A DNA stretch of 64,000 nucleotides from Octopus vulgaris (lineage: Eukaryota). Positions within the stretch are counted from its first letter, which is position 1. The number at the start of each line of letters is the position of its first letter. Under the pieces are notes generated by a model, which saw nothing but the letters and a program-made list of their open reading frames with translations, searched no databases and was not told the DNA's origin. A program made the position numbers and the translations under genes. This document shows positions 1 to 64,000 of this stretch, piece after piece. Location: contig OX597833.1 in assembly GCA_951406725.2 (NCBI GenBank), positions 21,080,001 through 21,144,000 on the forward strand, in the 5' to 3' direction.

Positions 1-185
1 CTTGACTGCTAAATCTACAGGTTTTTTCATTCTCTCTCTGTTTCTTTCTCTTATTCCTTTCTGTTGAAGAGCGTAGACTCGATACGTAAAAGAGTTTTTC
101 ATTTTTCATTGTCCTGTGCGTCGAACTAATACACCTGTTTGTTGTTCATACACCTGTTTTCGTCTTTTGTTTTTCTATAAATTTC
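1..185 (+). mobile_element. 3' end of Penelope pLTR-like non-autonomous repeat with decayed minimal hammerhead (57-92)
   Basis: CTTT-CTGTTGA-A-GAG..CTC-GATACGT-A-AAAG. The downstream tail (aactaatacacctgtttgttgtt..cgtcttttg) recurs at 17318-17396 (+) and 18275-18363 (-). Ends in (CT)n/(TA)n. Confidence 0.55.
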
Positions 186-214
186 CTCTCTCTCTCATCC
201 TCTCTCCCTCCATT

Positions 215-296
<82 letters not shown>

Positions 297-737
297 CAGA
301 AATACCCGACGTTGCTCGCGATTTGTATATATGGTACAAGTTAAGTTGAAACGTGTGATATGGAGAAGTGTACAATTGACGACAAAGCATTTGTGGAGTA
401 AATGAAGGGCTCGTTCGATTAAGTGACATGTCTTGCGTCTGTTTGGAAGATTCCAGGCCCTAACCTTGTCGTGGAAAAGTGAATGGAGGATATGTGATTC
501 TTGAACGCACCAAAAAGCTGTCAGTGGATATGATTTCTTTTGCGGCTGTCGGCGCTGCCGCTACAAAGCTGAAAAATCATGAGATATAGGAACTTCATCT
601 ATGCGATAAATTAAGCCTGAGGGCGCGCTCAACAGTACCACATGAGAGAAATCTACATGAAAGATATGACGTGGTAAGGCGGGGGATTGACAAAGAAGCG
701 CTTGAAAACAACACAGTCTTGCGATATTTCGGTTTGG

Positions 738-1402
738 AATCAATAGTCGTGGCTCAATGATGCACTGCTTCGCGTAAACAGCATGTGACCATTGTGAGGA
801 CAACTCAGCTACCAAACGAAAACAATTCTGCATGCAGCATTGGGGTACGCGAGGTCACATTAAGGAAGGATGAAAGTCAAAGTCGACCTCGGCGGAATTT
901 GAACTCAGAACGTAACGGCAGACGAAATACCGTTAGACATTTCGCCCGGCGTGCTAACGCGTCTGCCAGCTCGCCGCCTTCGATGCATGGAATATTGAAG
1001 TTTCCATTTATCGAGCAACACACACAGTCTCTAACAAGAGTGGTTGGGTCACGTAATGTTGGATTGCTGACGTGGTTGGGGATCAATAATCGTGGCTCAA
1101 CTGTGCACTCCGCGTAAACAGCGTGCGACCACTGTGAGGGTTACTCAGCTCCTGAACGAAAACAATTCTGCATGCAGCATCGGGGTACGCGAGGTCACAT
1201 TAAGGACACGGTCTCTAACAAGAGTGGTTGGGTTACGTAATGTTGGATTGCTGACGTGGTTGGGGATCAATAGTCGTGGCTCAACTGTGCACTCCGCGTA
1301 AACAGCGTGCGACCACTGTGAGGGTTACTCAGCTCCTGAACGAAAACAATTCTGCATGCAGCGACCGGGGACGCATGGTCACATTAAGGACATGGTCTCT
1401 AA
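738..1402. repeat. About 183-bp tandem repeat (one partial plus two full units)
   Basis: gtctctaac restarts at about 1028, 1211 and 1395. The block gaaaacaattctgcatgcagc..gtcacattaagga occurs three times. Confidence 0.85.
863..980 (-). mobile_element. Meta-type tRNA-SINE, 5' fragment
   Basis: Reverse complement of ggcggcgagctggcaga..gttctgagttcaaattccgccgaggtcgactttg..tttcatcctt. Confidence 0.85.
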
Positions 1403-1951
1403 CTAACGTCGTTGGGTCTTAGACACAATAAATTAGTAGGTTAATGTACATGTGATATTTTAGTTTGTAATCAATAGCTGAAGAATATTTGCATGGACTT
1501 TGTCTATGCTTAGACGGAAGACTTTGATACTGAAGCTAAAAGAAAATAGTTGAATAGTTGCTCAGGATTTAATATATTTTAGCATAATTTTCATAATAAA
1601 CAAAGTGCATTCCAAACGGTTTTTATTCCAACAAATTTCTACCTATGGTACTACGGGTACAGGCAATTATTGCTACCAATTAGACAAGGCAGTTTGAAGT
1701 CTACATCAGTTCTTCCATTTAATACAACCTACATATATTGTTTCAGTAGTTGAATTTGACAGTTTGAACAGAAGCAATGTGTGGACCATGCGAGTAGTCG
1801 TACGTATCCCAGGAAAGAGGGTATTCTGCCCCAAGAGGCCCCATTACTCATTATGTGAAAATTTTCAAGAGTCTAAAACCATCTCTGGAACGTAAGGAAT
1901 GCATGTTCCCAACTTGGAGAAAATCAGTTGCGAACTTCAGAAGTTCTGCGG

Positions 1952-2009
<58 letters not shown>

Positions 2010-2080
2010 CTCAGTTTTATACATATAGATATACATGTATGTATTTATGTATGTGAGTGTGTGTGTAGTAGTAGTAGTAA

Positions 2081-2123
<43 letters not shown>

Positions 2124-2126
2124 CCA

Positions 2127-2276
2127 TTGAAGCTGAAATGACTTCACAAATTATTACTCAGAGTTTCACGTAAACGATCATCAAAATGTTGCGAGTTATT
2201 AGAACAACAGTCACGACTGTCTGATGATCAGTTACGTGAAACTGTGTAAGAGTGTGTCAAGTCTTTTCAGCTTCAA
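2127..2276. ncRNA. Imperfect palindrome with two opposite-polarity hammerhead-like motifs
   Basis: Plus 2221-2248: CTGATGA-TCAGTTACGT-GAAA-CTGTG-TA. Minus 2155-2184: TTGATGA-TCGTTTACGT-GAAA-CTCTGAG-TA. Outer arms ttgaagctgaaa / tttcagcttcaa. Confidence 0.6.
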
Positions 2277-2464
2277 CAAAATAATATTTTATTCTATTTT
2301 TGGTATTCCAGTAAAGTTGTTCTCCACCTTTTTGCACATGTGTGCTCACATTCGTTTTACATACATACATGGATGCATGCATGCATGCATACACACATAC
2401 ATACATACATACATACATACATACATACATACATACATACATACAGACATAATATATATATAAA

Positions 2465-2563
<99 letters not shown>

Positions 2564-2841
2564 CTAATATAATATAATATAATACAACATATATATAGAA
2601 TATATATATATATAATGTAGTAATCTATCTGTCTATTTATCTATAAATATATAAAATACGTTTATACGCTCTTGACACACAGAAAAAAACAGTAAGGAGA
2701 GAAAAAAAATGCACACAATCAACATATATATATATATATATATATATGCATACATACATATATATACATATATGTACATATATATACACATATACATATA
2801 AATAGATAATTAGATATATAGAGATAGATAGACAGACAGAC

Positions 2842-2881
<40 letters not shown>

Positions 2882-3119
2882 GGATAAGTATATGAGAGAG
2901 TAAAGAGAGAATGAGAGAGAGAGGTGGGGGAGAGAGAGACTGACCGACAGGCAGACAGACTGACAGACACAGGGAAACACATGGGCAATAACCGATAAAG
3001 GGTTAATGCAGACAGCAGATGATTTGTAAGTGAATTAGTTCTATTTTCAGGTTAGTGATTGTTGTTATATAATGATGGGGTTTGTCTGAAGAAATCATCG
3101 ATGATTGCTCATCGCATTT

Positions 3120-3940
3120 CCAACAACCACATCACCACAACTACCACCACTACAACCACCACCACCACCACCACCACCACCACCACCACCACCACCACCA
3201 CCACTACCAACAACAACAACAACACACTATGAATAATAACAACAGCAACACGATTATCTCCACTACCATCACAACCCCTGACACTACGACCCCTGCCATC
3301 TCTACTAATCACACCAGCAGAGCTCCTAATGCCACCACCACCACCACCACCACCACCACCACCACCACCACCACCACCACCACCACCACCACCACCACCA
3401 CCACCATCACTACCACCACCAGCACCACCACCACCGCTACCACCACCACGACACCATCACTACTGCCACCACCAGCACCACCAACACCACCACCACCACC
3501 ACCGCCACCATCACCATCATCATCATTACGACCACCACTAACACAGCTACTATCGAAACTATAATTGCCACCACCATCACCACCACCACTACCACAACCA
3601 CCACCAGCTACCACATCACCATTAACACCACCACCACCACCACCACCACCACCACCACCACCACCACCACCACCACCACCACCACCACCACCACCACCAC
3701 CACCACCACTGCTATTCACCATAATATACCAGAATCACCCATCACCTACAACATTGCCATTAACACCACCAGCTCCCCCGCAACCACTATTATCATCATT
3801 ATTAAACTCCATACTCCCGCCGCCACCACAACCACCACCACCACCACCACCACCACCACCACTACCACCTCTGCCATCATCAACTTTACCGACATCATTA
3901 TCAGCCTCCATGGTACCATTCCTACCACCAATGCCATCAT
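3120..3940. repeat. Degenerate (CCA)n microsatellite field
   Basis: Long cac/cca runs, which explain the poly-P/H/T ORFs. Confidence 0.95.
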
Positions 3941-4094
3941 AATTACACATTGTATGTCTAACCACTTCGTTCTTGCAATACCAGAATTTAAGATAAAATT
4001 AATAAAAACACATCACCGTCTCTATCAGGTGCTATCGCCGTCCTCACCTAATCACCTGCCCATCATCTCACCTTTATAACGCCTTCACCACGGC

Positions 4095-4151
<57 letters not shown>

Positions 4152-4428
4152 TGTTGTAGTGGTGGTGGTGGTGGTGGTGGTGGTGGTGGTGGTGGTGGTG
4201 GTGGTGGTGGTGGTGGTGGTGGTGGTGGTGGTGGTGGTGGTAGTGGTGGTGGTGGTGGTGGTGGTGATAGTGGTGGTGGTGGTGGTGGTGGTGGTGATGG
4301 TGGTGGAGATAGTGGTGGTGGTGGTGGTGGTGGTGGTGGTGGTGGTAGTGGTGGTGGTGGTGGTTGTGATGGCTGTGGTGGTGATGGTGGTGGTAGTGGT
4401 GGTGGTGGTTTTAGTATTATTATTATCA

Positions 4429-4488
<60 letters not shown>

Positions 4489-4578
4489 CATCATTATTAT
4501 TATTATTATTATTATTAGTAGTAGTAGTAGTAGTAGTAGTAGTAGCAGCAGTAGCAGTAGTAGTAGTAGTAGTAGCAG
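4095..4578. repeat. Compound (GTA)n/(GGT)n/(TTA)n microsatellite
   Basis: Direct inspection. Confidence 0.95.
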
Positions 4579-4910
4579 CCACACCCTCAGCCACTTCCAT
4601 TCATACTTTTATGTCAGAAAGTGCAGCAGGCTGCAGTCTATTTTTGAAACTGCTTTCACATGTCAAGTGAAGGTCTGGTTTGTTATTCGCTGGAATCCGT
4701 TGGCGTAGCGTAGATGCAAATCGCTTCTGCTATGGATCAATGTTTCCATCGATCTATTGGTTTAATGCCGACTGCATAAAGCTGCAGCAGAGACAACAGC
4801 AGCAGCAACAGCAACAACAGCAGCAGTTGCAGTAACTGCAGCAACAATAAATAACCATACAAGAACACTATTGTTTCATCATCATCATTATCATCATCAT
4901 CAACGTCGCG

Positions 4911-4953
<43 letters not shown>

Positions 4954-4962
4954 ACGTCGTCG

Positions 4963-5001
<39 letters not shown>

Positions 5002-5010
5002 ACGTCGTCG

Positions 5011-5041
<31 letters not shown>

Positions 5042-5091
5042 CAACGTCATCATCATCATCATCATCATCATCGTTGTCGTCGTTGTCAGTA

Positions 5092-5296
5092 GTTGGCAGA
5101 ATTGTTAGCACGCTGGGCAAAATCCTTAGCGGCATTTCGTCCGTCTTTACAGTTCTGAGTTCAAATTCCGCCGAGGTTGACTTTGCCTTTCATCCTTTCG
5201 GAGTCGATGAAATGAGTACCAGTCAAGCAGTGGGGTCGATGTAATTCACTTGCCCCCACCCTCAAAATTTCAGGCCTTGTGTTTATTGTAGAAAGG

Positions 5297-5300
<4 letters not shown>
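5092..5300 (+). mobile_element. Meta-type tRNA-SINE with alternative tail ending in (TTA)n
   Basis: B-box-like gagttcaaattcc; central gcctttcatcctttcggagtcgat; tail ggccttgtg..gtagaaaggattatt. Confidence 0.85.
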
Positions 5301-5361
<61 letters not shown>

Positions 5362-5368
5362 CATTATT

Positions 5369-5826
5369 GAGTGAGAGAGCAGTGCATGCCATCAAAGTGA
5401 CACTGGGGTAAAATATACGAAGCCCATTATACCAATCATGACTACCCGTCTGATAAGGGTACACTAGGTACATGCATCACAACCATATGTGCGTGACAAG
5501 GTGATCTCATATCAAGATAAACAGCGCATGACCTTGCAGGTGGGGCCCAGTTAGAATTTTCTTCTGGTCGAGTAACCCATCCTGCTCAAAAGGCCCCTGA
5601 ATAAGGATTGTTTAAGGATATTGAACGAACCACCCATGTTTCCAAATGTGAATTATCCAAACCTCCAAGGATTCCTTTCGACACACGGCTATGATGCTCC
5701 CCCACTACTTCTGCTCATGATCAGAGATGCACATATCGTCAGCCACTAAGGGACATGCTCGACTGGTTACGGTCAAACAACTGACAAATAAATCTGTGGT
5801 ATTGAGCAGAATATTTGATGTAGCCC

Positions 5827-5828
<2 letters not shown>
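5369..5828 (-). mobile_element. About 460-bp (TAA)n-tailed interspersed repeat
   Basis: Collinear second copy at 42799-43239 with the same two ends; both abut (TTA)n. Confidence 0.8.
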
Positions 5829-5879
<51 letters not shown>

Positions 5880-5906
5880 TATTATTAATTATTATTATTA
5901 TTATTA

Positions 5907-5949
<43 letters not shown>

Positions 5950-6043
5950 TAGCTTTATTTTTATAGCGTGCTTTCACTTCACTACCGAGCGCAGCTCTGT
6001 GTGCCTTGGGTATGTGCTGTGATTTGTTGTGATGCTCTGATGG

Positions 6044-8172
6044 TTATTGTATGGAAAGTGTTCTGCGTAGGATGTGTGCAGTGCCTAGTAGTGCAATTTT
6101 CTGTATGTTATATGTGTTTGTAAGTCCTGGTGTTTTTGTTATGTATTTGTCTGAATATTTTTTTATCATGCCTAATGCACCTACTATGATAGGAATTGTT
6201 TCTGTTTTTAGATTCCACATTCTGGTTACCTCTATTTCCAGGTCTTTGTATTTTGAGAGTTTCTCCATTTCTTTTAGAGACACGTTGTCATCAGCCGGTA
6301 TTGATACATCAATTAGAAAGCATTTTTTTCTTCATGGTCTTTGACAACTATATCTGGTCTGTTGGCCTTAATTTCTCTATCTGTGTGTATCGGCATATCC
6401 CAGAGTATGGTTGCTTTCTTGTTTTCTGTGACCTTTTCTGGTGTGTGCCTATGCCATCTTTCTTCTGTTGTTATTCCATAATGTTGGCATAGCTTCCAAT
6501 GTATGTAGGTACCAACTCTGTCATGTCTGTGAATATATTCCTTCTTAGCCAGGACTGGGCAGCTAGAGATAATATGATTTATTGTTTCTTGTCCATCTCC
6601 ACATATTCTGCAGTTACTTGTTATATTTCTTTTCATTACATGTTTTTGGTAATTTCTGGTGGGGAGGCTTTGGTCTTGTGCTGCAATTAAAAATCCTTCT
6701 GTTTCTGCTTTGAGTCCTGAGTTTCTCAACCATTGCTTGGATTTTTCTTTGTCAATTTCTTTTGCGTTTAGTTTAGTGCAGTATTTACCATGAAGGGGCT
6801 TTTCTTGCCATCGTTTTATCATGGTTCGTTGCTGTTCTATTTTTAGTTTGGATTTCATTTGTTTTATAGCTTTTGTTGTTTCTTCTTCTTCTTCTTCTTC
6901 TTCTTCTTCTTCTTCTTCTTCTTCTTCTTCTTCTTCTTCTTCTTCTTCTTCTTCTTCTTCTTCTTCTTCTTCTTCTTCATATTTATTAGGTGGTATGATT
7001 TCTTGTTTGTATTTGTCAGCTTCCTTAAATACTGAGAACAGTTTTTTGTTTTGCTCGTGTTTTGCCGCTATTTGTATCAGTTTTCCTTCCTTCTGAAGTA
7101 GATATTTTTGCAATCCTATGGTGGTTATTTTATAGTAGTTTTCCAGTTGTATAAGGCCTCTACCACCTTCTATACGTTGTATATATAGTCTTTCTATGTC
7201 AGAGTTTGGGTGATGCATCCTAGATCCTGTCATTATTTTTCTTGTTTTCCGATCTATTTTGGTCAGTTCATTTAGTGTCCAGTTAAGGATATTGTAGCTG
7301 TAACTTATAACTGGGACAGATTAAGTGTTAATACCTATTATCTTGTTTTTAGCATTGAGCTCTGTTTTTAGTATTGATCTAACTCGTCTATAATATTCTT
7401 TTTTTATTTTCTCTTTCATTTGTGTGTGTTGTGTCTTATCTAGTTCATGGATTCCTAAGTAATTGTAAGTTTGGCTTTGGTCTAATTCTTTTATTTCATT
7501 GGTTTTATCTAGTGTGATGTTGCTACTCTTAACTAGTTTTCCTCTTTTCAGGGTTACTTTGGCGCATTTTTCTAATCCAAATTTCATATCTATTTCTTTG
7601 GTAAATCCATGAACTGTCTTTAATAGTGTTTCCAGCTGTTTGTCATTTGCAGCGTATAGTTTTAGGTCATCCATATATAAAAGGTGACTGATCGTTTTGC
7701 CGTAACATTTATATCCGCATCCAGATCTATTTAGCATATCATATAGGGGTGACAGTGCCAAGCAGAAAAGGAGTGGAGAGAGCGTGCCTCCCTGGAATAT
7801 TCCTCTTCTAATGGGGATGTCTTTGGTTTTCATGAGTCCCTCTTTTATTTGGAGCTGTAGCACTGTTTGCCATTTATTCATAGAGTGCCCTATGAATTTT
7901 ATGATTGTTGGTGCTACTTTGTTAATGGCTAGTGTTTCGAGGATCCATGTGTGGGGGATGCTATCAAACGCCTTTTTGTAGTCGATCCAGGCCATACTGA
8001 GGCCTTTCTTCTTTCTGTGGCTGTCTTCAGTTATGGCTTTATTAATCATTAGTTGATATTTACAGCCATATGAGCCTTTGCGGCATCCTTTCTGCTCTTC
8101 TGGGAACAGTTTGTTTTCGTCCAGGTGCTTGTTCAACCTTTGCGATATCACTGCAGTAAATGGCTTGAACAT
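6044..8172 (-). pseudogene. Disrupted Dong-like ORF (nonsense at 7321, frameshift near 6325, in-frame poly-Glu)
   Basis: ORFs 7321-8172 and 6313-7233 share a frame and are split by TAA. The C-terminus continues in another frame (6044-6283). Confidence 0.9.
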
Positions 8173-8272
8173 TGTTTATAGCACTGCAATAAATGCCTTG
8201 AATATTGTCGATATCACTGCAATAAATGCCTTGAACATTGTCGATATCACTGCAGTATATGCCTTGAACATT
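8143..8272. repeat. 33-bp x4 tandem repeat at the LINE 5' junction
   Basis: cgatatcactgcagtaaatggcttgaacattgt variants; reads as NVQGIYCSDID-like x4. Confidence 0.9.
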
Positions 8273-8291
8273 TATTATCATTATTATTATT

Positions 8292-8327
<36 letters not shown>

Positions 8328-8370
8328 GCTGTTGCTGTTTTTGTTGTTGTTGTTGTTATTGTTGTTGTTG

Positions 8371-8440
<70 letters not shown>

Positions 8441-8673
8441 GGCAGCGAGCTGGCAGTATCGTTAGCACGCCGGACGAAATGCTTAGCGGTATTTTGCCTG
8501 CCGCTACGTTCTGAGTTCAAATTTGCGCCGATGTCGACTTTGCCTTTCATCCTTTCGGGGTCGATTAAATAAGTACCAGTTACGCACTGGAGTCGATATT
8601 ATCGACTCAATCCGTTTGTCTGTCCTTGTTTGTCCTCTCTGTATTTAGCCCCTTGTGGGCAATAAAGAAATAG
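8441..8673 (+). mobile_element. Meta-type tRNA-SINE with Tx1-like tail
   Basis: Full head, central domain, and tail gccccttgtgggcaataaagaaata. Confidence 0.9.
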
Positions 8674-9657
8674 AAATGTATGTGAGAGTGTGTGCGTGTG
8701 CGTGTGCATGTGCATCTGCAAGTGCGTGAATGTGTGTGTGTGAGAGTTTGCCCGTAAGTGTGTGTGTGTGTGTGTGTGTAAGTATTTCAAAAGAAAGTAC
8801 GGAAACAACAGAGGACCCTTTAGCACTTAAACTGGCCATAACCGGCCCCGATATTCTACCTCCTTTATGTCCAAACTGGTCATATCCAGCCACACACCTT
8901 TCTGATAATGTCATCCTTAAAATAAACACCCACATACTAAAATCTCGACGCGACGAGCTAATCTATGCCGAACTCAAAAGAACGTGAATAAATATATATT
9001 TGACAGAATAGTCAGAATGCTAACGAGTTGAGAGAGATTTAGCTATATTTTCTTACAGGTCAGGTGATTATGAATGAGCCGTATCATTGGTTCATCTCCC
9101 CCTCCATTATCGTCGCTGCTGCTGCTGCTGCAGCTTTCGCTGCCGCCGCCACCGCCGCCATTTTCATCGTTGTTATCGTCGCCATTGATACTGTTTTTGT
9201 TTTCATTATTTCCAAGTTCTTTCTATGTCTGGCTGACCTAATCCTCGGAGACGACATAAACGAAAGCTGAACTTTCTGAACTAAACATAACAGAAACCCG
9301 TTAAGAGGAAAATGAGACCAGGCTACATTGAACAGAAACATAGAACCAGTTTCATCTTAATATGATTAAAAGGAAAGCGAACAAACCGTTCCCACTACAA
9401 ACACACAACACAAAACACATCACATACTTATCACTAGAAATGCCGTTTGTAGAACAGTAGATTGTTGATGATAATAGGCTATTAATATATATGCTTCATT
9501 AATGAAGTAACCAGTTCATTTACATCTTACACACACACACATATGTATACATACATATATATACACATATGTACATATATATATATATGTATATATATGT
9601 GTGTGTGTACATATATGTATATATAGATCAATGTATATATATATGTATATATGTATG

Positions 9658-9690
<33 letters not shown>

Positions 9691-9756
9691 CTATATCTAT
9701 CTATCGATCTATCTATATATATATATATGTATATATATACATATATATATACATAC

Positions 9757-9819
<63 letters not shown>

Positions 9820-9850
9820 TATACATATATACATATATATACATATATAT

Positions 9851-9940
<90 letters not shown>

Positions 9941-10387
9941 GGGGGAGGTGTTTGTGCGTGTATAGTTATATAGATAAGAAGTTATAAGTGGTAAGAAGCT
10001 CGTTTCCTAACCATGTGGTCTTGGATTCGGTCCCAAGTCTCGGCACATTGCCCAAGTGCCATTGACCAAAACTTTGTCAGTGGATTTGTTAGGTATAAAG
10101 AAAGCCGTCTTGTACACACACACGCACACACACGGGCGCGCGCACATACAAACACACAAACACACACTCATACACATTGTATATGAGTGTCTATGTGTGA
10201 GTGGGTCTTTGGGTTTCTTCTCCAGCACCGATTGACAACCGATGCTGGTTTGTTTACGGCCACGTATCGTAACACTTCGGCAAAAAGGGATGAATAGAAT
10301 ACGTATCATACTTAAAAGTAAGTACTGGTGATGATCTATTTAACTAAACCCTTCATGGTCGCATTTCGACGATAGAGACAAGAGATA

Positions 10388-10549
10388 GGCGCAGGAGTGG
10401 CTGTGTGGTAAGAAGCTTGCTTACCAACCACATGGTTCCGGGTTCAGTCCCACTGCGTGGCACCTTTGGTAAGTATATCCTGCTATAGCCTCGAGCCAAC
10501 CAAAGCCTTGTGAATGGATTTGGTGGAGAGAAAATGAAAGAAGCTCGTC

Positions 10550-10619
<70 letters not shown>

Positions 10620-10840
10620 GTTTGTATGTATATATATACATATATGTGTGTCTATGTGGATGTGTGTGTGTATTTGTGTGTCTGTGTTTGTCCCCCACCA
10701 TCGCTTGACAACCGATGATGGTGTGTTTACATCCTCGTAACTTAGAAGTTCGGCAAAAGAGACCGATAGAATGAATACTAGGCTTTCAAAGAATAAGTCC
10801 TGGAGCTCCTGGAGCATAGCCGCAGTCAAATGACTGAAAC
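10388..10840 (+). mobile_element. CORE-type tRNA-SINE (OR1-like) with internal microsatellite
   Basis: ggcgcaggagtggctgtgtggtaag head, CORE-like block, internal (TA)n, tail cagtcaaatgactgaaac. Confidence 0.88.
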
Positions 10841-11527
10841 ACACTTGCACCTAGGGAACACTCAGTTTAGTAAGTGGACTAAGACGTATCACATAACATG
10901 TAATTATGTGATACGTCTTAAAATAATTTTATTCAGATCTGTGATTTTGGAAAGTAGTTGTGTTCATAAAGATAGAACGAGAAATGTCTTCAGTCTGAAA
11001 TAAAACTAGTTTATGGAACACTCTAGAATCTATTTCTAATGTATTTTGTCAAATATTTATTTTATATCAATAACTCTGCGTACATCTGAAGCTGTAGTTG
11101 CAGCCGTTCCCCATAGCAGTAATTTTACGCTTAGATGTATTAAATTTGAACGATGTAAAATTTTAAACAAAATTTCACTCGTGGCTTGCACTTTGTTGTC
11201 AGCTTAATTTAATTCGTCCTTTGTCAAAAGACACCTGTTGTTAAAGTTTTTTATTTGCATTTGTATTTGTGTACCATTTCTCCGTTTTTTTTCCTTCCTT
11301 GTTTTCGTATACATTCACTGCTTTCTTCCAAGGAATCTAATGCTCTTAGCTTAGTTTTTTCCTTGGGGCTGGCCAGATTGGAGCAATCTTGAGTATAACC
11401 AGCCGAAATTGCAAAGATAATCTGGAACTCGACTGAAGAAAGAAAATTTCGTATGACTCGTCCATGTTTTTTTTTGTATCATCTAACTGTCTGGATGCTT
11501 TGCGTTCTTGTCCCAGTTTTGCTATTC

Positions 11528-11581
<54 letters not shown>

Positions 11582-11601
11582 GTATGTGTGTGTGTGTGTA
11601 T

Positions 11602-12005
11602 TCTTTTATTCTTTTACTTGTTTCAGTCATTTGACTGCGGCCATGCTGGAGCACCGCCTTTAATCGAGCAACTCGACGCCGGGACTTATTCTTTTGTAAG
11701 CCCAGTACTTATTCTATCGGCCTCTTTTGCCGAACCGCTAAGTAACGGGGACATAAACACACCAGCATCGGTTGTCAAGCAATGCTAGGAGGACAAACAC
11801 AGACACAAACACACACACGCATATATATATATATACATATATACGACGGGCTTCTTTCAGTTTTCGTCTACCAAATCCACTCACAGGGCTTTGGTCGGCC
11901 CGAGGCTATAGTAGAAGACACTTGCCCAAGGTGCCACGCAGTGGGACTGAACCCGGAACCATGTGGTTGGTAAACAAGCTACCTACCACACAGCCACTCC
12001 TGCGC

Positions 12006-12006
<1 letters not shown>
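11602..12006 (-). mobile_element. CORE-type tRNA-SINE (OR1-like), full length
   Basis: Reverse complement of the same family, including caccttgggcaagtgtcttc. Confidence 0.9.
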
Positions 12007-12054
<48 letters not shown>

Positions 12055-13299
12055 TTGCTATGATGTAAAAGTATCTTAAGTCCAAAACGTTGCTCTTTCA
12101 GAAAATGTAAAAACAGTTTTACCCTTCCATTTCTTTTTACATTAGCAACAGTTTCAGCTTCACAATAATACTTTGTTGGGTGCATAAAAGCGTAATTCCA
12201 TGCATGTATGATATTTTCAGTCAGAAATATTTTTGCAAGACTGTCGTATGTGGGACTTACTACACTTTTGAAAAATGCTAAACAGTTGTACTACACTTTG
12301 ACAATTTTCATATCTTGGCATCTGAAGCAGCTGAAGATACGATAGTTTGACCAAAAGAACCGGCTATTGCAAGCAAAAATAAATATTGAAAAAAAAAAAC
12401 GCATTTGGAAAAATTTGGACAGTTTAGCATAATAGCAACGATATAATCTTGTTCCTTTGGATCCATCAAACGTGGAGAGAGAAGACATGCTTCATGGGCA
12501 ATAACCTTTCCTCTATACCATACTGTCCAAGCTTTGATCTTCTTGAACGCTCTATACTAGAGGGATAGAACCAGACAATTTGAATAACACCAGGACAGTC
12601 CAGAAGTGCGGCGTGTGTGGCAGAGACTGCGATTCTTGTAATGGACTGTTGCACAGGGACTTTCATCCATTGTCATTAATGACAGACAGAAGTCTCAAAG
12701 ATATATAATCTTGGTAAACCCTAATTTTTCTTATTTCTTATGATTATGTATCTACGAATGCAACTATTTTGAATAAATTGCTTTGGATTACATATCGTTA
12801 TCATGGCCTTTCATACATTGGCATCACCTTTAAACAATTCATCTCACACAATGCTCAGGAATTCTAAAAACGTTTATCTCACACATTTGGACTACACAGA
12901 AAGCAAGGGAGATAAGTATTCCACACATTAAGCTTTCTGACATATCGTTTCCAGATATCTATTTTATCTCTGGGATATTTTTGCAGTTAAGGCTTTGAAG
13001 GTTGCAGAAAGGTAAGTTATGGGTCTCTAATTTACAGGCTTTTTGTTTTTTATACTTTATACTTTGATATTAAGAAGGGTTTTCTCCTGAGGATTATCTT
13101 CGCCTCTATCAGTACCTTGTTAGCCATCTTTACTGGACAGGTTAAATATCGTACCTAGAAGTTTGCATTTAAGTCAAAAAGCTTCTCTCTGAAAGCCCTG
13201 AACTTTGAGAAGAAATTCTCTAATATTAACGACCTTGATATTGTAAATAACTGTAAATGCACTCATATTGAGCGACTCTTATTGCGACTCATAATGAGT

Positions 13300-13950
13300 T
13301 AAAAAGGAAGGTGACTCATGGGTCGATGTCTCAATGAAAAACTACGGCGGAGATAAAATCGCCGATCATTTTTGATTATTTATCCCGAACGTCCTTAGAA
13401 AGCGCAACTAGCAAAGATTCGGATTATAATTGAGACGACGACCTGACAGTTTCAAGTAATATGAGTGTTAACATTATGGATGCTGTTAGGAAAGAACTTT
13501 AACAAGAATCTTCAAGGAGTTGACTTAAGCATAACTACCATTTTTTGTCTAACTACAATCAAATTCTTAGCCATTATTTTACGTCTTAAAACAGATGCAT
13601 ATTACTCATTCAGAAAGTTGAATGATGAAATTGTATATATTGATAGTAATACTAGTCAGCCCACAACTATAATTAGAAACTTAGCGGTTAACGTTAATAA
13701 AAGATTTTACAATTTATACTCAAGCCAATATATCTTTGATTGCACCACAACCCATAGCGTGTCATGCGCGAGGTGTAGCATCAGTGAGAATTTATCAAGT
13801 ACAGATGATCAAGGAAGATAAATGTAACTTGGTTCAATCCTCCGTTCAACTTAGGTGGTTCCACAAACACGCGCAGAAGCTTTTTATCTCCTCATTAGAC
13901 GTAGTTTCTTAAGGAGAGATAAAAATAAGCTTTTTAATGTACATATGGCT
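13300..13950 (+). pseudogene. Decayed Penelope-like RT remnant
   Basis: YYSFRKLNDEIVYIDSNTSQPTTIIRNL..SSQYIFD and downstream NVTWFNPPFN, matching VIWFTPPYS of the element at about 36290. Several stops and frameshifts. Confidence 0.75.
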
Positions 13951-13974
13951 AAGTTTAATTAATCTTTCTGCTTT

Positions 13975-14187
13975 TGCATATCTTTTGCTTATTTCAGTCA
14001 TTAGACTTCGACCATGCTGGAGCACTGCCTTGCGGAATTTTGGTCGAATGAATCCACCCCAGTACTTATTTTTAAAAAAAAGTACGGGTATTTATTCTAT
14101 CGGTCCATTTTGCTGAATCGCTAAGTTGCGGGTACGTAAACACACCCACACCGGTTGTCAAACGGTGGGTGGATTGGACAAATACAG

Positions 14188-14229
<42 letters not shown>

Positions 14230-14458
14230 TCTCTCTCTCTCTCTCACTCTTTCTCTCATATATATGTGTATGTGTGTATGTGGATATATATATATATATA
14301 CGACGGGCTTCTTTCAATTTCCATCTACTAAATCCACTCACAAGGCTCTGGTCGGTCCGATGCTATAGTAGAAGATACTCACCCAAGGTGCTAAGCAGGG
14401 GTATTGAACCCAGAACCATGTGGTTGGGAAGTAAACTTATTATCACACAGCCACGCCT
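13975..14458 (-). mobile_element. CORE-type SINE (OR1-like), diverged
   Basis: Family similarity; internal (CT)n/(TA)n. Confidence 0.8.
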
Positions 14459-14662
14459 GTGTGGTAACACAAAAAGACATACAACTATGCAGACCCGACT
14501 AACCAACATTGATGCAGCCCTAACCATCCCTTGTCAATCATACCTTCTTAACCCTGACACCATACAACCGCATTCCCTGAAGTCCCTAACCTCCTCACCA
14601 ATATTTTCCTTCCTACCACTTTCCCTCATTCATTTTCCTCCTTTATTTTTCTCCTACATTAA

Positions 14663-14696
14663 TTTTTGATGAAAGACTAGTATCCGAAATGTCAAG
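14663..14696 (+). ncRNA. Decayed minimal hammerhead-like motif
   Basis: TTT-TTGATGA-A-AGA..TCC-GAAATGT-C-AAG, downstream of a DTIQPHSL peptide resembling a GIY-YIG C-terminus. Confidence 0.4.
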
Positions 14697-15295
14697 AGCC
14701 ACACCCTTCCTTTTAAGTGTCAAACAAATGGAACAGTTGTCAAAACTTGTCCCTCCTACGTTTGTCTTTTTTGTTTTTGTGCTTTATTTTCAGTACGCTT
14801 TTTGTACGCAATTACCCATAGGATTAATATTTTATGCTGTAACTGTTACAGAATTCATCCGATTTTGATTAAATTCGACATTTAGGTAAAGTTTAATGTC
14901 GAAGTAATGTAGTAGAATTAAAATTAAACTGGTGAAAGGCAGAAATCGTCAAAATTCACTCACAACAAAATAATGAACAGATTTTGAAGAAAATTGAGCC
15001 ATTAGTAAAATTAACATCGATTATTCATATAATGTATTGGGATTTAAAAGTCAATGGGGTATTTTCATGTAAATGGTCAGTGGATTCTATTGTATGATAT
15101 AACCGTAACCCTTTTTTTCCCGATTTTGCTGCAATTGGACACGCTGATCAATTTTGTACAGGGGATGGCATTAAGGGGAGAGAGATAAACAAACATCACT
15201 CTCAATGGGTCGAGGTACACCCAAAAGTTTCACTGTGATTTCAGACGGTGCAGTATGTAAGAGTATGTCGAAAGCGTTAACCGGGTAAAAACCGT

Positions 15296-15875
15296 TAGAT
15301 ATACTATTAAATTAGTATCTAATTCTCTCACCCTTATTAATTAATTATAATTATGCTACATTTATTTCTAAATGCAGTATTTGTTTTCCGTGAAAGTTTG
15401 GTGCGCTGTTAGTAGGGGCATTTGAATTATAACGTCGGATGTAATCAATTGAACCACACGTGTATTTATCGTTATGGTAAAATCTGGCGTGTGATTGAGT
15501 GGATTTCATCCAGATAGTTTTGGCTGAGGAGCTACAAGTGGATTTTTTTGTAAGTAAAATTACATTTAATTCATTAATAGCGAAACAATTGTCCCAAAAT
15601 AATCTGTATTTTTGTTATTTTTTATTTGCCCTGTCCGTGTGAGCTAACAATCGTACTGACTTTCATGGGAAACATGTATTTTTGTGGTCGAAACCTTTTG
15701 GATTAACTAGTGCTAGAGTGAGCCATATAGTGACCACTCTCTTATATTTATTTTGTAAAAATATTATAATATATTATAAAATATTATAATAATCCAGGTT
15801 TCTCGGAGCACTAGGCCACTTGGTGTTGAATAGATATACTATTAAATTAGTATCTAATTCTCTCACCCTTATTAA

Positions 15876-15884
<9 letters not shown>
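15296..15884 (+). mobile_element. ORF-less hammerhead-bearing element with 54-bp terminal direct repeats (retrozyme/pLTR-like)
   Basis: 15296-15349 equals 15831-15884 (period 535). Ends in (TA)n. A homologous 3' end lies at 17630-17720 (-). Confidence 0.75.
15511..15606 (+). ncRNA. Type I hammerhead ribozyme, canonical core
   Basis: Stem I cagat.GTTTTGG / CCAAAAT.atctg; CTGAGGA 15524-30; stem II GCTA/TAGC; GAAA 15582-85; CAATTG; GUC site, predicted cleavage after 15593. Confidence 0.88.
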
Positions 15885-15923
<39 letters not shown>

Positions 15924-16647
15924 ATGTGTGTGTGTGTATGTGTGTTTATGTATATATGTATGTATGTGTGTGTATATATATATATACATACAAACATACA
16001 CGCACACATACATACAAAAATACACACTCATTCATTCATACATGCATGTATACATACATACATGCATACATACATGCATGCATGCATGCATACATACATA
16101 CATACATACATACATACATACATACATACATACATACATACATACATAAAGGTACCGATATTGCAGAGTCAGTCCAGCGTTAGACATAATGCCTTTCAGT
16201 GAATGCTATGGATCGCTGGGTTCTCAGTTCAAATTCCATCAACTTTGTCTTTCCTCAATCGATAAATGGAATACCAAGTACTGAGTACATCTCTCTCTTC
16301 CACCCTCAGTCTCTCTTTTCTTAAATATTTTTCTCTTTCTCTCTCTTCTGCCTATTTTTACTCTCTCTTTCTCTCCCTTTCTCTCTCTCTCTCTCCCTTT
16401 CTCTTATTCGTAATTGATTACCTTGCACTGTGAGAAACGTCGTGGGAGACAATTCACACACGCAGCATCCCGTTGATCAGAGATGAAGATGGAGCAATGA
16501 GTGGGAAGCTGTTTCTTCTTATAGATAAACATATATGTACACATAAGGTACGGCACATATCTAAAGAGGGATACGTTGTGATGCACAGCACGGTTCAGAC
16601 GGAAATAAGGATTACATACATACATACGCACACATCAAAGCATTCAT

Positions 16648-16706
<59 letters not shown>

Positions 16707-16742
16707 TATTATATGATCGAACGCATGACATCATTTTCCAAG

Positions 16743-16808
<66 letters not shown>

Positions 16809-16903
16809 GTGCATATATATACATATATGTATATATATATGCATATATATGTATATATATGTATATATATATATGTGTATGTATTTATATATATATATAT
16901 ATA

Positions 16904-17276
16904 GGCGCAGGAGTGGCTGTGTGGTAAGTAGCTTGCTAACCAACCACACGGTTGCGGGTTCAGTCCCACTGCGTGGCATCTTGGGCAAGTGTCTTCTGCT
17001 ATAGCCCCGGGCCGACCAATGCCTTGTGAGTGGATTTGGTAGACGGAAACTGAAAGAAGCCTGTCGTATATATGTATATATATGTATATGTGTGTGTGTT
17101 TATGTGTCTGTGTTTGTCCCCCTAGCATTGCTTGACAATCGATGCTGGTGTGTTTACGTCCCCGTCACTTAGCGGTTCGGCAAAAAGATACCGATAGAAT
17201 AAGTACTAAAAGGTGGTGCTCCAGCATGGCCGCAGTCAAATGACTGAAACAAGTAAAAGAGTAAAAGAGTAAAGAG
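16904..17276 (+). mobile_element. CORE-type SINE (OR1-like)
   Basis: Full head and gtaaaagag tail repeats. Confidence 0.9.
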
Positions 17277-17314
<38 letters not shown>

Positions 17315-17407
17315 TTCATAGATGCCACTTTCCGAGCGTTAAACTAATACATCTGTTTGTTGTTTAAACTCCCGTCTTTTTGTAATTTCTCAATTGTATA
17401 AATATAT

Positions 17408-17512
<105 letters not shown>

Positions 17513-17561
17513 CATATATATAAAGAATATATATATATATATATACATACATATATATATA

Positions 17562-17637
<76 letters not shown>

Positions 17638-17729
17638 AATGAGGGTGAAAAATCGATATTAATTTAATAATACCATTAATTTAACACCAAGCAGCTTAGC
17701 ACAAAAGACTACGGAGAAAATACAAATTT

Positions 17730-17780
<51 letters not shown>

Positions 17781-17781
17781 A

Positions 17782-17990
17782 AGTTAATCCAAACAAGAAA
17801 GCACAAAAAAACACAACAACGCGAGGACGTGGAACAAATTATAGTATTATTGGACGCTCAGGAAAGAAGGAAAGAAGGAGGGTTTAACGTTTCGAGCGGA
17901 GCTCTTCGTCGGAAACATAGGAGAATGAAAGATCCAGAGAAGGGAAGACAGAGGAAAAAAAAGAAAAAATCGCCAACGGTACACACGCGA
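17782..17990 (-). mobile_element. pLTR-like repeat with minimal hammerhead (17882-17916)
   Basis: GUUU-CCGACGA-A-GAGC-UCC-GCUC-GAAACGU-U-AAAC, embedded in (TA)n. Tail homolog at 24230-24330. Confidence 0.65.
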
Positions 17991-18074
17991 TCATACATAT
18001 ATGTATATATATACATATATATATGTATGCATATATATATATATATACATATATGTATATATGTATATATATAT

Positions 18075-18156
<82 letters not shown>

Positions 18157-18223
18157 ATGTATGTATGTATATATATGTATGTATGTATATGTATGTATAT
18201 ATATATATATATGTATGTATGTA

Positions 18224-18275
<52 letters not shown>

Positions 18276-18386
18276 GTGAGAAATTACAAAAAACAAAAGA
18301 CGAAGACGGGTGTTTAAACAACAAACATACGTATTAGTTTAACGCTCAGGAAGTGGCATCTATTAATCAATCTCTCTCCCTCTCTC

Positions 18387-18436
<50 letters not shown>

Positions 18437-18482
18437 CATACACACATGTATATATACATATATATACATATATGTATATATA

Positions 18483-18539
<57 letters not shown>

Positions 18540-18542
<3 letters not shown>

Positions 18543-18975
18543 GGCGTTCGAGCATATAATAATATAAATATATGCATATATATTTATATTATTATAAAGA
18601 ATTTTTTTTCGAACAACGAAAAAAACAGAGAAATGCGACATGCAACATAAAGAATATTCCCCTTCATCAGTTGTCCCTGTTTCATTTACTCCGCGTCACG
18701 AAGGTAAGGACAATACGTGACTTCGTCGAAGCAGTTCTTCTCGTAAAGCAAATTAAATATAATTCGGGATTTTTTGCGGAGTGTAAAAGTGGTAAGAAAA
18801 CCAATACAGTGAGAACAAGACAGTAAAAACAAACGTTGAGGGCTGTTAAGCCAAGACGATGTGAAAAATAGGAACGCTGGAAAGATGAGCTATGAGAAGA
18901 GACAAGTAAAAACACGTCTTGTCTTTACGAAGGAAGTAAAAGAAAGAAAATAGATCGCCTTTCGTCACGTGTCAG
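18540..18975 (-). mobile_element. Interspersed (TA)n-associated repeat, probably pLTR-derived
   Basis: Segments recur at 19190-19392 (-), 58828-59015 (+) and 16700-16742 (+). Confidence 0.55.
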
Positions 18976-18979
18976 CGAC

Positions 18980-19024
<45 letters not shown>

Positions 19025-19387
19025 GAAGAGAGGGAACGGTGAAGGGAAGAGGAGAAGAATAGTGAAAGGGTGGGAGAGAAAACCAGAAAGGAAGAAGAAC
19101 AAGAGAAGGAGATAGACAAAGAAGAGATAGAAGAGATAGGAGAAGAGTGCGCATCGTAATTATTAAGATAAAACTTACTTGGAAGTAATAATAATATAAA
19201 TAATATATAAATATATGCATATATATATACGTATAAGTACATACCTACATATTTATGTATATATACATGCATATATGGCTACAATGAGAGATGAAAACAT
19301 AAAAACAAAAACATAGGAAACGAACTTTTTCTCGAACAACGAAAAAAAAAAAAGAAAACCAAGACATGCAACATAAAGAACATTCCC

Positions 19388-19423
<36 letters not shown>

Positions 19424-19545
19424 CATATATATATATATCCCTCTCTATATATATATACATGTGTGTGTGTATGTATACACACACATATATATATATATGT
19501 ATATATATATATGTATGTATGTATATATATATATGTATGTGTATA

Positions 19546-19583
<38 letters not shown>

Positions 19584-20104
19584 ATTTTTACAGTCTTGTA
19601 ATGAGGTGACGTGTTTACTGAAGATACACAGAGAGACAAACACACATGCACACACACATCACCCACGACTACCTTCACTGCAACCACCACCACCACCGCC
19701 ACCACCACCACAACAACAATTGCACATGCATGCTCCCACCCCACACCACGCCCCTTTCAACAAAATCCAGCGCTAATCAGCCGACATAAGCAAAAGGCAA
19801 ATTTATTGTGCAGCTTCATTAGCTGAAGTAAGATTAAAAACAAGAAGCACATGGATGCTCCTGTAGGAGACATAAATAAAGAACAAAAGCCGATCCGCGC
19901 AGTTCTGCATCAAATTGTCCCAAGTTAAGGAGAACGACGGCACACGAAGAAGAGAATCACAATAGAATGAAATAACCAGCCTAAGAGGATTATTTCACTA
20001 CAAAGCCAATATTAGACTATGCATATGTATATCTCCATATCTCTATATCCATAAGAATATGTACGTGCATGTGCATACATGTATGGATTATGCATATATC
20101 TGAT

Positions 20105-20146
<42 letters not shown>

Positions 20147-20198
20147 GTATATATATATCCATATATATATATATATATCCGTATATATATATATATCC

Positions 20199-20237
<39 letters not shown>

Positions 20238-20239
<2 letters not shown>

Positions 20240-20465
20240 CGTAGGAGTGCTTGTGTAGTAAGTAGCTTGCTTACCAACCACATGGTTCCTGGTTCAGTCT
20301 CACTGCGTGGCACCTTAGGCAAGTGTCTTCTACTATAGCCTCGGGCTGACCAAAGCATTGTGAGTGGATTTGGTAGACAGAAACTGAAAGAAATTTGCTT
20401 GATTAAAGGCTATGCTCCAGCATGGCTGCAGTCAAATGACTGAAACAAGTAAAAGCATAAAAGAG
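20238..20465 (+). mobile_element. CORE-type SINE (OR1-like), internally deleted
   Basis: Head plus CORE joined directly to the tail. Confidence 0.85.
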
Positions 20466-20836
20466 TATATACATATATGCATATACATGTGTGTGTGTGT
20501 GTGTGTGTGTGTGCATATAACTGGCACTCCGTCGGCTGCGACGACGAGTGTTTCAGTTAAACCGATCAGCGGAACAGCTTGTTCGTGACGTTAATGTGGA
20601 AGCGGTTGAGCACTTAACAGACACGAATGCGCTTAACGTAATTCTCAGAAAGATTCAACGTGACACAGAATGTGACAAGCCTGTCTGGCCCTTCACCCGA
20701 GCATACAGACGCTCTCATATATATATATATATAAGAGAAGAAAATGGATACAATTAGCAATGGAAAACTCATGGTTTACGCTGACATGTCTTTAATTAAA
20801 TAGGTAACATAAAAGTTAGAAGCAGAGATGAGGGTG

Positions 20837-20887
20837 GCATTTACGATCGTTTCGATTTACTGGAGTAAGTAAATTGCTTCCGAATGC
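20837..20887 (-). ncRNA. Hammerhead fold with mutated core
   Basis: GCAUU-CGGAAGC-AAUUUACU..AGUAAAUC-GAAA-CGAUCG-UA-AAUGC. Confidence 0.6.
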
Positions 20888-21142
20888 GAGTATAGATAGA
20901 TGCATCGGTTAGGATACAAAAATGATTGATACATATGTGATGGTAATGTAAACAAATTGGTAATTCTTTGTATGTGTATTTGTATGTGCATGTGTATTTG
21001 TATGTGCATGTGTATTTGTATGTGCATGTGTGTGTGTGTGTGCGTGCATTGTCTGGGTTAACTTGTTCAGAGGGAAATAGGCCACATAAAATAGAGAACT
21101 TAAAGTATTGGACAGTGCCAGTATAATTTATTAACCAATTAA

Positions 21143-21600
21143 GGCTGCGAGCTGCCAGAAACTTTAGCACTCGGGCGAAATGCTTGACGGTATTTCGTCT
21201 GCCGTTACGTTCTGAGTTCAAATTCCGCCAAGGTCGACTTTTTTTCATCCTTTCGGGGTCGATAAATTAAGTACCAGTTACGTACTGGGGTCGATGTAAT
21301 CGATTGACCTCATTCCCCCAAATTTCGGGCTTTGTACCTTTGTCTATCGTTGTTTGTTCCCTCTATGTTTAACCCCTTGTGGGCAATAAAGAAATAAGAA
21401 ACGTTAGCACGCCGGGCGAAATGTTTAACGATATTTCGTCTGTCTTTACGTTCTGAGTTCAAATTCCGCCGGGCACGAATTTGCCTTTCATCCTTTCGGA
21501 GTCGATAAATTACGTACCGATTGCGTACTGGGGTCGATCTAATCGACTGACATCATTCCCCCAAATTTCGAGCCTTGTGCCTAGAATAGAAAAGATTATT
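21143..21600 (+). mobile_element. Head-to-tail dimer of Meta-type SINE
   Basis: Monomer 1 ends aataaagaaata and runs into agaaacgttagc of monomer 2, which ends in the alternative tail. Confidence 0.88.
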
Positions 21601-21775
21601 TATTAATCAATGAGTTTAACAAAATGTATTTAAAAAATGAGACCAACAAAATATATTTTGTTTCGTCTAATGAGTCTTCGGTCAAAATAAAATATAGTTT
21701 GCTAAAGCCGTGATTGTTAATAAAAAGTTTCATATGCATATACATACATACATACATACATACATACATACATAC

Positions 21776-22182
21776 GTAGGAGTGGCTGTGTGGTAAGTAG
21801 CTTGCTTACCAACCACATGGTTCCGGGTTCAGTCCCACTGCGTGGCACCTTGGGCAAGTGTCTTCTACTATTGCCTCGGACCGACCAAAGCTTTGTGAGT
21901 GAACTAGGTAGACGGAAACTGGAAGAAGCCCGTCGTATATATGTATATATATATATGTATGTGCGTGTATGTTTGTGTGTCTGAGCTTGTCCTCCCAACA
22001 TCGCTTGACAACCGATGCTGGTGTATTTACGTCCCCGTAATTTAACGGTTCAGCAAAAGAGACCCATAGAATAAGTACTAGGCTTACAAAGAATAAGTCC
22101 TGGGCTCGATTTGCTCGACTAAAGGTGGTGCTCCAGCATGGTCACAGTCACATGACTGAAACAAGTAAAAGAGTTAAAGAGT
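21776..22182 (+). mobile_element. CORE-type SINE (OR1-like)
   Basis: Family similarity over the full length. Confidence 0.9.
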
Positions 22183-22245
22183 ATACATGCATACAAACAT
22201 ACATATATACGTACGTACGTAGAACCAAAAATGTAGATTATATTA

Positions 22246-22394
22246 TATTTCCGAGGAAGACAGCACACACGTGATTAGCAGCTGCTCCATAATATCATCT
22301 AGGTACTACCGCTCTTTGTGGCATAACGCTAACACAAAGTCAATATAAAACACCATCCGGGGAAAAGGCTGTCCTGAAATAAATATAGAGAATC
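22246..22394 (+). ncRNA. Candidate hammerhead with about 100-nt loop II
   Basis: CCGAGGA-AGACAGC..GCTGTCC-T-GAAA-TAAATA-TA; stem I is weak. Confidence 0.4.
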
Positions 22395-23785
22395 TTCCTG
22401 TAATTGAATACTTACATAGACATCAAAGCAAGAAATACTGGTGGAGTATTTCCATCAAAACATCTGGGAAGTGTAAACATAAGAGGCTGGATATGATTGT
22501 TTGGGACAGACTAACGTAAACGGTATCACGATACTTGTAAATTATTTAAGGCGATATAAAAACTCATATCCTTTTACCTGGACTTCAAATTTAAGCAAAG
22601 ATCTACTTCGTTGCTATGTAAAAGTCCGTGGTAGCCTTTCTATCGGATATATGAAGCGGTTAAAAATACTAGGACGAAGCTCCTCCAAACTAGAACTTTC
22701 TGTCCGCAGTCCTTGGATCTTTTCAATTTATTGAAAATTTTAAAATTTGGTACATTAATGTAGTTTTCCAAGCTGAAATTCGTGGAGATATTTCACTTTT
22801 TCTAGAAAAAAGTTTTTAAAACAGTTTTGGAGGTTTCAAGTTTGATCATTTTCACCTAGTCAAAAGACCGCATTTGGAAGTTGTCATTTTGTGCGTGACA
22901 GCAACTGTAAACAATTGAAATATTGACGGAATTCTTCTTTATGCACGCCATATAACCCCCTCATAAATTTTTTTATTTTTTGCAATTTTCAGAAAATTTT
23001 GCGAATTTGTATTCTACAAACGTTAATTCATACGATTATGCAAAAATCAAAACAAAATATTGGAGTGGGGGCGTGATTTAAGGGCTACTTAGCTGTTATT
23101 TTCAGCACATCTCACCACCAATTCAATGAATAGGATATATTTGCCAACACGTGCATTCTCGCAGACAAAAGAGTTCTCATGCTCGGCTTGTTACTAAAGA
23201 AACAGGCATGAATGTGTCCATGGTTTACGATTGGCTAAAATTACTCAAAATTTGCAAACTTTAATAGCTATTAATTCTTTATTGATTTAAGGCGTAAAAA
23301 TGAATTTAATGGCATTCATTATCATATAAAATCATACCATTACACCGAATATCAATTCAATTCAAACAAAAGCGCAAGAGATTGAAAATTGGCTTCCAAA
23401 CAGAAAAAAATCCCGATCCTTTAGAACATTTTCCATTGCATTACTTTTATTCACATCTTGTCCTCTCCTTGTCTCAGAGCCGTTCGGCCTTTACTCTGTT
23501 TACATATTGTATATCTATTTCTTCAAGGCACACGTAACTGTAGATTAGTTAGCTTCTGGTATTGTAATTCAGTTGATCGTACAGCAGGAATAGACGTCGT
23601 CGAAAGTGACGGAGATCCAGTTTAATTTTATATTTTATGGCGCGTATGTATGTCAGTAGGTACGTTTGTATTTTATGGACATGTGTGCGTTTGATGTGAG
23701 CTGCAATCTAGTAAAGTAGACATAAATCTCTTCTGCAAGAACGGCCTTGAATGGAATGGTTGAATGGAATGAAAAAGAACTATTC

Positions 23786-23843
<58 letters not shown>

Positions 23844-23982
23844 GTGTCTGTGTGTGTGTATGCATGTATTTATTAATATCTACATACACACACATACATA
23901 TATATATATGTATATATATATTCATATATATATACGTATATATATATGTATGTATGTATATATATATATATATATATATATA

Positions 23983-24061
<79 letters not shown>

Positions 24062-24110
24062 TATGCAGGCTGCGCATACGCACTGAGAGAGGCTATATCT
24101 ATCTATCTCC

Positions 24111-24191
<81 letters not shown>

Positions 24192-24195
24192 CATT

Positions 24196-24234
<39 letters not shown>

Positions 24235-24384
24235 AATCCAAACGGGAAACAAAAAAACAACAACAATGGAACAATTACAGTATTATTATTAATGGCGCTC
24301 AGGAAATGGAAGCAGGGAGATACACACATATACATACGTATCAAGTATCAAATCTTTACTCATATATGTATGTATATATATGTG

Positions 24385-24458
<74 letters not shown>

Positions 24459-24619
24459 AAGAGGGGGAGAGAGGGAGAAGCGACTGACAAACAGATATAA
24501 ATCTATGTTAGTTAATATTACAACTTCCTTCTGTGAAGTTGGTGTTGATATCGGAATTACGGCAATCCGTGGCAACATTGATACGACCAAACCATCCATC
24601 AACATCGCCGTAATCTTAG

Positions 24620-24694
<75 letters not shown>

Positions 24695-24743
24695 ACATCA
24701 TCATCATCATCATCATCATCATCATAATCATCATCATCACCAC

Positions 24744-24784
<41 letters not shown>

Positions 24785-24791
24785 ACATCAA

Positions 24792-24826
<35 letters not shown>

Positions 24827-24876
24827 ACATCGTCGTCGTCGTCATCATCATCATCATCATCATCATCAACATCATC

Positions 24877-24908
<32 letters not shown>

Positions 24909-25010
24909 CGTCATGATCACCATCATCGTCGTTGTCGTCGTCATCGAAATAAATCATCTTATCACCCACTTCCTTCTCATCATCATCATCATCATCATTG
25001 TCATCGTCGT
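24620..25010. repeat. (CAT)n microsatellite
   Basis: Direct inspection. Confidence 0.95.
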
Positions 25011-25186
25011 GGTCTGAGGAAGTATTTCGATACGCAGGACGTGTGCGAACATGTGCAGCCAAGTATTGTACAAATGTATATTCATAACTTTTATATACGA
25101 ATACGAAAAATCTGCATATTGATTTACACACGTGCACATACACACACACACACACGCATACATACATACATACACGCACACGAACA

Positions 25187-25225
<39 letters not shown>

Positions 25226-25338
25226 GTTACGCATATACTCATTTTCGTACATAATAGTTATGTACATATTTGTGTATATGTGTGTATGTATGTATGTATA
25301 TGTATGTATGCAAATATATATATACATATGTATGTGTG

Positions 25339-25391
<53 letters not shown>

Positions 25392-25571
25392 GAGATATAT
25401 ATATTTATATATATATATATATATGATGTATATAATATAATATATGCATTATAGTGACCACTCTCTTATATTTATTTTATATAATATATATATATATATA
25501 AATATATATATATAATATATATATATATTACATATATATAATATATATATGTACGTATGCATATTTATCTA

Positions 25572-25614
<43 letters not shown>

Positions 25615-25859
25615 CTATACACACACACGCACACAGACATATAGGCATACAGTCATGTATTTACACACACAAATACGTTCATGAACATTGTACGTTTGTG
25701 TTACATATCTGTGAGGAAACAGCGATCGATACAGAATTCTTAGAAGCTGTATTGTCTCCATGATATATACACCCTTTGATGCGTTTCATTGGTTCTAAGT
25801 GAATTTACTTGTTGGGTGCGTATATACATAAATGCATACATACAACATCCATATATACA

Positions 25860-25963
<104 letters not shown>

Positions 25964-26437
25964 TATACATATATATATATATATATACGTACATACTGCA
26001 TATATGCATACGATTATATATGTGTATGTGTACATATGTATATGTATATATACATATATATATATACATATATATGTGTGTGTGTGTATATGTATATACA
26101 TACATACACAGCTATTTATCTATTTATATGTATACACACATACATGCATATATACATACACACATGTTCTCTCGCTCTCTCTTTATATATATATTTATAT
26201 ATATACACATACATATATACATACATAGACAGCTATATATCTATTTATATCCACACACACACATAAATGCTTATATACATACACACAGGCTATCTCTGTG
26301 TCTGTCTGTCTGTCTGTCAGTCTGTCTCTCTCCCCCCTCTCTCTCTCTCTCCCTCTCTCTCTCTCTCTATATATATATATACACACACGCAGACACACAT
26401 ACGCGCGCACACAAATATACATGGATACATACATAAA

Positions 26438-26468
<31 letters not shown>

Positions 26469-26849
26469 CATACATACATACATACATACATACATACATA
26501 CATGATTGTATACAAAATCATATATATACCGTATGCATATATACCGTGCACACAAACATCACGTTTCACCACTTGAAACAAACGTTGCACATTACACGAT
26601 ATTTAAACCACTCGGCTATTATTCGCTTTATAAACCGTGTATTTATTTCATTGGGACGGTTTATCGTTATGCTATGTAGTTATGAAAAGAAATTGTTTTT
26701 TCCGAGGCATTTACCTTCTTCACAACTACATGTGAATTTGAAACCAGGGAATATGGTTTAATGCTTCCTGTTTATTTTAAATGGGTTATTCAATTACATC
26801 TGCAACACAAAAGCGTCACTGCTCTATCACGCAACTGTCTATCTATCTA

Positions 26850-28335
<1,486 letters not shown>

Positions 28336-28435
28336 TTATCTGTCTATCTATCAATCTGTCTGTCTGTCTATATATGTATATTATACATATGGATGTGTGT
28401 GTGGGTATGTGTGCGTATATAATATGGATGTATAT

Positions 28436-28750
28436 GGCGCATGGCTCAGTGGTTTGAGCGTCGGGCTCACAATGATGAGGTAGTGAGTTCGATTCCCGGA
28501 CCGGGCTGTGTGTTGTGTTCATGAGCAAGGTACTTTATTTCATGTTGCTCCAGTTCACTCAAATATAGAAACGAGTTGTAACGTCACAGGTACCAAGCTG
28601 CATCAGCCTATGCCTTTCCCTTGGATAACATCAGTAGCGTGAAGAGAGGAGGCTGGTATGCATGGGCGACTACTGGTCTTCCTTAAACACCCTTGCCCGG
28701 ACTTATGGCTCGGAGGGGAACTTTCTAGGTGCAATCCCATGATCATTCAT
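28436..28750 (+). mobile_element. CORE-type tRNA-SINE (OR2-like)
   Basis: A box tggctcagtgg, B box gagttcgattcc, CORE-like gagcaag..ctttatttca. Homolog at 36488-36820 (-). Confidence 0.85.
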
Positions 28751-28785
28751 GGGAGTCATATATATATATATGTGTGTGTGTGTGT

Positions 28786-29092
28786 GGAGGTGCAATGGCC
28801 TAGTGGTTAGGGTAGCGAACTCGCGGTTGTAGGATCGCGGTTTCGATTCTCAGACCGAGCGTTGTGAGTGTTTATTGAACGAAAACACCTAATGCTCCAC
28901 GAGGCTCTGGCAGGGGGTGATGGCGATCCCTGCTGTACTCTTTCGCCACAACTTTCTCTCACTCTTTCTTCTGTTGGCCTGCTCGCTTAGCCAGCGGGGT
29001 GGCGTCATTTCAAGGCTAAAACAAGGCGAAGCGCTTTCTGACCAGCGATGTGTAGCAATATCTGATAGCCTGGTCGGTTACGGTGATCACGG
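28786..29092 (+). mobile_element. tRNA-derived SINE
   Basis: tggcctagtgg / ggtttcgattc boxes. 5' part homologous to 37750-37929 (-). Confidence 0.8.
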
Positions 29093-29220
29093 TAATATAT
29101 ATATATATATAAATTTAAATTTAAAATAATAAGGGTGAATAATAATTGGTAGAACTATATACATGTTCAATCTCATGCGGACGTCTCGTGTATAGTTCTG
29201 CAAATTATATTTGGCTATGA

Positions 29221-29296
29221 TGATCACACTGACGAGTTGCGGACAATTACGTAAATAATTACGTAAGAGGTAACAACGAAATCGGGTTTGTGATTA
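29221..29296 (+). ncRNA. Type I hammerhead ribozyme
   Basis: tgATCACA-CTGACGA-GTTG..CAAC-GAAA-TCGGG-TT-TGTGATta, inside a (TA)n-flanked ORF-less unit 29112-29448. Confidence 0.78.
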
Positions 29297-29453
29297 ATCT
29301 TTATATTTTGTATCTTTTCATTTGTCTTGCTCGCTTACATTCTGGCGTTTGCTAAATTTTCTTGAGAACATTCCTTTCTTAGTGGTAAGACCACAGCGGA
29401 TCTTCTAGCATAATGGATGTCCACTTACAGGTCATCCCTCTTATATGTATGTG

Positions 29454-29503
<50 letters not shown>

Positions 29504-29698
29504 TACATATATAAAGTCTTAGTTATATTAGAGGGTACACTAAGCACCAGCTTGCTAGAGTGTGGAAGTGAAAACCTTCAACTTAACCACTAATCTCACT
29601 GAAAATATGTAACGAACCAGCAGAAATCGGTCAAACGAGTGGAATTTAACATATTATCTCAGCTAAAAGACCGTAGAATAAGGTAACAGATATACTTG

Positions 29699-29748
29699 GA
29701 TCGTAATTTCAAATTCTGGTTAGAGTCTCAAATTCTCCTCAGCAGATC
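29699..29748 (-). ncRNA. Partly decayed hammerhead
   Basis: GAUCUG-CUGAGGA-GAAUUUG..CAGAAUUU-GAAA-UUA-CGAUC. Confidence 0.5.
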
Positions 29749-30181
29749 TTGCTGTACCTAAAATGAAAAAGAAATCCATCCTGCTTCGTAGTAATCCGCT
29801 ACATCTTGAATATAATTAAGAATCTGTTTCGTTTTTGGATTTGGTTTGCAAGATTCTTTATTTGAGTTCGTGTATTGAATCATATTTTGTTATGTCTGGG
29901 GAGAGTCATTCTCTTTTAGTGCCTTATTATTTAACACAATAACCGGCAAAGTTTCCACTCATTTACTTATTTATTTTCCTAAAATTTTCGTTGCTTCTTG
30001 CAACCTTTTCAATAGTCGTGACTCTGTCCGTTATCCGAGCTGCGTTCTTTTTGTTTGTGCGCATGTGTGTGAGTCAGTGTGTGTGCGCCTACAAATGTAT
30101 ACTGCTAATATGGCTTCCTGCCACTAATGTTATTGTTATCATTATTTTCAATTATTTAGATTTGCCGCTGGTAATAATAAG

Positions 30182-30548
30182 AACAAGAGCACTCAGAGAG
30201 CGCAAACCTCCGCCAAGGCAACATCAGCGTTCTCTGATCGATTAGCCAGAGGTGATTTTTGAAATGAGAATATCTGAAATAAACTCGACTGCTCTCATGA
30301 ATGAGAATACTAAAAATCAACCCGTCTGCACTAAAAAATTTAGTAAAAAAAAAAACGCGGAAAAATAATCCATAATCCTTGTGCAGTAGCGGATCGATCC
30401 CAAGATTTAATCAGTTCGTGCCAGTCACGAGGCCAAACATACCTGAAAGTTCATCCGAATCCATCCAGCAGTTCTTGAGATATCTTGTCCACGGACAAAC
30501 AAACGACTGAAAACATTACCTCCGCTTTTACGAAGGCAGATGTAATAA
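30182..30548 (-). mobile_element. HINE-like (Helentron-associated) non-autonomous element
   Basis: Subterminal (c)ctccgcc/ggcggagg repeats, gttt/gtcc microsatellite, 3' hairpin gcgctc-tct-gagtgc then T-rich end. Confidence 0.7.
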
Positions 30549-30589
30549 TAACATCTTTACGAGTATTTATTTTGAATATTTACTCATTC

Positions 30590-30697
<108 letters not shown>

Positions 30698-30705
30698 ATA
30701 TATAA

Positions 30706-30900
30706 ACACGAGGTGGTGCTGAAAAGTTCCTGGCTTTACGGGTATTGCGAAAGGTCACGCTGCAAGTCCATCTTCCGAGTCCCTTTACAGGGCTAAGGAT
30801 TGCTGCAACAATTGTATGAATTTGAAGGGGGGATATGTTGAATAAAACCATAATTAGCTGATCTTCCTTGAATTTCCTTTTTACCAAAAGCTAGGAACGT
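30706..30900 (+). mobile_element. Internally deleted mariner-like remnant
   Basis: cgaggtggtgctgaaaagttcc TIR-like start; CMNLKGGYVE* resembles a mariner C-terminus. Confidence 0.55.
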
Positions 30901-31144
30901 GTGCTATTTGCTATGTACCACTCGCTAAACTCCTCTCTGCAGTCCGAATGATCTGCATTGAGGGCATGGACAATTCTTGGAATGTAACTTTTCCAAAAAC
31001 TGAGTTTTGTGTAAATCGTTATTGTGTTATTTTTGCTACGCAATAGGACTGAACCCGGAACCATGTGGTTGGAAAGCAAGTTTCTTACCACACAGCCACG
31101 TAAAGATTCTGTAAATATCAAATTGATAAAAATTTATGTATAAA

Positions 31145-31238
31145 CTGCTACCATGTCTGGCAACGAGTGTTCACCACCGAAGAGATCCAACACGGATTGA
31201 AACCACGTCGTCTGGTGAACTTAAAGCCAGGGTGGCAG
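31145..31238 (+). ncRNA. Type I hammerhead ribozyme with extended stem I (U4C core)
   Basis: GTTCACCA-CCGAAGA-GATCC-AACAC-GGATT-GAAA-CCACGTCG-TC-TGGTGAAC; distal pairs CTGGC/GCCAG and CTGCTACC/GGTGGCAG. Confidence 0.85.
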
Positions 31239-31382
31239 GGGTTATCTCCCGCTTGCAATAAATATCGGGCACGAGAAGCGCACTGAGTAAACCAGCTGGA
31301 AGAGATGTCTTCTTGGAATTAAATTACAATGCCATCGTCTCTTAGAGGACAACCATATTAAAGTGGCTATAAGCAATATCTT

Positions 31383-31415
<33 letters not shown>

Positions 31416-31453
31416 CACACACACGCACACATACGCACACGCATGTATTTACA

Positions 31454-31524
<71 letters not shown>

Positions 31525-31680
31525 AAACGTATGCTACATACATAAATATATAAACATACATATACACATAAAGACACACGCACACTCATATATGCGTGTG
31601 TATGTGTGTATTTATCTATCAATTTGAATATATATATTTAACAAACCAGGAAGTTGAAAAGCTTATTGGTATTATTTATT

Positions 31681-31779
31681 CCCCATTACACATGTTTCAT
31701 TTACTAATAGGAATTACAAAGTTTTAAAAGGGACATAAACATGTAAGGAATTTCCTAATAGAAAATCTTCAGACAGAGG
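31681..31779 (-). ncRNA. Decayed hammerhead in an inverted-repeat-bounded unit (31644-31876)
   Basis: CUGAAGA, long stem II, U-GAAA-CAUG-UG. G at position 17 and a weak stem I. Confidence 0.55.
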
Positions 31780-31885
31780 TATTGAATAATATTTAATTAT
31801 TTATTTACTTTATTTATTATTGTAAATATTCTTTTCTTTTAAATGAAAGATGTGTAATTTTTCAACTTCTTGCTTATATATATAT

Positions 31886-32463
31886 AATGCTAAAAAAACC
31901 CACCATAAACTCATGATAAAGATACACATGAGTAATGCAATGAGCATATGAGAAATAGACCTACCTTTGCGTTGAATACATCAGTAAGTAAAGTATATTT
32001 CAATATCAATTGATTTCACGCTTAGCATGACAAACATACTGTGCGATCTTCAGTTGAAAATAACTGTAACATCTATTTCTAAAATATTCACTACATTAGC
32101 TCGTGTACTTTCCTTACTTTAAACGTCCCGCTTTGTTTAAAAGAAAACTATCGTGAGCAAGATAAAATTTAGATAAAGAAGTATTACTGTTATCAATAGT
32201 ATTAATGAGGTGGCTAGCAAATGCACACCGTTACAGGCACAATATAAGGTAAATTTAGATTTAATAGAGTATATAATACCATTTGCTAAAATCAGAGTCA
32301 ATGTTCCAAAAACCACCATAAACTCACGATATGATACACACGAGCAATGCAATGAACATATGAGAAATAGACTTACCTTATCTTTATCGTGAGTTTATGG
32401 TGGCTTTTTTGAGCATTGGGTCTGATCTTAGCAAGTGATATATCCTACTGAATCTAAATTTAC

Positions 32464-32470
<7 letters not shown>
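31886..32470 (-). mobile_element. ORF-less hammerhead element with about 80-bp direct repeat and inverted 5' piece
   Basis: 31886-31967 resembles 32300-32379 (period about 413). 32380-32470 is an inverted copy of 32242-32335. (TA)n on both sides. Confidence 0.78.
31998..32059 (-). ncRNA. Type I hammerhead ribozyme (U10.1-U11.1 variant)
   Basis: UUUCAA-CUGAAGA-U-CGC..AGUAUG/CAUGCU..GCG-U-GAAA-UCAAUUGA-UA-UUGAAA. Confidence 0.82.
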
Positions 32471-32505
<35 letters not shown>

Positions 32506-32539
32506 CGTTCAAGTAATACAGTAGTTCGGCTGAGCCCGG

Positions 32540-32918
32540 GTGTGGATGTGTAGTAAGAAGCTCCCCAACCATGTCTCACTGCGTGGAACCTTGGGCAAGT
32601 GTCTTCTACTATAGCCTCGGGCCGACCAAAGCTTTGTGAGTGAGTTTGGTAGACAGAAACTGAAAGAATCCTGTCATCTATGTGTGTGTATGTGTGTGTG
32701 CTTTTGTGTCTGTGTTTGACAAGCGGTGTTTGACAATCGCTTGACAACTGGTGTTGGTGGGTTTGTGCCCTTTTAACTTAGCGGTTCGGCAAAATAGAGC
32801 GATAAAACAAGTACCACTTCCTAAGAAAAGAAGTACTGAGATCGATTCATTCGACTAAAAATTGAAGGTGGTGCCCCAGCATGGCCTCACTCTAGTGACT
32901 GAAACAAGCAAAAGATAA
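32540..32918 (+). mobile_element. CORE-type SINE (OR1-like), diverged
   Basis: ccttgggcaagtgtcttctactatagc block and family tail. Confidence 0.82.
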
Positions 32919-32947
32919 CGGATGTCTGTATGTGTGTGTGTATGTGT

Positions 32948-32991
<44 letters not shown>

Positions 32992-33515
32992 TATCGTTCA
33001 AGTCACAGTGTAGTTCGGTCGAGCCCTTTCAGTAAGCTTTTCACGCAAATACATTCCCAGGGCATTTGTCGAATACGTATACTCGCGCACACATATTTAT
33101 TACATAAAGAAGAGATATTAAATAAACTTTTACGCTACCATATGCTTGCCAGTGTAAATGTTTTGTACTTACATATGCATGTATAGAAGAATGCAGGCGC
33201 ACATATATGTAAATTTATACATCTGAGCTTTCGTTTGCGCAAATTTATGAGTGGATGCATATTTCCGGTGCGTTAATTCAAGTGTGTTTGCACTTCTGTG
33301 ATATGTAAATCAATGAGAGATTCATCTATCGACAGATTTTATCCATTATTAAGAGATACCAGTACAAAAGAGCTTCTCATTATTAGTTTTGCTGCCTGCC
33401 ATGCTGCAAGATGTGACGTCGAAAGCAGATTGTGTTTCGCTGACCCCAAATATTTTTTCCATTAAAGCTATGAAGCTAAATATCTTTAAGAATTAACTGC
33501 TGGTGGTGGCGGGGA

Positions 33516-33569
<54 letters not shown>

Positions 33570-34119
33570 GTACGTTTGTATGTAATTGTACAGTTAGTGT
33601 ACGTCTAGAACGGCGCCATTTGCAATTGACAGAGATGTTTGTGAGACATCTCGCTGAATGCAGTTTGAGTTTCTCGTTGAAGCAAGCATAATACGACCCA
33701 TTGAAGGAATATTATTTGATCAGGGTTTGTTGTCTGTTTGTGCGTGGTTTTATACGTGTGTCTTTCTATGTTTTTATGTGTATATTTTGTACGTAATTTC
33801 TGCTTTTGTTTTGCTTCATGTTTTTTCTCTTTCTTACTCATCGTACTTTAAAGACAAACGGAAATTGCCAAATACATTGGCAATCACATAGATAAATTAT
33901 AATAACATAGCTACAATACTAGATAGATAAGCAAAATACAAAAAGACAGACATTCACACACACACATACACACACACATGCACACACGTATGTACATACA
34001 CAGATTCATACATACCTGCATACATACACGCGTACATAGATATATACTTATCTACATGTGTCTGCATGTGTGTGTGATGTGTGTGTATGTGTGCGTGTGC
34101 ATGTGTCTGTATGTATAGA

Positions 34120-34460
<341 letters not shown>

Positions 34461-35293
34461 CAACCAGGCAAACAGACATACTGAAAACGGGTAGGGTAAT
34501 ATAACTACAGGTAGAAAGATAAACAGAAAGAAGCATAGATGTATAGGCGGGAAGAGACTGGATGAAGGTGCAAGATAATGAAAATACCCAATTCTGCAAA
34601 ATTGGCGAATTAGTGTGATAAAAGAGAGGATTAGACGAGTTTCACAGATCTTTACGTTGTGTTTAAGGAAGGGTTAACGTTTTGGATTAAGTTTGGGTTA
34701 TAATTTACATTCTGTTAGCTGAGTTAAACTGAAGCTGCGCTGGAGATTTCCGTTAAATTAAATCTGCATTTTGTGAGTAGCTTTAACGATGAAGTCGGAA
34801 TTATTTTAAGTGAAGACATAAAGCTGTTGCTTCTGTTATTGCAGCCTAGGTCAGTTTCTATCCACCTGACGATCAAAGGTTTACCAGCAGAGACATCACA
34901 TTTTTCTGGAATTTTATTTTTGTGTTTTTTCTTAAGATATAATATATGTAGGTCTACATTATCTAATATATCCTTTCTGTTTTAAAGACGATAAGGTGAT
35001 ATTTGAGGGAGATTTGACTATTATTTCTAGCAAGTCAGCTAACCACGTAAGGTCTCTTTTGGTTCTGTAGAGTAATCGTTAATGTGGTTAGTCATCCAAA
35101 GGAACCACACATCTCGTTTTGCTAGGAGAAGGCAAATGTTGGACTTTATAGGCGCAGGCGTGGCTGTGTGGTAAGAAGCATCGTTCCGTGGTCAGTCCCA
35201 CTGCGTGGCAACTTGGGCTTACACTATAGCTTCAGGCCGACCTAAGACTTGTGAGTGGATTTAGTGGACGAAAACTGGGAGTAGCCTGTCGTG

Positions 35294-35354
<61 letters not shown>

Positions 35355-35370
35355 ATGTTACATTACTCGG

Positions 35371-35444
35371 TAGTCAAGATAAAACTCTGAGTTTCAGATG
35401 CCGAAGTGGAAATCCACAACACCATCTCATCGGTTATCTGGCTA
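35371..35444 (-). ncRNA. Type I hammerhead in the Penelope 3' region
   Basis: AGAUAA-CCGAUGA-GAUG..CAUC-U-GAAA-CUCAGAG-UU-UUAUCU. Confidence 0.8.
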
Positions 35445-35633
35445 TTTGAAAACGTTATGAAAAAATACCGTTAAAAATGAAGGGAAATTACTCTGTTATA
35501 ACTCTGCTTTGCCTGCGTACTTATACATCGCTCGCATTTTTCGTCATAAAAATTATATAAAAATACATAAAAATATATAAAAATATATAAAAATATATAA
35601 AATCTTCTTGGGACATAACACAGAAAGCATGTT

Positions 35634-36320
35634 CTATCCGTTTTCTTTAGGGGACCAAAAACGTAACAGAAATTTAGTCACATGTGGGCATGATCCGAAA
35701 AGCTCTGTCCTTGTATTTAGACATGTGGTAGGGTCTAAGCTGCTTTTCCAGATAAGCCATCTCTCCATGTCGCATAAACCGCACCTTCCGCTGCCGTTAG
35801 TATAGGGCTTACATCTGGCCAAAATCTTCCATTGTATGTTATAATCGACACCTTTATCTCTTAAAGACCAAATATGATTGGATAATTGTGTCGCTTTTCT
35901 TTTGTTCCAGTGCCTAAAGCTCAAAGTGTGGTTATTGAACCTGGCCTTGAAATTACCCTCTGTCAGGCCCACGTATTTCTTCGTCGAAACGGTGTCTTTA
36001 GTGGTTATAGAGTTTACGGTAGCTTCATATATGATGGTCTTGGACATGCAAGCTCCATTTGGCGGGCACAATTCTTTATTCCTGCATGAACAGCTGTTTT
36101 CTTCTTGTGTTTTTTGTATGTTATGATTGATTATGTTTTTAAAATTGGTAGTTGAACTAAAACTAATTTTTAAATTGTGTCTATTGAAGAGTTTCCTATA
36201 AGCATGGTTAACTGGAAAATGTCTATCTATCAGTGCTAGGAAATATTTACCTATATTGAAGGCCACCTCGGGTGAGTAAGGGGGCGTAAACCAGATGACC
36301 TTCCTATTTCTATTATTCCT
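35634..36320 (-). CDS. Penelope-like linker plus GIY-YIG endonuclease (C-terminal fragment)
   Basis: RKVIWFTPPYS..CSCRNKELCPPNGAC..IIYEATV..KKYVGLTE..FKARFNNH..CGLCDME..LNTRTELFGSCPH. Confidence 0.9.
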   Translation of the reverse strand, partial: RNNRNRKVIWFTPPYSPEVAFNIGKYFLALIDRHFPVNHAYRKLFNRHNLKISFSSTTNFKNIINHNIQKTQEENSCSCRNKELCPPNGACMSKTIIYEATVNSITTKDTVSTKKYVGLTEGNFKARFNNHTLSFRHWNKRKATQLSNHIWSLRDKGVDYNIQWKILARCKPYTNGSGRCGLCDMERWLIWKSSLDPTTCLNTRTELFGSCPHVTKFLLRFWSPKENG

Positions 36321-36453
36321 TTTCCTTATTGTTGGGCTGGTGATAGGTGTATATTTTATTTTATTTTATTTTATTTTATTTTTTCGCTAAAACTTTTCTC
36401 TATTTACATAATATTGAGGTCTCTTTCTTTCTTTTGTTATCTTACCGTTTTAT

Positions 36454-36487
<34 letters not shown>

Positions 36488-36491
<4 letters not shown>

Positions 36492-36820
36492 CCGCCTTCG
36501 GTCATGACTGATCGTGGGATTGCACCTAGAAAGTTACCCTCTCAGGTACAAGTCTGGGCAAAGTTGTTTATGGAAGACCAGCAGTCGCCCATGCATACCA
36601 GCCTCCCCTCTCCACGCCACCGATGTTATCCAAGGGAAAGGCAAAGGGACCGATGCAGCTTGCACCAGTGACATCGCAACTCATTTCTACAGCTGAGTGA
36701 ACTGGAGCAACGTGAAGTAAAGTGTCTTGCTCAAGAACACAATACGCAGCCCGGTCCGGGATTCGAACTCACAACCTCACGACCGTAAGCTCGACGCTCT
36801 AACCACTGAGTCATGCACCT
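36488..36820 (-). mobile_element. CORE-type SINE (OR2-like)
   Basis: Homolog of 28436-28750. Confidence 0.85.
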
Positions 36821-36839
36821 TCACTATATATATATATAT

Positions 36840-36912
<73 letters not shown>

Positions 36913-37109
36913 TGTGTGTATGCATATATATATATATAAATATATGTATATATATATTTACATATATATACATAAATTTATACACACACACACATATATC
37001 CAAAAAATGAGGTTCAAATAAAATTTAGTTGTTAAAATTTCTGTGCAATAAATTGGTATCCTTCTACAATACATAAAATATTCTAACATTTTTTTATGCA
37101 CTTCATACT

Positions 37110-37410
37110 GGAACTCGGCACTCGGTTACGACGACGAGTGTTCCAGTGGATCCGATGAACGGAACAGACTGATCGTGAAATTGACGAGAAACTGGCTGAG
37201 TACTCCACAGACCCCCGTACCCTTAACGTAGTTCTTAGGGAGATTCAGCGTGACACAGAATGTGATAAGACTGGCTCTTTGAATTACAGGTATCAGTTAT
37301 TTTTGCCAGCTGAGTGTACTGGAGCAACGAGAAATAAAGTGTCTTGCTCAAGGACAAAACGCTTCGCCGGGACTCGAACTCACGACCTTACAATCGTGAG
37401 CCGATTACAC
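37110..37410 (-). mobile_element. CORE-type SINE (OR2-like, second tail type)
   Basis: Homolog of 41954-42272 and 54763-55082. Confidence 0.82.
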
Positions 37411-37624
37411 TTAATTATGTTTAATTCTAAACATACAATGGGTTTATTTTAAATATCGAATGGCCATGTGTCGACCCCAGTAAAAGGGAAACCAAAGGGG
37501 TTGATAAGTAAAAACAAAATGGTTGAGAACCACTGGATTAAATATTTTAATGCGGTGCTCCAGCATGGCCGCTGTCCAATGATTTCTGAATGAGTTGGTG
37601 ATCTTCTTCTTTCGCCCTTTTCAA

Positions 37625-37929
37625 GCCTAGCCAGGCTCATGGGCCCGGTTTCCCGGTTTCTATGGCGTATGTGTTCCCCCCGATGGCGTATGTGTTCCCC
37701 CCGGCTGGACGGGACGCCAGTTCATCGCAGCGTTACTCCAGAAACAGGAAGAGAGAGTGAGAGAAAGTCGGGGTGAAAGAGTACAACAGGGGTCACCACC
37801 ACCCTCTACCGGAGCCTCGTGGACCTTTAGGTGTTTTCGCTCAATAAACACAACGCTCGGTCTGGGAATCGAAACCGCGATCCTCTGACCGCGAGTCCGC
37901 TGCCTTAACCACCGGGCCATTGCGCCTTC
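37625..37929 (-). mobile_element. tRNA-derived SINE
   Basis: Head shared with 28786; tail (gaaaccgggcccatgagcctgg) shared with 45485-45717. Confidence 0.8.
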
Positions 37930-38588
37930 GCTCGAGTTGGTGATCACAAGAAGTAAATTCGTAGATTTTAACCGTTATAACATGTCCTAACTAATTAGGC
38001 TTTAATTAGATGTTGCACTGGACAGTCGATTTTGGCAGTTTTATCTCTTTTCCTGTCTGCGCTGAAATTGTATGCACATCATAGACGTTTACGATTGCAC
38101 GCTATATCTAATTAATTTTAATTAGCTTACATTTGCGGTGGTCACTAAAATCTATGAAATTACGCCATAGTGATGTTTAGTATGTAAAAAGAAGATTACT
38201 AACGGTGTTGGTAATCTATTTAATTTATCTTATCTGTGACTATGCGGTAAGAAATTTGCTTCCCAACCTCATCATTCCCGGTTCAGTCCCACTGAATGGC
38301 AGCAGAATGGGCAAGTGTCTTCTATTATAGTTTCGAGGCGATCAATGGGGTTGATTTGTTCGACTAAACCCGGCAAAGCGGTGCCCCAGCATGACCACAG
38401 TCTAATGACTGGAACAAGTAAAGGTTAAAAGCAAACGGTTGATAGTCGACTACACTCTTTGACAAAACGTCTGGCTTGGAACCTTCTCTGGACAATTCAC
38501 AGCAGCTTTTGTCTAATTTCGCTACACAACAGTGCGCCGCTCTCTATGCTTGGATACGCGTAGTGTACATATGTGTGTGCGTGAGTGG

Positions 38589-38656
<68 letters not shown>

Positions 38657-39630
38657 AGCGGGTTTATTGCATTGAATTAGATTGGTTTAATATATGTGCA
38701 GCACTTAGTTCTGTTAGTTTCTGTTCCATGCGTTGATAAGTTCCGTCGTTTTGGCTACGCATTTATTTACATATATTCTTTCTTTCTTTCATTCTTTCTT
38801 TCTTTCCTCCCTTCTTTCTTTCTTTCTTTCTTTCTTTCCTTCCTTCTTCCTTTCTTTCTTTCTTTCTTTCTCCCCCCTTTTCTTTCTTTCTTTCTTTTGT
38901 CATTCCCGGAGGCGCTTGGTACAGGCATCAATTCTCTCTATTCAATTGCCGCACACACTGCACATCTCTATTTCTAGATCTTCATATTTGGATGCTTTCC
39001 CAATTTCTTTCGGAGATATGTCTATGTCCGTTGGAATTGATGCATAAACCTCAGCCAAAACAATGCACACTGCACAAGTCATGCCACTCTTCCAACAGCA
39101 AAATATCTTCACTCAAATTTTTTTTTTTTTCAGTAAAAAATATTTGCATTCAACAAAAACGTTTTTTACAATTTTTTATTTTTTCTAACAAGGTTGAATA
39201 GTTCACTTTATTGAATCTCGAAGAAAAATTCTTTGAAACATCAATAGTTTGAAAAAGAAAACATTACAGTTGAAATTGTTTACACCTCGAAAAGTCCAAT
39301 ATTCTTTACAAAGCCATCACGAGATGTATAAAATATTCTCAGATGAATATTCCCGATAAACTATTGAATCTTGGAAAGCATTTTTTGTCTTGCTGCTCTT
39401 TGATAATAATATATCTGACTGATTTACTCTAATCTCTTTGACCGTTTATAATCTCAGGTATGGATGTGTGGGTAAGAAGCTGGCTTTGCAACCCTTCGGT
39501 TTCGGGTTCAATCACACTAGGGCGTATCTTGGGCAAATGTTTTCTATTATAATCCCGGGCTGATCAATACTTTGTGAGTGAATTTGGTAGAAAGACACTT
39601 TGTAGAAAACCTTCATATATATGTATGTGC

Positions 39631-39667
<37 letters not shown>

Positions 39668-40652
39668 GGAGAGGAAGTCCTTGTGTTTGTTCCTCGCCAT
39701 CGCTTGATAACCAGTGCTGGTTTGATTATGTCCCTCTTTTCATGTTTGTTTATGTTCCTCTTTTCATTCTTCATTTTTCAATTTCTCAATTTTTCATTTT
39801 GTCAATTCTCCACGGTTTTCTCTTCATTATTCTATTCTACCATCTTTCACTCTTAGCCTTTGGTTCCCCCTCCTCCTACCTGTTCATTCTTTCCTCCTAG
39901 CTCAGCTTTACTCCTCTTAGATTAGCACACATTCTCACCATCTAACTATGGCGTCACCCAGTCTCATCTCTCTGTACTGGATCTTTAAAAAGTAAATACT
40001 GAATTTGATTTGTTCGACTAAACCCTTCAATGAGGTGCCCCAGCAAGGCCGTAATTTAATGACTAAGGCAAGCAAAAGAAAAAATATAACAATCATATAC
40101 CAGAGTATGTCTACTTTGTCATTCTCTGGGTTCTCTTTTTGTGTGTGTTTGCATCATCCCCTTTTCTGATTGTATTCCGAGTTCGATTCCAGGCAGTGAC
40201 CTGAATAATAACACACTGAGTAACACACTCCTGACATAATTTATGCAACGAATATAAATACGAAACGGCTTTAGTTGAAAATATATCCTTTATACCCAAT
40301 ACTAATGGCCATTGATATCAATGAAGTCTTTTTTTTTCATTCGTTGTTTCATATTTGTGAATAAAATATCCAACACCTCCTTAAGAAACAACACAACAAA
40401 ATATTGCGCAACGAGCTGCCAGTCAGGTAGCCAAGCCTATTTTAGAATACGAACAACCAAGATATATAAGCTTGCATTTTTTCAAAGAAAGTAAAATGAC
40501 CCAAAATTTTCTATTATGTCAAGTTTTTTGTTAAACAAGTATTCATTTTTCCCCCCAAAATATCAATGTTGTCATTAAATGTACCACTAAATAAGAAACT
40601 AACACAAACCAAATAGTACTTTTATTGTTTAACAAATATATTATACAAATCT

Positions 40653-41208
40653 TTAATTACACATCTTAGAATAGATATTTCTGTCAAACTGGACTTTCAT
40701 GAACTCAAGGAATGAACATTCTCTTTGCTGCTTTATGTGAATAAACTGCCTCATGGCAGTCCCTTTACGGTGACCTGCAGCAGACAGTATTATGTTGGTG
40801 TTCCACCGACCTTCATACCTAGTCTCCATGTTCTCGATGTCTTGGTTGAATCCTTCTCCTTGCTCATCACTTATTGCTTTATGATTTTCAAGGAAGTAGT
40901 CCAAATGACGTCAGGAAATGCACATTTACTCTCATGTTGCAGCACAATGCTCGAAAATTGCTTAAAAGGATCTGCACAAGATCTTCATAGTTTGATGACT
41001 TCCTGTTTCCCAGTAAATCAGATACAACTGCAGCAAAAGCGTCCCGTGATTCTTTTTCAATGCCAGACATGGTCTCCAAAAATAGCTCGTCCTGAAATAG
41101 CAACCGACTATGTGGCCCATCAAACACACCAACCTTAATTTTCTCACAAGAGAAAACTGGAAACTTTTTGCTTAAGCATTTGAAGCAGTCACTGTTGCAG
41201 TGTTTCAA
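40653..41208 (-). pseudogene. Decayed DNA transposase, probably Chapaev3/CMC-like
   Basis: LSKKFP..EKIKVGVFDGP, LCCNMRVNVHFL and AISDEQGEGFNQDIENMETRYEGRW in shifted frames. Superfamily assigned from recalled motifs only. Confidence 0.65.
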
Positions 41209-41500
41209 GACATGTTTTGTATACTATATGGGGCACCCAGGCTTTGTCTTGTCGTCCAGACTTTGTCTTGTCGTCCAGACTTTGTCTTGTCGCCCAGTTT
41301 CATGCTAAACCAAGTAAGGAAGTAAAGTAAGCTTTCTTCACAAAATCTGTGATTTTATTTCACTGCCTAATCTAGAAATAAGCAGAAGACATCGGAGCTA
41401 TTTTTACACTTACATTTCTGAAACACAAAACATATTCAAGCCAGTTGTCGTCTGGGAAAAGCGTTTTCAGAATAGTTAACAGCTATAAAGTAAACAAATA

Positions 41501-41892
41501 CTCTTTTACTTGTTTCAGTCATTTGACTGTGGGGCACCGCCTTTAGTCGAGCAAATTGACCCCAAGTCTTATTCTTTGCAAGCCTAGTACTTATTCTATC
41601 GGTCTATTTTGCCGAACCGCTAAGTTACGGGGATGTAAACACACCAGCATCGGTTGTCAAGCGATGTTGGGGGGGGGGGAACACAGACACACAAACATAT
41701 ACATATATATATATATATATACATATATACGACGAGCTTCTTTCAGTTTCCATCTACCAAAACCACTCACAAGGCTTTGGTCTGCCAGAGGCTATAGTAG
41801 AAGACACTTGCCCAAGGTGCCACGCAGTGGGACTGAACCCGGAACCATGTGGTTGGTAAGCAAGCTTCTTACCACACAGCCACTCCTGCACC
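41501..41892 (-). mobile_element. CORE-type SINE (OR1-like)
   Basis: Family similarity. Confidence 0.88.
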
Positions 41893-41953
41893 TATAATAA
41901 TTATTTTAGTTATAATTATTTTAGTTATATAGTCCATCTTAATATACACTGAA

Positions 41954-42272
41954 GGCACGTGGCTTAGTAGTTAGGGTATTCGGCTCCACTATCGTAAGTT
42001 CATGAGTTCGATTCGCTGCGGTTCGTTGTGTCCTTGAGCAAGAAACTTTATTTCACGTTGCACCAGCCCACTCAGTTACCAAAAATGCGTTGTACCTGTA
42101 ATTGAAAGGACCGGCCTTGTCACATTCTGTGTCACGCTCAATCTCCCCGAGTCCTACGTTAAGTGTACAAGCCCCTGTGGAATACACAGCCACGTGTACG
42201 TTAATTTCACGATCAGGCTATTCTGCTGATCGGATCAACTGGAACCCTTGTCGTCGCAACCGACGGAGCACC
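41954..42272 (+). mobile_element. CORE-type SINE (OR2-like)
   Basis: tRNA boxes and gtgtccttgagcaag. Confidence 0.85.
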
Positions 42273-42282
42273 AGTTTATATA

Positions 42283-42708
42283 CTACATTTTGACTAATCC
42301 TGGATATCTAGAAATATGATAATTGGTTGTTTCTTGGGAGTTTCTACATATTCTGAACTTATTTTTCGCTCTCATCTTCATGATATGTTTTGCGAAATTT
42401 CTGGTGAGAATGCTTTGATCTTTTACTGCTATCAAAATCTCTGCTTTATTATCTTTTCTGGGTAATTTCAGGTGAGAGCCTTTCGTTCTTGTGCTGCGAT
42501 CAAAACGCAATCTTTTTTTTTTGTATTTTGTTCGTGTTTTGTAATTTTTGGTATTAATTTTCTCTACCATGTATTTTTCTACTATTTCCATGATTTTGTT
42601 CTAGATCTTCTTCTTCTTCTTCTTCTTCTTCTTCTTCTTCTTCTTCTTCTTCTTCTTCTTCTTCTTCTTCTTCTTCTTCTTCTTCTTCTTCTTCTTCTTC
42701 TTCTTCTC
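42283..42708 (-). pseudogene. Dong-like LINE remnant with (GAA)n
   Basis: ILIAVKDQSILTRNF..FRICRNSQETTNYHIS is similar to ORF 6313-7233. Confidence 0.75.
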
Positions 42709-42715
42709 ATTGTTG

Positions 42716-42798
<83 letters not shown>

Positions 42799-43239
42799 GA
42801 GTGAAAGAACAGTACATGCCATCAAAGTAACACTGAGGTACAAAACCCAATATACCCATCATGACTACCAGTCTTATAAGGGTGCACCAGGCTCATGCAT
42901 CACAACCATATGTGCGTGACATGGCGATCTCATATCAAGATAACGCATGACCTTGCAGGTAGGACCCCGTTAGAATTTTCTTCAGGTCCAGTACCCCGTT
43001 CCACTCAAAAGATTTCATGAATAAGGTTTGTTTAAGGATGGTGAACAAAATATCCATGTTTCCAGAGGTGAATTATTCAAAGAATTTCTCTCAACACTTG
43101 GCTATGATGCTCTCCCACTACTTCTGCTCGTGATCAGAAATGCACATATCATCAGCCACTAAGAGACATGCTCAAGTGGTTAAGGTCAAGTAACCAACAA
43201 GCAAATCTGTGGTATTGAGGAGAATATTTGTTGTAGCCC
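42799..43239 (-). mobile_element. Second copy of the (TAA)n-tailed 460-bp repeat
   Basis: Collinear with 5369-5828. Confidence 0.8.
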
Positions 43240-44224
43240 AAGACGCTCACAGCCCTCTACCCGTCGGGTAATGGGATCGGTGGATGTTCCGCTTTAGAAA
43301 TGTATAGAGGATTAGTGGCGGGGAAGTGCGACGACGTTCTTGGGGAGACTCTGGCACCGACGAGAATGAACTGGATAGCCTGTTCCGGATGATTTTCGGT
43401 TAAGGAACTATCATGGATAATTTCCAAATGTCCTTGGCCTGGCAGTGCTAGAAGGGGGCGGGGCTACAGGTTCGAGATAAACTCTACAGGCACGGATGTG
43501 CTGTCAAGCGGGCTTGTCTGATATGCGCGCAGAATAACGAAACTGTTCTGCACTCCCTTGTTCAGTGTCCGGGCATTGCTGACTTGTGGGGTTATGTCGA
43601 ACAGATGCTGTCACGTGTGGCACGGATCCGTTTGTTGGCCGAGTCTTTAGTGATGATCACCCCGCCACCCTCCTTCAGTCGGGCAGGCAAGGCAGTTTTC
43701 CTTTGCCTGGTGGTTGTGGCGAAAGAGGCTGTTTGGTGGACAAGGTTGAAAGGCATTAGGACAGGTACATTCCTCTTTGGTAGAGCTTTCATTGACTTCT
43801 TCAAGTTTCACTTGAAAACGAAATTGAGGGTAGAGAGGAAAGTGGTGGCCTCAAGTGAGTTTATTGAAAGGTGGGTGAAAGTTGCGAAAATGGCAAGAGT
43901 GGATGGTACTTCTCTAAGTTAGACCTGTGGGTCGGAGAGAAGGAATTGGAGAAGGCACTTGCTCTTGGAGTTTCAGGGAAATCTCGGACAGTGTGTTCCT
44001 CGATTATCCCTAGAGGCTTTCATGCATCAGGAGGGCCACATCTCTATCATCCTCCCCGCCACTTTTTTTAGACCTTTGTATGCTATGCATATTCCCCTTT
44101 TTTTTCAGTGTATACACTTTATTTTCTTTCCTTTTTTTTTAATCATTTCATTAAATATAAACCCGTACGCTTTATATCTTTGTACTGTTTCCCTCATCCT
44201 TCGCCCTTGTGGCAAATAAATAAA
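43240..44224 (+). mobile_element. Diverged Tx1-like LINE 3' fragment ending at (ATC)n/(ATT)n
   Basis: LWGYVEQMLSRV..VWWTRLKG..FFKFHLK homologous to 27043-27753, with stops; tail cccttgtggcaaataaa. Confidence 0.82.
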
Positions 44225-44273
44225 ATCATCATCATCATCATCATTATTATTATTTTTATTATCATTATTATTA

Positions 44274-44415
<142 letters not shown>

Positions 44416-44419
44416 CATT

Positions 44420-44915
44420 GTCATTTACTTTTAATCTGCATGTTTGATGCAATCACCTGCCGGGGCACACCCAGCGCCCTAGGGCAAGTGAAGGTTAAGA
44501 GTTGTTGAAATATAGCTGAAAGCTTGGGGAGGGGAAGTAGAGATATATCTCCATGTAATGCAAACACAAACATTTACATTGATAGGGTTTTTCTAAGGAT
44601 GTGGGCAGTACTTGTTAGCACAATCTTTTGGATTTCCTTGAGACATGGTTTTCCAGGGATATTGTCTAGGTGTTTCTGACATCCCTTTTTTATCATACCT
44701 AGGGCACCTACAATAACAGGAACAGTTTTTGTTTTAAGATTCCACATCCTCTGTATTTCGATTTCCAGGTCCTTATATTTACTAAGTTTGTCAAATTCCT
44801 TTACAGATACATTTTTATCAGTGGGGACGCTTACTTCTATTAGTCTGCAGGTATTTTCTTCCCTGTCTTTAACAATTATGTCTGGTCGATTAGCCTTGAT
44901 CGTTCTGTCAGTGTT
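44420..44915 (-). mobile_element. Dong-like LINE 3' end (different subfamily) with (TAA)n tail
   Basis: KANRPDIIV..KLSKYKDLEIEIQRMW..VIVGALG..AHILRKTLSM*. Confidence 0.85.
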
Positions 44916-44927
44916 GACTGTCAGTCA

Positions 44928-44963
<36 letters not shown>

Positions 44964-45484
44964 GGAGATTTTTGCAGTTATTTTCGTACGTTTGTCATTC
45001 AATTTGATAACCGTGTCATTCAAAGTCGCGAAAACAATTAGCGCCATGATGTTAGTCATTCAAATTCGTTTTTCGATCATTCAGTTTCGTACTTCGGTCA
45101 AAGAATTTAGAATTTACATCATTCAAATTAAAACACCCGTCGAGAGCATTCAAATTAGTCGGAATGCGAGGAAGCGTCTTTTCGAGCATTCGAATTCGCA
45201 CGTGAGCTTTCAAGTTCGGAATAAGTTTATTTAATTTAGCACTAATTTTAAATGTATGTTTTTACTTACATTGGAAGAAGTGAATGTTACAAATGACAGA
45301 CTTAGATGACATGTTTTGTCGCGCAAATTTTATTATGTTATTATAGATACAAGGAAGAAATAAATTATGTGATTCTTCTCTCCACAAAAAGTCTTTTTCA
45401 TTGAAACATTCGTAACAGGTCGGTATCAGTTGCATTTTATATTCTTTTCTCTTATAATAATAAATAATAAATGCGCCAGTTTAA

Positions 45485-45717
45485 AGCCTAACCAGGCTCA
45501 TGGGCCCGGTTTCCCGGTTTCAATGGTGTATGTGTTCCCCAGCTGGACGGAACGCCAGTCCATCACAACGTTACTCATTTTTGCCAGCTGAGTGTACTGG
45601 AGCAACGTGAAATGAAGTGTCTTGCTCAAGAACACAACGCGTCACGCGGTCTAGGAATCGAAACCACAATCCTACGATCATGATGCTGACACCATAACCA
45701 CTAAGCCACGCACCTCC
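45485..45717 (-). mobile_element. CORE-type SINE
   Basis: tRNA head and gtgttcttgagcaagacac. Confidence 0.82.
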
Positions 45718-45746
45718 ACTCTTTTCTTTTATACCAACTTGTAATT

Positions 45747-46350
45747 ATGGAGCCACGCGAAAAGTACATTCGTATATCGGACGAAAATAGGGCAACGCTG
45801 GTTGATGCCTTCGAGGAGCATCAAACCGATTATCTGCAAATGACAGACACACTTTGCATTAAAAAGAATACAAGGCGGCGAGCTGGCAGAAACGTTAGCA
45901 CGTCGGGCGAAATGCGTAGCCGTATTTCGTCTGCCGTTACGTTCTGAGTTCAAATTCCGCCGAGGTCGACTTTGCCTTTCATCCTTTCGGGGTCGATAAA
46001 TTAAGTACCAGTTACGCACTGGGGTCAATATAATTGACTTAATCCGTTTGTCTGTCCTTGTTTGTCCTCTCTATGTTTAGCCCCTTGTGGGTAGTAAAGA
46101 AATATGTATTAAAAGAAATACTGCCCAATCCATGGTAGCGACCTGTCTACAGTCTGGGAGGCGCCACAAGTTTCTCAAAGGAGGTGCCAACCACGTTAGG
46201 GTTGATGAGGAAATGCGAACTAGGCTTCAGGTGATAATTGATACGAACGAACTCGCAACCTTTCAACAGATGAAGAGGGACTTAGAGGCAGCATTGCCCG
46301 GAAATCTGCCTGTTTCCGTGTCTGCAATCTCACGAGCTCTAGATGGGATT
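45747..46350 (+). pseudogene. IS630/Tc1-like transposase N-terminal (HTH) remnant split by a SINE
   Basis: ..CIKKNT | SINE | CIKRNTAQSMV..KGGANHVRVDEE..NELATFQQM..VSVSAISRALDG. Confidence 0.6.
45872..46104 (+). mobile_element. Meta-type SINE with Tx1-like tail and imperfect 11-17 bp TSD
   Basis: Flanks tgcattaaaaagaatac / tgtattaaaagaaatac. Confidence 0.9.
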
Positions 46351-46684
46351 TACAACCTTTACAAATATCATATTCCAAATTCTCGCAACCTCAAATTTCA
46401 AGGAATTGTAGTTTTAAAACTTTTCCTCTTTCTTCATTATCCTGGAATCAAACAGGTATAATGGATCAATTAGTAAGCATATTCACTTTGCCTTGACTCT
46501 TATTGTTATATCTAACTTGTTATTTTCTATTTTCGTATCCGTTTGAATTAGAAAGTCTCAAAAAGTCTTCCATCTTTCGGCTCAAGTACTCTTTTAGACT
46601 GGACTATGATATCTCTCAGAAGTCACCGTGCATCTTCTTATCCGTCAGTTGTTTTCCCTCTTCATTTCTGTTGCTATTTTGTAA

Positions 46685-47730
46685 TTCAGTAGTCTTGTTT
46701 TTATCACATGCTTTCGCTACACTACTGAGCTCAGCCCTGTGTGTCTTGAATATGTGCTGTGGTTTGTTTTGGTATAATTATTTTTACTGTGTTGAAGGTA
46801 TTTTACGTAGGATGTGTTCAGTGCTTAGCAGTTCTATTTTCTGTATGTTTTAACCATCCCTAATGCACCTATTATTATAGGAACTATTTCTGTTTACAGG
46901 CTCCACATTCGAGTTATCTCTATTTCCAGGTCTTTGTGTTTCGAGAGTTTCTTTTTCTTTTAGATATACTTTGTCATCTGTTGGGACTTATATGACGATT
47001 AGAAGGTATCTGTTTCTTGGTGGTCCCTGATAACAATATCTGGTCTATTATCCTTGATCTCTGTACGTATAGGCACATGCCAGTGTATGGTTGCTTTGTC
47101 ATTTTCTGAAGCCCTTATACCATTTTTTCAGCTTCCAGTGTATATATGTCCCAACTACTGTGTCTGTGGATATGTTTATTCTTAGTTAGGATTAGGCAAC
47201 CATGATTTATTGTTTCTTCCCCCTCTGCAGTTACTCATTGTATTTTTCTTCATTATGTGTTTTTGGTGGTTTCTGATTGGGAGGCTTTGATCTTGAGCAT
47301 TAAACATCCTCAAGTCTCTGCTTTGAGTCCTCAGCTTCTTAACCATTGCTGGGATTTTATTTTATCTATTTTTTTTCTGTTTAATTTATCCAAGTATTTG
47401 CTACGTAAGGGCTTTTCTTGCCATCGTTTAATCATGGTATTTCGTTGTTCCAGCTTTAGCTTAGATTTTTAGTTGCTTTACAGCTTTTGTTGTTTCTTCT
47501 TTTTCTTCATAGCTCTCTGGTATTATGTCCTCTTTCTTGCATTTTCCAGCTTCCTTGAAGACCCAAAACAGTTTTTTTGTTTTGCTCATAATTTGCGGTT
47601 ATTTGTATCAATTTTCCTTGGCTCTAATTTGGATTTTTCTGTAATCCTATGGTGGGTATTTTATAGTAATTCTCTAGTTGTATAAGGCTTCCATCAATTT
47701 CAGTTCGTTGTGTATCAAACCTTTCTATAT
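46685..47730 (-). mobile_element. Decayed Dong-like LINE copy
   Basis: Collinear with about 5950-7200, with many indels. Confidence 0.85.
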
Positions 47731-47735
47731 TATTA

Positions 47736-47788
<53 letters not shown>

Positions 47789-47992
47789 GGCAGAATCGTT
47801 AGCATACCGGGTAAAATGCTTAGCGGTATTTCGTCTGTCTTTATGTTCTGAGTTCAAATTCCGCCGAGGTCAACTTTTCCTTTCATCCTTTCGGGACCGA
47901 TAAATTAAGTACCAGTGAAACATTAGGGTCAAAGTAATCGACTCGTCCCCTCGCCCAAAATTTCCGGCTTTGTGCCTTTAGTAGAAAGGATT
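47789..47992 (+). mobile_element. Meta-type SINE (alternative tail) within (TTA)n
   Basis: Family similarity. Confidence 0.85.
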
Positions 47993-48017
47993 ATTATTAT
48001 TGTTGTTGTTGTTGTTG

Positions 48018-48057
<40 letters not shown>

Positions 48058-48061
<4 letters not shown>

Positions 48062-48179
48062 TAGTTTTATTCTTATATCGTGCTTTCACTTCACTACCGA
48101 GCGCAGCTCTGTGTGCCTTGGGTGTGTGTTGTACGTCCTGGTGTTTTTGTTATGTATTTGTCTGAATACTTTTTTATCA

Positions 48180-48180
<1 letters not shown>
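48058..48180 (-). mobile_element. Dong-like 3' end fragment
   Basis: cgtgctttcacttcactaccgagcgcagctctgtgtgccttggg is identical to the stretch at about 5967-6010. Confidence 0.85.
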
Positions 48181-48227
<47 letters not shown>

Positions 48228-48325
48228 CATCATCATCATCATCATCATCATTATTATTATTATTATTATTATTAATATCATTATTATTATTATTATCATT
48301 ATTATTATTATTATTATTATTATTT

Positions 48326-48391
<66 letters not shown>

Positions 48392-49016
48392 TATAAGATC
48401 GCATGTAAGGTGGAGTGCTATTCCATCGAATCTACTCCAGTACATGACTGGTATTTATTCTATAAAACCCAGAGACAACCAGAAAGCAAAACAAAGCAAA
48501 ACAGAACGAAATAAACGAAATTAACTGTTAGGAATTGCCTTTCTTTATCTGGAATCGACTGCATTGCTTTCTCTCGTTTACTCAATCACGACGGAAACTA
48601 AACAAGACACGATGCTGGAATGCTAAATTCCTAATTCCCACACCACAACCGTCGCATCGCTCCTGATCTAATCATTTTATCACTAGATTGTGGCGGCAGC
48701 TTTGGGTGAATTAAAAAGATTGATGGGCCAGCTGCCTCGAGGTGGATATTTATTTAGTATCATTATCAACTGTTATCTCAATGTTTGACTTAATGTTGAA
48801 ATTGTTGTTTGGGACGAAACGGTTTTAGAGCGAGTGATTTCTAGAGAAAAGTGTGAGTGAGAGAGACAAATGCAGATTGTGATGGGCGGGAAGACGAACA
48901 TGCAAGCACACACACACACACACACACACAAATATATATACATATGTGTGTGTGTATTCATATATATTTGTATATCTATACATGCACGCATAAATGTATA
49001 TATACATTCATATATA

Positions 49017-49077
<61 letters not shown>

Positions 49078-49130
49078 CATCAGCATGGCCGCAGCTCTGA
49101 GTTGAAACTAGAAAAAAATAATATATATAA

Positions 49131-49223
<93 letters not shown>

Positions 49224-49385
49224 CATACACGCATATATATGTGTGTGTGTGTACACACACATACATATATATATATACACAGCCATGGAGAAGGTGGAAT
49301 TGAGCGAGTAAAGCTGTGGTTTTATTGGTATAAAGTCCTTCACACTCGTATAACCAATGCTCCGGTTATACTTAGTAATATCTAC

Positions 49386-49555
49386 AGCAGAATCGTCAGT
49401 CTTTATGTTCTGAGTTCAAATTCCGCCGAGGTCGACTTTGCTTTTCATCCCTTCGGGGTCGATAAATTAAATACCAGTTGCGTACTGCGGTCGATTTAAT
49501 CGATTGGCCACCTCCTCCAAAATTTCGGGCCTTGTGCCTAAAGTAGAAAAGAACA
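49386..49555 (+). mobile_element. Meta-type SINE (alternative tail)
   Basis: Family similarity. Confidence 0.82.
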
Positions 49556-49571
49556 ATTACAGCAGACACAA

Positions 49572-49632
<61 letters not shown>

Positions 49633-50094
49633 TTTCTGCTGCTGCTACTGCTGCTGCAGCTAATGCTGCTACTGCTATTGCTGCTGTTGCTGCTAGCTCC
49701 TCATTAACCTTGACGGAGACCTTTCAGGCATGTCAATCCCGGCTTTATTTTAAAAAAAGTTTAGCAGTTTCAGTAAGGCTCTTTAATGGCATCTAAGTAT
49801 ATTACTTCAGAAAGGTATCCAATGGTATTTGTAGTTGCTTTTTTTTAAAAGAATATTCGATCTAAACTAACCTTTAATGTATGTAAAATGCTATAAACTG
49901 AGAAAGTATGCGTTCTTGCCGTTAGTCATTTATTATTTATCAGGTGAGCATAGGTGATTAGCTGGCTGAATTGTAACTGCGCACGGCAAAATATTTAGTG
50001 GTGTTTCTTCTTGCTTTTAACGTTTTTGTGTTCAAATACCACCGTCGTCGATTTTGTATTTCGTCTTTTCGAGCTCGATAAAATAATTTTGTTA

Positions 50095-50134
50095 AGCAGT
50101 GATGGGGAGAGGGTGATAAACACAGACACAAATC

Positions 50135-50168
<34 letters not shown>

Positions 50169-50840
50169 CGATAGGCTTTTTTCTCTTTCCGTCTACCAAA
50201 TCGACTCACAAGGCTTTAGTTGGCCTGAGGCTATAGTAGAAGACACTTGCCCAAGGTGTCATGCAGCGGAACTGAACACGGAACCATCTGGTTGTGAAGG
50301 AAGCTTCTTACCACACGACCACGCCTGCGCCTAATTAATACGGAAAGTACTTTTGTCATAGTGTCTTATGGTTTTTATTTTATTTTTATCTATTTATTTA
50401 TTTATTTATTTATTTATTTTGGTAGCTCTATTCTTTCTATACAACACTTCTTTTACCTTTTAACTTTTACTTGTTTCAGTCATCAGACTACGGCCATGCT
50501 GGGGCACCACCTTGAAGGATTTTTAGCCGAATGAATCGACCCCAGCACTTAATTTTCTTTTTAAGCGTGGTACTTACCCCACCGGTATCTTTTGGCCGAA
50601 CCGCTAAGTTACGGGGTGCGTCAACCCACCAACACCGGTTGTCAAGCGGTGGGTGAGGGACAAACACAGACACGAACACACACAAACACACACACATAAA
50701 TACGACAGACTTCTTTCAGTTTGCTTCTATCACATCCACGCACAGGGCTTTGGTCGGCCTGAGGCTATAGTAGAAGACACTTGTTCAAGGTGCCACGCAG
50801 CGGAACTGAACCCGGAACCATGTGGTTGGGAAACAAACTT
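50095..50840 (-). mobile_element. Two CORE-type SINEs (50095-50332 and 50455-50840)
   Basis: Family similarity. Confidence 0.82.
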
Positions 50841-51104
50841 CTTATCACACAACCATGCTTTATTTATCGTTTTTAGAATTTCAATAAAGTGTGCTTCTTT
50901 TCAGATATACGACGATGGAGTGCCAAATAAAAAAATAAAAACAGCGAATTTATTTGGCGACCCAATATTTTCAAAATATTTTGTAGTCATATCTGAAATA
51001 ATGTTTGTATTTTGAGAGAAAAAAAGGGCAGTGAGCTGGCAGAATCATTACAACAACGGACAAAATGTTTAGCGGCATTTCGCCCGTCTTTACGTTCCGA
51101 GTTC

Positions 51105-51820
51105 GGATCTTTTCCTTTTGAACGGCAGTTTTCAACACAATTTCTAGATAACTAAACACTTTTAAACTTCGTATACTGGTAGAATGCGTCAAAATAAAAC
51201 ATTTTTTTCTCTTGGCTTTCTTGAGAAAATTGTAATTTGTAAGTTTAACGTAGTTTAATTTTTCGAATTTTAACCAATCCTATGCCCGCTATTCAGCTAA
51301 AATCATTTGCTGCGTCTAAAACTGAGACAGCATCCTGTCACTAACCCTAACACTCACCCTAACCCTAACCCTAAATTTTAGCCTTCCATTTTTTTTTCTT
51401 AATTGTTAAATTAATTTAATTGTTACGCGTGTGTCTAAAATTATTCGTTTTGTTTTTGATTTGAGTTTTTGCTTTCGTTTTAGCCTTTGGTTTTTTTTTC
51501 TTAATTGTTATCCTTAAATTAATTTAACAATTAAGAAAAAAAAACGAAAGGCTAAAATTTAGGGTTAGGGTGAGGGTTAGGGTTAGTGACAGGATGTTGT
51601 CTGTTTTAGACGCAGCAAATGATTTTAGCTCAATAGAGGGCATAGGATTGGTTAAAATTCGAAAAATTAAGCTACGTTAAACTTACAAATTACAATTTTC
51701 TCAAGAAAGCCAAGAGAAAAAATTGTTTTATTTTGACGCATTCTACCAGTATACGAAGTTTAAAAGTGTTTAGTTAACTAGAAATTGTGTTGAAAACTGC
51801 CGTTCAAAAGGAAAAGATCC
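51105..51820. mobile_element. 716-bp foldback MITE with about 300-bp TIRs and 8-bp TSD (Merlin- or Mutator-like), nested in a Meta-type SINE
   Basis: GGATCTTTTCCTTTTGAACGGCAG..CTGCCGTTCAAAAGGAAAAGATCC; TSD ccgagttc at 51097-51104 and 51821-51828. Confidence 0.92.
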
Positions 51821-52331
51821 CCGAGTTCAAATACCACCATAGTCGGTTTTGCTTTTCATTCTTTAAGGGTCGATGAAATAAGTACCAGTGGAACCCTGAA
51901 GTCGATGTAATCGATAAGCACATACTCCAAAATTTCAGGATTTGTGCCAATAGCAGAAAGGATTTAGAGAGAAAATAGAAGGAAGACGAGTAGGAATCGA
52001 TGAGAAATGACAAAACTAAAGAAGAAAATAATTAGTAAAAACGTGAAGCAAGATATATCGGCTTCCAGTTGGTAGCCATCTTAAGAAAATAGTTCAAACA
52101 TAGAGAAAATAATTAAATCGCGACTTAAGGGATTTATGGTTAAGATTTAGACTAAAAGAACTTATCGAATATCAATATCCTTTTAGCTAAACAAATAACT
52201 GATTATTTTATATTTTATGTCCTCTCTGAATGGAGAGATTTTGTGACATCCATGATTTTGCAATGGAATTTGCATCATGAAGTGAAGAGGACCGGCTTAG
52301 AGGAAGATGCTAAATTGAAACAGTCAATATA

Positions 52332-52714
52332 TCTATTATATAAAATCCGTTCTGCCTGTCTGTGTGTGTGTGTCTTCTAGGATCTCGGGCATCCTCCATC
52401 CGATTGCGCTCAAATTTGATATGTAGATATCGACGGTATCAGGGCGTGTATAAGTCTTGAAAAAATTACAAAAATCGATTCCAGGTGAGAATGCGATCGA
52501 TAAAGCCGTGGGAACGTGCATTTGTAAAATTGCTTTTTTGGGGAATAGAAAAAAGTCTATCTTTATTTCTTCTTTTACTGGTGTCTCAAATTTAGGTTAA
52601 ATCAGTGTTTCTCAAAGGGGAGGCCTGTGGGACGGTCGGACAAGCTGTTTTGAGAAACTTTGGTTTAAATGTTTGACAACTCAGCACCGTCCATTGGACG
52701 GGGGGGTGTGCTCG
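52332..52714 (+). mobile_element. Non-autonomous Helitron-like element
   Basis: 5' TCTATTATATAAAA, (GT)/(CTGT) tract, 3' hairpin ccgtcca-t-tggacgg then CTCG. Confidence 0.78.
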
Positions 52715-53053
52715 TATATATATATACCTACACACACACACATACACATGGATGGATGGATGGATGGATGTGTGTGCCTGTGTGTCTGTTTCTACCACCA
52801 CCACCACCACCACCACCTGACAACCGGTGTTGGTTTGTTCCTCGTAACTTAACATTTCGACTGTATGGATCGATAGAATAAGTACCAGGCTATAAGTACT
52901 GGAATAGATATTTATTCGGCTAAAACACTTCGAGGCGGTGCTCTAACATGGCCGCAGTCGAATGACAGAAACAAGTGAAAGATACACAGATACGCACGCA
53001 CACATACGCACGCACACATACAGACACACAGACACATTCCAGTTATATATATA

Positions 53054-53408
53054 CGAGCAAAATGCCCGCCGTCCAATGGATGGTGCTGAGTTGTCAGACA
53101 TTTAAACCAAATTTTCTCAAAACAACTTGTCCGACCATCCCATAGGCCTCCCCTTTGAGAAACACTGATTTAACCTAAATTTGAGACACCAGCAAAAGAA
53201 GAAATAAAGATAGACTTTTTTCTATTCCAAAGAATGCTTTATCGATCGTATTCTCACCTGGAATCGATTTTTGTAATTTTTTCAAGACTTATACACGCCC
53301 TGATACCGTCGGTATCTACAAATTAAATTTGAGCGCAATCGGATGGAGGATGCCCGAGATCCTAGAAGACACACACACAGACAGACGGAACGGATTTTAT
53401 ATAATAGA
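53054..53408 (-). mobile_element. Inverted second copy of the same Helitron-like element
   Basis: Reverse-complement match to 52332-52714 apart from a short indel. Confidence 0.8.
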
Positions 53409-53718
53409 TATTGGAATCAAGTCGTTTTAATCCTGTTTTTCTTTCCTTTTCAATTAAGCGTAAAGATTCCTATATCCTAAAAGAGAATGAATGGAAAGAT
53501 ACGAATGACATTTATGCCATTTCTAAGAGAATTAACAGTATTTTAAGGTACATTAAACTGCTTTCATTTGGGAATCGGAAACATCTAATCATTGAAATTG
53601 TAAAGCTTGGCTGCAACTATTATTAATCAGAAAATTCAGGGAAACGTATTTATGTTATTTACTGGATGGAACAAAGCAATAGTCAGCGGTTTCAAATTAT
53701 GATATTTAACTCATTTAG

Positions 53719-54480
53719 GGTGATGAGCTGGCAGAAACGTTAGCACGCCGGGCGAAATGCTTAGCGGGATTTCGTCTGCCGCTACGTTCTGAGTTCAAAT
53801 TCCGCCGAGGTAGACTTTGCCTTTCATCCTTTCGGGGTCGATAAATTAAGTACCAGTTACGCACTGGGGTCGATATAATCGACTTAATCCGTTTCTCTGT
53901 CCTTGTTTGTCCGCTATGTGTTTAGCCCCTTGTGGGTAGTAAAGAAATAGAAATATGTATTTCGTCTGCCGCTATGTTCTGAGTTCAAATTCCGCCGAGG
54001 TCGACTTTGCCTTTCATCCTTTCGGGGTCGATTAAATAAGTACCAGTTACGCACTGGGGTCGATATAATTGACTTAATTCGTTTGTCTGTCCTTATTTGT
54101 CCCTTCTGTGTTTAGCCCCTTGTGGGCAATAAAGAAATAAGAATCGTTACCGCGCCGGGCAGAATGCTTTGCGGCATTTCGTCCGTTTTACGTTCTCAGG
54201 TCGAATTCTGCCGAGTTCGACTTTGCCTTTTATCCTTTCGAGGTCGTTAAAATCGTTAAAATAAGTGCAAGTTGATCACTGGGATTGATGTTATCGACTT
54301 ACTCTCTTCGCCGAAATTCCTGGCCTTGTACCGAAATTTGAAACCAATATTTAGCTCATTAAGGCGCCGAGCAGGCAGAATCTTTATCGTGCTGAAGAAA
54401 ATGCTTCGTGGCATTTCGTCCGTCTGCGTTCTGAGTTCAAAGTACGCCGAGGTCGACTTTGCCTTTCATCCTTTTGGGAC
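53719..54480 (+). mobile_element. Tandem array of four Meta-type SINE monomers
   Basis: Monomers start near 53719, 53957, 54140 and 54362. Confidence 0.88.
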
Positions 54481-54762
54481 CCAAAAAAGATGACAGGCAA
54501 AATCGACCTCGGCGTATACACACATACAAACACACACACACAAACACGCGCGCGCACGCATCTTTTCTTTTGCTTGTTTCAGTCATTAGACTGCAGCCAT
54601 GCTGGGGCACCGCCTGGAAGAATTTTTAGTCGAGTACATTTTTTAAAGCCTGGAACAATAAGGACCACTTAATCACTGGGTCGATGTAATCAGCTGACCA
54701 CCTTTTCCGAAATTGCTGGCCTAGTGCCAAAACTTGAAACCGATATATAGCGCAGTAGTGAA

Positions 54763-55082
54763 GGCGTGTGGCTTAGTGGTTAGGGCATTCGGCTCTCGAT
54801 TGTAAGGTTGTGAGTTCGATTCCCGGCGACGCGTTTTGTCCTTGAACAAAACACTTTATTTCACGTTGCTCCAGTCCACTCAGCTGGCAAAAATGAGTTG
54901 TACATGTATTTCAGAGGGCCAGCCTTGTCCCACTTTGTGTCACGCTGATCTCTCCCCGAGAACTACGTTAGGGGTACACGTGTCTGGATAACTCACTCAC
55001 TTGCACGTTAATTTCATGAGCAGGCTGTTCCGATGATCGTATCGGCTGGGACCCTCGTCGTCGTAACCGAAGGAGTGCTCCA
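54763..55082 (+). mobile_element. CORE-type SINE (OR2-like)
   Basis: tggcttagtgg / gagttcgattcc boxes and CORE block. Confidence 0.87.
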
Positions 55083-55115
55083 AAACAGTGAAAACATGTG
55101 TTCTTGTGGTTAAAA

Positions 55116-55346
55116 GGCGGCGAGCTAGCAGAAGCGTTAGCACGCCGGGCGAAATGCGTAACTGTATTTCGTCTGCCGTTACGTTCTGAGTTCAAATTCC
55201 GCCGAGGTAGACTTTGCCTTTCATCGTTTCGGGGTCGATAAATTAAGTACCAGTTACGCACTGGGGTCGATGTAATCGACTTAATTCGTTTGTCTGTCCT
55301 TGTTTGTCCCCTATATGTTTAGCCCCTTGAGGGTAATAAAGAAATA
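55116..55346 (+). mobile_element. Meta-type SINE with Tx1-like tail
   Basis: Full length. Confidence 0.9.
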
Positions 55347-55709
55347 GGTATTGTACTCACGATCGAAAGAATGTGGTTTCGATTTCAAGACCGGGCGAAG
55401 CGTTGTTTTCTGGAAGATAACACTTCATTCGGTGTTGCGCCGTTCCAGTAAGTTGTAAAGGAGTAATCCTGCCACAGACTGGTATCCTGTTCAAGGTGAA
55501 TGTTGAGTTATCGGTCCCTTATACGCCATGGATACCGGGTAACAGACCCTTGAGGCCCCAGAACCCGAAATAGTAATGTCCAACTTGTTTCTTCACGAGA
55601 AACAATACAGAAAAAAAGAGACGCGATCATACTGAAATGCGGTGCTCCAGCATGGCCTTTAGACGTTGGCTGAAAACCAATGAAACAATAGAACCCTATA
55701 CCTATTTAT

Positions 55710-55742
<33 letters not shown>

Positions 55743-55976
55743 GTATGTGTGTATGTGTGTGTGTATGTATGTGTGTGTGTGGTGCCCCAGCATGGCCTTT
55801 AGACTTTGGCTGAAAACCAATGAAACAATAAAACTCTATATCTTTTTATTGTGTGCGTATGTGTGTGTGTATGTGTGTGTGTATGTGTGTGTGTATGTCC
55901 CTGTGTGTGCTTGTGTGTGTGTATGTGTGTGTGTATGTGTATGTGTATGTGTGTGTGTATGTGTGTGTATGTGTGT

Positions 55977-56018
<42 letters not shown>

Positions 56019-56110
56019 CTGTGTGTGCGCGCGCATATGTGCTTGTGTGCGTGCATGTGTGCGTGCATATATGCGTGTGTGTGTTGTATAGAAGAGGAGA
56101 TTGTACAGCG

Positions 56111-56152
56111 AGGTCTGATAAGTGTTTGTAACAAGGAAACGTGTAATTACCT
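56111..56152 (+). ncRNA. Decayed hammerhead-like motif
   Basis: AGGT-CTGATAA-G-TGTT..AACA-AG-GAAA-CGTG-TA-att-ACCT. Confidence 0.35.
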
Positions 56153-56398
56153 ACTTTGGAATCGGTAATCTTGAAATGATTCGATTGGAATAATGTATTT
56201 TGGAGATGATATTTCGTAATATGTAATGATGTATCTCGAAATAAACTTGATTGAGACAATCTATTTTTCATCCCATATTATTGTATTTGGAAATGATTTC
56301 ATTGTAATAATATAGTTTGGAATTAATTAAATGCCTCGTGAAAAGAACATCACATTTCCTTTTTATTATTATTTTTCCATATACGTATGTGTGTATGA

Positions 56399-56432
<34 letters not shown>

Positions 56433-56524
56433 GGAGAGAGAGAGAGAGAGCGAGATGTACATAAATATATATACACACACACATACAAACACAAATACAC
56501 ACATACACACACACACAAACATAC

Positions 56525-56597
<73 letters not shown>

Positions 56598-56599
56598 TG

Positions 56600-56639
<40 letters not shown>

Positions 56640-56884
56640 CATACATACATACATACACAACAGGCTTTTTCCAGTTCCCGCCAATCAGATCCACTCACAA
56701 GGCTTTGGTCGGCCCGAGGGTATAATGGCAAACACTCTCCCAAGGTGCTACGCAAATGAACTGAACCCGGAATGATGTGGTTGGGAAACAAGCGTCTGTC
56801 CATCGACGGGCAGCATTCGAGATTTTATAAATTCTTCTGCTGTTAACAATATATATGTGCATGCGCGCACGCGTGTGTATATGA

Positions 56885-57262
56885 AGCTTGTTTCCAACCA
56901 CATGGTTCCGGGTTCAGTCCCACTGCGTGCCACCTTGGGCAAGTGTCTTCTACTATAGCCTTCAGCCGACCAAAGCCTTGTAACTGGATTTGGTAGACTG
57001 AAAGAAGCTTGTCGTATATATGTGTGTGCGTGTGTGTGGTGTGTGTACGTGTGTGTGTGTGTCTGTGTTTGTTCTTCTACCATCGTTTGACAACCGATGC
57101 TGGTGTGTTTATGTTCCTGTAATATAGCGGTTTGGCAAAGAGCCTCGATACAATAAGTACTAGACTTACAAAGAATTATGTCCTGGGGTTGATTTCGACT
57201 AAGGCCGTAGTCAAATGACTGAAACAATTAAAGAATTAAAGAATTAAAGAATTAAAGAATTA
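56885..57262 (+). mobile_element. CORE-type SINE (OR1-like)
   Basis: Family similarity; (aattaaag)n tail. Confidence 0.85.
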
Positions 57263-57799
57263 AAAAATGAATACAAAGGTAGAGAGGGAGAGAGATAGAG
57301 AGAGAGAGAGAGAGAAGAGAGAGAGAAGAGAGAGAAAGAGTAAGAGAGAACGAGAGAAAGAAAGAGCAAGAGAGCGAAAGAGAGTGAGAGGGAGAGGAGT
57401 AATTACATCATGGCAAAGTTAAATTCGTGTTTCATCGATTCCTTGAGGTATGACAGTTTCTGCTGCATCACTGCGACCCGGTCGTCACCGATAGAATTCC
57501 CCAGCATCTGTTTGACGCTTAGTTAATGGCGAATTCCTATAGGCTTCGGTAGGTTTTTCGTTTCTGTCTTATTGAAGTCACAGAAATATGTGTTTGATGC
57601 ATGCATGCTGTCTTGACCTCGTGACATAAGGTTACCATTAGTCACATTGTGTTCCGTTCTTTTGTGTCTATCACCAATGTTCCATATTCTTTTTTTTGCT
57701 CTTATGTTTCCTTTCTCCCCTTTTTTTTATTTCTTCCCGCCTTCATTTGTTAAAGTTGCTGGCTTTCAGTTCAAGCATAACCCGATCGTTACGTAAGCA

Positions 57800-57865
<66 letters not shown>

Positions 57866-57978
57866 CAAGATATTCTGGTTGCATTCTTCATTTGATAGAA
57901 TCTATAGAAATTTGGTTCTTGAATGCTAATATAAAGAATAATGTCGATATATTCTTCACACCTATACTTATCTGTCTG

Positions 57979-58010
<32 letters not shown>

Positions 58011-58415
58011 CTCTTTTACTCTTTTACTTGTTTCAGTCATTTGACTGCGGCCTTGCTGGAGCACCGCCTTTAGTCGAGCAACTCGACCCCGGGACTTATT
58101 CTTTTGTAAGCCCAGTACTTATTCTATCGGTCTCTTTTGCCGAACCGCTAAGTGACGGGGACATAAACACACCAGCATCGGTTGTCAAGCAATGCTAGGG
58201 GACAAACACAGACACACAAACACACACACGCATACATATATATACATATATACGACGGGCTTCTTTCAGTTTCCGTCTACCAAATTCACTCACAAGGCTT
58301 TGGTCGGCCCGAGGCTATAGTAGAAGACACTTGCCCAAGGTGCCACGCAGTGGGACTGAACCCGGAACCATGTGGTTGGCAGACAAGCTACTTACCACAC
58401 AGCCACTCCTCCGCC
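58011..58415 (-). mobile_element. CORE-type SINE (OR1-like), full length
   Basis: Nearly identical to 11602-12006. Confidence 0.9.
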
Positions 58416-58444
58416 TATACATATATATATATATGTGTGTGTGT

Positions 58445-58586
58445 AAAGTTATAATTTAGGGTATTTGGAAATAGCAGTCAAAACTTGACTCTAAAACCAC
58501 ATTAAATGAACTGAACATTTTATGTGGATTTAGAGTCAGGTTTTCCAGCGTGGTGGCATCTCTTAGATACCCAAAATTATAATTTT
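58445..58586. other. Long imperfect hairpin
   Basis: aaaacttgactctaaa..ccacat / atgtgg..tttagagtcaggtttt, plus outer ttataattt.gggtat / ataccc.aaattataa. Confidence 0.8.
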
Positions 58587-58727
58587 AATAATAATCATTA
58601 CCTTTGAAGGTTTTTATTCCCATGCTGGCCACCTGACAAGATCGGTATTTAAATAACGATCTTATCCTCATCTAGTTTCAGCTCACGAGCTGTGGCCATG
58701 CTGGGGCACCGCCATTTATATACATAT

Positions 58728-58785
<58 letters not shown>

Positions 58786-59399
58786 AATAATATATAAATA
58801 TATGCATATATACATACATATATGTACAAGAGGAATATTCTTTATGTTGTATGTCTCGTTTCTCATTGTGTTCAACGTCACTGATGTCTTGTACCCATAT
58901 ATGCATGTATATATACATATTTATGTAGGTATGTACATATATATATGTATATATGCATACATTTATATATTATTTATATTATTATATGATCGAACGCTAC
59001 GCATCCTTTTCCAAGTATATATATATATATATATACATATACACAAGGCTATGTATATATGTGCATGCTCATACACACACAAAATTTCCAGGATTCAAGA
59101 GAATTAAGTACTTAAATAGTAAAAGCACCAAGGTCAGGTCAGTGATAGCGCTTCCGTGTACAAACAATATTTAAGGACAAATACGTACTCCCTAAAGTAA
59201 ACACGGATTTATATTCCGGTTGTGCGTACATTCACAAATGGCTGACTGAATTCACAACGAATCATTAAGGTCACACATGAGTACACTCATTGCACATATT
59301 GCACCTATTGCACTCACTGCACCTAAAGACTCTAGATCCAAACGAATTGCAGGTTCCGAGTTAGGTGAAGGATAAACAATAACAATAGATTTATTGTGG

Positions 59400-59493
59400 T
59401 TTACTACATCTGTTTCAAACGTGTTTTTTGTATTTATTGATAAATAGAAGTGTTACATCATGCAGGAAAAAAAAAACGTTTTCTTCAGGTGAA
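59400..59493 (-). ncRNA. Type I hammerhead ribozyme (one stem I mismatch)
   Basis: UUCAC-CUGAAGA-AAACGU..ACGUUU-GAAA-CAGAUG-UA-GUAAA. Confidence 0.72.
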
Positions 59494-59613
59494 TACAGGT
59501 AAGAATTAAACATTTAGAACTTCCCAAGAACAAGTACATAGTGTCAGGATAATGAGAAACTGTAATGGGACATGAACAGCAGAAAATCTTCAGGGAGTAA
59601 GTCCCTTTATGTT

Positions 59614-60420
59614 TTATAGTCTAAGGGAGCCGGGCCGCATCCTGGTCACGACTCCTGGATATTCCTCAGGTGTAACAGTCTGTGCTACTGACTGCATTGC
59701 AACCTGTACCTTCTGAGGTGGTGAAGGAGCCCTTGAGCAAAAATACTTTGGATATCGTAACCATTTAGGTGTGCGACCAGTTGATCGTAGGGTAAATTGT
59801 ACCTTTTGAAATTCACGTCCATTCTTCCTGGGCCAGATCCAGTCGGAACTCTTCTCAGCTACATCTACTATTGCCTTAAGGGCTCTGGTTTCCTTCCGTT
59901 TAGAATCTGAGGGCCGGTTCACGAGTTCACAGGTTGATATTCCCATTAAAAGCCCTTGTTCCAACCTATATGGCAAGGTCTTTAGTTTGGAAGCCCGACT
60001 CTCAATCGGCTAAAATGCTGTTTCTCAGTCTTGTAGATATAGACTTCGTCTATTCTGCTTTCATTCGGCTTCGTGAGTTCTATCAACACAACATATTTTG
60101 ATGAGAGTGAGTGGAATACAATATACATTCGCATAACATTCTTCTTGAAGTCGTCTGGGAGATTTTTTCCTTTCAGGAAGGTCAACTGATTCATCATGTA
60201 GATCCTACTTCCACGATTCACTTGACACAGCTGTTCCAAGGCACAATCATTTTTACCTCTGTAGAACACTAGTTGCCCCTGTAGAAAACCAGTTCCCTCT
60301 GTAGAACACTGTGTTCCCTCTCCCGGTACAAATCACGCCTAAGAACTCCTTAATCACTTTATTGTGTCTCCATGTGAGCCTCCGTTGGACTACGACTAAT
60401 ATTTGTTGCACCCTTCTCAT
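59614..60420 (-). pseudogene. Decayed Hero/R2-group non-LTR endonuclease region
   Basis: LTWRHNKVI, VVLIELTKPNESRIDE..KTEK and AEKSSDWIWPRK across three frames. Confidence 0.78.
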
Positions 60421-61476
60421 TTTATTATATATTTCGCCTCCTCTCTTGGGGGGCACATTATTAGCCTATTATTGAACTGGATGTTAGTGTAACATATATG
60501 GAAAGTTTTGTGAATATTGCTTCACTGGTTTAGGCAATATGATGGTAACAGACAGACAGACATTGCTATTTATAATATATAAGATAGCAAATGGAGAACT
60601 GCATAAACTGAATGCTAACCGTAATGACGGTTATATAGGGAAAGTGAGGAGAAAACAAAGAGAAGAATAGAAAATTTAAAACAAAAATATCAGATGATAC
60701 AAACAAAGAGAATACAACATAAAAATGTGAAATGATAACCAATATCACATAGTCAAATATTATCTAAATAATAATCCGTATTTCTGTCAGGTCAGCAAGA
60801 AAAATATAATAAACATTGAAGCCTGCAAGTGTTTCCACTCAACTAAGTCTCAAACAGTTACAGCGGAACTGCATTTGTGATTAGGTCGCAGAGGGGCGGC
60901 AAAAATTTTTTATAAGTAAACGATTCATTGAAAAGAGAATTTTAGAATCTTTTGTGTACTTTTAGCAAGGTTTAAGTGGATGCTTTACACTGTAATTGCT
61001 TCGGTTTTAACACACGGTCTCAGATCAAGTAATCTACCGGATAAGTACAATTTTCAACTTGTACCTCCGACACCATTTCTATTTTACTTGTTGCCACCGC
61101 GTATGTCCTGTAAATAATTGTCCTCTCATTTTTATCCTTTAATACTTCTGTAGGGGTAAACACCTTCACATCGTTCCCTTCCATTTTAAGTATTCTTCTA
61201 GACTCACGTCTTCCATTTTTCCTTTTGCGCTGCAGCACAATTCTTTGTTTCCGTTTCCTTGTCAGTTCTTTTCAGTTTACCATTTATTCCTCAGACAGCA
61301 TAAAGTCTGAAGAAGAAGGATTCAAATTTTCACATCTCATTACACGATACCCCTCCATTAAACAAGAGGGAAAACGTCGCACCGCTAAAATACGTGTGTT
61401 ACACACAGATACAGTAGTTTAACTAACCAAAACGTTAAACCGGAAGCAAGCTTCTTACCACGCAGCCCCGCCTGCA

Positions 61477-61557
<81 letters not shown>

Positions 61558-61743
61558 GTGTGTGCGTGTGTGTGTGTGATAATTACAGTTCAAAGAACGT
61601 GGTGACAAGCAATCAATTCACACTGTAGTTATTGAGTATTATTTTGTCAGTTCTTTCTTTATTCCATTCCATTCCTTCTGATCTTACCCTTTTCTATCTT
61701 GGAACTCTCACAGGAGACACACACACACACACACACATACACA

Positions 61744-61781
<38 letters not shown>

Positions 61782-62192
61782 ACAAAAGCGAAAGTACATC
61801 CCACGTGACAAAACTCACACGCTCCAAGAAGCGTAATGGAAAAAGAGAACAATGAAAGCCTTTTTCTTTACTTAATTTTTGATATAGATGTAATTTATTT
61901 CTTTTTATAAATCCAAAAAAAAAAAATAATAAAATTGATTCAAAATTGTTAGTGGTGGGCGAGAAGAAAAACAATTTACGAAGAAGGAAAATATTCAAAC
62001 GGTAAAAGTCATGGAAGTAAAAATAATTACAGGGAAAATTTTCTGCAGTCAATTGAACTTAGAGATAGAAGAAAGAGTATTATTATTAAGACATCTTATT
62101 TTACATTATTTCGTTTCGGTTTTTATTTTATGTCTTTTTTTTCTAAATATTGTATTCTATATTTTCACAAATTCTCATGATTGTTTCGAGTG

Positions 62193-62265
<73 letters not shown>

Positions 62266-62357
62266 TTATACAGATTGATAATTTAATAGACATACAGAGA
62301 AATACCAGGCAAAATGATAAACTGACAGATAGAAATGTTTGTGTATATATATGTTTG

Positions 62358-62414
<57 letters not shown>

Positions 62415-62438
62415 GCTTATATTTGTATATATATGTAT

Positions 62439-62492
<54 letters not shown>

Positions 62493-62595
62493 TATGTATA
62501 GCCATCTATTTACGTGTGTATGTGTAAGTGTGGAGAGAAAGGAAAGAAAAAAATGAGATAATATATATACTCTTGTCTTTCAGATATGTATTTAT

Positions 62596-62645
<50 letters not shown>

Positions 62646-62728
62646 CATACATTCATACATATATATATATATGTACATATGTATATGTAATGTCTATGTA
62701 TATATACATTGTGTACCTATGTATGCAT

Positions 62729-62836
<108 letters not shown>

Positions 62837-63639
62837 TATTGTGATGCTTTTCAAGTTTTAATGACACTGGCTTTGTAGTTTTATGTTCGTGAAAACTTTC
62901 CACTCGAGTTACATTCCTTCAGAAAATGCCGGACTCCTTGTTCTTGAGTCAACCCAGATTTCCTTTTTTTCTTTTCTTTCTTTTTTTCACTTCTAGTACG
63001 CTTGATTAGAAATTCGAAAAGAATTTTTAAATATTAAGATATGCTCGTTCACATACGAAATTTTCAATAAACATGATTCATTTTTTTCTTTTAAATAAAT
63101 TATCTGGAAAATCAAACCCACGTTATCGAAAATAATCTTTATGATTTGAAGAATTAATAGTTATTATATCGCATTAACGGAAACAGACCAATTTTCAATA
63201 ATCACTCTTCTAATAAATACCGTTGTGTATTTACATATTTCGTATCAGGCAAAAGGAAAAATTGTAATAATGTTGAAGCTATCTCCCCTGGTTACAATAC
63301 AGCGCTAGGTAGAACTACAAATAATTTCAATCTTCACGTAGAAAATAATCATAACTAAGAAAATCTTTTGTGGAACAAGGTTTTCATTAACAGAAAGTTA
63401 TTAATGAAATGAATATTTAATTAGATAGTAATGGCCAAGTTTATTCTTGTTGAGCTTACTTTCTGTGATCATTCATTAGAATTGGTTAAACTTCCAGTTT
63501 GTGAAATATTAAACTAAATATTGTCTATGTTATAAAATCTGCATTGCTATATGTAAACATCTTTTTAAAAATAGTTTTCCATATTTTTGACTTTATAGTC
63601 ATATTTGTCATCGTTATTTGCGGTATGGAGAGACACGTA

Positions 63640-64000
63640 ATGATTCTTTCCAATTTTGGCACAGGGTCATTAATTTTGTAAGGTAGGGGAAGCCAAAGGA
63701 AGCCGATTACATCGATCCCAGTACTTATCTGGTACTTTTTAATCAATCTTCGGAAGGATGAAAAGTGAAGTCGATCTCGGAGGAATTTGAACTCAGAACG
63801 TAAAGAACCAGAACAAATGCCGCTAAGTATTTTATCCGACACGCTAACAATTCTCCCAGCTCGCCGCCTTATGTGTAGATCAGTTATAATGGTTTCAAAT
63901 TTTGGCACAAGGCCAGCAATTTCGGGGAGTGGATAAGTCGACTACATCGACCCCAGTGCTCAACTGGTACTTATTTTATCATACCCGAAAGGATGAAAGG
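63640..64000 (-). mobile_element. Two Meta-type SINE copies (63640-63870 and 63890 to window end)
   Basis: Reverse-complement family similarity. Confidence 0.85.

What the first reader, a model, noticed from the sequence alone, without database searches (positions are those of the whole stretch)
15296..15884. Terminally redundant 535-bp unit with a textbook hammerhead
Seen: an exact 54-bp direct repeat at both ends, no ORF, a canonical core (CUGAGGA, G-C closing stem II, GAAA, GUC site), a long stem I with one mismatch, and a 3' end at (TA)n. Inference: slightly-more-than-unit length is what reverse transcription around a circular RNA, or of a tandem pLTR transcript, would leave. Best candidate for an active element.
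Basis: partly seen in the sequence, partly recalled or inferred. Interest (0 to 1): 0.85.

Follow-up and report, generated by a model that had tools for sequence, protein, structure and literature searches.

The report
Hammerhead retrozyme with Penelope insertion footprint
This is one copy of a young, non-coding 535-base repeat with about 2,100 units in this genome, each carrying a predicted self-cutting hammerhead RNA; the way its copies sit in the DNA indicates that it is likely copied from an RNA circle by the enzyme of a Penelope-like retrotransposon.

Summary
In detail: exact 54-bp repeat 535 bp apart, intact type I hammerhead core (site after C15593), no ORF, (TA)n at the 3' end. The locus is one member of a young family (2,104 core matches genome-wide; arrays to 13 units, period about 535), a metazoan non-LTR retrozyme. 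Two corrections. The 54 bp are not a terminal feature but the 5'-truncated stump of the next unit; 5' ends scatter over the whole unit. And this copy has one ribozyme, so it is a product, not a source. The new point lies in the other copies: 3' ends fall at two fixed sites about 128 nt apart, both on (TA)n, and 50 of 55 independent head-to-head insertions use each site once (2 use one site twice, 3 unreadable). Two other hammerhead families and an intact 781-aa Penelope-like element here obey the same rule. Both arms carry one haplotype and read through the cleavage site. This is the Penelope 'tail at one end' footprint on a retrozyme, best explained by two-strand priming on one, probably circular, RNA. 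Cleavage, circles and the partner enzyme are untested.

The parts
15296..15830 (+). One full 535-bp retrozyme unit, non-coding, predicted about 68% base-paired as a circle
   Evidence: Period of genomic arrays; folds
15296..15349 (+). 5'-truncated stump of the upstream unit (first copy of the 54-bp repeat)
   Evidence: other copies are cut at other places
15511..15606 (+). Type I hammerhead: stem I 12 bp with one mismatch, core CUGAGGA 15524-15530, 51-nt stem II arm 15531-15581, GAAA 15582-15585, 2-bp stem III with palindromic loop, predicted cleavage after C15593
   Evidence: stem I keeps pairing through two-sided changes in sister lineages
15381..15680 (+). Long predicted rod whose tip carries the hammerhead
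   Evidence: Predicted fold only
15715..15754 (+). Hairpin and 3'-end site B (unit position about 459): the tail-less end used by one arm of head-to-head copies; read through in this copy
   Evidence: Junctions; tally
15755..15881 (+). About 128-nt 'tail' between site B and site A
15831..15884 (+). Second copy of the repeat, ending at 3'-end site A (unit position 51-54), the inferred start of reverse transcription for this copy
15881..15911 (.). (TA)n target microsatellite
   Evidence: the same flank at nearly all A and B ends
14790..15293 (+). Older unrelated repeat (80-88% to other copies) cut short at the 5' junction; not part of the element. Its continuation in 4 of 5 other copies holds a 6-8-nt match to the first bases of the unit, about 7 nt past the junction

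Best explanation
The locus is a 5'-truncated copy (one unit plus 54 bp) of a young, non-coding tandem repeat family with a hammerhead in every unit, likely spread as a retrozyme: multi-unit loci would be transcribed, self-cleaved to 535-nt monomers and ligated to circles, which a Penelope-like reverse transcriptase/GIY-YIG endonuclease would copy into (TA)n sites. The enzyme is inferred to act as a pair on one RNA: one subunit primes from one target strand at site A, the other from the opposite strand at site B about 128 nt upstream; each runs a variable distance round the template, and the two cDNA 5' ends are joined, giving head-to-head arrays with a tail on one side only. When only one arm is kept, as here, a single 5'-truncated copy results. 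Shown: family size, tandem period, fixed 3' ends, (TA)n target, one-A-one-B rule, shared haplotype of both arms, read-through of the cleavage site. Inferred: cleavage, circles, the identity and dimeric action of the enzyme.
For: Family: 145 matches from 40 of 1,172 candidates scored; 2,104 core matches against 2 for the reversed control; 104 full units are 93-100% identical to the window unit, median 98.1%. Ends: of 57 head-to-head rows in 94 loci, three are one duplicated insertion, leaving 55; 50 have one A and one B end, 1 AA (33-nt arm), 1 BB, 3 have an arm cut short. Among loci chosen by the ribozyme motif alone, blind to ends: 24 of 29. Same rule in a sister family (6 of 6), a third hammerhead family (18 of 18 distinct loci, tail about 85 nt) and an intact 781-aa RT/GIY-YIG element (3 of 3, tail about 40 nt, on (TA)n). 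One template: arms of one insertion differ by 0.5% against 2.6% for shuffled pairs (lowest of 2,000 shuffles 1.9%, 43 insertions); 16 of 16 multi-unit arrays among the first 100 listed hits have one letter at the free core position. No linear cleaved monomer: 41 of 52 A arms and 42 of 52 B arms pass the cleavage site; 1 of 153 5' ends lies within 5 nt of it, 3.1 expected. Not fold-back: 21 of 52 fit neither order, arm lengths uncorrelated. Literature: inverted 5'-truncated copy and tail at one end in PLEs (PMC8557442); two internal start sites, both strands extended, predicted dimer (PMC11167929); circles from retrozymes (PMC7229834).
Against: No autonomous element homologous to the unit was found among 30 GIY-YIG loci and 20 longer loci, out of 6,136 candidates of which 150 were scored. 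Variants that looked locus-private are sub-lineage markers at many loci (18 and 106 matches), so a homogeneous uncleaved multimer transcript explains arm and array homogeneity too. The two longest arrays read in full are mixed, one with a 4-unit higher-order pattern. Loci were chosen to hold the full unit or the ribozyme, which favours arms that cross the cleavage site. In a purified PLE system the uncleaved RNA was the main substrate and start sites did not differ between strands. 8 of 9 predicted frog retrozyme dimers did not cleave in vitro. Stem III is weak.
Confidence: 0.72

Rival explanations
1. Same PLE-driven insertion, but the template is a long uncleaved multimer transcript of a homogeneous source array; the hammerhead acts late or not at all and circles are a by-product.
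For: Markers are shared by many loci, so homogeneous sources exist; hammerhead mutants did not affect insertion in vitro for an anole PLE; mixed long arrays.
Against: 5'-truncating copies of linear multimers can only shorten arrays, yet several sub-lineages each have homogeneous arrays of 6-13 units, which points to a monomer bottleneck; the core and stems are kept across diverged lineages.
Confidence: 0.2
2. The unit is the pLTR of an autonomous PLE not yet seen, and the copies are its truncated 3' ends.
For: All insertion features are those of PLEs; frog retrozymes match pLTRs; only part of the PLE diversity was sampled.
Against: In 94 loci the sequence upstream of a unit is another unit or a junction; PLE ORF fragments lie near 5 of 94 loci, and in the two inspected a microsatellite separates them from the unit.
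Confidence: 0.05
3. A satellite spread by DNA-level events (unequal crossover, rolling-circle DNA) with the hammerhead as a passenger.
For: Higher-order pattern in one long array; one insertion duplicated with its flanks.
Against: Fixed 3' ends on (TA)n, scattered 5' ends, dispersal over many contigs and the one-tail rule shared with an RT-encoding element.
Confidence: 0.03

Closest known systems
Metazoan non-LTR retrozymes (Cervera and de la Pena 2020, PMC7229834; Li, Clavereau, Pollet 2026, 10.64898/2026.07.22.740005)
   Same: Non-coding AT-rich tandem units with a type I hammerhead; monomers to multimers; highly self-paired predicted RNA; 2-bp helix III with tetraloop as described for invertebrate and axolotl motifs; PLEs in the same genome.
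   Different: Unit of 535 bp is above the 150-450 bp of the first paper (within the 51-972 bp of the second); 51-nt stem II arm; fixed two-site 3' ends, (TA)n target and head-to-head arrays are not described in the parts I read; no target duplication visible; no homologous pLTR found.
EN+ Penelope-like elements (Craig et al. 2021, PMC8557442; Frangieh et al. 2024, PMC11167929)
   Same: 5' truncation, partial tandems, inverted 5'-truncated copy, tail at one end only, AT-rich or (TA)n target, two start sites, hammerhead upstream of the 3' end.
   Different: No ORF; canonical rather than minimal core; tail about 128 nt instead of 30-40 bp; the use of the two sites is almost strictly one per arm.
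Non-autonomous Chlamys PLEs such as MRC1 (passage in PMC8557442)
   Same: Non-autonomous, multicopy head-to-tail insertions.
   Different: Those resemble their autonomous partner at the 3' end and their clade lacks canonical hammerheads; here no partner homology was found.

Membership tests
Non-LTR retrozyme | Type I hammerhead with intact core in each unit | tested here: met
Non-LTR retrozyme | Tandem genomic repeats of a few hundred bp, low GC | tested here: met
   Period 532-535, arrays to 13 units; AT-rich unit
Non-LTR retrozyme | No protein coding, no LTR pair around a unique core | tested here: met
   the repeat is a tandem stump. PBS and PPT were not searched for
Non-LTR retrozyme | Self-cleavage of the transcript | not testable with these tools
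   Structure and conservation only
Non-LTR retrozyme | Circular monomeric RNA in cells | tested here: inconclusive
   One run guessed to be RNA gives a single 565-nt contig (535+30), which a circle or a homogeneous tandem would both give
Non-LTR retrozyme | Target-site duplication, when present | tested here: inconclusive
   Ends lie in (TA)n, where a duplication cannot be read
Autonomous EN+ PLE | RT plus GIY-YIG ORF | tested here: not met
   No ORF in the unit; no PLE protein hit in the window
PLE-mobilised element (works like) | Inverted 5'-truncated copy, tail at one end, AT-rich target | tested here: met
PLE-mobilised element (works like) | 3'-end homology to an autonomous partner | tested here: inconclusive
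   None in 50 PLE loci sampled; most PLE candidates were not scored

The most novel reading that the evidence does not exclude
A Penelope-like RT/endonuclease dimer grips one circular hammerhead RNA at two fixed sites, primes from both strands of a (TA)n target and rolls round the circle with both subunits, so every complete insertion is a head-to-head pair with exactly one tail. The family would be genomic proof that animal retrozyme circles are PLE substrates, and the rule would explain the tandem, inverted and tail structures of PLEs in general.
Probability: 0.4. Interest if true: 0.78.

Novelty: new member of a known kind. Interest (0 to 1): 0.55.

Why it matters
Which enzyme moves animal retrozymes, whether circles are the template, and how PLEs make inverted copies and one-sided tails are called open in the papers read. 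Published support for the PLE link is co-occurrence and pLTR homology. This family adds the insertion footprint itself, with counts, and sits in a genome with an intact young PLE that shows the same footprint, so template, two start sites, target and a candidate enzyme are all defined for a test-tube assay.

Tried and rejected
Rfam: no hammerhead hit; the microRNA rows are microsatellite noise. Autonomous partner by homology: none in 50 PLE loci; a wider core pattern gave sister families but was not read for ORFs beyond 15 loci. A-to-I editing recorded in genomic copies: rejected, A>G at 24 of 151 A sites against T>C at 46 of 203 T sites, p=0.14. Editing in sequencing runs: sense-strand A>G changes were common in two guessed-RNA runs (10 of 16 and 14 of 21 places) but also in a run of unknown kind (9 of 14), and several are genomic markers, so not used. 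No RNA holder listed on record. A second laying of reads with a neighbouring control stretch gave no result, so transcription stays open. Locus-private variants as proof of a circle: both markers tested occur at other loci. Fold-back synthesis and L1-type twin priming that stops at the second primer: arm lengths and 5' ends do not fit. A repeated inversion junction turned out to be one insertion duplicated with its flanks. My first reading that the 781-aa PLE has one end type was wrong. Metagenome scan: 0 matches. Earlier findings of the scan: none. Two rows of the third family were dropped from the pair counts as misaligned.

Full report
Observation. The window holds an exact 54-bp direct repeat at 15296-15349 and 15831-15884, 535 bp apart, followed by (TA)n. 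Between them lies a type I hammerhead: stem I of 12 pairs with one A.A mismatch, CUGAGGA at 15524, a G-C pair closing a 51-nt stem II arm, GAAA at 15582, a 2-bp stem III with the palindromic loop AAUU, and GUC at 15591-15593. The ribozyme and the unit fold better than all shuffles (z -3.96 and -6.46), and a core-plus-stems scan gives 1 hit in the window and none in 60 shuffled windows. Rfam does not detect it, probably because of the long stem II (inference). The unit has no ORF beyond 52 aa from ATG. The genome is 2.8 Gb in 227 contigs and rich in microsatellites; it looks octopus-like to me, which is recall and comes from no call.

The family. A genome search gave 145 matches from the 40 best of 1,172 candidates, many in tandem with a 535-bp period. 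A 16-base core pattern has 2,104 matches against 2 for the reversed control; a wider pattern that admits sister lineages has 2,733. The window's own sub-lineage pattern has 221. In the loci I fetched, 104 full units are 93-100% identical to the window unit, median 98.1%. The most variable core position is the one the hammerhead leaves free. Diverged sister lineages align along the unit; over 21 rows from about three lineages (2 misaligned rows dropped) the six inner pairs of stem I hold in 20-21 rows each through two-sided changes, and 151 of 168 cells pair against 54-74 when slid. The older lineage mostly has U.U at the base of stem II and GUA at the site, so it may be weaker.

What the 54 bp are. 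I analysed 94 loci: 34 chosen as best full-length matches, 56 taken from the ribozyme-pattern list without regard to ends, and 4 more best matches. The 5' ends scatter over the whole unit, so the window copy is one unit plus a stump that happens to be 54 bp. Its 5' neighbour is an older unrelated repeat (80-88% to other copies) that stops about 120 bp short of its usual end; the missing part is not elsewhere in the window, and in 4 of 5 other copies a 6-8-nt match to the unit's first bases lies just past the junction. A microhomology join with loss of target DNA is the likely cause (inference). With a single hammerhead this locus would not release a unit-length RNA, so it is a product of the family.

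The insertion footprint. 3' ends fall at two places: site A (unit 51-54, the end of the window copy) and site B (unit about 459), about 128 nt apart, each after a predicted hairpin and a CUUAU plus nine A/U bases, each followed by (TA)n. Of 57 head-to-head rows, three are one insertion duplicated with its flanks, leaving 55. Fifty have one A end and one B end; one is AA with a 33-nt arm, one is BB, three have an arm cut short. In the end-blind set the count is 24 of 29. Single-arm copies use both ends: 19 A, 17 B, 3 other of 39. A sister family shows the rule in 6 of 6 and a third hammerhead family in 18 of 18 distinct loci with a tail of about 85 nt; both sets were found with a query ending at one site, so only the second arm is informative. 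An intact young PLE (781-aa frame, RT and GIY-YIG, many near-identical copies) also sits on (TA)n and shows one 40-nt tail and one short end in 3 of 3 head-to-head copies.

Template. The two arms of one insertion differ by 0.5%, shuffled pairs by 2.6%. Arrays are mostly uniform for sub-lineage markers on both arms, though the two longest arrays read in full are mixed. Arms routinely cross the cleavage site, and 5' ends avoid no part of the unit and do not pile up there; locus choice favours crossing on at least one arm. So the template is a circle or an uncleaved multimer. Several lineages each have uniform arrays of 6-13 units, which is most simply a monomer bottleneck followed by rolling synthesis (inference). 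The two markers I tested are not private to a locus, so this is not proof. Fold-back on the first cDNA fails for 21 of 52 insertions in either order, using approximate arm lengths and a 134-nt offset, so both arms were likely primed on RNA.

Sequencing runs. Twenty of 24 listed runs hold half or more of the sampled words, under eight organism codes; none is on record as RNA. Laid on a tandem array, one guessed-RNA run gives a single 565-nt contig, the length a closed 535-nt loop gives with 31-letter words, and another is dominated by one haplotype, whereas a deep run of unknown kind breaks into 4,884 pieces. This is a weak hint only: the run types are guesses and a uniform tandem gives the same contig.

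Partner. No homology to the unit was found in 30 GIY-YIG loci or 20 longer PLE loci, a small part of 6,136 candidates. PLE fragments lie near 5 of 94 family loci; in the two inspected they are separated by microsatellite, which fits a shared target. The 781-aa family is a candidate by target, age and footprint, not by sequence.

Comparison with print. PMC7229834 (parts 2-4 of 6 and a term search; supplement not readable) defines non-LTR retrozymes, shows cleavage and circles in coral, mussel and axolotl, and names PLEs as the candidate mobiliser; its main text has no 'inverted', 'microsatellite' or cephalopod mention. 10.64898/2026.07.22.740005 (parts 1-3 of 5; supplements closed) supports the link by co-occurrence and pLTR homology in frogs, and found cleavage in 1 of 9 dimers. 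PMC8557442 (passages) describes the inverted copy and a 30-40-bp tail often at one end only. PMC11167929 (parts 1-2 of 4) shows two internal start sites, extension of both strands with no strand difference, and a predicted dimer. Term searches in PMC12602865 and PMC12910113 added nothing. Searches for retrozyme with head-to-head gave 0 papers, and for hammerhead with octopus or cephalopod none on such a family; the library lacks most subscription papers and Repbase, and the unread supplements may list cephalopod repeats.

Verdict. A real, young retrozyme family: a new member of a known kind. The added value is the counted Penelope footprint and its near-strict one-tail rule, which makes an open mechanism testable. 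Interest 0.55.

Noticed in passing
window 25450-25480: Tiny fragment of the same family ending at site B inside a (TA)n tract.
   Followed up: partly
window 14790-15293; L052-L056: Older repeat family, 203 candidates, 80-88% identity, with internal duplication; its 3' end in other copies resembles a Helitron end (recalled, not tested).
   Followed up: partly
window 14660-14705: Degenerate minimal hammerhead-like motif of the kind seen at PLE 3' ends (recalled); no PLE protein hit in the window.
   Followed up: no
L192:3439-5784 and L193-L207: Young Penelope-like family with an intact 781-aa RT/GIY-YIG frame in 16 of 20 loci fetched, most copies 97-99% alike, with a degenerate hammerhead core, CCAAT/TGACGTCA-like repeats in the 3' region and a further frame upstream.
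   Followed up: partly
L212-L241: Third young hammerhead family (733 candidates), short copies, mostly head-to-head, about 85-nt tail on one arm; its 5' part and any tandem form were not found.
   Followed up: partly
L162-L191, L148: Older sister lineages of the 535-bp unit (2,408 candidates for one), period about 534, different stem I sequence, same two ends.
   Followed up: partly
L031 (G000:C28:10731500-10740500): Array of about 11 units with a 4-unit higher-order pattern of variants, suggesting later block duplication.
   Followed up: no
L032: Several units of the array carry a changed G8 core position and would be inactive, alternating with intact units.
   Followed up: no
listing: Near-identical sequence is held by runs under eight organism codes; related species, recent transfer or mixed samples were not told apart.
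   Followed up: no
L087, L097, L098: One insertion duplicated with flanks; in L097 the arm lengths differ by about one unit each and the left flank differs.
   Followed up: partly

Follow-up and report, generated by a model that had tools for sequence, protein, structure and literature searches.

What is the hammerhead-like hairpin at 31145–31238 of this 64-kb stretch of octopus DNA (the window), and does it act on a host transcript? The first-pass annotation described a GC-rich hammerhead whose extended stem I was suited to tertiary contacts, of the sort that make natural hammerheads fast at low Mg2+, and suggested that it could cleave a host pre-mRNA if this strand is transcribed. Each of the parts that it listed lies where it was placed: the 8-bp stem I, two distal helices, the CCGAAGA core, the 5-bp stem II with its AACAC loop, and the GUC. 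GC content is indeed raised, at ~53% over the 94-nt motif against ~36% locally. We read the locus as a 5′-truncated, decayed copy of a dispersed 354-nt non-coding type I hammerhead repeat. The repeat is probably a non-LTR retrozyme that Penelope-like enzymes copied, and in this copy the ribozyme is predicted to have little or no activity; we put the probability of this reading at about 85%. Features are collected in Table 1.

Table 1. Features of the hammerhead locus and its surroundings (window positions unless another sequence is named)
Feature	Location	Strand	Remarks
5′-truncated repeat copy, unit positions 1–238 of 354	31141..31378	+	238 bp, 87.0% to family majority
Extended stem I domain and hammerhead	31145..31238	+	distal helices inherited from repeat family
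Outermost helix, window copy	31145-52/31231-38	+	inherited family structure
Distal helix, window copy	31157-61/31226-30	+	inherited family structure
Stem I 5′ strand	31169..31176	+	31169–31171 differ from family majority, closing former internal loop
Catalytic core C3–A9, CCGAAGA	31177..31183	+	C4 inherited; predicted trap is 31178–80 paired with 31208–10
Stem-loop II	31184..31198	+	basal pair decayed to G·U (31198); loop 3′ A to G (31194), adding fifth pair
G12–A15.1 and 2-bp stem III	31199..31212	+	31209 changed from G; predicted cleavage after 31212
Stem I 3′ strand	31213..31220	+	31218–31219 differ from majority; 31219 is T in second allele
(AC)n microsatellite	31383..31443		directly after family's commonest 3′ end
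Unrelated very high-copy short repeat fragment, likely SINE tail	31034..31100		upstream of element
Broken non-LTR retrotransposon ORFs (RVT_1, zf-RVT) with microsatellite breaks, likely Penelope RT end	6313-8175, 26686-27753, 13465-13821	-, +, +	
Penelope-like ORF pieces in flanks	L115:2716-3654, L130:2895-3758, L114:4112-4507	+, -, -	
Cytoplasmic dynein 2 heavy chain, at least 20 exons	G000:C20:20887784-21045440	-	tblastn; 5′ end points towards window

Eight Watson–Crick pairs make up stem I (31169–31176/31213–31220); the stem II strands are 31184–88 and 31194–98, followed by GAAA at 31199–202, and the GUC ends at 31212. All type I core bases are present (C3, G5, A6, G8, A9, G12, A13, A14, A15.1–U16.1 and H17), with C at position 4. 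The motif folds at −35.8 kcal/mol (z −4.0, equalled by 0 of 200 shuffles) and, with helix I open, helices I and II reach pair probabilities of 0.78–1.0. A type I descriptor found three motifs in the window, where 40 shuffled windows averaged 0.1; under strict settings the shuffled windows gave no match at all, so the hammerhead motif is not a chance occurrence. Some results lean the other way: Rfam returned nothing at gathering score over the 64-kb window; over 30700–31400, its matches at E ≤ 10 were all at chance level and to families other than the hammerheads. In addition, stem III, two pairs closing a 6-nt loop, has a pairing probability of 0.00. Even so, a hairpin that resembles a hammerhead by accident has almost negligible probability, being refuted by the majority sequence of the repeat family described below, in which no core base is missing, all three helices are present and stem III is palindromic. 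The first-pass annotation was right that this is a hammerhead, and it is of type I. That annotation passed over four features: the base of stem II, which is G·U and not G–C; the 2-bp stem III, the weak point of the motif; the predicted pairing of core bases 31178–80 with 31208–10; and membership of a repeat family.

A genome search with 31100–31300 gave 42 matches, with 40 of 172 first-look candidates scored and the best non-self match at 84%. The sequence common to the family copies spans 31141–31378 of the window. Iterative alignment converged on a unit of 354 nt, which copies enter and leave at different points. Circular permutation was evident in that 25 of 77 segments (≥120 bp) were longer than one unit; the longest, of 739 bp, amounts to two units, and no long tandem array was seen among the 77. 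The copy number can be given as a rough estimate only, 100 to a few hundred, from 69 distinct loci fetched in searches that scored 40 candidates each. The unit is non-coding (longest stop-free frames 60 and 84 aa) and 45% GC, and its majority sequence folds as a circle at z −6.9 (100 shuffles). The window copy amounts to 0.67 of a unit and carries one hammerhead. In one family copy, at G000:C21:20645267-20645553, a 42-bp block made up of the stem I 5′ strand, core and stem II is repeated seven times in tandem, an array that likely arose by slippage between two short similar motifs; in the tally of 63 other copies used below, this array was counted only by its complete segments.

The two kinds of end differ in distribution. 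The 5′ ends of family copies occupy all 18 bins of 20 nt round the unit circle, while among the 77 segments the 3′ ends cluster at unit positions 231–250 (34 segments) and 281–320 (23). A dinucleotide repeat directly follows 15 of the 33 copies that end at unit 232–246, and inverted partners were found at 19 of 69 loci. The window copy stops at the commonest 3′ end of the family, where it abuts (AC)n. Penelope-like insertions are described with the same marks: 5′ truncation, an inverted truncated partner, an optional tail and microsatellite targets (PMC8557442). Penelope-like elements have also been proposed as helpers of retrozymes (PMC7229834; bioRxiv 2026.07.22.740005).

These marks could also be left by an autonomous Penelope-like element whose pLTR had come loose, the copies being stumps of that element and not a self-standing retrozyme, and homology between retrozymes and pLTRs in Xenopus (bioRxiv 2026.07.22.740005) points in the same direction. 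We consider this improbable. Nothing is shared beyond the circular unit among 30 loci, and the 5′ ends run round the circle, not into an ORF. No partner element was found: two short Penelope ORF pieces from the window, used as queries, matched none of 129 family-search loci. The helices of the family hammerhead have canonical sizes, not those of the minimal form described for Penelope-like elements (PMC4209133). Set beside the insertions of endonuclease-bearing Penelope-like elements and the pLTR hammerheads in the accounts of PMC8557442 and PMC4209133, the family agrees in all four end marks listed above and in a palindromic stem III suited to dimers; it differs in having no ORF, in its canonical hammerhead, and in a tail of ~60 nt versus the 30–40 bp described.

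Resemblance to the metazoan non-LTR retrozymes is closer (PMC7229834, Cervera and de la Peña 2020; bioRxiv 10.64898/2026.07.22.740005, Li, Clavereau and Pollet). These have units of 170–400 nt with one type I hammerhead, and they are expressed as circular RNA in coral, mussel and axolotl. The 354-nt unit is similar in length to those of mussel (350–390) and axolotl (330–350). Alike too are the type I hammerhead in each unit, a GC content below 50%, the self-paired circle, the dispersed monomers and dimers, and the co-occurrence of Penelope-like elements. Unlike the retrozymes as these sources describe them, the octopus family is old, C4 is common in it, and neither long arrays nor near-identical copies were seen. 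A non-coding unit of about 150–450 nt with one type I hammerhead, permuted copies and a self-paired circle are all features of non-LTR retrozymes that the 354-nt family shows, and the family likely belongs to this already described kind. Searches of the literature turned up no octopus or cephalopod retrozymes; supplements of PMC7229834 and of the preprint may list some. The preprint defines an active retrozyme by two consecutive complete hammerheads. The window copy has one, in two thirds of a unit, and should therefore be unable to release a circle.

On the retrozyme reading, tandem source copies would have been transcribed, and the hammerhead, with a 6-bp stem I, Schistosoma-type contacts and a 3-bp palindromic stem III acting as a dimer, would have cut the multimer into circularisable units. 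A Penelope-type reverse transcriptase/GIY-YIG endonuclease may then have copied the RNA, as circles or multimers, starting at fixed sites and targeting AT-rich or microsatellite DNA. Such copying would fix the 3′ ends, leave the 5′ ends random and give rise to inverted partners. After insertion the window copy would have drifted by ~13%, some changes lengthening helices at the cost of loop contacts and one breaking stem III.

In the majority sequence, stem I of the hammerhead is 6 bp long and stem II 4 bp, the latter on a G–C base and with a 7-nt loop running from C to A; stem III is 3 bp inside a perfect 10-nt palindrome, and the internal loop of stem I follows the Schistosoma U1..:G5U6A7C8 pattern. 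In the Schistosoma mansoni type I hammerhead, the key contacts are made by IL1.U1, IL1.C8 and the 3′ A of loop II (PMC2632901). With the mapping made by analogy, the majority is like it in the GUAC strand, the opposite U–C start and the C-to-A loop II, the loop having 7 nt versus 6. A canonical metazoan layout with palindromic stem III can work as a dimer (PMC4209133). As modelled, the ancestral ribozyme probably worked well.

The window copy differs at each of the three predicted contact bases (31219; 31194; and 31170, where C has become a paired U), and so has no equivalents of the Schistosoma IL1.U1, IL1.C8 and loop II 3′ A (PMC2632901). Three, two, one and none of these bases are kept in 38, 24, 1 and 0 of the 63 other copies; the window copy keeps none. 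The same private mutations that removed the predicted contact bases created its 8-bp stem I and its stem II of 5 bp. The distal helices noted at first pass are present, as inherited family structure, but the suitability for tertiary contacts that was attached to them does not hold up: by analogy with Schistosoma, and not from a structure, the window copy appears poorly suited to such contacts. Stem III has fared no better. The change at 31209 breaks its third pair and the 10-nt palindrome, leaving a predicted dimer duplex of −5.3 versus −16.9 kcal/mol in the majority, so that by prediction helix III forms neither in the monomer (probability 0.00) nor as a palindromic dimer. The same change is predicted to free the core bases 31178–80 to pair with 31208–10, at a probability of about 0.9 (0.90–0.93 in the predicted fold of the window copy). 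The predicted cost of reaching the active fold is 4.8 kcal/mol, versus 1.7 for the majority. U4C is reported to reduce activity considerably in vitro (PMC3088659). Judged by nearest-neighbour folding, the ribozyme of the window copy should cleave very slowly or not at all.

Divergence among copies indicates that the family is old. Identity to the majority is 77–92% (median 86.5%), and no near-identical copies were seen in the family. In 24 copies picked by their non-ribozyme part, non-CpG core positions differ at 8.3% (19/229) versus 9.3–12.3% elsewhere, and CpG positions differ at 27–33% everywhere. The whole core is intact in 5 of the 24, where a neutral simulation expects a fraction of 0.20. 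The catalytic core thus decays at the background rate, and we saw no selection on it. Core and all three helices are retained in 4 of the 63 other copies. C4 was called a natural variant at first pass, and it is one here: position 4 is C in 31 of the 63 copies and T in 29. T-to-C changes run at only 3%, so C4 was inherited; the share of T exceeds the CpG rate, so C4 and T4 may both have existed in source copies.

Compensatory changes were rejected as evidence of selection: they occur in 18 of 56 copies, and simulation expects 24%. A sibling subfamily with the stem I of the window copy was sought by its 3′-strand pattern, which gave 5 matches versus 8 control matches; apart from the window, these included a 58-bp piece of the family (78%) that shares the two bases but lacks the 5′ strand of stem I. 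Nor was a young sister family with this stem III recovered, all three matches being old copies of the 354-nt family.

Could selection nonetheless have preserved this one copy because its ribozyme is active and cleaves a transcript, either of the host or long and non-coding? All of its core bases are intact and its fold is the most stable of 57 copies, which also speaks against our inactive reading. An 8-bp Watson–Crick stem I is expected at ~0.001 per copy under independent mutation, or 0.0002 together with an intact core, and is somewhat unexpected if the family numbers at most a few hundred. An exact 156-nt contig of the window copy was found in one possible RNA run (X1) of the four examined, at a depth of 6.2. 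We still regard selection as very unlikely. The three predicted tertiary bases are lost, stem III is broken and the core is predicted to be trapped. The copy has an unremarkable count of broken pairs (P 0.31), and its only double change, C–G to U–A, is of a kind found in 18 of 56 copies through mutation bias. The contig of run X1 extends 75 and 81 nt to either side of the predicted cleavage site, and the contigs of that run total 304.5 million letters, roughly one tenth of the genome size, so that background could produce a contig of 156 nt. Runs of organisms B and C had no coverage of 31137–31205, which tells nothing either way. The clean hairpin could be explained by its having been singled out at first pass, together with hairpin-templated correction. 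As to conservation of the pairing in homologs, by which the first-pass annotation proposed to judge its claim, the 8-bp stem I occurs in 0 of the 63 paralogs and is absent from a second allele.

That allele comes from a contig of another run (X6), which covers 31071–31380, including flank, with 10 differences from the window. We take it to be a second allele, although the contig could be chimeric. It is deduced to carry the ancestral bases at 31209, 31219 and 31223, since all depth there reads the other base. The perfect stem I is therefore not fixed, and the loss of stem III is recent on the window's side. As modelled, the core of the second allele is not trapped and its active fold costs 0.9 kcal/mol, but only one of the three contact bases is present. 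A transcribed polymorphic switch can be imagined on this basis, the second allele keeping the palindromic stem III and able to fold into the active form, and the window allele locked off by a single core-trapping change. This scenario, resting on models of folding, is to our minds a long shot.

The cleavage of a host pre-mRNA proposed at first pass is without support. The sole host gene found in 464 kb (the window plus 200 kb each side) encodes cytoplasmic dynein 2 heavy chain. Its exons run downwards from residue ~8, which lies 34.6 kb before the window, and the hammerhead is ~66 kb upstream of the coding start, on the opposite strand; this distance and strand also weigh against a selected ribozyme. 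For the one dynein exon first picked up with Pfam, no homolog was found among longer proteins; a second library gave one. A Pfam scan of 225 ORFs (7; 142 of 645; and 76 of 1162 candidates, mostly on the plus strand) gave no plus-strand host exon, in a scan that caught only 1 of the 20 dynein exons later shown by tblastn; it yielded mobile-element domains, weak matches and that one dynein exon. Amniote intronic hammerheads (C10orf118, RECK; PMC3088659) are, like the window copy, single type I motifs outside an array. They are described as conserved across species within genes, whereas the window motif belongs to a repeat copy in decay, no host gene was found for it, and its alleles differ in their helices.

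Penelope-type ORF pieces occur in the window and its flanks, one recognised by a weak Pfam GIY-YIG match; the others we take to be Penelope-type partly on their motifs. Other hammerhead-like motifs were noted in the neighbourhood. A type I-like motif at 29221–29296 (+) has the core CUGACGA, an 8-bp stem I and a long stem II with an internal 16-nt repeat. A minimal-type hammerhead with a C4 core and an extra base before GAAA lies at 35433–35383 (−), with a similar motif in flank segment L109; just 5′ of it is an ORF (35634–36365, −) without a Pfam match, presumably a Penelope-like GIY-YIG end by its motifs. A further minimal hammerhead at ~32055–32000 (−), with a U·U mismatch at the base of stem II, sits within a short element (31886–32470) that has direct and inverted repeats and is unrelated in sequence to the 354-nt family. 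Four more loose hammerhead-like motifs were counted, without a shuffle control, in the flanking 400 kb (L109, L112, L121 and L134).

The window copy is thus likely a fossil, ordinary and inactive, and not a regulator of a host gene. Were the switch to prove real, a retrozyme fossil would decide what becomes of a host non-coding RNA, with outcomes that vary among individuals or between sister species. The locus illustrates that longer, cleaner hammerhead helices can mark the loss of loops that confer speed. The ends of the family fit the proposed, unproven mobilisation of animal retrozymes by Penelope-like enzymes. Its majority sequence joins a natural C4 to the full Schistosoma-type contact motif; PMC3088659 includes the suggestion that tertiary contacts offset U4C, and the combination found here allows that suggestion to be tested directly.

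Follow-up and report, generated by a model that had tools for sequence, protein, structure and literature searches.

Penelope-like elements (PLEs) leave recognizable marks where they insert, namely a partial tandem, an inverted 5' arm, a microsatellite target and a hammerhead, together with a short extension or 'tail' at one end only, which measures 30-40 nt in the published cases (cited sections of PMC8557442 and PMC3846280). The protein of an anole PLE cuts both strands of AT-rich DNA in vitro, and its reverse transcriptase (RT) has two internal starts, both downstream of the hammerhead and separated by the stretch that makes up the tail (PMC11167929). Non-coding DNA is mobilised in trans by pseudo-LTRs (pLTRs) in a rotifer (PMC8557442 / PMC3846280), and non-autonomous PLEs bearing pLTRs are known in Chlamydomonas (PMC8557442; bioRxiv 10.1101/2022.05.23.493040).

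Metazoan non-LTR retrozymes, the second group of closely comparable elements, were described by Cervera and de la Pena in 2020 (PMC7229834) and by Li, Clavereau and Pollet in a 2026 preprint (bioRxiv 10.64898/2026.07.22.740005). They are about 300 bp long with less than 45% GC according to the former, and their units range from 51 to 972 bp according to the latter. Their status as non-autonomous PLE derivatives was proposed in PMC7229834 and argued in the preprint, in whose cited sections PLE mobilisation rests only on co-occurrence and homology; the mover of animal retrozymes is still argued from indirect evidence. The same sections of the preprint term a retrozyme 'active' when at least two tandem units each carry a complete hammerhead, report cleavage of only one of nine predicted dimers, and draw on a sampling that contains no mollusc. 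A repeat annotation of Octopus vulgaris includes 31 Penelope-like families with recent activity, and neither 'hammerhead' nor 'ribozyme' occurs in the cited part of that source (PMC13282606).

Anatomy of the Element

The locus considered here lies in a 64-kb stretch of the O. vulgaris genome that was analysed as a whole and is hereafter called the window. The original prediction described, at 31886-32470, an ORF-less element with a direct repeat of about 80 bp and a period of about 413, an inverted copy of about 90 bp at its 5' side, and (TA)n on both flanks. Self-alignment of the window confirms each of these repeats. On the minus strand, the element is composed of (TA)18, an inverted arm (32466-32379), a direct arm of 494 nt (32379-31886) and a 12-nt TA tract. 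The direct arm consists of one 412-nt non-coding unit (31968-32379, minus strand) and a further 82 nt, that is, 1.2 units with a period of 412-413. The full 82-nt direct repeat consists of a pseudo-LTR-like 3' terminal repeat (31886-31967, minus strand) and a partial copy upstream, truncated at its 5' end and forming the 0.2 of the 1.2 units (32298-32379, minus strand), which agree at 71 of 84 columns; its 73-nt core (31895-31967 versus 32308-32379) is 89% alike (E 3e-23). The inverted arm, 88 nt in length (32379-32466, plus strand), aligns in reverse-complement orientation with 32247-32336, matching at 74 of 93 columns with a single 5-nt gap, and agrees with the 3' repeat copy at 36 of 39 positions; it occupies the right-hand end of the element, which is the 5' side of the hammerhead strand. 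Direct and inverted arms are joined head to head, with 1 common base at 32379.

The direct arm ends at 31886, which is equivalent to 32298 within the unit, and the inverted arm reaches 53 nt beyond this direct 3' end, to the equivalent of 32246. These 53 nt (32246-32298, minus strand), which follow the repeat inside the unit, are present in the inverted arm and missing from the direct 3' end, and constitute a tail on one end only. The ends of the element lie 118 nt (the 3' terminal repeat) and about 170 nt past the predicted hammerhead cut, and both directly abut (TA)n, at 31875-31886 for the 3' end (12 nt) and at 32467-32503 for the end of the inverted arm (37 nt). TA tracts are frequent, with 123 in the window or one per 520 nt; only 1.8% of window positions are within 2 nt of the end of such a tract, and both element ends are among them. 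Because the ends sit inside (TA)n, a target-site duplication is unreadable.

The description of the element as ORF-less also holds. The 412-nt unit (GC 0.32) has a longest stop-free stretch of 85 aa, no stop-free stretch of the element matches Pfam at the cut-off (best E 0.15), and the RT and GIY-YIG endonuclease ORF of an autonomous PLE is absent from it. Self-alignment finds no second copy of the element within the 64-kb window. Two contigs from public sequencing runs bear on the junctions. A 151-nt contig of run X1 has the same sequence as the window and crosses the inversion junction, extending 94 letters to one side and 57 to the other, so this junction is present in a sequencing record, although run X1 may itself be the source of the window's sequence. 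A 95%-identical contig of run X17 crosses the left junction with its 12-nt TA tract (31748-31929), and the insertion is therefore not private to one sequence record.

The Hammerhead Motif

A type I hammerhead motif with a long, interrupted helix II is found on the minus strand at 32058-31999, and includes the 10-nt palindromic helix III, AUCAAUUGAU (32005-32014, minus strand), that the original prediction had pointed out. The motif combines three helices with a CUGAAGA core at 32053-32047, GAAA and an AUA cleavage triplet, helix II being made of 3 pairs, an internal loop and 6 pairs, and the structure descriptor that detects it matched none of 5000 dinucleotide shuffles of the element. Cleavage is predicted after A32004, between 32004 and 32003. 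As a monomer, the hammerhead fold has a predicted probability of 0.0008; the palindrome of helix III could pair with that of a second copy, the predicted duplex between two copies amounting to -9.0 kcal/mol.

Position 10.1-11.1 is occupied by U·U and not by G-C, the G10.1-C11.1 pair being highly conserved in the hammerheads of PMC4209133 (cited sections). Rfam yields no hammerhead match here, either at the gathering score or at E up to 10, and no gathering-score match of any kind in the whole window. Of the 8 weak Rfam matches at E up to 10, the best is MIR828, with 26.8 bits versus 69 required, and this match reflects the inverted arm. Pattern scans for the hammerhead and for a repeat motif returned 0 matches in metagenome, viral and prokaryote collections, and a promoter scan with a bacterial model gave 3 matches versus 3.2 by chance. 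Three points count against activity: the locus has only one hammerhead, this hammerhead carries U·U at 10.1-11.1, and copies have diverged by 8-20%. With 1.2 units and one hammerhead, the locus falls short of the 'active' retrozyme rule and would be at most a monomer-type derivative.

Predicted Fold of the Unit

The minus strand of the 412-nt unit is predicted to fold into a long rod of -101.5 kcal/mol (z -4.4), none of 100 shuffles being as low, versus -77.7 kcal/mol (z -2.4, 3 of 100 shuffles) for the opposite, plus strand. Folded as a circle, the unit keeps a z of -4.2 (0 of 60 shuffles). Four helices with pair probabilities above 0.9 close the hammerhead region, and the strand at 32071-32107 (minus) pairs with 32337-32372 in a long helix at a mean probability of 0.94-0.99. 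Together with the tail and the U·U at 10.1-11.1, this rod goes beyond what the original prediction contained.

When the 23 listed family differences inside the unit are placed on the predicted structure, 13 are unpaired, 4 keep a pair by one-sided change, 2 together make up a single compensatory pair (32221/32282), and the remaining 4 disrupt pairs of lower probability (0.48-0.69). Four broken pairs compare with 7.4 expected at random placement (P 0.048), in a test that is biased by taking the structure from this copy itself and in which the plus-strand control behaves like the minus strand; the chance of the compensatory pair is 0.11. Altogether, these figures point weakly to selection on structure.

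A Multi-Copy Family

At 80% likeness, 4, 1342, 1807 and 1261 contigs of four public runs aligned to 31640-32466, many of them belonging to an unrelated repeat in the left flank; the view on which the following is based covers 28 of 4654 pieces, 40 of 150 differences and 15 of 85 joints. Between 31933 and 32332, the listing gives 27 variant sites, and at 26 of them a letter other than that of the element is carried by 7-62 contigs per run (X2, X5 and X17). Many paralogs of the element thus exist, and it is a member of a multi-copy family. A search of sequencing runs listed no RNA run containing it, an outcome that says nothing about expression. Four of the 24 displayed pieces of these three runs cross the interior of the unit (31962-32252, 32072-32261, 32075-32261 and 32045-32251), each with 21-44 mismatches and no ORF in its span. 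Given this number of mismatches, and the 95% likeness of the ortholog-like contig at the left junction, the four look paralogous, and two of them may represent one orthologous locus. One comes from a contig with a depth of 325, versus 18-38 for the other seven X5 pieces shown. That homologs are always attached to a PLE ORF, which the original prediction had named as evidence against itself, is disfavoured by these four ORF-less crossings, with the reservation that several long contigs extend 197-440 letters past the displayed piece and could lead into an ORF, i.e., into longer coding relatives. All four pieces pass the tail end at 32246 by 6-16 letters, short of the 31-letter bridging rule, under which the stretch of about 32231-32276 is not bridged by any displayed contig.

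Opposite-strand joints at 32040/32331, 32133/32245 and 32255/32322, among the joints listed, suggest inverted arms in other copies. Two of the three begin near the start of the present arm, where the long helix has its foot; a second cDNA may stall there. In the span of the inverted arm, 7 of the 7 family letters listed are those of the arm, and tail and arm are therefore family sequence. At least 3 letters are peculiar to the arm (32410, 32420 and 32427), in keeping with decay after insertion; for this reason, separate templates for the arm and the internal copy, considered in view of the 7 shared letters, were dropped. Contig joints that go back by 396-414 were not counted as proof of tandems, since the two repeats make their mapping ambiguous. 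Neither is an intron claimed from the donor-like AG/GTAAGT at the 5' end of the direct arm and the acceptor-like CAG before helix I, as the family letter at 32066 removes the latter.

Other Features of the Window

The animal DNA of the window is rich in AT and dense in microsatellites, and contains many SINE copies. The left flank of the element includes, at 31666-31780, part of another high-copy repeat family, with more than 100 contigs per run at 31682-31703 and opposite-strand joints of its own. To the right, at about 32573-32918, a SINE copy with many relatives in the window is located between 38-nt, 82%-alike direct repeats (32500-32537 and 32989-33026). LINE remains are found at 8175-6313 (minus), 26686-27753 (plus) and 43452-43922 (plus); they include an RVT_1 fragment (E 1e-26), and two fragments resemble, by eye, LINE C-terminal zinc-binding regions.

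Besides that of the element, the descriptor scan detects two further strict hammerheads in the window. The first, of type I, with an 8-nt palindromic helix III and G10.1-C11.1 (15519-15598, plus), belongs to an unrelated ORF-less partial tandem (15296-15884, plus) with a perfect 54-nt direct repeat (15296-15349 and 15831-15884) and a period of 535. This tandem is directly followed by (TA)n and its unit folds at z -6.7; it looks younger than the element and is a better ribozyme candidate. The presence of two unrelated partial tandems with hammerheads in one 64-kb stretch suggests that such units are common in the genome. The other strict hammerhead, also of type I (29224-29293, plus), lies in a short non-repeated stretch between TA-rich tracts (within about 29100-29440) that is probably a truncated PLE end. 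Hammerhead-like matches obtained with relaxed helix I only, at 59493-59400 and 29747-29694 (both minus), may be due to chance.

A 5'-truncated PLE-like fragment is located 3 kb from the element (36455-35350, minus; ORF 36365-35634), with (TA)n on both sides. Its 243 aa match GIY-YIG at an E of 0.013, below the cut-off, and its 3' part contains a degenerate hammerhead, recognized by eye from a CCGAUGA core, near 35435-35380. As this fragment, the one GIY-YIG fragment found when an autonomous partner was sought in the window, has no significant similarity to the element (best E 0.27), it was rejected as the parent.

Origin of the Element

We consider it probable that the element is a non-autonomous, retrozyme-sized derivative of PLEs with a unit of ~410 nt, that it was inserted in trans by PLE enzymes as one of multiple copies, and that the present copy is aged. 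Its direct repeat, inverted arm and tail match the PLE layout given in the cited sections of PMC8557442 and PMC3846280. The original prediction was right to treat partial tandem and inverted pLTR ends as Penelope hallmarks, and its claim of insertion by Penelope machinery is strengthened by the tail, a further hallmark; the length of this tail, 53 nt versus 30-40 nt in print, counts against such an origin, as do the failure to find an autonomous partner in the window, the missing G10.1-C11.1 pair and the low probability of the monomer hammerhead fold.

What is shown comprises the anatomy, the motif of the hammerhead, the fold as predicted and the many paralogs; from there, the insertion steps may be pictured as follows. 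An autonomous PLE would supply the RT/GIY-YIG protein that binds a transcript longer than one unit, resulting from tandem read-through or copied round a circle, and that cuts the (TA)n tract at the target. One cut end would prime a cDNA 118 nt beyond the hammerhead cut site, copying 494 nt (1.2 units); by analogy with the anole protein (PMC11167929), this first start of reverse transcription would be at 31886. The other cut end would prime 53 nt further downstream and copy 88 nt before halting where the long helix begins, the inverted arm thus representing the second cDNA. Joining of the two cDNAs head to head, over 1 shared base, would account for all three features, direct repeat, inverted arm and one-sided tail. 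Cleavage by the hammerhead would proceed in a dimer formed via its palindromic helix III, or with the help of a protein. Because this copy has a single ribozyme, release of unit-length RNA by double cleavage is impossible, and the copy is probably a dead end. More tentatively, the family could be copied from a rod-shaped circular RNA of ~410 nt, as a retrozyme would be, with insertions that keep the two-start signature of the PLE RT.

Alternatively, the locus could stem from a single event in which two 3' ends of an autonomous PLE, both 5'-truncated, were placed in tandem, with an accidental 412-nt period and no family of mini-elements, an explanation that we find unlikely. It draws on the observations that PLE insertions are mostly 5'-truncated and that most minimal hammerheads are single, probably deriving from truncated PLEs (cited sections of PMC4209133), as well as on the median size of 128 bp of new Chlamys insertions (bioRxiv 10.1101/2022.05.23.493040). 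The fold and the compensatory pair would suit a closed 3'-terminal domain of a long RNA equally well, a GIY-YIG PLE, truncated and with a degenerate hammerhead of its own, is situated 3 kb away, and the tail end is not bridged by 31 letters in the displayed contigs. Nevertheless, a joint specific to this locus at 32246 should be crossed by orthologs only, and four displayed contigs from three runs do cross it, ending at most 6 letters from their own ends. Moreover, the contig counts show no fall toward the 5' side: from 0-17 in the indel-rich 32163-32178, they rise again to 12-29 at 32202-32223.

The least likely reading, which we regard as very improbable, dispenses with PLEs: LINE enzymes or DNA repair would have moved a satellite or SINE-like unit bearing a hammerhead, and the inversion would stem from twin priming or fold-back. 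In LINE twin priming, it is a non-overlapping upstream portion that becomes inverted. The window does contain LINE reverse-transcriptase remains and common TA tracts, and LINEs are named as possible retrozyme helpers in the discussion of PMC7229834, but the arm, unlike the product of twin priming, duplicates the 3' end and adds a tail, a feature described as unique to PLEs (PMC11167929), and no poly(A) end is found at the element.

Significance

Elements of this kind are already in print as non-autonomous PLEs and PLE-derived animal retrozymes, to which the present one adds a tidy member; taken singly, the locus is an ordinary decayed insertion, and its family may already be catalogued in Repbase-type libraries. 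A literature search conducted mostly at title and abstract level found nothing on inverted arms or tails of retrozymes, or on hammerheads in such a genome. What the element offers is an ORF-less unit that carries all the end marks of PLEs, including the tail that is now explained by two internal RT starts. The prediction of two start sites lends itself to a simple genomic test, namely whether or not the 3' ends of the family are piled at two sites. If the family does consist of retrozymes bearing the two-start signature, it would provide a direct mechanistic footprint of PLE mobilisation of animal retrozymes, and would indicate a minimal cis element on which assays of trans-mobilisation could be built, as well as a variant hammerhead able to function with U·U at 10.1-11.1.

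Comparison with Known Systems

Three described systems invite comparison. First, the pseudo-LTR ends of endonuclease-bearing PLEs share with the element the partial tandem, the head-to-head inverted 5' arm, the one-sided tail and the (TA)n target, as well as a hammerhead with palindromic helix III and long helix II situated upstream of the 3' ends (cited sections of PMC4209133). The element differs from them in having no RT or GIY-YIG ORF, in the length of its tail, and in its duplicated part, which stops 36 nt short of the hammerhead cut site. Second, non-autonomous Chlamys PLEs such as MRC1 and Chlamys-N4 are likewise ORF-less, with pLTRs, head-to-tail copies and microsatellite targets (cited sections of PMC8557442 and bioRxiv 10.1101/2022.05.23.493040); in contrast to the element, they reside in a green alga, target (C)n or (CA)n, belong to a clade that mostly lacks a hammerhead, and have known autonomous partners, whereas none is known for the element.

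Finally, metazoan non-LTR retrozymes, as presented in the cited sections of PMC7229834 and bioRxiv 10.64898/2026.07.22.740005, resemble the element in being few-hundred-nt, non-coding, low-GC units with a type I hammerhead, repeated head to tail, dispersed in many copies and proposed to be non-autonomous PLE derivatives. At 412 nt and 32% GC, the unit falls within the published sizes of animal retrozymes, in agreement with the original prediction that it would be near their range. The element differs from retrozymes by its PLE-type hammerhead with U·U at 10.1-11.1, and by the inverted arm and tail, which are not described for retrozymes in those sections. In the way it works, the element is like a PLE insertion; in appearance, it is like a monomer-type animal non-LTR retrozyme.
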